A stretch of DNA of 42,931 bases from Acidimicrobiia bacterium (GTDB lineage: Bacteria; Actinomycetota; Acidimicrobiia; Spongiisociales; JAENVV01): the NCBI GenBank assembly GCA_041628225.1, contig JBFKPQ010000004.1:1-42931 (forward strand). The letters are read 5' to 3'. Positions 1 through 42,931 of this stretch are shown here, in pieces. The first letter of the stretch is position 1. Each line of letters opens with the position of its first letter. The translations under genes and the position numbers were made by a program. The notes under the pieces were generated by a model, which saw only the letters and a program-made list of their open reading frames with translations, was not told the DNA's origin and did no database searches.

Positions 1-54
1 CAAGCGCCAATGCGAAGGCGCGAGGCTCGCCGGGTGCTGTACCCTGCTCCGGTC

Positions 55-1707
55 ATGTCCGCTCCTCGACCGATCCTCGTCGCCGTAGCGTGGCCCTACG
101 CCAGCGGTTCCCGGCATCTCGGCCATCTCGCCGGGGCCTACCTCCCTGCCGACATCTTCGCCCGCTACCACCGGATCGCCGGCAATCGCGTGCTCATGGT
201 GTCCGGGTCCGACGTACACGGCACGCCGATCACCGTTCGAGCCGACGAGGAGGGTGTCACACCCGAGGAGATCGCCGATCGCTTCCATGCCGAGTTTCTG
301 ACCAACTGGAAGGCCCTCGGCATCTCGTGGGACCTGTACACCTCCACCGGCACCGACAACCACGCCGAGGTGAGTCAGGACATGTTCCTGGGGCTGCTCG
401 AGAACGGCTATCTCGTCAAGCAGACGACCGAGCAGTTCTACGACCCCGACGCCGAGCGATTCCTCCCCGATCGCTACGTCGAGGGGACCTGTCCGCATTG
501 TGGCTACGGCGACGCGCGCGGCGACCAGTGCGACAACTGTGGCCGCACGCTCGACCCGGAAGACCTCGGCGCGCCGCGCTCGAAGCTGACCGGTGCCCAG
601 CCGGAACTTCGTTCGACCGAGCATTTCTTCCTGGCCTTGTCCAAGCTGCAAGAGGACGTCGCCGCATGGTTGGCCACCCGCACGGGGTGGCGGCGACATG
701 TCCTCAACTGGGCTCAGAGCTTCGTGCACGAGGGATTGCACGACCGAGCCATCACGCGTGACCTCGACTGGGGCATTCCCGTGCCGGTCGACGACCTCGG
801 ACCCGGCAAGCGCATCTACGTCTGGTTCGAAGCGGTCATCGGGTATCTCTCGGCCGCCAAGGAGTGGTCGACGTCGGCCGGGGTTCCGGACGCGTGGCGA
901 CTGTGGTGGGAGAATCCGGACGCAGAGTCGTACTACTTCATCGGCAAGGACAACATCCCCTTTCATGCCGTCATGTGGCCGGCGATGCTGCTCGGGTACG
1001 GCGGTCTCAACCTCCCCACGAACATCCCCGCCAACCAGTACATCACGTTTTCCGGCGGAAAGGCGTCGGCGAGCCGTGGCGTCGGCAAGGCGATCGGGTA
1101 CTACACCGACCGGCTCGAGCCCGACGCCTTGCGGTACGCCCTCGCTTCGAATCTCCCCGAACAGAACGACACCGACCTCTCTGAGGAAGAGCTACAGCGC
1201 GCCATCAATCAAGAACTGGTGGCCACCTGGGGCAACCTCGTCAACCGGGTGTTGAACATGTCGTGGAAGAACTTCGATGCCAAGGTTCCGCAGCCCGGGC
1301 AGCTGGGAGCACGAGACCGAGAACTGCTCGACACCGTCGACGAAGCGCTCGTGACCGCCGCCGGCCAGATCGAAGCGGTCGAACTCCGAGCCGCCCTCCG
1401 CACGATGATGGATGCTGCTCAGGCCACGAACGTGTACCTGAACGAGAAGGAACCGTGGAAAACGGCCAAGAACGACCTGGCGGCGACGGCCACCACGCTC
1501 CACACCGCGCTGTCGGCGATCAACGGGATCAAGACGGGACTCTTCCCGTTCCTGCCGCACACGTCGGCGCGAATCCACGGCTGGCTGGGCCAGGACGGAA
1601 CCGTCCAGTCGCAGGGTTGGGTCAGGACGGTCGTGATGCCCGGAACCCCGCTCGTGAAACCGGAACCCCTGTTCCGCAAAGCCGAACTGGTCACCGACGA
1701 CGAATAG
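55..1707 (+). CDS. metG: Methionine--tRNA ligase (class I; no C-terminal tRNA-binding appendage)
   Basis: AWPYA..HLGH (HIGH motif), GSDVHGTPI, Zn knuckle CPHC..CDNC, ITRDLDWGIPVP, YVWFEA, FIGKDNIPFH; KMSKS equivalent is KASAS. Start placed at ATG 55 because the recognisable N-terminus begins there. Confidence 0.97.
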   Translation: MSAPRPILVAVAWPYASGSRHLGHLAGAYLPADIFARYHRIAGNRVLMVSGSDVHGTPITVRADEEGVTPEEIADRFHAEFLTNWKALGISWDLYTSTGTDNHAEVSQDMFLGLLENGYLVKQTTEQFYDPDAERFLPDRYVEGTCPHCGYGDARGDQCDNCGRTLDPEDLGAPRSKLTGAQPELRSTEHFFLALSKLQEDVAAWLATRTGWRRHVLNWAQSFVHEGLHDRAITRDLDWGIPVPVDDLGPGKRIYVWFEAVIGYLSAAKEWSTSAGVPDAWRLWWENPDAESYYFIGKDNIPFHAVMWPAMLLGYGGLNLPTNIPANQYITFSGGKASASRGVGKAIGYYTDRLEPDALRYALASNLPEQNDTDLSEEELQRAINQELVATWGNLVNRVLNMSWKNFDAKVPQPGQLGARDRELLDTVDEALVTAAGQIEAVELRAALRTMMDAAQATNVYLNEKEPWKTAKNDLAATATTLHTALSAINGIKTGLFPFLPHTSARIHGWLGQDGTVQSQGWVRTVVMPGTPLVKPEPLFRKAELVTDDE

Positions 1708-1744
1708 CGGGAACTTTCGAGCCCTCCTGTGCGTCTTATGGCAT

Positions 1745-1951
1745 ATGAACCGTCGCACGCGTCTTGTCACAGGCGGAACCTTGCTCGCCGCCGGGGCTGT
1801 CGCCGCCCCTATCCCAGTGGTGCCCGGCTTCGTGCTCGTCGCCGCCGGCCTGGGGGTCTTGGCGCCCGAGGTGGCGTGGGCGAACCGGCTGGCCGGCTAT
1901 CTCCCTGATCGCATGACGCGCCGATCATCTCAGGTGACCGACGACCGGTAG
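1745..1951 (+). CDS. Small membrane protein, PGPGW-like
   Basis: 68 aa, two hydrophobic segments around PIPVVPG followed by GLGVLAPEVAWA, resembling the PGPGW family pattern; fills the gap between metG and the ABC operon. Confidence 0.6.
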   Translation: MNRRTRLVTGGTLLAAGAVAAPIPVVPGFVLVAAGLGVLAPEVAWANRLAGYLPDRMTRRSSQVTDDR

Positions 1952-1966
1952 GGTGAACCGTCTGCG

Positions 1967-2869
1967 ATGTCAGACAGCCTGTTCACCACCCACCAGCTCT
2001 CCCACCGTTATCCCGGCGTTCTGGCGCTCGATGGCGTCGACCTCGACGTGCCGCCGGGCCGCATCGGTCTCGTGGGGGCAAACGGCGCCGGCAAGAGCAC
2101 TCTCATCAAGATCCTCCTGGGTTTGCTCGACCCGTCGGGTGGGTCGGTGCGCGTGCTCGAGCACGACGTCGCGTCCGAGCGGCGGTCGGTGCGAGAACGG
2201 GTCGGCTACATGCCCGAAGGAGCCTGCTTGCCGCTCGATCAGACGGCCGCCGATTTCGTCACGTATGCCGCCGAACTGGCCGGGCTCCCCGCCAACGCCT
2301 CGCGACGGCGGGCGTCCGAGGCGCTGACCCTCGTCGGTCTCGACGAGGAGCGATTCCGATACCTCGGCGATTTCTCCACCGGAATGTTCCAGAGAGTCAA
2401 GCTCGCCCAGGCGATCGTCCACGACCCCGAGGTCGTGTTCCTCGACGAGCCGGCGTCGGGCCTCGACCCAGACGGCCGGGCCCAGATGCTCGACCTGATC
2501 CGCCGGCTCGGGGATTTCGGGATCAGTGTCGTGTTTTCGACGCACATCATCGCCGACATCGAGCAGACCTGTGAGTGGGTCGTCATGCTCGATGCTGGCA
2601 AGCTGCTCCGTGCCGGTCCATTGGCACGGCTCGGGACGCACGGCGTCGTGCGACTCGAAGTAGTCGGCGACCAGGAGGCCGTCGCCCACCGCCTGCGAGA
2701 AGCTGGCGCAACCGTGACCACGGCCCGGACCCATCTGCTCGTCGCCGCCGATGCCGATCCGTTCGGGATGATCCTCGCCGCCACCGCGTCCGAGCATGCC
2801 GGTATTCGAGCGATGCGCGAAGCCGAGGTGACGCTCGAAGAAGCGTTCTTCGGTGGGCAAGCGACATGA
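1967..2869 (+). CDS. ABC transporter ATP-binding protein (ABC-2/DrrA-like)
   Basis: Walker A GANGAGKS, signature FSTGMFQR, Walker B VFLDEP, H-switch STH. Confidence 0.95.
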   Translation: MSDSLFTTHQLSHRYPGVLALDGVDLDVPPGRIGLVGANGAGKSTLIKILLGLLDPSGGSVRVLEHDVASERRSVRERVGYMPEGACLPLDQTAADFVTYAAELAGLPANASRRRASEALTLVGLDEERFRYLGDFSTGMFQRVKLAQAIVHDPEVVFLDEPASGLDPDGRAQMLDLIRRLGDFGISVVFSTHIIADIEQTCEWVVMLDAGKLLRAGPLARLGTHGVVRLEVVGDQEAVAHRLREAGATVTTARTHLLVAADADPFGMILAATASEHAGIRAMREAEVTLEEAFFGGQAT

Positions 2870-3738
2870 CCGACCGAGCGATCATCGTCGACCGCGGTTA
2901 TCGCACCTACGACGGTGAGCGCCGCGGTACGGGAGCGGCCGTTGGCGCCATCATCCGAGACGGCTTCCGCAGGGTCCTCGGCCTGCGGCGGAAGGCCCGT
3001 TCGAAGCTCTTTCCGTGGGCGCTGATCGGACTCATGGTCATGCTCGCGGCGCTCTTCGTCCTCATCCAATGGATCGCCGGAGAACTGACCGACGACCTTC
3101 CGCGCTACGGCGAATACTTCGACACGATCTCGGCATTGCCCATCCTCTTCATGGCGCTCGCCGCACCCCAGCTCCTCGTCCCCGATCGCACCCAGGGGGT
3201 CCTGGCGGTGTACCTGTCGAGGCCACTGCGCATGGGCGACTACCTGCTCGCCAAGGGCATCGCACTCTTCACGCTGATGATGGCGCTGTATCTCACGCCA
3301 CAACTCATCCTCCACCTGGGACTTGCCGGGCTCGCTCCCGAGGGCTTCTTCACCTATCTCGGCGACAACGCCGACGTGCTGTGGAAGGTACCGGTCGTCG
3401 CGTTCGTCTACTTCTGTCTGCACGGGTCGCTCGCCGTTGCCGTGGCGTCCTACGTGCCGCGCATCGGCTTCGCCGCCGGGACCTATCTCGGCATCGTCAT
3501 CATCGCCAATCGTCTCGCCGAATTCCTGTCAGAGGCGGCCTTCTCAGGTGCACGCTGGTTCGCCTTCCTGGCGTTCGAGCAACACCCCAGATACGTGCGG
3601 GACTGGGTCTTCGATCTCCCAGGACAGACCATCATGGGCGCGGCGGGGTTCGAGCCGTGGGCCGCCCTCGCCGCCGTCGGCGCGATCGTGGCCGCCTCGG
3701 CGGTGGCGGTGTGGGCGCAGTATCGGCGGCTGCCATGA
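2866..3738 (+). CDS. ABC transporter permease
   Basis: ATGA overlap with upstream stop; about 6 TM segments; DRTQGVLAVYLSRPL...YLLAK motif typical of ABC-2 permeases. Confidence 0.9.
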   Translation: MTDRAIIVDRGYRTYDGERRGTGAAVGAIIRDGFRRVLGLRRKARSKLFPWALIGLMVMLAALFVLIQWIAGELTDDLPRYGEYFDTISALPILFMALAAPQLLVPDRTQGVLAVYLSRPLRMGDYLLAKGIALFTLMMALYLTPQLILHLGLAGLAPEGFFTYLGDNADVLWKVPVVAFVYFCLHGSLAVAVASYVPRIGFAAGTYLGIVIIANRLAEFLSEAAFSGARWFAFLAFEQHPRYVRDWVFDLPGQTIMGAAGFEPWAALAAVGAIVAASAVAVWAQYRRLP

Positions 3739-4673
3739 CCGACGCGCGATTCGTCGACGATGCCCGTCTCGTCATCGAGGACGTCTCGAAGTGGTTCGGC
3801 CAGAAGGTGGCCGTCTCGGAAATATCCTGTTCGATCGGTCCGGGCGTGACCGGCCTCCTCGGCCCGAACGGCGCCGGCAAGACGACGTTGTTGCGACTGC
3901 TGGTCGGCCTGCTCCACCCGTCCGAAGGCCGCGTCCTCGTCGAGGGCGTCGAACCCCAACGAGACCCGACCGTCCTGGGCGATGTGGGGTTCGTCTCGGA
4001 GGATGAGTCCGTGTACGGATCGCTGTCGGCGCGCCAGTTCGTTCGGTTCAACGCCACACTCGCCGGCGTCGCCGATCCCGACACCGCTACGACGCGCGCA
4101 CTCGAAACCGTGGCTCTCACCGACGTTGCCGACCGGCGCGTCGGAGATTTCTCGAAGGGGATGCGCCAGCGCGCCAAGGTCGCCGCCGCCCTGGTCCACG
4201 ACCCATCCGTGCTGATCCTCGACGAACCACTCAATGGCGCCGACCCCGTCCAACGGGCGCATCTCATCGACCTGTTCGTCCAACTCGGCAACCAGGGCAG
4301 GACGGTTCTCGTCTCTTCGCATGTCCTCCACGAGGTGGAACGCATGGCCGACCGTGTCATCGCCGTCATCGACGGTCGGCTGGCGGCGGTCGGAGGCGTT
4401 CGTTCGCTCCGCACCCTCATGACCGACATCCCGCAGACCATTCGGATCGATTCGTCCGACGCCCGAGGTCTGGCCGCCGCGCTCGTAGCCAGCCCCTACG
4501 TCGGTGGAGTGTCGATCGACGACGGAACGGTCCACGCCAAGGCTTCCGATCCGGCCGGCCTGGCGCGAGCCATCCCGATCGTGGCGCGCGACCTCGGGCT
4601 GTCGATCACCCGCGTCGAACCCGAGGACGAATCGCTCGAAAGCGTCTTCGGCTATTTGATCGGGCGCCGATGA
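3735..4673 (+). CDS. ABC transporter ATP-binding protein
   Basis: ATGA overlap at 3735-3738; GPNGAGKT, FSKGMRQR, LILDEP, SSH. Confidence 0.95.
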   Translation: MTDARFVDDARLVIEDVSKWFGQKVAVSEISCSIGPGVTGLLGPNGAGKTTLLRLLVGLLHPSEGRVLVEGVEPQRDPTVLGDVGFVSEDESVYGSLSARQFVRFNATLAGVADPDTATTRALETVALTDVADRRVGDFSKGMRQRAKVAAALVHDPSVLILDEPLNGADPVQRAHLIDLFVQLGNQGRTVLVSSHVLHEVERMADRVIAVIDGRLAAVGGVRSLRTLMTDIPQTIRIDSSDARGLAAALVASPYVGGVSIDDGTVHAKASDPAGLARAIPIVARDLGLSITRVEPEDESLESVFGYLIGRR

Positions 4674-5401
4674 CGGCAGCCATCGCGATCTTCGCCAATG
4701 TGATCCGACGCCTGCTGCAGCGCCGGGTGGCCGTGGCGCTCATCCTCGCGACCTCGGCACATGCCCTCGTCATCCTGCTCGCCTCACCCGACGACGTCAC
4801 CGATGCGTACCACGGGTTCACGCTGTTGCTGTACCTGGCGTTTGCCGTCCCGATCGCAGCTCTCGTCACGGCAACTGCGGCGTTCGGCGACGAACGCCGC
4901 GACAACACGCTGCCCTACGTGGTGGTGAAACCGATCAGCCGACTGACCATCGCGCTCTCCGTGACGTTCGCCACGTTCGCGGCGATCTTGGTGGTTGCGC
5001 TGCCCGGATTGGTGCTGTCGTGGACCATCGGCGCCGTACGCCTCGACGATCCTGGCATCGGATGGCCGGCCGTCGTGGCATTGGCCGTCGTCGCGGCCGG
5101 CTACGCAGCGATCTTCGTGCCGCTCGGCCTGCTCTTCGAGCGCGCCACGCTCGTCGGCCTCGCCTACATCTTCGTGTGGGAATCGATCCTCGCCTTCGCC
5201 GCCACGACCTTGGCTGCGTCATCGGTGTGGCGAATCGGGCTGACGGCCTACGTCGCGCTCGCCGAAGACCTCCCGGAGTTCCGCGACATCCTCGGACAAC
5301 TCACCCCTGGAGCGGGCGGAGCAGCGGCAAAGGCTGTGGTGTTGCTCGTACTCTCGGTTGCCCTCTCCACGTGGGCGCTGCGGCGGCGCGACCTCGTCTG
5401 A
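4670..5401 (+). CDS. ABC transporter permease
   Basis: ATGA overlap; multiple TM segments; GDERRDNTLPYVVVKPISR motif; ends RRRDLV as is common in ABC-2 permeases. Confidence 0.9.
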   Translation: MTAAIAIFANVIRRLLQRRVAVALILATSAHALVILLASPDDVTDAYHGFTLLLYLAFAVPIAALVTATAAFGDERRDNTLPYVVVKPISRLTIALSVTFATFAAILVVALPGLVLSWTIGAVRLDDPGIGWPAVVALAVVAAGYAAIFVPLGLLFERATLVGLAYIFVWESILAFAATTLAASSVWRIGLTAYVALAEDLPEFRDILGQLTPGAGGAAAKAVVLLVLSVALSTWALRRRDLV

Positions 5402-5409
5402 ACGCGAAA

Positions 5410-5436
5410 CGGGGGCAGCCCAGAAGGCCGCCCCCG
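5410..5436 (-). terminator. Intrinsic terminator downstream of sodN (possibly bidirectional)
   Basis: Minus-strand RNA CGGGGGCGGCC-UUCUG-GGCUGCCCCCG (11 bp including one G-U) followed by UUUCGCGUU; lies between convergent genes. Confidence 0.7.
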
Positions 5437-5454
5437 CCACGATGGAAGATCGAA

Positions 5455-5871
5455 TCAGGCGGGCGGGTAAACGCCCATCCCCTTGGCTTTGTCGGTCTGC
5501 CAGAAGATGTCGGAGATCTCGTCGATCAGCTCGACCAGTTTCTCACCGTCTGCCGGATCGACCGACTTCTTGGCGACTCCCGCCGCCCGAATCGCACGCC
5601 AGAAGAGGTCGTGGAGCTGCGGGAACTGCTCGACGTGCTCGGGTCCGAAGAAGTCGGCCCACAACACCATGAGATGGTGCTTGCACACCTCAGCCTGCTG
5701 TTCCTTGATGGCGAGCGCCCTGGCGCGAAACACGTCGTCGTCCGACGCCTGGTACTTCTCGGCGGCCTTGAGCACCGACATCGCTTCGATCTTCGCCTGA
5801 GCCGGGTCGTACACCCCACAGAACAGGTCGCAGTGCGCGTGAGCCACCTTGGACGGCTTGAAGACTCCCAT
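5455..5871 (-). CDS. sodN: Nickel superoxide dismutase precursor
   Basis: AAGGAGG SD upstream of ATG 5871; 12-aa leader MGVFKPSKVAHA then Ni-hook HCDLFCGVYDP; IKEQQAE..KHHL.VLW.D.F and C-terminal IFWQT typical of NiSOD. Confidence 0.95.
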   Translation of the reverse strand: MGVFKPSKVAHAHCDLFCGVYDPAQAKIEAMSVLKAAEKYQASDDDVFRARALAIKEQQAEVCKHHLMVLWADFFGPEHVEQFPQLHDLFWRAIRAAGVAKKSVDPADGEKLVELIDEISDIFWQTDKAKGMGVYPPA

Positions 5872-5927
5872 GAACGGATCCTCCTTCGAACTCGTGAATG
5901 CCTGTGACCCTACACTTCGCACGCGAC

Positions 5928-6356
5928 GTGCTGACCAGATTCGTGATCGCCGAAGGATCCATGCGCCCTGCTCTATCACCGGGCGACTACGTGTTGGCGG
6001 TTCGCCGGCGAGCAGTTCCACGCCGCGGTGACATCATCGTGTTCGAGTCACGCCCGGGCTTCTGGCTGTGCAAGCGAGTCGTCGGGCTCCCCAGCGAAGA
6101 GCTCTCGATCGATGCAGGTTCCGTTTCGATCGACGACCGGCCGCTCGTCGAGCCGTGGACGATCTTCGACACCGCGGGCAAGGGAACGTGGACGCTGGGG
6201 CCGCGCGAAGTGTTCGTGCTGGGTGACGTACGCCACGGTTCCGACGGCGACTCCCGGCAGGTCGGACCGATCTCGGTAGATCCGGCGTGGTGGCAGGTCA
6301 GGTGGCGCTACTGGCCGGTTCGACGCGTCGGCTCGGCCTCCACGACCGTTCGATAG
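5928..6356 (+). CDS. sodX: S26-family peptidase, probable NiSOD maturation protease
   Basis: GSMRPAL (catalytic Ser), CKRVVG (catalytic Lys), LGD...DSR; no TM anchor; divergent from sodN. GTG 5928 start is inferred (ORF track starts at 5898). Confidence 0.8.
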   Translation: MLTRFVIAEGSMRPALSPGDYVLAVRRRAVPRRGDIIVFESRPGFWLCKRVVGLPSEELSIDAGSVSIDDRPLVEPWTIFDTAGKGTWTLGPREVFVLGDVRHGSDGDSRQVGPISVDPAWWQVRWRYWPVRRVGSASTTVR

Positions 6357-6817
6357 GCGACCCAGTCGCGCCACTTTGGCTCGAGGAGCGGTACCAGCTC
6401 GGCGAGGTTTCGACGCGCGTTGTCGATCCCGTCCATCGGGTGGACCATACCGACCATCCACACTCCCCAACGGTTGGGCGTGAACGGCGCCATCTCGAGC
6501 AGGTAGGCCTCCGTGGACCTTCTCCATTCCAGCCCGGCCCGCGAGCTGTCCGGCGCGACGACGAAACCGTCGCCCGTGTCCAGGTCCGGACGGCGGACGA
6601 AGTCGGTGATGGCTCCCAGCCGAAAGCCATCGACCTCGATCTCTTCGAGCACGCGGAACCCGTGGTACGGCGGGGCTCCGGCAGGTGGCGCCATGAAGCC
6701 GGGTTGATCTGCCGCGGTCGTGTCCGCGTCGGGGTCGAGGGCCAGGTGCTGCGTCAGCGCGAACAAGTCGGGGGCGCCGCCGCGCCGGCGCGAAATCAGA
6801 TTGTCCAACCAACCCAT
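6308..6817 (-). CDS. Hypothetical protein
   Basis: 169 aa with globular composition (GDGFVVAPDSSRAGLEW, RWGVW); overlaps the sodX 3' end convergently by 49 bp. Confidence 0.7.
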   Translation of the reverse strand: MGWLDNLISRRRGGAPDLFALTQHLALDPDADTTAADQPGFMAPPAGAPPYHGFRVLEEIEVDGFRLGAITDFVRRPDLDTGDGFVVAPDSSRAGLEWRRSTEAYLLEMAPFTPNRWGVWMVGMVHPMDGIDNARRNLAELVPLLEPKWRDWVAYRTVVEAEPTRRTGQ

Positions 6818-6908
6818 GGGACCCCCGGACGGGCAGCATCATAGACCGGCGACCACCGAGCGTCGGGATTGTCGCCAAGAAGCTCACGCCATGCGCTACA
6901 AAGCCTCC

Positions 6909-7070
6909 ATGCGATGCAGATGGTGCCGCCAACCTATGGGGTACGTGCACGGGCATGGAGCATGCCTCGACGGTCGATGCCCGATGTTCGGCGTGAACCA
7001 GGCCGAGTGCTGCGATGGCGAGATGATCGAGAGCTGTCCGGTCCCGACGAGCGACATCGCTTCGACCTGA
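6909..7070 (+). CDS. Small Cys/His-rich putative metal-binding protein (53 aa)
   Basis: MRCRWC...VHGHGAC.DGRC...ECCDGE...C: 7 Cys and 2 His; fills an otherwise empty gap. Alternative ATG at 6891. Confidence 0.65.
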   Translation: MRCRWCRQPMGYVHGHGACLDGRCPMFGVNQAECCDGEMIESCPVPTSDIAST

Positions 7071-7123
7071 ACGTTTCCCCTCGAGCGGTCCACGGGCCAT
7101 CGAGGACGGCGTAAGGTGAAAGC

Positions 7124-7507
7124 ATGATCGAGTTCACCGTGCGACTCGCCAACCGACCGGGGATGCTCGCCCAGCTCACCGAAACGCTCGCCTTCCACGG
7201 GGTCCACATCGAAGCGCTGTCCGCGTATGGCATGAACGACGAGGGGTTCGTGCGCATGGTCGTGCAAGACGACGCAGCGGCGCGGCGCGCCTTGCGAAAA
7301 GCCGGTTTGGTGGCCTCCGAACGTTCGATCGTGACCACGATCATCTCGCACGATCCTGGGTCGCTGGCGAGGATGACTCGGAGCCTCGCCGAATCCGACG
7401 TCAACGTCGACGCGCTCTACCTGCTGAAGTCGACGTCGGAGGGCCAGGAATTCGCCCTGGTCGTATCGGATCCCGACATCGCGCGCCACCGCCTGCAAGC
7501 GAGCTGA
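7124..7507 (+). CDS. Tandem ACT-domain protein
   Basis: Two ACT repeats: NRPGMLAQLTETLA..GVHIEAL and HDPGSLARMTRSLAESDVNVDALY. Confidence 0.88.
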   Translation: MIEFTVRLANRPGMLAQLTETLAFHGVHIEALSAYGMNDEGFVRMVVQDDAAARRALRKAGLVASERSIVTTIISHDPGSLARMTRSLAESDVNVDALYLLKSTSEGQEFALVVSDPDIARHRLQAS

Positions 7508-7545
7508 CACGGACTAGGACCTGCCGGTCGGTACACTCCCCCGGC

Positions 7546-8616
7546 GTGACCTTCCCGCGCAGCTTCATCGCCGCTCTCGCCGTGAGCTTCGCCACCGTCG
7601 CATGCGGTGGGGACACCGCCGACACGACGATGGCGGCAACCACCACCGTGGCGCCGACGACGACGGCCGCACCGACGACCACCACGACGACGGTCCCGCC
7701 CACGACGACGACGACCGTCGCGGCGCTGGCACCGTCGCCGCTCAACGGTTTGCCGGCCGACGACGAGGCCAACCTCGACCGGCGCGTCATCGCCGTCAAG
7801 ATCGACAACCACTGGAACGCTCGCCCCCAGTCGGGGATCGAACAGGCCGACGCCGTGTACGAGCTGCTCGTCGAAGCCGGGCTGACCCGGTTCATCGCCC
7901 TGTTCCACGACAACGACGCCGAGTATCTCGGCCCGATGCGCTCCGGCCGTCCCACCGACCCGACGCTCGTGCGGCCACTCGATGCCACGTTCGTCATCTC
8001 CGGAGCACAGAACTGGGTGCAGAGCGTCATCCGCAACCACGGCGTGTCCTTCATCGGGGAAGTCCGACCCGCCACCTTCCGAATCTCGGGTCGCAGGGCA
8101 CCGCACAACCTGTACGTCAACACGATCGAGCTCCGGTCGGTGGCCGACGCCCGCGGCTACGCCGATGCTCCACCGACAGACATGTTCGACTGGGGTCCCC
8201 TACCGGACGGCGGCGCGCCGGCGACGGAGATCACGTTCAACTGGTCGTCGTCGACCACCGTCACCTGGCGATACGAGGACAGCCGATATGTGCGGTACCT
8301 GGGCGAGGACACCCACAACTGGAGGTCGGCCGACGGCGAGGTCGACGAACCGATCACCGCCGACACCTTGGTCGTGTTGTTCGCCAGGCGCTACACGGCA
8401 TCCGGTTCTTCGGGATCGGCCGTCCCGGCCATGGATACCGTCGGCACGGGTCGTGCCCTCGTGTTCGCCGGCGGCGAGGTCGTCGAGGGAACCTGGGAGC
8501 GCGCCGATACTGCCGAGTTGTTCTCTCTGCGCAGCATCGATGGCGAGGTCCTCTCCGTTCCTGCCGGCGTGCCCTGGATCTCGGTGTTTCCCGACAACCG
8601 GCAGGTCTCCTGGTGA
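7546..8616 (+). CDS. DUF3048-family lipoprotein
   Basis: Lipobox TVAC, Thr/Pro linker, AVKIDNH..ARPQSGIEQADAVYE..VE.GLTRF, GPMRSGR, RAPHNLY. Confidence 0.88.
   Translation: MTFPRSFIAALAVSFATVACGGDTADTTMAATTTVAPTTTAAPTTTTTTVPPTTTTTVAALAPSPLNGLPADDEANLDRRVIAVKIDNHWNARPQSGIEQADAVYELLVEAGLTRFIALFHDNDAEYLGPMRSGRPTDPTLVRPLDATFVISGAQNWVQSVIRNHGVSFIGEVRPATFRISGRRAPHNLYVNTIELRSVADARGYADAPPTDMFDWGPLPDGGAPATEITFNWSSSTTVTWRYEDSRYVRYLGEDTHNWRSADGEVDEPITADTLVVLFARRYTASGSSGSAVPAMDTVGTGRALVFAGGEVVEGTWERADTAELFSLRSIDGEVLSVPAGVPWISVFPDNRQVSW
7621..7720 (+). repeat. Low-complexity ACG/ACC-rich coding repeat (Thr/Pro linker)
   Basis: Runs of acg/acc codons encode TTTVAPTTTAAPTTTTTTVPPTTTTT. Confidence 0.8.
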
Positions 8617-9974
8617 GGCCGGCCGCCGCCATCCCAGCCGCAGTCGGCGGCGGCGGGAGCGGCGATGCCATGGCGGCGATACACGGAGCCGTCGTCGCGG
8701 CCCAGGCTTCGCAGGATCGACTCAACGCCTTCACGTCGATCGAGTCGGCCGATTCGCTCCCGACCGAGCTGCCCCGCGGCCCGCTCGCCGGGGTACCGAT
8801 CGCCCTCAAGGACCTGATCGATCATGCCGGCCGGATCACGACCTGCGGCTCGTCGTTCTACCGCCACCACGCCACGGAGTCTGCTCCGGTCGTCGACCGG
8901 TTGGAGGCCGCCGGTGCGACCGTGATCGGGCGCACAGGCCTCCACGAATTCGCGTTCGGCTTCTCGTCTGAGAACCCCTGGTTCGGTCCGGTGAAAAATC
9001 CCTGGAACGAGCAGTGGTCTCCAGGCGGTTCGTCGGGTGGCAGCGCCGCGGCTGTCGCGGCCGGCATCGTGCCGGTCGCCCTCGGCACCGACACCGGGGG
9101 GTCAGTCCGGGTACCGGCCGCATTGTGCGGCATCGTCGGCCTGAAGGTCACCCACGGACGGATCCCGCTGCGCGGCGTCTTTCCGCTCGTCGAGTCGCTC
9201 GACACGGTCGGTCCGCTGGCCCGGACCGTCGACCACGCCGCGCTCGCCTACCGCGTCATGGCGGGCCACGACCCGCACGATCCGTGGTCCGTGCCCGCCG
9301 CCGACACCACACCGCGTCCCGTGTCGCACCTCCGCGGACTCCGGATCGGCGTTCCGCAACCGTGGGTCGCCGAGGCACCGATGACCCTCGATGTCCACGC
9401 CGCTTTCACACATTGCCTTCGGCAACTCGAAGACCTCGGTGCGTCGGTGCGCGAGATCGACGTTCCGCTGCTCCTCCCGCCCGGCTCGGCGGGAGCCATC
9501 ATCGGCGGCGAAGCCGGACCTCTCCATCGAGCGTGGTTCGGTGACCCGGACAAACGTTACGGAGAGGATGTCGAAGAGCGCCTGGCAGACGCCATGGCCG
9601 TCACCGTCGACGACTACGTGGCGGCGCGGCGCTGGCAAGCCGCCCTGCGCCATCAGGTCGACGCCGTGTGGGACACCGTCGACGTGCTCGTGACCCCGAC
9701 CACCGCCGCCCGCCACAAGATCATCGGCGCCGACACGGTCGACGTCGACGGCTCACGCGTCCACTATCGCACCGTCCTGGCGTGGTTCACGGCGCTCGTC
9801 AACCAGACGGGTCTTCCGGCACTCGCCATTCCTCTGGTCCAGCCCGGAGAACCGCCGCCATCGCTGCAGCTGATCGGTCCGCGCTGGTCGGAAGACCGCC
9901 TGCTGGAGATCGGCCGAAGACTCGAGCGGCTCGGCGTGGCCGGGTTTCGCGATCCGAGCGTCGATTTCGCCTGA
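8613..9974 (+). CDS. Amidase-signature family enzyme (GatA/AtzE-like)
   Basis: GTGA overlap with upstream stop; GVPIALKD, SPGGSSGGSAAAVAAG, GTDTGGSVRVPA (Ser-cisSer-Lys triad). Confidence 0.92.
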   Translation: MRPAAAIPAAVGGGGSGDAMAAIHGAVVAAQASQDRLNAFTSIESADSLPTELPRGPLAGVPIALKDLIDHAGRITTCGSSFYRHHATESAPVVDRLEAAGATVIGRTGLHEFAFGFSSENPWFGPVKNPWNEQWSPGGSSGGSAAAVAAGIVPVALGTDTGGSVRVPAALCGIVGLKVTHGRIPLRGVFPLVESLDTVGPLARTVDHAALAYRVMAGHDPHDPWSVPAADTTPRPVSHLRGLRIGVPQPWVAEAPMTLDVHAAFTHCLRQLEDLGASVREIDVPLLLPPGSAGAIIGGEAGPLHRAWFGDPDKRYGEDVEERLADAMAVTVDDYVAARRWQAALRHQVDAVWDTVDVLVTPTTAARHKIIGADTVDVDGSRVHYRTVLAWFTALVNQTGLPALAIPLVQPGEPPPSLQLIGPRWSEDRLLEIGRRLERLGVAGFRDPSVDFA

Positions 9975-10077
9975 CGGGAGTGCTCGCAACGGTAACCTGT
10001 GCGCCGGCGCGCCACGGTATGTGACGCAACCTGGGAGAATTCCCGAACCGATTCGAATACCAAGGACGTGATCCACC

Positions 10078-11943
10078 GTGGCCGAGGACACCGCCACCAT
10101 CGACGAGACGAAACCGGATCAAAGGAACCGGGTGATCATCCGGTTCGCCGGCGATTCCGGTGACGGCATGCAGGTCGCCGGAACGCGCTTCACCGAGGCG
10201 TCGGCCGCCTTCGGCAACGACCTCGCGACGTTCCCGAGCTTCCCCGCCGAGATCCGCGCTCCGGCCGGCACCCTGCCGGGCGTGTCGTCCTTCCAGGTCC
10301 AGATCGCCGACTTCGACATCCTCACGCCTGGCGACGAACCCGACGTGCTCGTGGCCATGAATCCGGCGGCCCTGAAGGCCAACCTCGGCGATCTTCGGCC
10401 GATGGGAACCATCGTCGTGAATCACGAGTCGTTCGACGAGCGGAACCTCGCCAAGGCCGGCTACGAGTCGGACCCACTCACCGACGGATCGCTCAACGGC
10501 TACAAGGTGATCGAGGTCCCGATGGAGACCCTCACGAAGGAAGCCGTCGCCGACACCGGGGTCAGCGGCCGCGACGTGTTGCGCTCCAAGAACATGTTCG
10601 CGCTCGGGTTGATGGCCTGGCTGTTCAGCCGTCCGCTGGAGCCGACCGAGACGTGGATTCGCAGGAAGTTCGCCAAGAAGCCGGAGGTCGTGGCGGCGAA
10701 CGTCGCAGCCCTCAAGGCGGGATACAACTTCGGGTTCACGACCGAGGCGACCAAGACGAGTGTCGTCGAGATCAAGCCGGCCGAATTGCCGCCCGGCGAG
10801 TACACGACCATCTCGGGGAACCTGGCCTTGGCATGGGGGCTCATCGCGGCGAGTCAGGCCGCCGAGCTGCCGCTCTTCTACGGCTCGTACCCGATCACGC
10901 CCGCATCCGACGTCCTCCACGAATTGTCCCGGCACAAGAACTTCGGAGTCCGCACGTTCCAGGCCGAGGACGAGATCGCGGCCATCGCCGCGACGATCGG
11001 CGCGGCTTTCGGAGGTCACCTGGCGGTGACCGGCACGAGCGGGCCCGGACTGGCGCTCAAGTCCGAAGCGCTGTCGCTGGCCTTCATGACCGAACTGCCG
11101 ATGATCGTGATCAACGTCCAACGCGGCGGGCCATCGACGGGCCTGCCCACGAAGCCCGAGCAGTCCGACCTGTTGTTCGCCATGTACGGCCGGCACGGCG
11201 AATCGCCGCTGCCGATCGTCGCCGCCGCCTCGCCATCGGACGCCTACGAAGTGGCCATCGAGGCTGCCCGGCTGGCGCTGACCTTCATGACACCGGTGAT
11301 CATCCTGTCCGACAACAACGTGGCCACCGGCTCCGAGCCGTGGCGCCTCCCGGAGCCGGGCAGCCTGCCGGATCTCGCCGTGCAGTTCGCCACGCAGCCA
11401 AACAGCCCCGACGGCAGCTTCCTCCCCTACCTGCGCGATGCCGACACGTTCGCCCGCCAGTGGGCGATTCCCGGCACGGCCGGTCTGGAACACCGTATCG
11501 GCGGCCTCGAGAAGCAAGAGGTCACCGGCAACGTCTCGTACGACCCCGCCAACCACCAGCTCATGACCGATACCCGGGCTTGGAAGGTCACCAACATCGC
11601 GCAGCACATCCCGGAGCTCGAGGTCGAAGATCCCGACGGGGCCGATCTGCTCGTCATCGGATGGGGTTCGAGCTATCCCGCCATCCGAGCTGCGGTGCAG
11701 AACGCCCGGCGGGCCGGCCACAACGTGGCGAGGGCGCATTTGCGTTACCTGAACCCGTTCCCGCGCAATCTCGGCGACATCCTCCGGTCCTACGACCGGG
11801 TACTCGTTCCCGAACTCAACATGGGTCAGCTGCAACGGCTCTTGCGCGCCGAGTACCTCGTCGACGCCGTCGGCATGCACAAGGTCTCTGCACAGCCGTT
11901 CAAGGTGTCCGAAGTCGAGCAGAAGATCATGGAGATGGCCTGA
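10078..11943 (+). CDS. korA: 2-oxoacid:ferredoxin oxidoreductase subunit alpha (fused gamma-alpha)
   Basis: RFAGDSGDGMQ, FPAEIRAPAGT, YPITPAS, QAEDEIAA, TSGPG, QRGGPSTGLPTK.EQSD. Confidence 0.95.
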   Translation: MAEDTATIDETKPDQRNRVIIRFAGDSGDGMQVAGTRFTEASAAFGNDLATFPSFPAEIRAPAGTLPGVSSFQVQIADFDILTPGDEPDVLVAMNPAALKANLGDLRPMGTIVVNHESFDERNLAKAGYESDPLTDGSLNGYKVIEVPMETLTKEAVADTGVSGRDVLRSKNMFALGLMAWLFSRPLEPTETWIRRKFAKKPEVVAANVAALKAGYNFGFTTEATKTSVVEIKPAELPPGEYTTISGNLALAWGLIAASQAAELPLFYGSYPITPASDVLHELSRHKNFGVRTFQAEDEIAAIAATIGAAFGGHLAVTGTSGPGLALKSEALSLAFMTELPMIVINVQRGGPSTGLPTKPEQSDLLFAMYGRHGESPLPIVAAASPSDAYEVAIEAARLALTFMTPVIILSDNNVATGSEPWRLPEPGSLPDLAVQFATQPNSPDGSFLPYLRDADTFARQWAIPGTAGLEHRIGGLEKQEVTGNVSYDPANHQLMTDTRAWKVTNIAQHIPELEVEDPDGADLLVIGWGSSYPAIRAAVQNARRAGHNVARAHLRYLNPFPRNLGDILRSYDRVLVPELNMGQLQRLLRAEYLVDAVGMHKVSAQPFKVSEVEQKIMEMA

Positions 11944-12947
11944 TGGCGAGCCTGAACTACACCCGCGGCGACTTCCAGACGGACCAGGAGGTCCGCTGGT
12001 GTCCGGGCTGTGGCGACTATACGATCCTCGCCTCCGTCCAGAAGTACCTGGCGGGTGCCGACATGCCCCGAGAGAAGTTCGTCTTCGTCTCCGGGATCGG
12101 TTGTGCCGCCCGGTTCCCCTACTACGTCAACACGTACGGCATGCACTCGATCCATGGCCGTGCCCCGGCGGTGGCGACCGGCCTCGCAACGGCACGCCCC
12201 GATTTGTCGGTCTGGGTTGTCGGGGGTGACGGCGACATGATGTCGATCGGCGGCAACCACCTGGTGCATGCGCTGCGCCGCAACGTCAACCTCAACATCT
12301 TGATGTTCAACAACCAGATCTACGGATTGACGAAGGGCCAGTACTCGCCCACGTCGGAGGTCGGCAAGACGACCAAGTCGTCGCCGATGGGATCCATCGA
12401 CCACCCCTTCAATCCAATGTCGCTCGCGCTGGGCGCCGAGGCCACGTTCGTGGCGCGAACGCTCGACATGGACACGAAGCACACGACAGAGATCCTCAAA
12501 GCCGCGCACGAACACAAGGGTGCGTCGTTCGTCGAGATCTATCAGAACTGCAACGTGTTCAACAACCACGCCTTCATCGCCCTCACCGGCAAGGAAGAAC
12601 GGGATCACAACCGCATCTTCCTCGAGCACGGCAAGCCCGTCACGTTCGGCCCGGACGGCGAACATGCCGTGATCCTCGAAAACGGTGAAGCGAAGATCGT
12701 TCCGACCGGTTCGGTCGATGGGTCACGGATCGTCGTACACGACGTCGAGAACCTCGCGCAGGCGTTCGCGCTCAGCCGGCTGAGCCACAGTCCGACCGGA
12801 CCGACCCCGCTCGGCATCTTCCGCGACAGCCCGCGGGCTACCTACGACGAGGCGGTGAGCCAGCAGATCGCGGCCGCTCAGGCGTCGAAGGGCCCTGGCG
12901 ACATCGACCAGCTGATCCGGTCACTCGGCACGTGGACGGTCGGCTGA
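11943..12947 (+). CDS. korB: 2-oxoacid:ferredoxin oxidoreductase subunit beta
   Basis: TGATG overlap; WCPGCGD, SGIGC, IHGRA, TPP motif GDGD...NNQIYGLTKGQ, QNCNVFN. Confidence 0.95.
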   Translation: MASLNYTRGDFQTDQEVRWCPGCGDYTILASVQKYLAGADMPREKFVFVSGIGCAARFPYYVNTYGMHSIHGRAPAVATGLATARPDLSVWVVGGDGDMMSIGGNHLVHALRRNVNLNILMFNNQIYGLTKGQYSPTSEVGKTTKSSPMGSIDHPFNPMSLALGAEATFVARTLDMDTKHTTEILKAAHEHKGASFVEIYQNCNVFNNHAFIALTGKEERDHNRIFLEHGKPVTFGPDGEHAVILENGEAKIVPTGSVDGSRIVVHDVENLAQAFALSRLSHSPTGPTPLGIFRDSPRATYDEAVSQQIAAAQASKGPGDIDQLIRSLGTWTVG

Positions 12948-13385
12948 CCGCTCCAACCGGTCGACGAATTCGGCCTGGGCGGGGTTGAGCAGACGTCGCG
13001 CCTCGCCCGGCGACACCCAGGCCACCCGATCGATCTCGGGGATCGTCAGTCGGCGTCCGCGCCATTCGACTTCGACGGTGTTCGACACGATGTCGTCGGG
13101 TTCGACATGGCCTTCGACCGCCCAGGCGACCACGACCTTGCCCGATCGCTGGGTGACCTCTCCCAAGGAGACGAACGGGCCTGGCGGGGCGGGAAGCGAT
13201 AGTTCCTCGGTGAACTCCCGACAGGCGGCAGCCAGTTCGTCCTCACCGGGTTCGAGCTCGCCCTTCGGGATCGACCAGGCGCCCTCGTTCCGCTTGGCCC
13301 AGAACGGGCCGCCCGGATGGGCGATGAGCACCTCCAGGCCGCGTCCGATCCGATACACGAGAAGGCCGGCGGCACGCCGCGGCAT
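12921..13385 (-). CDS. NUDIX hydrolase
   Basis: HPGGPFW...WSIPKGE and Nudix box GELEPGEDELAAACREFTEEL; PEIDR. Confidence 0.9.
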   Translation of the reverse strand: MPRRAAGLLVYRIGRGLEVLIAHPGGPFWAKRNEGAWSIPKGELEPGEDELAAACREFTEELSLPAPPGPFVSLGEVTQRSGKVVVAWAVEGHVEPDDIVSNTVEVEWRGRRLTIPEIDRVAWVSPGEARRLLNPAQAEFVDRLERSADRPRAE

Positions 13386-14053
13386 CAGAGGTGCTTTCCG
13401 GCTTCCCGCCGGGACAGGCCCGAGAGCTCGTCACCGTACCGGTCGAGATAAGCTCGGACGGCATCCGGGTTGGTCCACGCGTATTGGCGGAGCGCCCAGC
13501 CGATGGCCTTGCGGATGAAGAACTCCCGTTCGGGAGCCAACCGGGTGCACAGCTCGAACAGCAGGTCGGTGTCGGTCGCCTCCTTGTGGCGCAGCTGGCA
13601 GATCAACGACGTCCTGCGCAACCACAGGTCGTCGTCGTGTGACCAGGCGACCATCGTCGGTGTCAGCGCAGCACGTTCGGCGGCCAGCACGCCTCCGACG
13701 AGGTCGGCTGCGACCGGGTCGACGAGATCCCACCAGGCGCCTTCGACGATCATCTTCCGATACAGCGGAACCGACGCCGACACGATGTGTGCAGGATGCA
13801 GGATGGCGTAGTCGATCGCCGCGTACTTCTCTTCTCGGTGCGGCTGTTGCCACAGGTCCGCCACGGTATGCAGGTAGTCGGTGTGGGAAGCGGCAGGAGC
13901 CGCTTTCACGAGCCGCTTCACGATCGAGCGGCGCGGCGCGGCTTGTACGCCGTAGAACGGCATGTCGGTCTTCAGGTAGGCCGCCATCGCCTGCGCCTTG
14001 TCTGGGTCGGCGAGCGCAGCCAACTCGTTCCGAACGTGTTCGACGACGTCCAT
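13385..14053 (-). CDS. DNA alkylation repair protein (AlkD-like HEAT-repeat glycosylase)
   Basis: MAAYLK, REEKY, WWDLVD, LWLRR, EFFIRKAIGWALRQY, LSRREA.KHL. Start ATG 14053 inferred. Confidence 0.9.
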   Translation of the reverse strand: MDVVEHVRNELAALADPDKAQAMAAYLKTDMPFYGVQAAPRRSIVKRLVKAAPAASHTDYLHTVADLWQQPHREEKYAAIDYAILHPAHIVSASVPLYRKMIVEGAWWDLVDPVAADLVGGVLAAERAALTPTMVAWSHDDDLWLRRTSLICQLRHKEATDTDLLFELCTRLAPEREFFIRKAIGWALRQYAWTNPDAVRAYLDRYGDELSGLSRREAGKHL

Positions 14054-14063
14054 AGCTCCGATG

Positions 14064-14609
14064 CTACGGCGTGAACGAACCGACCTCGTCGCCGTTGAGG
14101 TACACCGTCCAATCACCCTCGGAGTAGGAACCGAGCGGGATCGACAGGTCGAAAGGTTCGAGCACCTGGATGCAGTTGGTCTTCGGATCGGACACCGACG
14201 CCAGCATGACATCGATCCGTCCCGCACCCTGGTCGACCTGCCACATCAGCCGGTGACACGGGGTGGGCAGGTTCCCGGACACCGCCAAGAACACCTGGAT
14301 GGGCCACGACTCGGCGACCAGCACCTCGGCCGAGTCGACGAAGACGGGCCCGACATCTCCCACAAGACCGTCGGGCGGAACCGTCGGGGGTACGTCAGGC
14401 ATGGTGACCGGGGGCAGGGTGCCGGGTGGCGGCGCGGTAGCCGGCGGCACCGTCGTCGGTGTCGTGGCTCCGGGCCTCGTGGTAGGCGGGGCCGACGACT
14501 GGCTGGGCTGGGTGGTGGGTACCGAGGTTCCGCCCGGGTCGCCGGCCGTCACGTCGGCCGCGCACGCCCCCAGGAGAAGAAGACCGGCGAGAAGCAGCGG
14601 TTTGATCAT
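14064..14609 (-). CDS. Lipoprotein of unknown function
   Basis: Lipobox LGAC, Pro/Thr linker, C-terminal beta-rich domain with two Cys (GNLPTPC; CIQVLEPF). Confidence 0.8.
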   Translation of the reverse strand: MIKPLLLAGLLLLGACAADVTAGDPGGTSVPTTQPSQSSAPPTTRPGATTPTTVPPATAPPPGTLPPVTMPDVPPTVPPDGLVGDVGPVFVDSAEVLVAESWPIQVFLAVSGNLPTPCHRLMWQVDQGAGRIDVMLASVSDPKTNCIQVLEPFDLSIPLGSYSEGDWTVYLNGDEVGSFTP

Positions 14610-14648
14610 GTTCTTGAGACGTCCAGGGAGGCACCGACGGTTCCCAGG

Positions 14649-16247
14649 CTACGCCAGGGCCACGAGATCGAGCATCGCTTCGTCGAAGTACTCCATCGTT
14701 CCGTCGGGCATGAAGATCGCCTTGTCGGGCGACAGTTCGGCCACGAAGTCGGTGTCGTGGCTGACGAGCACGATGGTTCCCTCATACACCCGCAGCGCGG
14801 CGAGCAGCGCCTCCTTGGCCTGCGGGTCGAGGTTGTTGGTAGGCTCGTCGAGCAGGAGCACGTTGGGCCGCGCCACGACGAGCTGCGACAGCGCCAGCTT
14901 GGTCTTCTCTCCACCCGAGAGCGTGCCGGCGTCCTGATCGACCTTGTCGGCCAGCAGGAAGTGCCCGAGCAGGGTGCGCAAGGTGAGGTCGGTCTCGGCG
15001 CTGACCGCCCGCAGGTGATCGAAAACCTTCACCCCCGACCGGATCTGTTCGTGTTCCTGGGCGTAGTAGCCGACCGTCGTGTTGTGACCGAGCTCCAACT
15101 CACCGAGGTCGGGGGTCTCGACACCGGCGAGAATCCTCAACAGCGTCGTCTTACCGGCACCGTTCAAGCCCATGATGATGATGCGTTCACCGCGGGTGGT
15201 GTCCACGTCGACATCGACGAAGACGACATTCTCGCCGAATGCCTTGGCGAGCCCGCTGGCCCGTAACGGGGTCTTTCCCGAAGGCTCGGGCTGCGGGAAC
15301 TTCACCGACACCGACTTGCCGCGCGACCCGACTTCCACGAGTTCATCCCGTAAGCGATCGGCACGAGTCTCCATCGTCTTGGCCTTGCGAGCCATCTTCT
15401 CCGTGGTTCCCTTGAACCGTCGGATGGTCTCCTCCATCTGCGCCAGCTTCACATCCTGCGTGCGGCGTTCCCGAGCCCGCTGTGCGCGTCGCTTCTCGCG
15501 CTCGATCAGATAGTGGCTGTAGTTGCCGCGGTACGGTTCGAGCTGGCCACCTTCGAGCGCGAGCACCGACGTGATCGACTGGTCGAGCAGCGGCAGGTCG
15601 TGGCTGACCACCAGGACTCCGCCCTTGTACGCGGCCAGGTGTTCCATGAGCCACGCCTTGGCGTCGAGGTCGAGATGATTGGTGGGCTCGTCGAGGAGCA
15701 GCACGTCGGTTTCCATGAAGAGCAGCCGGGCGAGCTCGACTCGGCGGCGCTGGCCGCCGGACATCGACACCACGCTCTGGGTCAGCTCGTCGTTGCCGAT
15801 GCCAAGCGCCGCCGCGATCTGCTTGGCCTCGGCTTCGAGTTTGAGGCCGCCCTTGGCCTGGAATTCGTCGTTCAGACGTGAGAACCGGCGGATGGCCACA
15901 GCCTGTTCGTCACCTTCGAGGCCCTCGATACGGCTGCGAGCTTCTTCGATGCGGCGCTGCATACCTCCGACATCACGGGCCGCCAGGATGCGCTCGAGTC
16001 CCGTGGCGCCGGGGTGATCGAGTTCGCCGAGCGCTGCGTCCTGCGAGAAGTAGCCGACCGCTCCGGTCCGGAGGATCGTCCCGCCGGCGGGCTCCAGGCG
16101 GCCGATGAGCGTGCGCATCAGCGTCGTCTTGCCCGCGCCGTTCCGGCCCACGAGGCCGATCTTGTCTCCGGCCTGGAGGGTGAAGGAGGCACCGTCGAGC
16201 AGCACTCGAACGCCGGCCTCGATACGCACGTCTCGTACGAGCAGCAT
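14649..16247 (-). CDS. ABC-F family ATPase (ribosome-associated)
   Basis: Two NBDs (GRNGAGKT/MSGGQ/LLDEPTNHLD; GLNGAGKT/LSGGE/LLDEPTNNLD), GNYS linker, no TM segments. Confidence 0.95.
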   Translation of the reverse strand: MLLVRDVRIEAGVRVLLDGASFTLQAGDKIGLVGRNGAGKTTLMRTLIGRLEPAGGTILRTGAVGYFSQDAALGELDHPGATGLERILAARDVGGMQRRIEEARSRIEGLEGDEQAVAIRRFSRLNDEFQAKGGLKLEAEAKQIAAALGIGNDELTQSVVSMSGGQRRRVELARLLFMETDVLLLDEPTNHLDLDAKAWLMEHLAAYKGGVLVVSHDLPLLDQSITSVLALEGGQLEPYRGNYSHYLIEREKRRAQRARERRTQDVKLAQMEETIRRFKGTTEKMARKAKTMETRADRLRDELVEVGSRGKSVSVKFPQPEPSGKTPLRASGLAKAFGENVVFVDVDVDTTRGERIIIMGLNGAGKTTLLRILAGVETPDLGELELGHNTTVGYYAQEHEQIRSGVKVFDHLRAVSAETDLTLRTLLGHFLLADKVDQDAGTLSGGEKTKLALSQLVVARPNVLLLDEPTNNLDPQAKEALLAALRVYEGTIVLVSHDTDFVAELSPDKAIFMPDGTMEYFDEAMLDLVALA

Positions 16248-16301
16248 GGGAACGGAGAAATGGTAACCGGCCCCTGACCGAATCCAGCCGAGTTTCGGGT
16301 T

Positions 16302-17210
16302 CTACCCCTTGACGGAACCCGCCGTGAGCCCGCTGATCATGTAGCGCTGAAGCGAGAAGAACAGCACGAGGATCGGCAGAGACATGACGATCGACATGGC
16401 GGCGAACTCCGACCAAGGCGTCGTGAACTGGCCCTGCATGGAACGCAACGCCATGGCGAGAGTGAACCGATCCGGATCCTCCAAGAACACCCAGGCGAGG
16501 ATGAACTCGGTCCAACCGGCCATGAACGAGATCAACACGGTCACCGCCAATGCAGGCGCCGACAGGGGCAGAATCACTCGCAGGAACGCCTGATAGGGCG
16601 TCGCTCCGTCGACGAGGGCCGCTTCTTCGAGGTCCTTCGGGACCGTGTCGAAGTACCCCTTCAGGTTCCACACCGCGAACGGCAACGCGCCGGCCGCATA
16701 CGCAATCGCCAATCCGAGCAGCGTGGTGCGGAGCGACTCGCCGGCGAACTTGAGCTGTGACATGAGCACGAAGAGCGGGGCCAGCACGCCGGTGGCCGGC
16801 ATCATCAGCAGCACGACGAACCCGAGCATCCCCGCCTGACGACCGATGAATTTGAACCGCGAGAACGCGTAGGCCGCCGAGGCACCCAGCCCGACCGCGA
16901 ACAGGGCCGTCCCCAACGCCACGAGAACGCTGTTCCACAGGAGCTTCGAGAAGGTCATGCAGGAGCCGACGTCGCCGGGATTGGTGCAGAGCAGCCGGAA
17001 CGGCTCGAAGAGCACCTTGCGGAACGCGTCGAACGACGCACCTGGCGGGATGAGCGTCAGTTCGAGGGGTTTCGAGATGTTCCGCGGGTCGAGCGCCAGG
17101 GACATGATCCAGATGACCGGGAACACCACGATGGCCAGGACCAGGAGCAGGATGGCCTGAACGCCGATCTGTCGGACCACCTCCTTGCGGGTCCAGCGTC
17201 GCTCACGCAT
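16302..17210 (-). CDS. Carbohydrate ABC transporter permease (MalG-like)
   Basis: AAYAFSRFKF, LKGYFDTVPKDLEEAALVDGA (EAA loop), SGLTAGSVKG C-terminus. Confidence 0.93.
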   Translation of the reverse strand: MRERRWTRKEVVRQIGVQAILLLVLAIVVFPVIWIMSLALDPRNISKPLELTLIPPGASFDAFRKVLFEPFRLLCTNPGDVGSCMTFSKLLWNSVLVALGTALFAVGLGASAAYAFSRFKFIGRQAGMLGFVVLLMMPATGVLAPLFVLMSQLKFAGESLRTTLLGLAIAYAAGALPFAVWNLKGYFDTVPKDLEEAALVDGATPYQAFLRVILPLSAPALAVTVLISFMAGWTEFILAWVFLEDPDRFTLAMALRSMQGQFTTPWSEFAAMSIVMSLPILVLFFSLQRYMISGLTAGSVKG

Positions 17211-18219
17211 CGTACGACTCCGTTGCGCGCGTGAGCCGGTTCTGCGCCAGCGTGATGATCAGCAAAATGAAGAACACAATGATGGCGAAGGCCGACGCCA
17301 CGCCGTAGACGCGATTCTCGAACACGAGTTTGAAGGCCTGGGTGACGAGGATCTCGGTCCGGCCACCCGGGTCGCCTTCCGAGATGAAGTAGATCACGTT
17401 GAACTGGTTGAACGTCCAGATCGAGCCCAGCATGATCGCCGGCACCATGGCCGGCCGGATCATGGGCACCGTCACCGTCCGGAAACGCTGCCACGCATTG
17501 GCGCCATCGATGTCGGCCGCCTCGTACAGGTCGGACGGGATCGACAACAGTGCTCCGGAGGCCACGACCATCATGAACGGCCATCCGAGCCAGGTGTTGG
17601 CGAGGAGCACGGCGTAGAACGCCAGAGGAAGCCATTCGAGGAGCCCCCCGAACGGGGCTGCCACTTGATTCAGCCAGTCGATGTCCATGCCCAACAGCTG
17701 GTTGATCGCTCCGAAGTCGCGGTCGAACATGTTTCGCCAGGTGAGGGCCGAGATGTAGGCCGGCAACGCCCAGGGGATGACGAACATCGCCCGATAGAAA
17801 CGTCGGAACAGCACGCGCTTCTGGTTCAACAACATCGCCAGACCGACCCCGATCGCCACGTGGAGAAACACGTTCGTGAAGGTCCAGACGAGGTTGAAGG
17901 CCAGGGTCCGACCGAAGTTGTAGTCGGGGATGTTCAGGTCGTTCTGGATGATGCGTTCGTAGTTCTGCAGCCCGATGAATTCCGGCCCGAACTGGTCCCA
18001 GGTGGTTGGGTCGAACACGTTGAACCGCAGGTTCTGGGCCCGGAAGTTCGTGAACGACAGCCACACCTGGAACAACTGAGGCAAGAACGAGATGAACAGC
18101 ATGATCACGCCGGCCGGCGCGATGTAGAACCACGGACCCCACGACTCGCGCAGACGCCGCCGCAAGGATGGACGGTGGGGTGCGACGGGTGCGACGATCT
18201 GGGCCACGACGGCGACCAA
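17203..18219 (-). CDS. Carbohydrate ABC transporter permease (MalF-like)
   Basis: PWALP, NTWLGWPFMM, LYEAADIDGA (EAA loop), FNQFNVIY; exact start uncertain (TTG 18219). Confidence 0.93.
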   Translation of the reverse strand: MVAVVAQIVAPVAPHRPSLRRRLRESWGPWFYIAPAGVIMLFISFLPQLFQVWLSFTNFRAQNLRFNVFDPTTWDQFGPEFIGLQNYERIIQNDLNIPDYNFGRTLAFNLVWTFTNVFLHVAIGVGLAMLLNQKRVLFRRFYRAMFVIPWALPAYISALTWRNMFDRDFGAINQLLGMDIDWLNQVAAPFGGLLEWLPLAFYAVLLANTWLGWPFMMVVASGALLSIPSDLYEAADIDGANAWQRFRTVTVPMIRPAMVPAIMLGSIWTFNQFNVIYFISEGDPGGRTEILVTQAFKLVFENRVYGVASAFAIIVFFILLIITLAQNRLTRATESYDA

Positions 18220-18235
18220 GTTAGCCGTTAACGCG

Positions 18236-18263
18236 GTGGGAGGCGGCTCGCGCCGCCTCCCAC
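18236..18263 (-). terminator. Intercistronic stem-loop after the solute-binding gene (mRNA stabiliser or partial terminator)
   Basis: Perfect 12-bp stem GTGGGAGGCGGC/GCCGCCTCCCAC with GCGA (GNRA) loop on the minus strand; no U-tract. Confidence 0.7.
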
Positions 18264-18288
18264 TCGTATCGAAGCCGATCGGGTCAGA

Positions 18289-19554
18289 TCAGCTGCACTC
18301 TCCGGCATCGATGGCCGAGTTGATGGCATCGGCGGCCTGCTGCAGCGCCTCTTCGGCGGTCAGCGTGCCACCGAAGTAGGTCTGCAGGGCGCTGTCCATG
18401 TTGCCCCAGTAGCAACCACCGAAACGCGGCTGAGCCGGGCTGGCCGAGAAGGCCGCCACCTGTCCGGCGAGCAGCTCATCGGTCACCTCGACGCCCATCG
18501 CCGCCGGCACGTGACCGGCCTTGGCCGGGTCGGCCAGCAGCGTCTGGGCCTCCACGCCGAGGAAGTACTCGACGAACGCCACCGCAGCATCGAGTTCGTC
18601 ACCTTCGGCGATGTTGCCGATGTAGATCGACTCGGTCTGCACCACGCCACCGAGGGAACCGTCCACGGCAGCGGGCCACGCGTCGATGACGAGGTTTTCG
18701 GCACCGATGGCCTCCGACAAGGCGCTGGCGTTCCAGGTGCCATCGATGATGATGCCCGTCTCGCCGGCCTTGAACGTGTCGAGGTCGCTGTCCGAGTAGT
18801 AGTCGCTCGAGTTGCCGGGGAACGAGTTCACCAGCTCGAGCCAGCACACGCCCGCTTCGTTGTTGAAGGCGGGACGGCCCTCGGCGTCGGCGATCTCGCC
18901 GCCACACGCCGTCAACAGGTGGGCCATCGAGAAGAAGAAGCCACGCTCGAGCGAAGCGTTGCCAGCCGCCGCGACATCGTCGAACGACGCCGGAGCGTCG
19001 GGAACGAGCGCCGCGTTACGGAACATCACGACACCCTTGAGCGTCTGCGGAAGGCCGGCGTACATGCCGTCGAACGTCACCGCATCCACGGCGGCTGGGT
19101 TCAGGCCCGCGACGACCTCGTCGCTGACCATGCCCTTCAGGTCGTAGATGAAGTTGGCCGACATGAAGGCAGAGGCCCAGTCGGTGGCGCCGATGACGAC
19201 CGTCGGGCCCTCACCGGTGCCCCAAGACGTCTCGGTCTTGTTCTGCAAGTCGTCGAACGGGACGAACAGCACGTCGACCGTGACATCCGGGTAGATGGCG
19301 TTGAAGCCGGCGATGACGTCGTTGAGACCTTCGATCTCGGCCTCGGTCCAACCGTGCCACAGCGTCACGGTGCCGGTCAGCGCCATGTCGTCCATGTCGT
19401 CTTCGGCCATGGTCGTGTCGGGGGTTTCCGCCTGTGTCGTGGCAGGCGTCTCGTCCACCGGAGCGGCTGCGGTCGTCTCGGACGTGGCGTCGGTGCCACA
19501 AGCCGCGAGCACGAGCATCAGCGCACCGAGCAGCGCGATGAGTTTCCTCGTCAT
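18289..19554 (-). CDS. Sugar ABC transporter substrate-binding lipoprotein (maltodextrin-type)
   Basis: AGGAGG SD; lipobox LAAC; VTLWHGW..AE, VPFDDL, GEGP, IIDGTW; context with MalF/G-like and GH57 genes. Confidence 0.88.
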   Translation of the reverse strand: MTRKLIALLGALMLVLAACGTDATSETTAAAPVDETPATTQAETPDTTMAEDDMDDMALTGTVTLWHGWTEAEIEGLNDVIAGFNAIYPDVTVDVLFVPFDDLQNKTETSWGTGEGPTVVIGATDWASAFMSANFIYDLKGMVSDEVVAGLNPAAVDAVTFDGMYAGLPQTLKGVVMFRNAALVPDAPASFDDVAAAGNASLERGFFFSMAHLLTACGGEIADAEGRPAFNNEAGVCWLELVNSFPGNSSDYYSDSDLDTFKAGETGIIIDGTWNASALSEAIGAENLVIDAWPAAVDGSLGGVVQTESIYIGNIAEGDELDAAVAFVEYFLGVEAQTLLADPAKAGHVPAAMGVEVTDELLAGQVAAFSASPAQPRFGGCYWGNMDSALQTYFGGTLTAEEALQQAADAINSAIDAGECS

Positions 19555-19623
19555 GGAAATGGTTCCTCCTGTGAGAGAGCATCAGCCGTGGGCTGAGGGT
19601 CGACGTAGAAGGTCGACCAAGGA

Positions 19624-19654
19624 ATTGTAGACACTCTTGGCCTCATTCCGGCAA
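19624..19654 (-). promoter_or_regulatory. Candidate sigma70-type promoter for the sugar transporter
   Basis: Minus-strand TTGCCG (19654-19649), 19-bp spacer, TACAAT (19629-19624); the spacer is longer than ideal. Confidence 0.35.
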
Positions 19655-19675
19655 CCCGTAAAGGTCCCGAATTCG

Positions 19676-22600
19676 TCAGGGCACCAGCACCGGGACGGTT
19701 CCGAACTCGTCGTCCGACAAGTCGTCGAACGCCCCGTCGATCACCGACGGATAGTCGGAGAGGCTTTGCTCCTGGACACCCGCCTCTGGCCACACCACGT
19801 CGATGATCCGCGTGTGGTTAAGGTCGGCCGGTCCTCCGCCGAATCGCCAGGTCTCCGCCACCTCGAGCACGTCGCGGACCCGGCGTGATCCACTCGAGGG
19901 GAAACCTTCCTGGCCGAGTAGCACGATGCTGTACCCCCACGTCGACGGATCGCCCCCTCCCAAGAGCGCCAACGGCAACCGGACGATGAGTCGGCCCTTG
20001 TCTCCGAGGACCACCACCGTGAACGTCGGGCGAGTCTCCTCGGCCGTGCCGTCGTCAGCCACAGCGAAGATGGCCGGCTCCCAGCCCTCGACGGTGACGG
20101 CGTACTCCCAACCGTGGCCGGCCTCGAGGACGGCATTGCGCCCGTCGATGAGACGCCGTCGGCCGGTGGCATCGCCTGGATCCTGGTCGATGTACACATC
20201 GAGGGTCTGGACCGACAGGCCGTTGGGGCTCCCCCAGGGATTTTGGATCGGTGCAACCGTCTCGACGCTGATCACCAGAGTGTCGTAAGAGACGCCCACC
20301 GAGGCGGTCGCCATGTCGAAGACCCCCGACCCGAACACGGCGTCCTTGGGGTACGTGTACGTCCCGGGCCCGTGGTCGTCACCGACCGGGTCGTCGACGG
20401 ACACGAGCACGTCCACATCCGAGATGTCCGGTACCTGGAGGAGCGCCGGCCCGGCCGATGGTCGCACCGTGTCGCCGTCGGCGAGGGCCACCGTGACCGA
20501 GTCACCGACCTCCAACGCGCCCAGGGCGCTCAGCGGGAGCGCCAGCTCCACCCCCGAGTCGGACAAACTCGAACCCGCCACACGGAAGACGGCCGCACGC
20601 GCCACGGTCGCGGTCGGCGCTCCGAACTCGAAACCTGCCTCGTCGCCGAGTGCGGGAACGGGCACAGGCTCGGTGGCGGTGTCCCCGTCCACGCGGACCA
20701 CATGCGTGGCCCGGAATCCGAGCACCGCACCCTCCAAGGTGGCGCCTCGTGACACTGCCCCACCGGGCACCCCGAGATAGAGATCGAACGTCTCCGGCGC
20801 CCCGTCCAGCCACAGGGACAACCGCTCGGTGTCGAATCCGTAGCGGAGCACCACGCCGTCGAGGTCGATCTCACCGGCTCCCGACCAGTCGTCGCCCCCG
20901 ATCTCGCCGCCGATGGCTGGACTCAGAACCCCGTCGGGTGTGGCAGCCGCCGCGACCGCCGGACGGGGGATGATCGGAATGCCCACATAAGCAGGTCGGT
21001 CCTGACCGAGCTGGTCGTACATCTGGCCGAGCAACTCACGAAACGCCTCGTCGAAGTAGTCGTCGTTGCCGGAGTTCTGATCGGCGCCGTACCACCAGAA
21101 CCAGTCGGAGCCTTCTGCGAACAAGAGGGTCTCATAGGCTTGGGCAAGCTGATCCTCGGTCGACGTTCCACGGTCGTGGGCCAGCCGGAAGTCCTGGCGA
21201 GCACGCCACAGGTAGTCCCACGCCAGGGCTTCTTCGGCCTCACCGATCCACGTGGCGTAGTTCGACGAGAACCAGGCACCCGGGTACACCTCGTCGAGGG
21301 CGGGAACGGTTTCGCCGAAAGCCGCCAGGTACTCCGAGGGTGTGATCGGCGTGACCCACTCGGCGTCGACCACCGATTCGTACAAGGCGTGCAGGAACTC
21401 TTTGCCGTCGTTCGGATAGTGCTCCCAGGCGTTCTCGCCATCGACGATGATCGAGACGACTTTCGGGCCTTGGGTGCCTTGGAGCGCTTCCTCGATGCGA
21501 GCGAGCCGTTCCATGAGGTCGTCGGCGGCGTCTGCGCCCTCCATCCCCGAGTACTGGAACCCTATGAGGTCCGAGAGAACCCGATCTCGGAAGAAGATCG
21601 GCAGGTCGGGATTGCGCTGATTGACGGCCCTCCAGGGCTGGTAGAGGTCGGCCGCCTCCGACACGAGGTCGTCGGCATCACGGGTGAACGACCCGATGCC
21701 CAACGAAGGGGCCAGGACGTCCTCGCCCGTGGCGATCCACTCGACTCCTTCGCGCGCGATGAGCGGCATGGCGATCTGAGCGACGGCACCCTCCCCCGGC
21801 CACATGCCCACAGGACGGCGACCAAGCAGGCGTTCGGCCTCGTCGAGGCCGCGCTGCACCTGGTCGACCGCGTCGGGGATCTCGTTGAACAGTCGATCGG
21901 GCAACAGTGCGGTGGCATCTCCGACCGACGCCAGCGAGGCGTCCATGATCAGCGGCAAGATGGGATGTGCCAGCGGCGTCGTCGTGACTTCGATCTGACC
22001 GGCGGCCCAGAGGCGCTGGTGAACCTCGATGGTGGCCTCGATCAGGCGCAGATGCTCGTCGAGCACCACCGTCTTGTCCCCTTCTTCGTACCCGCGCCCC
22101 TGGGCCACGAGCGACGCCAGCGGCTCGACGGCGAGGACATCGGGGTCGGTCCAGCCGAGATTGAACAACACCTGGAGGTCGGTGATCTCGGAATCGGTGA
22201 AGGGTTCGCCGCGCCGATCGGCCAGCTCTTGGTAGCGGGGGAATCGGGCGATGATCTTGGGATTGATGTCGAAGAAGCGCTCGGTGACGAACGCTCGTTC
22301 CTCATCCGAGAGGTCCGCGGCCGGCGTTTCGGTGAGGACCCAGTAGCGATCCTTGGTGCCGTCCATCAGTTCCTCGAGCTGCAACAGGAGAACGGGTGTC
22401 AGGTTGAATGTGGCCCGCATGTCGGGGTGCTCGTCGAGCATGGCGGCCATGTCCCAGTAGTCCTTGGCGGCGTGGAGTCGCACCCAGGGGCGGGTCACGA
22501 CGCCGTCGGCGTCCTTCGGATAGAGCGGCTGATGCTGATGCCACATGAGCATCAGGTAGAAACCATCCGGGTCGAGCCCTCCGCCGCCTGGCGCGTCGGA

Positions 22601-22717
22601 CGTCACCGGCAGTGTCGGGTCACCCGCCGTGGTCGTGGTCGATTCCGTCGATTCCGTAGCCGTGCACGCCCCCAAGACGAGGCCTGCGGCGAGCAGGAAG
22701 GCAAACGAACGTCGCAT
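19676..22717 (-). CDS. Lipoprotein GH57 amylopullulanase with C-terminal glucodextranase/DOMON-like domain
   Basis: Lipobox LGAC; GH57 regions WHQHQP, WVRLHAAKDY, HPILPL, WPGE (nucleophile Glu), DGENAWE (acid/base Asp), AEGSDWFWW; C-terminal DPVGDDHGPGTYTYP and NPWGSPNGLS..DVYID. Confidence 0.92.
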   Translation of the reverse strand: MRRSFAFLLAAGLVLGACTATESTESTTTTAGDPTLPVTSDAPGGGGLDPDGFYLMLMWHQHQPLYPKDADGVVTRPWVRLHAAKDYWDMAAMLDEHPDMRATFNLTPVLLLQLEELMDGTKDRYWVLTETPAADLSDEERAFVTERFFDINPKIIARFPRYQELADRRGEPFTDSEITDLQVLFNLGWTDPDVLAVEPLASLVAQGRGYEEGDKTVVLDEHLRLIEATIEVHQRLWAAGQIEVTTTPLAHPILPLIMDASLASVGDATALLPDRLFNEIPDAVDQVQRGLDEAERLLGRRPVGMWPGEGAVAQIAMPLIAREGVEWIATGEDVLAPSLGIGSFTRDADDLVSEAADLYQPWRAVNQRNPDLPIFFRDRVLSDLIGFQYSGMEGADAADDLMERLARIEEALQGTQGPKVVSIIVDGENAWEHYPNDGKEFLHALYESVVDAEWVTPITPSEYLAAFGETVPALDEVYPGAWFSSNYATWIGEAEEALAWDYLWRARQDFRLAHDRGTSTEDQLAQAYETLLFAEGSDWFWWYGADQNSGNDDYFDEAFRELLGQMYDQLGQDRPAYVGIPIIPRPAVAAAATPDGVLSPAIGGEIGGDDWSGAGEIDLDGVVLRYGFDTERLSLWLDGAPETFDLYLGVPGGAVSRGATLEGAVLGFRATHVVRVDGDTATEPVPVPALGDEAGFEFGAPTATVARAAVFRVAGSSLSDSGVELALPLSALGALEVGDSVTVALADGDTVRPSAGPALLQVPDISDVDVLVSVDDPVGDDHGPGTYTYPKDAVFGSGVFDMATASVGVSYDTLVISVETVAPIQNPWGSPNGLSVQTLDVYIDQDPGDATGRRRLIDGRNAVLEAGHGWEYAVTVEGWEPAIFAVADDGTAEETRPTFTVVVLGDKGRLIVRLPLALLGGGDPSTWGYSIVLLGQEGFPSSGSRRVRDVLEVAETWRFGGGPADLNHTRIIDVVWPEAGVQEQSLSDYPSVIDGAFDDLSDDEFGTVPVLVP

Positions 22718-22776
22718 GCGGCCCCGCAGTGTAGGGCAGGATAACGGCGGTTCGAATGGACGGCCGGATCGAACCC

Positions 22777-23580
22777 TCAGGCGACGACCCAGGCGACGGT
22801 CGCGACCCGCTTGCGGCGATCGCCCAGGTACACGGACCCGTCCTCCGCCTCGACGATGTCAGGGCCGAGGACGTCATCGAGCTCACTCCAGCGAGCTTCG
22901 GGGAGTACGAGCCGCCGACCATAGAAGGCCAGCAGGTCTCGTCGGTCGGCAAACGCCATGGGGAGCCCTGTCTCCCACCACTCCACACTGGGGACCAGGC
23001 CGAAGACCTCGTGGATGACGGCGACGAGGTCGTCCACCGTCGGCCCGGCCGGCCGCGCCAGACCGTGCAACGCCTCGTAGTAGGGGCCGAGATGGGACCA
23101 AGGATGCCGCTCGAACTCCTGGAGCACGATCCGGTGAGCGTGATCCGCCATGGCACGCAGAAACGGTGGCAGGTCGGCCACGTTGTGCACGACGTGGGCG
23201 GCGGTGGCGACATCGACCGTCGGCACGCCTCGTGCCGCCTCCGGCCAGGACCCTTCGACGATCTCGACGTCGACACCTCGTCGTGCGGCCTCCTGACGAA
23301 GTCGGGTCGCCATCGCGCCGTCTCGCTCGACGGCGATCACGCTGACCCCCTGCTCGGCGAGGACGAGACAACTCCCGCCCGTACCGGCACCGATGTCGAG
23401 CACCGATCGCGGCCGGGTGCGGCGGACGACGTCGATGAGTGGTGGAGGCTCGGTCGAGCGATCACGCCGCGCGAACAGGTCGGCCGGCCACGCGTAAGGA
23501 TCCCACGGTACGGCGTCCAGCAGCCCTTCAGGAAGGGACCAGCCTTCGAGCTGGTCCCGCCATCGGGCAGCTGCTGTCAT
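22777..23580 (-). CDS. Class I SAM-dependent methyltransferase
   Basis: SVLDIGAGTG motif I, AVERD, HVVHNV; ATGA overlap with upstream gene. Confidence 0.88.
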   Translation of the reverse strand: MTAAARWRDQLEGWSLPEGLLDAVPWDPYAWPADLFARRDRSTEPPPLIDVVRRTRPRSVLDIGAGTGGSCLVLAEQGVSVIAVERDGAMATRLRQEAARRGVDVEIVEGSWPEAARGVPTVDVATAAHVVHNVADLPPFLRAMADHAHRIVLQEFERHPWSHLGPYYEALHGLARPAGPTVDDLVAVIHEVFGLVPSVEWWETGLPMAFADRRDLLAFYGRRLVLPEARWSELDDVLGPDIVEAEDGSVYLGDRRKRVATVAWVVA

Positions 23581-24422
23581 CGCAAGCCGGCGAACAGATC
23601 GTCTTCCCGGTCTGGCGCCGGGACCGACGAGAACACCCGCACGAAGGACTCGAGGCCGAACACCTCAGGGCGATCGGCGGCTGGGATTTGGAAGAAGAAC
23701 CAGTCCTCCGGGATCTGCGTACGGTGGGCGCGCCAGGCATCCTCCTTGCGCTGGAAGACGTCGTGGACGTCGATCCAGGCGTCGATGGCATCGTCCGGGG
23801 TGCCGCCTTCAGCCATCCGAGCGTGCTCCTCTTCGGTGATGGATCCCGATGCCAGGCGGACATCGGCAAAGGCCTTCACACGAGATCTCGGCCAGGCGGA
23901 CCAGTAGAGCTTGGCAGGTTGCCATAGCGATTCGCCGTCCTCGAGCGGGAAGCGACCGAGGTCACTGGCACCCCAGAACGCCGCCAGGCCCACCCGGTGG
24001 ACCTGGATGTGATCCGGATGTCCGTAGCCGCCGAAGGGGTCGTAGATGACCACCACTTCGGGCTGGTAGCGGCGGATGAGGCGGATCAGCCGTCCGGTCG
24101 CCTCCATGAAGTCGGCGTTCCAGAAGTTGCGCTCGTCGCCGTTGGCGGGGGTTCCCATCATGCCGGAGTCGCGGTAGCCGAGGAACTCGTGGTGCGGAAC
24201 GCCGAGAATGGCGAGGGCGTCGGCCAACTCCTTCGCCCGCAGAGCAGGCAGTTCTGGATGGAGGTCGGCGGGGTTGTCGTAGTTGTGGATCTCGCCCTCG
24301 GCGCCGTCGGTGGCGGTCACGACCACCACCTGCTCGCCGCGGTCGGAGTACACGGCCAGGGTGCCACCGGTCGAGGTGGTCTCGTCGTCGGGATGGGCGT
24401 GGAAGGCCAGTAATCCGGGCAT
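23577..24422 (-). CDS. PIG-L/LmbE-family deacetylase (MshB/Mca-like)
   Basis: HAHPDDE, TDGAEGE, GYRDSGMMG, YDPFGGYGHPDHIQVH, AHRTQI. Confidence 0.9.
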   Translation of the reverse strand: MPGLLAFHAHPDDETTSTGGTLAVYSDRGEQVVVVTATDGAEGEIHNYDNPADLHPELPALRAKELADALAILGVPHHEFLGYRDSGMMGTPANGDERNFWNADFMEATGRLIRLIRRYQPEVVVIYDPFGGYGHPDHIQVHRVGLAAFWGASDLGRFPLEDGESLWQPAKLYWSAWPRSRVKAFADVRLASGSITEEEHARMAEGGTPDDAIDAWIDVHDVFQRKEDAWRAHRTQIPEDWFFFQIPAADRPEVFGLESFVRVFSSVPAPDREDDLFAGLR

Positions 24423-24433
24423 GAGGGGCGAGC

Positions 24434-24985
24434 CTAGTCAGCGCCGACGCCGTCGAGGAAGCGGCCGCCACTGCGCCAGTACACACCGTCGGCGCGCGTG
24501 AGGAACCCTTCGTCGACGAGGTACCTCCGCAGGGCCGCGAAGTCCGGATGAAACAGCTGCAGGGTGAAGCTGACGGACCGCTCGTCGTACCGGACGCCGG
24601 GCTCGAACTCCTGGGCGAGCCGTTCGAGGATGACGAGCCGCTTCGAGCGCACCGACGGAATGGCGGTGAGCCGCGCTCCCTTGAAGAACGTCGCCAGAAT
24701 GCCGGCTTCGTCAGCGGACCACGGTCCGGCGACGATCTCGGCCGAGGCGGCTTCGTCGGCCGGAAGCTGCGATCCGAGCACCGCGAACGCGGCCCGATCG
24801 AGCTGCCCACGGTCATCGACGAGCCCGGCATCGCGCAGCACCACCAGGGCCTTCCACAGCTTCTTGCGGTCCGCCTGGAGCTGTGCCGCCAGCCCGTCGA
24901 CGTCGACAGGGCCGCGCACTGCGGCTCCGAGGAGCGCGAGTCGGTCGGGATCCATGACGAAGCGGAGGAAGTCGGTCGGTGTCAC
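24434..24985 (-). CDS. DUF2087-domain protein with N-terminal wHTH-like region
   Basis: RLTAIPS..SKRLVILE.LAQEFEPG.RYDE..V...L..FHPDFAALRRYLVDEGFLTR pattern. Confidence 0.82.
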   Translation of the reverse strand: MTPTDFLRFVMDPDRLALLGAAVRGPVDVDGLAAQLQADRKKLWKALVVLRDAGLVDDRGQLDRAAFAVLGSQLPADEAASAEIVAGPWSADEAGILATFFKGARLTAIPSVRSKRLVILERLAQEFEPGVRYDERSVSFTLQLFHPDFAALRRYLVDEGFLTRADGVYWRSGGRFLDGVGAD

Positions 24986-25022
24986 CGTTCGGCATGGTAC
25001 CGGTGGTAGTACCCTGACGCCG

Positions 25023-25460
25023 ATGCCATCCGCACGCTATAGCCACGTCGTCCATGCCGACATATCGCTCGAAGACGCTTGGGCGGCACTCCAACGCCCG
25101 GAGACCTGGGCGTCGCTCGCCGGCGTCGACGAGATCACCGATCCCGAGTTCTCCGACGACGGCAGCCTGGCCGGTTATGCGTTCGTCGCCACGGCGGCCG
25201 GCCAGCAGTATCCGGGACGAGCCTCGACCCTCGTATCCGATCCGCCCGAACAGATGGCGGTGAGTATCGACACATCGCACCTCGCGGGCACCATCAACAC
25301 CCGGCTGCGGGACGACGCCAACTCCATCGTCGTCGAGGTGACGCTGGAGCTGACGACGAAATCTGCCCTCACCAGCATGTTCTTTCCCGTCCTGTCGACG
25401 GCGGTGGGCAACGGACTCCCGGGCCAGGTCGAGGCGTTCGCGCAGCGGCTCTCGAGCTGA
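25023..25460 (+). CDS. SRPBCC/CoxG-like protein
   Basis: 145 aa; AWAALQRPETWASLAG N-terminal pattern, beta-rich middle, long C-terminal helix. ATG 25023 inferred. Confidence 0.7.
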   Translation: MPSARYSHVVHADISLEDAWAALQRPETWASLAGVDEITDPEFSDDGSLAGYAFVATAAGQQYPGRASTLVSDPPEQMAVSIDTSHLAGTINTRLRDDANSIVVEVTLELTTKSALTSMFFPVLSTAVGNGLPGQVEAFAQRLSS

Positions 25461-25469
25461 TCCAACGAG

Positions 25470-25503
25470 ATCGGGCGGGCAGCGTATCCGCCACCCGCCC
25501 GAT
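25470..25503. terminator. Stem-loop between convergent SRPBCC gene and atp operon
   Basis: ATCGGGCGGG (25470-25479) pairs perfectly with CCCGCCCGAT (25494-25503); no U-tract. Confidence 0.5.
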
Positions 25504-25600
25504 GCCAGGGGATCTACCAACAACCGTACACCGCCCAGCCAGGGAGCGCTCCCGGGAGCGTCCGATTTTCGGGTGAGGGAACAAGAACCGTTTCGGTCCG

Positions 25601-25926
25601 TCAGTCCTCTTCGGCGGAGGCGGCGAGCGCCGCGGCGGCCTCGCGGGCGGCGTCGGCGTCGCCTTGCACGATCTCGGCGCGATCGGTGAGCAGCGTCACT
25701 TGGTTGGCGAGCACCTGAATGAACCCACCATGGACGGCGATCGTCGTCTTGGTGCCATCGTCGCCTTCGACGTGCACGGCGGCCGTCACGAGCGCACCCA
25801 TGAGCGGTTCATGATCGGCCATGATGCCGATCTCTCCGTCCGGTGTCCGTGCGACGACGAACGTCGCCTCCCCCGACCACAGCGTGGCCTCGGGAGAAAC
25901 GACGTCGAGACGGAACGGCTTTGCCA

Positions 25927-25927
<1 letters not shown>
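25601..25927 (-). CDS. atpC: ATP synthase epsilon subunit (short)
   Basis: LDVVSPE, GEIGIMADHEP, VHGGF; last gene of the operon. Confidence 0.95.
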
Positions 25928-29765
<3,838 letters not shown>

Positions 29766-29781
29766 CGGTTCTCCTGTGTTC

Positions 29782-30318
29782 TCACGCTTTCAGGGCTTGG
29801 CGCAGGCCGGAAAGCCGTTTCTGCACCGAGCCATCGATGACGGTGTCGCCGACGCGGGCGACGATGCCGCCCAAGACGGTCGGATCGACGACCACCTTGG
29901 GTTCCAAGGACTTGCCGGTCTTGCGCTCGAGCGCCTCGACCAGGCGAGCCACGGTCGCTTCGTCCAGATCGATCGCCGTGCGGATCTCGGCAACGTGGCG
30001 GCTGCCGGCCGCGGCGACCGTCTCGGCGACCGCGTCGACGATGCCGGGCAGGGACGTTCCCCTGCCCATCCCGACGATGAACGACACGAACGAGCGCGTC
30101 AGATCGGAGGCTTTCGCACTCAGCAGATCCTCGACGATGGCCAATTTGCGGTCGGAGGACAACTGCGGGTTGCCCAGCGCGTCGCGCAACTCGGTGGACG
30201 ATTCGACCGCCCGGCCGACCTCGAGGAGTTCGGCACGTACCCGGTCGAGTTCTCCCTCGGCGCGGGCGATCTCGAAGATGCCCTGCGCATAACCCCGGAT
30301 GCGGTCGTCAGCGGACAT
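29782..30318 (-). CDS. atpH: ATP synthase delta subunit
   Basis: [26 protein letters not shown]; operon position. Confidence 0.96.
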
Positions 30319-30324
30319 GTGCGC

Positions 30325-30864
30325 CTACGCCCCTTCCAAGTCGGCCAGGTACCGCTCGACGAGCCCTTGCTGGGCACTCCGATCGAGGTTCTGCCCGACC
30401 ACTTTCTCGGCGAGGTCGATCGACAGATTCGCCACCTCTTGGCGGGCGGACTGCAGCGCCCGAGCCTTCTCGTTGGAGGCATCTTCGCGAGCTTTGGCGA
30501 CGATCTGATCGGCTTCGGCCTGGGCTTTGGCGACCAGGTCGGCCCTCACGGTTTCGGCCTGGCTGCGCGCCTCTTCGACGATCTCATTGGCTTCGGATTT
30601 GGCGCCCGCGAGCTGCTGGCGGTAGTCCTCCAGCAGGCTCTGGGCCTCGGCCTTGATGCCTTCGGCTTCCTTGATCTGACCGGCGATGGCCGCTTGGCGG
30701 TCGTCGGCCAGCTTCTGGATGGCCGGCCAGGCGAACTTCCAGATCACGAAGAAGACGATGGCGAAGGCGATGATGCCCGAGTACAGCTCGGCGGGAGCCG
30801 GCAGCAGCAGGTCGATGCCCCCGCCTCCTTCCTCTTCGGCTGCCAGGATCAACACGTCTCGCAC
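30325..30864 (-). CDS. atpF: ATP synthase b subunit
   Basis: Single N-terminal TM (IIAFAIVFFVIWKFAWP) then a long Ala/Glu-rich helix; GTG 30864 inferred (alternative 30855). Confidence 0.95.
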   Translation of the reverse strand: MRDVLILAAEEEGGGGIDLLLPAPAELYSGIIAFAIVFFVIWKFAWPAIQKLADDRQAAIAGQIKEAEGIKAEAQSLLEDYRQQLAGAKSEANEIVEEARSQAETVRADLVAKAQAEADQIVAKAREDASNEKARALQSARQEVANLSIDLAEKVVGQNLDRSAQQGLVERYLADLEGA

Positions 30865-30868
30865 GATC

Positions 30869-31183
<315 letters not shown>

Positions 31184-31208
31184 TCAGGGCAAAACCTTGT
31201 CGTGAACC

Positions 31209-32024
31209 TCAGTGTTCTGCGTGGAGGGACGTTTCGATGTACACGGCGGACAGCAGCGTGAAGATGTACGCCTGCAAGACGGCCACGAGCAACTCAAAGA
31301 GGAAGATGGCGAGGCCCATCGCAAACCAGGCGATCCCGATCGCCCCCCTCCAGACCGCGATCTCTCCGGTGGCCGCATGCACGATGAAGAAGTACGCCGA
31401 GGCCAGCAGGAGGCTGAGCATCACGTGACCGGCGACGAGGTTGGCGAACAGCCGGACAGCCAGCGAGAAAGGCCGCACGATGATGGTCGACACGAATTCG
31501 ATGAGCCCGACCAGTGGCTTCATGGCCGTGGGAACGCCTGGAGGCCATATCAGGTGACCGAAGTACCCCAAGCCCTGTTTGCGAATGCCGACGACCACGA
31601 AGATCACCCATGTCACGAGAGCCAGGAACATGGGGATGGCCATGCGGGAGGTGATGGGGAAGTTGATGAGCGGCGTGATCTCGAAGAGGTTGCCGATCAA
31701 GATGAACAGGAAGATCGACAGGAGGTACGGCACGTACTTCGTGCCCTCCGGTCCGATGACGTCGCGGGCGATGCCGTCCCTGACCAGCCCGACGAGCCCT
31801 TCCATGGCGGCTTGGAAGCGGCCGGGAACGAGGCTCGGCTTGCGGAAGGCAAAAAACATGAGACCGACCGCGATGGCGGCCGCCAGGAAGATCAAGAGGA
31901 CGGTTCGGTTGACCCCGAGTGCAGAAATGGTGGGGAGCTCGAAGAGATCGAGCACATTGGCGGGGGCGCAGACGACCTCGTTGACGGTATCGCACTCCTC
32001 GGCTGCCAAGATCAGTTGATCCAC
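31209..32024 (-). CDS. atpB: ATP synthase a subunit
   Basis: VPGRFQ, RPFSLAVRLFANLVAGH (essential Arg), FELLVAVLQAYIFTLL; GTG 32024 after an AAGGGA SD-like sequence. Confidence 0.97.
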   Translation of the reverse strand: MDQLILAAEECDTVNEVVCAPANVLDLFELPTISALGVNRTVLLIFLAAAIAVGLMFFAFRKPSLVPGRFQAAMEGLVGLVRDGIARDVIGPEGTKYVPYLLSIFLFILIGNLFEITPLINFPITSRMAIPMFLALVTWVIFVVVGIRKQGLGYFGHLIWPPGVPTAMKPLVGLIEFVSTIIVRPFSLAVRLFANLVAGHVMLSLLLASAYFFIVHAATGEIAVWRGAIGIAWFAMGLAIFLFELLVAVLQAYIFTLLSAVYIETSLHAEH

Positions 32025-32425
32025 TCGAGTTCCCTTTCCGCTCCTCTGGACACAGCCACCGTCTCCCAGGTGAGCAGCGCCAGGTAGGCCACAACCGTTG
32101 TGATTCCGAAGGCCAGCTCGTCGAGTTCCATGACCCTGGTGATGATCACCACCGTGAGGGTGAGCAGCGCCAACCGCAGGAAAAATCCGAACAAGGCGGC
32201 CGCATGATAGGCAGACACACCCAGCCGCGCCCCAATCGAGAGCACCCAGCCCGACGCCCAGAAATTCAGCACGACGATGGCCACGCCGATCGAGGAACCG
32301 ATCAGACCGTCGAGGCCCCTCGTCAGACCGAAGACGGCGAGGAGGACCGGCGCCACCCACACCGCCCGCTTGACCGTGTTCTGGGCGAGGCGCACCTCGA
32401 CATCGGTTGGGCTGTCAGCGGCCAC
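32012..32425 (-). CDS. atpI: ATP synthase accessory protein I
   Basis: 4 TM helices, LNFW and FLRL motifs, directly upstream of atpB; GTG 32425 after GAGGA. Confidence 0.85.
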   Translation of the reverse strand: MAADSPTDVEVRLAQNTVKRAVWVAPVLLAVFGLTRGLDGLIGSSIGVAIVVLNFWASGWVLSIGARLGVSAYHAAALFGFFLRLALLTLTVVIITRVMELDELAFGITTVVAYLALLTWETVAVSRGAERELEWIN

Positions 32426-32666
32426 GTCGTCGTTCCTCGTCCTGTCGTTCGCCTTCGACCCGTGCATAGTGCCAGAGTCGCATGAATCCTGAAAATGCGC
32501 CGAGCAACGTGAAGATAACGATGAACCACGGTCGAGTGTCGAGCCACCAGTCGAGTCCGAAGCCGATGAGGAAACCGGCGAGGATCGAACTGAAGAATGA
32601 ACCACCGACGACCCATCCTTCGTCGACCGCACGGGCCATCTGCTTACCGACGGACTCTCGTTCCAC
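32415..32666 (-). CDS. AtpZ/AtpI-family (ATPase gene 1) protein
   Basis: Two TM helices with GFLIGFGLDWWLDTRPWF; first gene of the atp operon. Alternative ATG at 32639. Confidence 0.88.
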   Translation of the reverse strand: MERESVGKQMARAVDEGWVVGGSFFSSILAGFLIGFGLDWWLDTRPWFIVIFTLLGAFSGFMRLWHYARVEGERQDEERRRGR

Positions 32667-32681
32667 GCACCACCAGCCACA

Positions 32682-32699
32682 TTGTGAATTGTTTCACAA
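32682..32699. promoter_or_regulatory. Rex operator (NADH/NAD+-sensing repressor site)
   Basis: TTGTGAA-TTGT-TTCACAA, an exact match to the TTGTGAA-N4-TTCACAA consensus; AT-rich island 15 bp from the first atp gene. Confidence 0.85.
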
Positions 32700-32738
32700 G
32701 CGTACACCGACCAGGGCCGAAAGTCCATTTCTTTCTCG

Positions 32739-32778
32739 CGTCGAGTGGGCCGACCCGTCCGGGCCGGCCCACTCGACG
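32739..32778 (-). terminator. Long stem-loop insulating the atp promoter from the upstream operon
   Basis: 14 perfect bp (CGTCGAGTGGGCCG/CGGCCCACTCGACG), then a G-U pair and 3 bp with a 4-nt loop on the minus strand; begins 4 nt after the stop at 32783; no U-tract. Confidence 0.7.
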
Positions 32779-32782
32779 ACCT

Positions 32783-33073
32783 TCAGATGCTCGCCAGTCC
32801 AGCCACTACCGTCGCCGCTACCCCGACGAGCGTTGCCAACGTGAGCCGCGACGGTCGCACCGCGAATCCGATCCCGGCCCCCACCACCGCGGCACCCAAC
32901 CCCATGACGAGCCAGGTCTTGGACGTTGGTTCGAAGCCGGTGCCAGATAGGGCGGCGAGCCCATAGGCGACCAGGATCCCGAAGCCGCCCACGAGCACCG
33001 CCCCGATCCCGATGGCCCAGCGGACCCCCAGACCCAAACCGGTGCCGATCCACGCCGGCCAGCGCTCAGTCAT
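32783..33073 (-). CDS. Small membrane protein (about 3 TM)
   Basis: 96 aa, hydrophobic; ATG 33073 overlaps the end of the upstream gene. Confidence 0.7.
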   Translation of the reverse strand: MTERWPAWIGTGLGLGVRWAIGIGAVLVGGFGILVAYGLAALSGTGFEPTSKTWLVMGLGAAVVGAGIGFAVRPSRLTLATLVGVAATVVAGLASI

Positions 33074-34637
33074 CGTTCGAGATCCACAACCCGACCACGA
33101 GCAGCAGGAGACCGATCCCGGAGAAGGCGGCGATCTTCCAGATCGGTTCCGCCGATGCCAGGTCGACGATGAACAACTTGGCCACGACGCCGGCCAGGCC
33201 GACGAGCCCCGCCCTGGTGAGCACCCGCTGATCTCGTGCCATGCCGGCCGCCAGCACGGCGAGCGCGATGGCCGCATACGTCACCGTGACGAGCGCCTGC
33301 GAGACCGGTGCCAGCTCCATCCACAGCGCCACGGCCAGGACGAACGTTCCGAGTCCGGCATAGCCCCACCCGAGGGCACGGGCGCCATCCGTGCCGTCTC
33401 GGCCGATGAACCAGCCGAGGGGTATCGCCAGCGCGGGAACCGACAGAACAGCCAGGAAGTCACCATTCAGGACCGCCTGTTCGGCCTGTCCGAGATCCGG
33501 CAGGAGCCGCATGAGCCACAGCGACGTAGCGGCGAAGGCCACGTGTCCGACCGCTTCCGACCATTCGAACGCCGTCCGCCGACCGATCACGACCAACCCG
33601 GCCGCCTCGGCCAGGAGCACGACCGACACGATGGGACCATCGAAGGCCAGGACGGCTGCCAGACCGATGAACGTGCTGGCCGGCAGAAATTGCGCCAACT
33701 GCAGCTCCCGATCTTCGGCGAACCGGGCGACGACGGCGTGCACGACGGCGAGCCCGAGGGCTGCGCCCGCCATCACCCGGTTGTCGGAGAGCGAGTCCCA
33801 GACGACCGAGGAGGCGAGAAAGGCGGCCGGCGAGACGACGAGCGTACCGTAGAGCGCCTGGAATCGACCACTCCCCCGGTCCAGCAGGCGTGCGACCACC
33901 GGGACCGCGAAGAAGGCGACCCAGAACGTGCCGATCATGATCTGCAATTCGGCGCGGCCCGGAGCCGACACGGCCAGATCCGGGTAGGTCTCACCGAAGG
34001 AGAGGCGCAGCCACTCGGAAGCGATCACGAGCGTCGCTCCGACGCTGGTCGCCCAGTAGAGGCGCTGCCAGTCATGGCGGAACACGAGCGCCATGACGCC
34101 GCCGAGCACCGCCGCGAAGTACACGGCATCTCCCCCGAAGGCCGGAAGCATCCGTCCATCGATGAGCAGCGGGGCGAGAAGCGCACCACCGAAGCCGGCG
34201 ACGGCCAGCGGTTCCGACCTCCAGCGCAGCGCGAGCCCGACGCCGAGGATCGCCACCGCGACCAACTGGGTGAACGCCATCGCCAGCCCGGTCATGTCGT
34301 AGGCGTGGTGAGCCGCGAAGGCGGTGACGTACAAGCCTGCTACCCCGCCACCGGCGAGGAGCTGGCCGTACGACGGACGCCGACGGGCCAGCACCGAGCC
34401 GTAGGCGATCATGCCGACCGAAGCGACGGCACCCGCGCCAACACGGACCTCGGGTCCGATCCAGCCGGCCTGGATGGCATATCGGAACAGAAACACGATC
34501 GCCAGCAGCACGAGGCCGAGACCGACCCGGAAGAAGTTCTTCCCGGTGAGGATGTCATCGAAGAGGGGATCTCGCGCCGGACGTGAATCCGGCGGCAGCG
34601 GCGGCGGGGTGGCAGTCGAAGATGCTTGGTACGTCAT
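33066..34637 (-). CDS. DUF2339-like polytopic membrane protein
   Basis: RVGLGLVLLAIVFLFRYAIQAGWIGPEVRV at the N-terminus and VAKLFIVDLA...WKIAAF.GIGLLLL at the C-terminus; many TM segments; AGAAAGGAG SD. Confidence 0.85.
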   Translation of the reverse strand: MTYQASSTATPPPLPPDSRPARDPLFDDILTGKNFFRVGLGLVLLAIVFLFRYAIQAGWIGPEVRVGAGAVASVGMIAYGSVLARRRPSYGQLLAGGGVAGLYVTAFAAHHAYDMTGLAMAFTQLVAVAILGVGLALRWRSEPLAVAGFGGALLAPLLIDGRMLPAFGGDAVYFAAVLGGVMALVFRHDWQRLYWATSVGATLVIASEWLRLSFGETYPDLAVSAPGRAELQIMIGTFWVAFFAVPVVARLLDRGSGRFQALYGTLVVSPAAFLASSVVWDSLSDNRVMAGAALGLAVVHAVVARFAEDRELQLAQFLPASTFIGLAAVLAFDGPIVSVVLLAEAAGLVVIGRRTAFEWSEAVGHVAFAATSLWLMRLLPDLGQAEQAVLNGDFLAVLSVPALAIPLGWFIGRDGTDGARALGWGYAGLGTFVLAVALWMELAPVSQALVTVTYAAIALAVLAAGMARDQRVLTRAGLVGLAGVVAKLFIVDLASAEPIWKIAAFSGIGLLLLVVGLWISNDD

Positions 34638-34709
34638 GGTGACTCCTTTCTGTCACCATCGTCGGCCCCGTGGCCCGATCGCACCATCGGGAACGTCCCC
34701 CGACCTCCC

Positions 34710-35225
34710 TCAGGGCCTGTCAGGGGCCTGACGCACCAGGTCGGAAAGGAAAGCCGCCGCGGCTGCCGCGGTGTGGCGCCGCCAGAGATCGACGACATCG
34801 GCGGGATCGGAGTCCCCGAGCGCACCGAACGTGCCGGCCAGTTCGGCCCGCTGGTGCTCGACCAGCGCGTCGACCGGACGACCCGCCCTGGACAGCAACA
34901 TCAGCTTGAGCAGGAATGCGATACGCAGGTCCCGGACGTGCCTCACCGGCTCCGCGAGCCACACCCGAAGCTCGGCGCGGCCCGCCGGCGTCGGTCGGTA
35001 GAGCGTTCGGTCTGGTCCGGCCTCTCCTGGCTCGACACCCGTCGCTTCCACGAGACCGGCATGTTCGAGGCGGCTGATCGAACGGTAGACGGACGGCCGC
35101 CGCACTGTGAGGATGCGCCCGAGGTCGGTGTGGGGGGCGAGTTGCTTGGCCACTGCAAATCCGTGGGCAGGCCCCTCGGCCAGCACACCGAGTACCGCGA
35201 AGTCCGTGTTGGACAGTGACGGCAG
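34710..35225 (-). CDS. PadR-family transcriptional regulator
   Basis: VLGVLAEGPAHGF, SVYRSISRLE..GLV, GPDRTLYRPTPAGRAELRVWL. No in-frame ATG/GTG precedes helix 1; CTG 35225 after GGGAG is taken as the start (uncertain). Confidence 0.85.
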   Translation of the reverse strand: MPSLSNTDFAVLGVLAEGPAHGFAVAKQLAPHTDLGRILTVRRPSVYRSISRLEHAGLVEATGVEPGEAGPDRTLYRPTPAGRAELRVWLAEPVRHVRDLRIAFLLKLMLLSRAGRPVDALVEHQRAELAGTFGALGDSDPADVVDLWRRHTAAAAAAFLSDLVRQAPDRP

Positions 35226-35239
35226 TCCGAACTCCCGAG

Positions 35240-35256
35240 TAGTCTCACTGCGACTA
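35240..35256. promoter_or_regulatory. Candidate operator palindrome between padR and modA
   Basis: TAGTCTCA-C-TGCGACTA: 7 of 8 positions are symmetric; overlaps a minus-strand TATAGT -10-like hexamer (35258-35253). Confidence 0.55.
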
Positions 35257-35273
35257 TACCGGCAGAGGTCCCC

Positions 35274-35984
35274 ATGCGACGGTTGACGATCGGGTTGTGC
35301 CTGGCGCTCGCCTCGTGCGGCGGGTCGACGTCCGACGATCTGATCGTCTTCGCCGCCTCGTCGCTCGCCGGACCGTTCGGTGAGATCGCCACCGCCTTCG
35401 AAGGCGAGCATCCCGGCGTCGATGTGCAGTTGAACTTCGCCGGCAGCACGACACTGCGTGAGCAGTTGCTCGAAGGCGCACCGGCCGACGTATTCGCGGC
35501 CGCCGACCCGCAGATCGTCAATGCCGTGACCTCGGCGGGTATCGCCACCGGTGCCGCCATCCCGTTCGCGACCAACCGGATCGTGCTCGCCGTGCCTCCT
35601 GGAAACCCGGCCGCCATCACCGGCCTCGCCGACCTCGCCGACCCAGGGCTGCTCGTCGGCGTCTGCGCTCCGCAGGTGCCGTGCGGAACCCTCGCCCGCG
35701 CCGTCCTGGCGGCGTCCGCCGCCGCGATCTCCGTCGACACCGAAGAGCCCGATGTCAGATCGCTCGTGACCAAGCTCGAGGCAGCCGAGCTCGACGCCGG
35801 GCTGGTCTACGCGTCCGACATCGGGATCCTCGAAGAGGTGCCAATGCCGGCCGGTGTCTCGGCGACGACGGTCTATCCCATCGTGACCACTTCCGACCAC
35901 CCGCTCTCCGAGGCATTCGTTGCCTTCGTCCTGTCCGCCGAGGGCCGGCGCATCCTGTCCGACCACGGGTTTGAGTTGCCATGA
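35274..35984 (+). CDS. modA: Molybdate ABC transporter substrate-binding lipoprotein
   Basis: Lipobox LASC; VFAASSL, NFAGS..L, GAPADVFAAA, QVPCG, DAGLVYASD. Confidence 0.95.
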   Translation: MRRLTIGLCLALASCGGSTSDDLIVFAASSLAGPFGEIATAFEGEHPGVDVQLNFAGSTTLREQLLEGAPADVFAAADPQIVNAVTSAGIATGAAIPFATNRIVLAVPPGNPAAITGLADLADPGLLVGVCAPQVPCGTLARAVLAASAAAISVDTEEPDVRSLVTKLEAAELDAGLVYASDIGILEEVPMPAGVSATTVYPIVTTSDHPLSEAFVAFVLSAEGRRILSDHGFELP

Positions 35985-36772
35985 GGAGGATCCGCCGTCG
36001 CACGCCGTGGCCGATCGCCACGCTGGCCCTGATCGGTCTGGCCTTCTTCGTCGTTCCACTCGCGGGTCTGCTTGCCCAAGCTCCGTGGAGCCGACTGGTC
36101 GAGGTCGCGTCGAGCGGGCTCGTGCTGGACGCCCTGGGGCTATCGCTCCTGACGTCCGCGCTCGCCACGGTCGCCGGGGCCATCGTTGGGATTCCCCTCG
36201 CCTGGTTCCTGGCTCGTTCCGAGCAGCGTGGGCTGGGAATCGTGCGGGCGATCGTGACACTGCCGCTCGTCCTGCCTCCGGTCGTCGGCGGCGCCGCCCT
36301 GCTGTTCGCGCTCGGTCGGCGCGGCTCGCTCGGAGGTCCCCTCGCCGAGGCAACCGGCTTCGTGCTGCCGTTTTCGATCTGGGGCGTCGTGGTCGCCAAT
36401 GCCTTCGTGGCGATGCCCTTCCTCATCATCACGGTCGAGGGAGCCATCCGGGCACTCGATCAGCGATACGAACACGCCGCCGCCACGCTCGGTGCGGGCC
36501 GGTGGACGACGATGCGGCGCGTGACGCTGCCCATGGTGGCGCCCGGCATCATGTCCGGGCTCGTCCTCTCGTGGGCCAGAGCGTTCGGTGAATTCGGGGC
36601 CACGATCACCTTCGCCGGGAACCTCGGCGGCCGCACCCAGACCCTCCCGCTGGCGGTGTTCGTCGCTCTCGAGTCCGACCGTGAGGCCGCCATCGTCATC
36701 AGCTTGCTCATGGTTGCCGTATCGATCACGGTGCTCGTGCTGTTGCGGGATCGATGGTGGAGGGTCACATGA
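35981..36772 (+). CDS. modB: Molybdate ABC transporter permease
   Basis: LPLVLPPVVGG, AAATLGA, WARAFGEFGATITFAGN, TQTLPLA. Confidence 0.95.
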   Translation: MRRIRRRTPWPIATLALIGLAFFVVPLAGLLAQAPWSRLVEVASSGLVLDALGLSLLTSALATVAGAIVGIPLAWFLARSEQRGLGIVRAIVTLPLVLPPVVGGAALLFALGRRGSLGGPLAEATGFVLPFSIWGVVVANAFVAMPFLIITVEGAIRALDQRYEHAAATLGAGRWTTMRRVTLPMVAPGIMSGLVLSWARAFGEFGATITFAGNLGGRTQTLPLAVFVALESDREAAIVISLLMVAVSITVLVLLRDRWWRVT

Positions 36773-37830
36773 ACGGCCTGGTCGCCGACCTCCGCGTCGT
36801 CCGTCCCGGTGGCTTTCGTCTGGCCGCCGGCCTTCACATCGATCGTGGCGAGACCGTGGCGCTGCTCGGCCCGAATGGAGCCGGGAAGTCGACCGTCGTG
36901 TTGGCCCTGGCCGGACTGCTACCCGTCGACGGTGGCGTGATCACGCTCGGAGACGAGACCCTCGACCGCCCATCGACCGGCACATTCGTTCCGGCCGAGC
37001 GACGCCGGATCGGTGTCGTCTTCCAGGATTACGCGCTCTTTCCGCACCTGACGGCACTGGACAATGTCGCGTTCGGTCTGGAGGCGCACGGCCGGTCTCG
37101 CTCCGGAGCGCGTCGGGAGGCGTCGACGTGGCTCGACAAGGTCGGCCTCGGGGAGGCGGAGCGAATACGTCCTGGTGAGCTCTCCGGCGGTCAGGCCCAA
37201 CGCGTCGCCCTGGCTCGCGCGCTCGCTTTCGGGCCCGACCTCCTGCTGCTCGACGAACCGCTCGCCGCCCTGGACGCCACCACACGACCCGCACTGCGAG
37301 CCGTGCTGGCCGAACACCTGGAAGGTTTCGAGGGTCCGCGCCTGCTCATCACCCACGACCCGCTCGAGGCGTTCGTCCTGGCGGATCGCATCTATGTCAT
37401 CGAACACGGAGCGATCACGCAGACCGGAACTGCCGACGACATCCGACTCCGGCCGCGTTCGCCCTACGCCGCCGACCTCGGCGGCACCAATCTCTTCGTC
37501 GGCACGGCGGCGGGGGGTCACCTCGACGTCGGCGGTCACCGACTCTCGGTCGCCGATCACACCGTGTCCGGTCCGGCGATCGCTACCGTGCACCCGCGGG
37601 CCATCTCGCTGCACCGACGCCCACCCGAGGGCAGCCCCCGCAACGCCTGGGAGACATCCGTGCGCCACCTCGAACCCCTGGGCGAACGAGTCCGGGTCCA
37701 GCTCGGCACACCGTTGCCCATCACCGCCGAGATCACTCCTGCGTCGGCGGCGGAACTCGGACTGGAGGCCGACGTGAAGGTGTGGATCTCGATCAAAGCG
37801 ACCGAAATCTCGATCGAGGCGCAGCCCTAG
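36769..37830 (+). CDS. modC: Molybdate ABC transporter ATP-binding protein with C-terminal TOBE domain
   Basis: ATGA overlap; GPNGAGKS, VFQDYALFPHL, LSGGQ, LLLDEP, AEITPASAAELGL...IKAT. Confidence 0.93.
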   Translation: MNGLVADLRVVRPGGFRLAAGLHIDRGETVALLGPNGAGKSTVVLALAGLLPVDGGVITLGDETLDRPSTGTFVPAERRRIGVVFQDYALFPHLTALDNVAFGLEAHGRSRSGARREASTWLDKVGLGEAERIRPGELSGGQAQRVALARALAFGPDLLLLDEPLAALDATTRPALRAVLAEHLEGFEGPRLLITHDPLEAFVLADRIYVIEHGAITQTGTADDIRLRPRSPYAADLGGTNLFVGTAAGGHLDVGGHRLSVADHTVSGPAIATVHPRAISLHRRPPEGSPRNAWETSVRHLEPLGERVRVQLGTPLPITAEITPASAAELGLEADVKVWISIKATEISIEAQP

Positions 37831-38333
37831 AGTTGGTGGGCCGCTTCGAGCCGCTCCAGCGTGTCGGCGATGTGGTGAGCCCGATCGATCACCGCGTCGA
37901 AGTCGCGCCAATCGCCGGCCTGGGCACGTGCCAGGAGCTTGGCGACGAATCCGGGCGGATCGGACGGGAGTCGACCCCCGAACGTGTAGACGGCACGCGT
38001 GTCGAGCATGTCGGCGAGTGCCTCGACCTTGCTCGGTAGCGGCTGCGGATCCTTGGCGTCGGCGCCGAGCGGTCCTGAATGGAAGATCCAGACCGGGAGG
38101 GCCACATTGCTTCGGACCATGCGCCGCAACAGCGCCACGGCTTCGGGGCGCCACCGACCGTTGTAGATGGCGCTGCCGATCACCGCGGCCTCGTAGGCCA
38201 TACGATCATCCACCTCGTCGGCGGCACGCAGGTCGATATGGTGGCCGCGCCGTTCGAGGGTGGCGGCAAACCGACCGGCCAGTTCGCGCGTGCCGCCCAT
38301 CTTCGAGGCGTAGGCTACGAGGATCCTCGCCAT
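37827..38333 (-). CDS. Flavodoxin-domain protein (HemG/Flavodoxin_5-like)
   Basis: ILVAYASKMGGT..LA, AAVIGSAIY.GRW, PVWIFHSGPLG, FGGRL, GDWRD; AGGAG SD before ATG 38333. Confidence 0.85.
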   Translation of the reverse strand: MARILVAYASKMGGTRELAGRFAATLERRGHHIDLRAADEVDDRMAYEAAVIGSAIYNGRWRPEAVALLRRMVRSNVALPVWIFHSGPLGADAKDPQPLPSKVEALADMLDTRAVYTFGGRLPSDPPGFVAKLLARAQAGDWRDFDAVIDRAHHIADTLERLEAAHQL

Positions 38334-38407
38334 GGTCGTCTCCTGGGTCGACGTCGCCTCACCGTCGCGCCTCCTGACGGCACCGACCAGGGGCTTACGG
38401 CACCCGC

Positions 38408-39352
38408 TCAGTGGGTGATCGTCGTGCCCGTCTCGCCGGCGAGCGCGTCCTCCATCCGGTCGGGCGACGTGATCACCGCGACCTCCCCACCCGATTCCAG
38501 GAACTGCACGACCGCCCGCATCTTCGGCGCCATGCTGCCTTCGGCGAAGTGGCCACCTTCTGCGAGGTAGTGCTTCGCCTCGGCGAGCGTCAGCCGATCG
38601 ACCCATCGCTGGGTCGGTTTGCGCCAGTCGAGCGCCACCTTCTCCACGGCCGTCGAGATCAGGAACGTGTCGGCCGAGACGTCGATCGCCAGCATCGCCG
38701 ACGCGAAGTCCTTGTCGATGACCGCGGGAACGCCGACGAGGTCACCGTTGGAGTCGGCCACCACCGGAATGCCCCCTCCGCCCGCCGCGATCACCGTGAC
38801 CCCGTCGTTCATGAGCGCGAGGATGATCGGTGATTCCACGATGCGTTTGGGGAGGGGCGAAGCAACGACTCGACGCCACCCCCGGCCGGCGTCCTCGACC
38901 ACGTCCCAGCCATTCTCGGCGGCTCGGCGTTGCGCCGTCTCCTCGTCGAGGAACGATCCCACTGGCTTCGCAGGGTGCGCGAACGCCGGGTCGGCCGGGT
39001 CGACTTCGACTTGCGTGACGACCGTCACCACGGACTTGTCGATGCCGAGCCGGGCGAAGTCGTGCCCCAGGTTCTGCTGCAGGGCGTAGCCGATCGATCC
39101 TTGGGTGTCGGCGACACAGACATCGAGCGGAACTTCGTGCAGTTCATGAGCGGCCAGTTCGGATCGCCGCATGATGAAGCCGACCTGGGGACCGTTGCCG
39201 TGCGTGATGGCGATTTCCCACCCACCGGCGATCAGGTTGGCGATGTGGTGATCGGTCTCGGCGGCAGCCAGGTACTGATCTTCGACCGACTGATGATCGG
39301 CGTCTTTGATCAGCGAATTCCCCCCGATCGCCACGACGGCTCGTCTCGCCAT
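38408..39352 (-). CDS. arcC: Carbamate kinase
   Basis: AIGGNSL, THGNGPQVG, TQGSIGY, PAKPVG, GWRRVVASP, GGGGIPV, AVIDKD, GSMAPK. Confidence 0.97.
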   Translation of the reverse strand: MARRAVVAIGGNSLIKDADHQSVEDQYLAAAETDHHIANLIAGGWEIAITHGNGPQVGFIMRRSELAAHELHEVPLDVCVADTQGSIGYALQQNLGHDFARLGIDKSVVTVVTQVEVDPADPAFAHPAKPVGSFLDEETAQRRAAENGWDVVEDAGRGWRRVVASPLPKRIVESPIILALMNDGVTVIAAGGGGIPVVADSNGDLVGVPAVIDKDFASAMLAIDVSADTFLISTAVEKVALDWRKPTQRWVDRLTLAEAKHYLAEGGHFAEGSMAPKMRAVVQFLESGGEVAVITSPDRMEDALAGETGTTITH

Positions 39353-39359
39353 CAGCTCC

Positions 39360-40334
39360 TCACATCGTCAGCGCCATCACGGCCTTCTGGACGTGGAGGC
39401 GGTTCTCGGCCTGATCGAACACGGCACTCTGTGGACCGTCCACGACCTCGTCGGTGACTTCGATGTTCCGGTCCGCCGGCAGAGGATGCATGTAGATGGC
39501 GTCGTTCTTGGCGAGGTCCATCCTCGCCCGATCCGTGATCCAATCCTGGTAGCGAGCCCCGATCTCAGCCGACTCTTCCAGGTCGCTCGTGGTCATCATG
39601 CAGCCCCAGCTCTTGGCGTACACGACATCGGCGTCGCGAAAGCCGGCGTCGAAGTCGTCGAGGATCTCGAACGACCCGCCGGCCGCGGTGGCGTTCTCCT
39701 CCGCTTGGGCCACCACATCGGGGTGAAGCCGAAACTCGGGCGGATGCGTCAGGCGCACGTTGGCGCCGTACCGAGTCATCAACAGGATCTCGCTCTGGGG
39801 CACCGACAGCGGCTTCTGGTAGCTGGCCGCGTACGCGTAGCTCACATCGATGGTCAGCCCACGCGGATCGCCCTTGTATTCGATGACCGTCAACAGGTCG
39901 GCGAGCGCCTGGAACGGGTGATACCAGTCGCACTGCATGTTCAGAACCGGCGTCCGGGACGCCTCGGCCACCGCCCGGATGTACTCGTTGCCGATCCCCC
40001 AGTCGACCTGCCGGATGGCGATGCCGTCGTTGTAGCGGCCCAGGATGTCGCCGATCTCCTTGGCCGTGTCGCCGTGGGAGATCTGCGTCGTCGAGCTCTC
40101 GATGAACTGGGCATGGCCGCCGAGCTGTGCCATCCCGGCCTCGAAGCTCGCTCGGGTCCGGGTGCTGGAGAAGAAGAACAGCATCGCCAGCACCTTGTCG
40201 CGCAACAGCGCATGCGACTCGCCGAGGGCGCGTCGCCGCTTCAGGTCGAGGGCGACGTCGATGACCGTGTCGAGTTCTTGCTTGGTCCACTCCTGAGTGG
40301 TGATCATGTCCCTGCCGCGCAGATGCGTCTGCAT
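39360..40334 (-). CDS. Carbamoyltransferase, YgeW-like (not a canonical ArgF)
   Basis: SSTRT, HPFQ, HPLP carbamoyl-phosphate motifs; YAYAASYQKPLSVPQS and YAKSW in place of OTCase DxxxSMG. ATG 40334 shares a base with the upstream stop (TGATG). Confidence 0.85.
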   Translation of the reverse strand: MQTHLRGRDMITTQEWTKQELDTVIDVALDLKRRRALGESHALLRDKVLAMLFFFSSTRTRASFEAGMAQLGGHAQFIESSTTQISHGDTAKEIGDILGRYNDGIAIRQVDWGIGNEYIRAVAEASRTPVLNMQCDWYHPFQALADLLTVIEYKGDPRGLTIDVSYAYAASYQKPLSVPQSEILLMTRYGANVRLTHPPEFRLHPDVVAQAEENATAAGGSFEILDDFDAGFRDADVVYAKSWGCMMTTSDLEESAEIGARYQDWITDRARMDLAKNDAIYMHPLPADRNIEVTDEVVDGPQSAVFDQAENRLHVQKAVMALTM

Positions 40335-41284
40335 CACTCCACCGCCCCGAGCACGAGGGCCAGCAGTGCCATCCGCATGACGACGCCGTAGAACGCCTCG
40401 TCCCAATACCGGGCATGGCGTGTGTCGTCGACCTCGAGAGGCAGTTCGTCCATGCGGGGCAACGAGTGGAGCACGATGGCGTCGCGCTTGGCCTTGTGGA
40501 GCACCTCGCGGGTCACCCGGTAGTTGTCGGGCGTCGTGCCCACCGTCTCACCACGTTCGTCGCGCGACATCGTGTAGTCGGCTTGCACGACCGGCTCCAT
40601 GTAGATGACGTCGGCCTCGGCGATGACGTCCATGACGTGGTCGGCGACTCGGAAGCGGGTGTCTTTGGCCACGAGCTCCGCCCGGAACTCGTCGGTCATG
40701 CCCATCGATTCGGGTGCCACGTAGATGACCTCGGCGTCGAACTGACTGAGGGCGTAGCCGAGCGAGTGCATGGTGCGCATCCGCAGGTCGCCCACCGCCA
40801 GCCAGGTGGTGCCGTCGAGCGTGCCGCGCTCGCGGAGCACCGTGAAGAAGTCGGTGAGGATCTGCGTCGGATGCTCCCCCCAGCCGTCCCCGCCGTTGAT
40901 GATGGGAATCGACGCCCACTTCGCCACCTCGTGGGGCGCTCCCTGCTCGAAGTGGCGCATGACCGCCACATCGCCGTAGTACTCGAGCATGCGGGCGGTG
41001 TCTTTCAACGACTCCTGGTAGAAGTCCCCGGCCCGGGTCATCTTGGCGTCGGAGAAGCCGGTCACCCGGCCCCCGAGCCGCAGCATGGCGGATTCGTGGG
41101 CCAGCCGGGTCCGGGTCGAAGGCTGGTAGAACGCCGTGACCAGGATCTTCTCGGCCAGCAGTTCGATCGTCCGGCGGCGGCGAGCCACCGGTTCGAACTC
41201 GGCCGCCACATCGAACACGTGGAAGAACTCCGACCGTTCAAAGTCCTTGAGAGACAGGATGTCTCGGCCAACGAAGCTGCGCAT
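40334..41284 (-). CDS. Aspartate-carbamoyltransferase-like protein with remodelled acceptor site
   Basis: PSTRT, MRH, NGGDG.GEHPTQ, VGDL..RTMHSL, HSLPR; lacks the KGE and RxQxER motifs; AGGAG SD. Confidence 0.88.
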   Translation of the reverse strand: MRSFVGRDILSLKDFERSEFFHVFDVAAEFEPVARRRRTIELLAEKILVTAFYQPSTRTRLAHESAMLRLGGRVTGFSDAKMTRAGDFYQESLKDTARMLEYYGDVAVMRHFEQGAPHEVAKWASIPIINGGDGWGEHPTQILTDFFTVLRERGTLDGTTWLAVGDLRMRTMHSLGYALSQFDAEVIYVAPESMGMTDEFRAELVAKDTRFRVADHVMDVIAEADVIYMEPVVQADYTMSRDERGETVGTTPDNYRVTREVLHKAKRDAIVLHSLPRMDELPLEVDDTRHARYWDEAFYGVVMRMALLALVLGAVE

Positions 41285-41361
41285 GTCGTACTCCTACGTC
41301 GTCGTGCGGCGAACTCCGCGGGCAGTGGTCAGCGGTCCGCCGGTCGACCTCCAGCAGATCA

Positions 41362-41399
41362 AATGGGTTCGGCAGCAACCAGCGGCCGAACGGCCCATT
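41362..41399 (-). other. Intergenic stem-loop after the deaminase gene
   Basis: Minus-strand AAUGGG-(CCG bulge)-UUCGGC-11-nt loop-GCCGAA-CCCAUU followed by UGAUCU. Confidence 0.45.
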
Positions 41400-41410
41400 C
41401 GAGTGGGACG

Positions 41411-42775
41411 TCACGAGATCAAGCTACGCGCCAGAGCTCGGTGCGTGGCGGCGTGGCGTTCCTCGTCGATATGGACGAGGCGTCCGTCGGCGACGACGCG
41501 CCGACCGCCGACGACCACATGCACCGCTCGCTGGGGAGCACAGAGGAGAAGCGCCGCGACGGGATCGGCGGCGCCGGCATGCTCGAGGCCGGAGATGTCG
41601 AACACGCCGACGTCGGCCGCCTTGCCGACTTCGATGGAGCCCACGTCGACGCGACCCAGAACGGCCGCACCACCGCGGGTGGCGAGTCGCAGCGCGGTGC
41701 GCGCCTCGAGCTGGGGTCCGCCGTCGCCCAACCCGGGTGCGGTGGCAAGACGCGCCAGCAGCATCGCCTGACGGGCTTCGGCGAGCAGGTGCGAGCCGTC
41801 GTTGGAGGCCGACCCGTCGACGCCCAGCCCCACAGGCACCCCATGGTCCAAGTAGGCGCGCAACGGTGCGATCCCCGACGCCAGGCGCATGTTGGAGGTC
41901 GGGCAATGCGCCACACCCGTCCCCGCGTGGGCCATCCTTCCGATCTCGGCGGCGACGACGTGCACGGCGTGCGCCCACCACACATCGTCGCCCACCCATC
42001 CCACCGACTCGGCGAACGCCACCGGTGGCCGACCGAACGTGGATCGGCAGTAGTCGTCCTCATCCGCGGTCTCGGCGAGATGTGTGTGCAGACGCACGCC
42101 ACGATCCCGAGCCAGTTCGGCGGCGGCGGCCATGAGTTGCGGGGACACGGAGAACGGTGAGCACGGAGCAACGACCACCTGCCGCATCGAGCCCCGCTCC
42201 GGATCATGGAACGCGTCGATCACCCGCTCGGTGTCGGCGAGGATGGCTTCCTCGTCCTCGACCACGGAGTCGGGCGGGAGTCCGCCGGCCGACTCGCCAA
42301 CCGACATCGAACCGCGTGAGCCATGGAAACGCAGACCGACCCGGGCGGCGGCCTCGAACTGGTCGTCGAGTCGCGAGCCGTTGGGCCACAGGTACTGGTG
42401 GTCGAACGCGGTCGTGCAACCCGACAGCGCCAGCTCGGCCAGGCCGGTGATGGTGGCGGTGGAGACGTGTTCGGGAGTGAGTCGAGACCAGATCGGATAG
42501 AGGGTGCGGAGCCAGTCGAACAGGCCGGCGTCCTGGGCGCCGGGCACGGCCCGCGTCAGCGTCTGATACAGATGGTGGTGCGTGTTGACGAGCCCCGGCA
42601 CGACGACGGCACCGGTGGCGTCGATGACGTCGTCGGCCGTGCCGGGCAGGTCGGTGGTGGCCCCGACCTGGGTGATCCACCCGTCTTCCGCGTACACACC
42701 ACCGTCGACGATCTCCGTCCCGGCGTCGTCCATCGTCGCCACCACGGCGGCATTGCGGACGAGGAGGGTGCTCAC
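41411..42775 (-). CDS. 8-oxoguanine-deaminase-like amidohydrolase
   Basis: [49 protein letters not shown]; GTG 42775 overlaps the upstream stop (GTGA). Confidence 0.9.
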
Positions 42776-42931
42776 CGGTGGGCCCGCAGCGTGGCCAGCA
42801 CGTGGTCGGGGGTGAGGGGGAACCGATCGAACCACACACCGGTGGCGTCGTGGAGGGCGGCGGTCACCGCCGCCGCGTACGGGATGAACGGCATCTCGGC
42901 CATGCCGCGCGCTCCGAACGGACCGAGCGGG
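42772..42931 (-). CDS. Xanthine dehydrogenase-family molybdopterin-binding subunit, C-terminal fragment (runs off the window)
   Basis: Manual translation (not in ORF track): [52 protein letters not shown], matching the family GPFGAKGxGE...A..DATG.....P.TP terminus, including the catalytic Glu. Confidence 0.88.

Follow-up and report, generated by a model that had tools for sequence, protein, structure and literature searches.

A pseudo-ATCase gene beside genes for another carbamoyltransferase and for carbamate kinase in an Acidimicrobiia bacterium, with a probable role in purine breakdown

Layout of the locus and family assignment

The window analysed here is a 42,931-nucleotide stretch of contig JBFKPQ010000004.1 from an Acidimicrobiia bacterium. 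The gene under study, which we call pATC for pseudo-ATCase (positions 40334..41284, reverse strand), encodes 316 residues from an ATG start and contains the Pfam domains OTCace_N and OTCace. Upstream of it, in the same direction, lies a gene for an amidohydrolase of the 8-oxoguanine deaminase family (41411..42835, reverse strand; NF006055 score 662.9 against a cut-off of 532). The start of this gene is uncertain, as homologue alignments begin at about 42775, and the contig ends 96 nt beyond 42835. The two genes are separated by a 126-nt spacer on the same strand (41285..41410), and direct reading of its sequence reveals an AGGAG motif 8 nt upstream of the pATC start codon.

The stop codon of pATC overlaps the start of the next gene by one base (TGATG). 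This gene (TC2; 39360..40334, reverse strand) encodes a protein of 324 residues from the ATG at 40334, the position from which its homologues align, and carries the motifs STRT, HPFQ and HPLP. A carbamate kinase gene (38408..39352, reverse strand) starts 7 nt past the TC2 stop codon. Its product of 314 residues reaches 367.3 on TIGR00746, above the cut-off of 358.25, and shares 48% identity with E. coli YqeA.

The curated models for aspartate carbamoyltransferases (ATCases) are divided over pATC. The protein exceeds the TIGR00670 cut-off (250.8 against 236.95) and falls below that of NF002032 (225 against 263); its identity to E. coli PyrB is 36%. In a HMMER search of PDB chains the best solved relative is the Pyrococcus abyssi ATCase (1ml4, E 1e-65), with which it has the fold and the carbamoyl-phosphate site in common. 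It remains far below the cut-offs for the knotted, AOTCase-like carbamoyltransferase YgeW (27.1 against 453 on NF005538 and 24.5 against 500 on TIGR03316). TC2 stays under all NCBIfam cut-offs, scoring 254 against 306 for OTCase, 244 against 288 for AOTCase and 189 against 453 for YgeW. Its best PDB match is the P. furiosus OTCase (1pvv, 212 bits), with YgeW (3q98) at 171 bits, and its identity to E. coli YgeW is 35%. We treat TC2 as a second carbamoyltransferase, OTCase-like but unclassified.

The pATC gene is not the cell's pyrB. The first-pass annotation had proposed looking for a separate canonical copy, and the 3' end of one, encoding a C-terminal fragment with the motif HPGP, opens contig C112 of the same genome, with pyrC and carA behind it. 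pATC itself lies outside any pyr operon and has the carbamate kinase in its neighbourhood. An ordinary argF, with the motifs HPCQ, DGNN and HCLP, is found on contig C26.

A predicted remodelling of the amino-acid site in an ATCase-family protein

We mapped the active-site residues mainly by a profile-profile alignment (hhalign) of 20 true ATCases against 11 members of the pATC clade, numbering residues as in mature E. coli PyrB (reference sequence from NC_000913.3). pATC retains STRT, Arg105 (in MRH), HPTQ and Arg167, in agreement with the first-pass annotation; ahead of Arg167 its loop has one residue fewer. The 80s loop has Arg84 in place of Ser80, Phe88 in place of Lys83 and Tyr89 in place of Lys84, and Asp87 is inserted. 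In the 228-234 region, Thr228 becomes Glu230, Arg229 becomes Pro231, Gln231 becomes Val233 and Arg234 becomes Asp236. The HP[LG]P motif of ATCases is absent, HPLP being changed to HSLP in 11 of 11 clade members, and a 12-row MAFFT alignment shows Glu50 replaced by Gln. The replaced positions are likewise invariant in all 11 members, which come from different phyla, while each of the 20 true ATCases keeps Lys84, Arg229 and Gln231 (K85, R230 and Q232 when the initiator Met is counted).

The replacement of Arg229, Gln231 and Lys84 is found in three of four alignments, with HMMER against PDB chains and a 96-row MAFFT alignment concurring with hhalign. The 12-row MAFFT alignment instead places an 8-residue insertion (EPVVQADY) here and an Arg at 231. 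We set this register aside because the other three alignments are all gap-free in the region; even under it, the Arg229/Gln231 pair is not retained in pATC. The loss of the β-carboxylate site claimed in the first-pass annotation (Ser80 to Arg, Lys84 and Arg229 absent) is thus upheld, and the proper alignments reveal no retained equivalents of Lys84 and Arg229. One detail of that reading has to be corrected: the glutamate at the close of the 80s loop is not new but corresponds to the conserved Glu86, whereas Asp87 and Glu230 are acidic residues that the clade has gained.

A pattern this consistent goes beyond chance. Among 92 full-length rows (90 database representatives, pATC and E. coli PyrB), 39 have Arg at position 80 and lack Arg229/Gln231, 49 keep both of the latter residues and 4 are mixed. 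A quick IQ-TREE phylogeny (SH-aLRT, midpoint root) groups pATC apart from the 49 representatives with Arg229 and Gln231. An AlphaFold2 model built from the 11-sequence clade alignment is poor (mean pLDDT 62.5, with active-site regions below 50). At the level of sequence, pATC is predicted to preserve the carbamoyl-phosphate site intact and to have its amino-acid site remodelled.

In 2013 Barba, Dutoit, Legrain and Labedan described ATCase paralogues that have lost precisely these motifs, under the name pseudo-ATCases (PMC4016543). pATC shares their defining features: it retains STRT and HPTQ, departs from HP[LG]P in motif 3, lacks R-x-Q in motif 4 and has a genuine ATCase alongside it in the organism. 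The "new specificity" advanced in the first-pass annotation is therefore limited to the pATC clade, the idea as such having been published. Subgroups 2 and 3, neither of which has a known activity, resemble pATC in being paralogues beside a genuine pyrB, in a motif 3 (H[ST]LP in subgroup 2, HSLP in subgroup 3) that HSLP fits, and in the loss of R-x-Q (PMC4016543). In subgroup 2, the gene of Nocardioides sp. JS614 also adjoins a ygeW-like carbamoyltransferase gene near xdh and hyuA (PMC4016543), a setting that agrees with that of pATC. Motif 4 of pATC, compared with the published motifs, reads P-V-V in the profile alignment, or V-Q-A or V-Q-P one register along; it does not match the G-x-[SC] of subgroup 2 and does not cleanly match the V-x-P of subgroup 3 (PMC4016543). 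The Na+ symporter and asparaginase genes that accompany subgroup 3 (PMC4016543) were not seen around pATC.

Gene context in the source genome and in relatives

Related loci conserve the three genes together. We counted genes by tblastn in 80 such loci; 66 of them extend 3 kb or more downstream, and in 58 of these 66 a TC2 gene follows within 3 kb on the pATC strand. The first-pass annotation had recommended a neighbourhood survey. In the 39 loci with 8 kb or more of sequence to either side, TC2 is present in 38, carbamate kinase in 36 and a homologue of the 8-oxoguanine deaminase-family amidohydrolase in 29. These fully covered loci come mostly from Chloroflexota, going by their record titles. 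The variant is widespread: matches to pATC occur in at least 590 stretches of a collection of species-representative genomes, from environmental Chloroflexota and Acidimicrobiia, and identity within the clade is 72-77% between phyla. Among 120 homologues listed, all source names shown read aspartate carbamoyltransferase.

Within the class, orthologues of pATC (at least 68% identity) were found in 12 of 151 sampled genomes, and TC2 orthologues in exactly the same 12. All 12 also contain an SsnA-like gene (E between 1e-64 and 1e-70), and the YgeY family is absent from all 151 at E 1e-60 or better. Carbamate kinase was present in 7 of 7 same-order relatives that were fetched. In four genomes (G054, G146, G130 and G078) the SsnA-like and YgfK genes are contiguous and on the same strand with pATC, TC2, carbamate kinase and two PLP enzymes, and XdhD is close by. 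Two genomes of the same family (G098 and G106) have the order pATC, TC2, carbamate kinase, (CN-hydrolase), XdhD, SsnA, YgfK and BMP transporter. In G110, TC2 is divergent from pATC and carbamate kinase, and some 20 kb separate them from SsnA, YgfK and HyuA. A HyuA homologue is found in only one of the seven same-order relatives' loci.

The source genome itself encodes XdhD-like, YgfK-like and SsnA-like proteins, a D-hydantoinase and two PLP enzymes on another contig (C24). The D-hydantoinase shares 42% identity with E. coli HyuA. The match of the YgfK-like protein to the YgfK model is limited to its N-terminal region, which is PydA-like. No uricase was found in this genome, which is 93% complete, and searches for YgeX and AllC gave nothing at cut-off. 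YgeY was matched weakly.

A proposed role in purine breakdown

We propose that pATC is probably a catabolic carbamoyltransferase of purine breakdown and not an aspartate carbamoyltransferase. What we observe is the residue pattern, the paralogy with a separate pyrB, the order of the genes, their co-occurrence and the operon linkage to pathway genes; the substrate, which gene context and homology suggest to be a product of the reductive urate pathway, is inferred, as are the direction and regiochemistry of the cleavage. 2,3-Diureidopropionate is an intermediate of this 2,8-dioxopurine pathway (PMC12507026; bioRxiv 10.1101/2025.04.24.650524). According to these two reports, E. coli obtains ATP from it through YgeW and YqeA, and the other ureido group is hydrolysed by YgeY. 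There, too, a carbamoyltransferase and a carbamate kinase sit amid XdhD, YgfK, SsnA and HyuA. The E. coli system differs in having one transferase and the hydrolase, in place of two transferases and no YgeY in our class sample.

In the proposed route, urate would be reduced and both purine rings opened by homologues of XdhD, YgfK, SsnA and HyuA whose genes lie at another place in the genome, yielding 2,3-diureidopropionate. pATC would then use phosphate to cleave the 2-ureido group at the α carbon, converting either diureidopropionate to albizziin or, alternatively, 3-amino-2-ureidopropionate to 2,3-diaminopropionate. The 3-ureido group would be cleaved by the translationally coupled TC2. Each cleavage would release carbamoyl phosphate, from which the adjacent carbamate kinase would form ATP, and the PLP enzymes would degrade diaminopropionate to pyruvate and ammonia. 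pATC would occupy the place of YgeY, and both ureido groups would therefore conserve energy. The first-pass annotation had suggested an enzyme that runs catabolically, with an acceptor such as diaminopropionate or albizziin. The catabolic direction gains support from the carbamate kinase two genes downstream, here and in relatives, and the two acceptors coincide with the products expected from 2,3-diureidopropionate on grounds of context and homology. More tentatively, with the balance of our judgement slightly on the side of doubt, pATC and TC2 may make the last part of the reductive urate pathway entirely phosphorolytic, so that both ureido groups of 2,3-diureidopropionate become carbamoyl phosphate and the yield per purine rises from one ATP to two, with pATC as an ATCase scaffold rebuilt for D-configured N-α-carbamoyl-2,3-diaminopropionate.

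Several observations count against this proposal. The pathway intermediates are reported to be R (D-configured), whereas ATCase acts on L-aspartate. A YgeY-family gene accompanies both transferases in 17 of the 39 fully covered loci, and a simple replacement of YgeY is therefore not general. Within 10 kb in these 39 loci we found SsnA-like and HyuA-like genes only once each, and YgfK-like genes twice. SsnA-like genes at E 1e-40 occur in 62 of the 151 class genomes, compared with 12 for pATC, so many lack it, and none of the SsnA-like genes in this sample reaches the curated SsnA cut-off. For the fully covered loci, the link to the pathway comes from five genomes picked for their long contigs, with SsnA above its curated cut-off in four of them and D-hydantoinase in three.

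Could pATC act on a different ureido compound supplied by the neighbouring enzymes? Candidates are oxalurate, an undescribed intermediate, or N-carbamoyl-β-alanine from a reductive pyrimidine breakdown by a YgfK/PydA-like reductase, dihydropyrimidinase and CN-hydrolase. The D-hydantoinase on C24 exceeds the cut-off of the dihydropyrimidinase equivalog TIGR02033 (527 against 393), a β-ureidopropionase-like CN-hydrolase occurs within the cluster, and the partial match of the YgfK-like protein is to the PydA-like portion. The loci that combine YgeY with both transferases suggest, moreover, that ureido or amide groups are cleaved at more than two steps. We nevertheless regard such a substrate as unlikely: the co-occurrence of the two transferases in 12 of 12 genomes fits a diureido compound, operon partners such as the XdhD and SsnA homologues of relatives indicate purines, and N-carbamoyl-β-alanine has no α-carboxylate, yet pATC keeps Arg167, which binds this group.

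The pseudo-ATCase of subgroup 1, Rubrobacter Rxyl_2847, offers a purine-related precedent. It is ATCase-derived, adjoins a carbamate kinase and phosphorolyses one ureido group of a purine-derived diureido acid, the one-carbon-shorter allantoate, to ureidoglycine and carbamoyl phosphate in the oxidative urate pathway, alongside uricase and allantoinase (PMC4016543). A corresponding activity of pATC would agree with its membership of the same broad assemblage (PMC4016543) and with the upstream 8-oxoguanine deaminase, which would yield urate; the C24 hydantoinase also scores 282 bits on the allantoinase model, albeit below the cut-off of 357.85. It is made very improbable by the missing subgroup-1 motifs (HPLA and AIA/AIS/SIA, in place of which pATC has HSLP and PVV), by the failure to find uricase, allantoinase or AllC at cut-off in the source genome, and by the operon partners in relatives, which are SsnA, YgfK and XdhD and not uricase or allantoinase. 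That pATC is a genuine second ATCase of the archaeal type, as the database names have it, is scarcely credible to us. This assignment can appeal to those names, to the TIGR00670 equivalog cut-off that pATC passes and to the ATCases that are its best solved relatives. Against it stand the absence of Lys84, Arg229 and Gln231 from the profile-profile alignment, the unreached NF002032 cut-off, the pyrB-pyrC-carA locus elsewhere in the genome, the separate position in the tree and the conserved catabolic gene context.

We did not find the pATC clade or a two-transferase variant of the pathway described in the literature searched. A large, highly conserved family systematically bears the name aspartate carbamoyltransferase, which would mislead metabolic reconstructions of how uncultured Chloroflexota and Actinomycetota make pyrimidines. 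The proposal of a role in reductive purine breakdown provides a testable function for the pseudo-ATCases, which apart from one subgroup have been uncharacterised since 2013. If it is true, the reductive urate pathway, which was worked out only in 2025, would gain a variant that conserves energy. The two reports disagree on which ureido group YgeW cleaves (PMC12507026; bioRxiv 10.1101/2025.04.24.650524), leaving the order of the pathway steps in dispute, and a 2025 commentary (PMC12990295) treats the question of which ureido group goes first as open. pATC and TC2 would form a natural regiospecific pair for this question. As they would derive from α-amino- and ω-amino-specific transferases, respectively, assays of the two enzymes would, if the proposal holds, settle both the order and the regiochemistry of ureido cleavage.

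Residue pattern, paralogy and family

The first-pass annotation described the ATCase-like ORF pATC (316 aa, 40334-41284, minus strand) as an enzyme that has lost the aspartate β-carboxylate site. We compared it with E. coli PyrB taken from NC_000913.3, most carefully in a profile-profile alignment of 20 ATCases with an intact aspartate site against 11 members of the pATC clade. In mature E. coli numbering, pATC retains STRT, Arg105, HPTQ and Arg167. Within the 80s loop, Ser80 is replaced by Arg, Lys83 by Phe and Lys84 by Tyr, and an Asp (Asp87) is inserted. The 228-234 stretch carries Thr228 to Glu (Glu230), Arg229 to Pro, Gln231 to Val and Arg234 to Asp, and HSLP stands in place of HPLP. HMMER alignments to solved ATCases and a 96-row MAFFT alignment give the same changes; a 12-row MAFFT alignment puts the insertion elsewhere, yet still does not restore Arg229 and Gln231. 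The replaced positions are invariant in all 11 clade sequences, which are labelled Acidimicrobiia, Chloroflexota and Nitriliruptoraceae. Two residues that act together in closing the ATCase domains, Glu50 and Arg234, are likewise replaced.

Because several alignments agree and the replaced positions are invariant in the clade, the earlier description of the kept motifs and of the changes at Ser80, Lys84, Arg229 and HPLP is right. One detail falls: the Glu it took as new closes the 80s loop and is the conserved Glu86. The exchange of three cationic residues (Lys83, Lys84 and Arg229) for Phe, Tyr and Pro, together with the gain of Asp87 and Glu230, fits a substrate side chain that would end in an amino or ureido group and not in a carboxylate, as had been suggested.

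The source genome is a 2.88-Mb draft of 316 contigs (93% complete, G+C about 66%) with four transcarbamylase-like places: pATC, the second carbamoyltransferase TC2, an ordinary argF on contig C26 (motifs HPCQ, DGNN and HCLP) and a pyrB fragment. The first-pass annotation had proposed looking for a separate canonical pyrB; contig C112 begins with the 3'-terminal 82 codons of a bacterial-type gene (HPGP motif), and pyrC and carA come next. pATC is a paralogue and not the genome's pyrB. Wherever one of its 120 homologues listed is shown with a source name, that name reads aspartate carbamoyltransferase, because the TIGR00670 ATCase equivalog cut-off is narrowly passed (250.8 vs 236.95) and that of NF002032 is failed (225 vs 263). 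The closest named homologue among them (84% identity) is from an Acidimicrobiia MAG.

With one genome per species scanned, at least 590 stretches encode relatives that carry either the 80s-loop motif of the clade or GDGWG. The best 80 show 72-77% identity, most of them from MAGs of Chloroflexota (Anaerolineae), Acidimicrobiia and Nitriliruptoria. When 50%-identity representatives were searched exhaustively with HMMER, 10,772 matched at E 0.001 or better. The 150 representatives listed include 94 full-length sequences (290-360 aa); removing four broken ones (P0127, P0130, P0144 and P0254) and adding pATC and E. coli PyrB gave 92 rows. Arg229 and Gln231 are kept in 49 rows, Arg at position 80 without Arg229 or Gln231 is found in 39, and four are mixed. 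In a quick, midpoint-rooted tree, the 49 keepers and one mixed row form one group (SH-aLRT 93) and the remaining rows several deep lineages, with pATC and two representatives in a supported clade (SH-aLRT 98).

Gene order around pATC

The right end of C4, a complete contig of 42,931 bases, carries four minus-strand genes. First comes an 8-oxoguanine-deaminase-family amidohydrolase (41411-42835, minus strand; NF006055 663 vs cut-off 532), followed by pATC, TC2 (39360-40334, minus strand; STRT, HPFQ and HPLP motifs) and carbamate kinase (38408-39352, minus strand; TIGR00746 367 vs cut-off 358). The pATC ATG is preceded by AGGAG at 8 nt, its stop shares one base with the TC2 start (TGATG), and 7 nt separate the TC2 stop from the kinase start. 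TC2 is an unclassified carbamoyltransferase that reaches none of the cut-offs for OTCase, AOTCase, PTCase and YgeW, and its HPLP lacks the Cys of the OTCase HCLP.

On the 3' side of the kinase lie a flavodoxin-like gene, modABC and then the ATP synthase operon. The molybdate-type ABC transporter (binding protein, permease and ATPase with TOBE domain) and flavodoxin-like gene, at 35274-37830 (plus strand) and 37827-38606 (minus strand), would fit a need of XDH-type enzymes for molybdenum and low-potential electrons. Elsewhere on the contig, the longest reading frame for an amidase (7602-9974, plus strand) matches Pfam Amidase at residues 380-768, and its approximately 380 N-terminal residues match nothing; probably the frame is called too long in this high-GC DNA or carries a fused unknown domain.

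Neighbours were counted by tblastn over the best 80 related loci. Of the 66 loci whose downstream DNA extends for 3 kb or more, 58 have TC2 on the same strand within 3 kb downstream of pATC; carbamate kinase lies within 5 kb in 53 of the 61 that extend for 5 kb or more. TC2 has no match in 11 loci, seven of which have less than 1.3 kb downstream. The 39 loci with 8 kb or more of coverage on each side contain TC2 (38), carbamate kinase (36), a GntR regulator (31), an 8-oxoguanine-deaminase-like protein (29), a BMP-type ABC transporter (29), adenine deaminase (24), a YgeY-family hydrolase (18, in 17 with both transferases), a threonine-synthase-like PLP enzyme (14), a CysK-like PLP enzyme (9), XdhA-like (6), YgfK-like (2), SsnA-like (1) and HyuA-like (1) proteins; YgeX is found in none of the 39. 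A conserved protein of approximately 670 aa without Pfam or NCBIfam match follows the kinase in 13 (e.g. L018 13838-15853). Many Chloroflexota loci have small four-helix-bundle genes (TIGR02436) inserted between pATC, TC2 and kinase, sometimes three per operon (e.g. L021 at about 11000-14000, L037, L079 and L080).

Links to the reductive urate pathway

In the 2025 work of two groups on this E. coli pathway (PMC12507026; bioRxiv 10.1101/2025.04.24.650524), XdhD, YgfK, SsnA and HyuA lead to 2,3-diureidopropionate. YgeW uses phosphate to take off one of the ureido groups, with ATP made by YqeA; the other group is hydrolysed by YgeY, and YgeX converts diaminopropionate to pyruvate. The groups are at odds over the ureido group that YgeW takes off, and the stereochemistry is still debated as open (PMC12990295).

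Within a sample of 151 genomes of the class, pATC orthologues (at least 68% identity) occur in 12, all of one order, and TC2 orthologues in exactly the same 12; the pairing is strict. Another three genomes carry just a pATC paralogue of 41-45% identity. A second ATCase-like paralogue at this identity is present in six same-order genomes (G013, G058, G062, G066, G094 and G146). Each of the 12 pATC genomes carries a short SsnA-like gene, with E values from 1e-64 to 1e-70; with the threshold at E 1e-40, such genes occur in 62 of the 151, many without pATC, and none in the sample reaches the curated SsnA cut-off. No member of the YgeY family was found in the 151 genomes at E 1e-60 or better.

The regions of seven same-order relatives link pATC to pathway genes. 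In G054, G146 and G130 the order is pATC, TC2, carbamate kinase, ThrS-like, CysK-like, SsnA-like and YgfK, with XdhD also in the loci of G054 and G130. G078 has SsnA-like and YgfK ahead of pATC, TC2, kinase, ThrS-like and CysK-like, and XdhD nearby. G098 and G106, of the window's family, have pATC, TC2, kinase, (CN-hydrolase), XdhD-like, SsnA-like, YgfK-like and BMP transporter; in G110 the parts, including a HyuA homologue, lie within 25 kb of one another. Each of five carriers chosen for long contigs (three Chloroflexota, one Candidatus Leptovillus affinis among them) has an SsnA-family gene at another place in its genome, over the curated cut-off in four, and three have a D-hydantoinase over its cut-off.

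In the source genome, contig C24 (L091 1-20000, and L092) holds the second half of the relatives' gene set: XDH subunits, an XdhD-like protein (TIGR03311 807 vs 830), the N-terminal part of a YgfK-like protein (580 aa), a short SsnA-like protein (339 aa), a D-hydantoinase 42% identical to E. coli HyuA, a BMP-type ABC transporter, a CN-hydrolase and two PLP enzymes. The cluster looks like the upstream half of the pathway with the PLP enzymes replacing YgeX. Uricase, AllC and YgeX gave no hit at threshold in this genome. An M20-family protein on contig C66 (L094, 5327-6484, minus strand; 219 bits on the allantoate amidohydrolase model vs cut-off 598) could be an N-carbamoyl-amino-acid hydrolase.

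Proposed function and known relatives

ATCase carbamoylates an α-amino group and binds the α-carboxylate via Arg167, which pATC keeps, and OTCase-like enzymes carbamoylate a side-chain amino group. We therefore propose that 2,3-diureidopropionate would lose its 2-ureido group through cleavage by pATC and its 3-ureido group through cleavage by TC2, whichever acts first, and that both steps would supply carbamate kinase with carbamoyl phosphate. In the YgeY-less genomes of this class, pATC would take over the YgeY step phosphorolytically. We infer the substrate, the regiochemistry and this takeover from the residue pattern, paralogy, gene order, strict TC2 pairing and operon linkage to pathway genes. 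Taken as a whole, this reading is somewhat favoured; the weaker claim, in which pATC is no ATCase but belongs to purine breakdown as a catabolic carbamoyltransferase, is very probable. The first-pass interpretation, a catabolic enzyme whose amino-acid acceptor would be one such as diaminopropionate or albizziin, is well supported by the gene context.

ATCase paralogues with exactly this motif pattern were named pseudo-ATCases by Barba and co-workers (PMC4016543). Subgroup 1 (Rubrobacter Rxyl_2847, HPLA), which phosphorolyses allantoate, adjoins a carbamate kinase. Subgroup 2 (Nocardioides sp. JS614) adjoins a ygeW homologue, xdhABC and hyuA, and subgroup 3 is marine, with HSLP and V-x-P; neither of these two has a known activity. 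We found no paper assigning the pATC clade a function or describing a two-transferase variant, in a search with most subscription journals outside its reach.

The finding is real. pATC is not categorically new; it is a very widespread new variant among pseudo-ATCases and purine-catabolism carbamoyltransferase-kinase modules, and it yields a specific substrate prediction that can be tested and exposes a clear misannotation that needs correcting.
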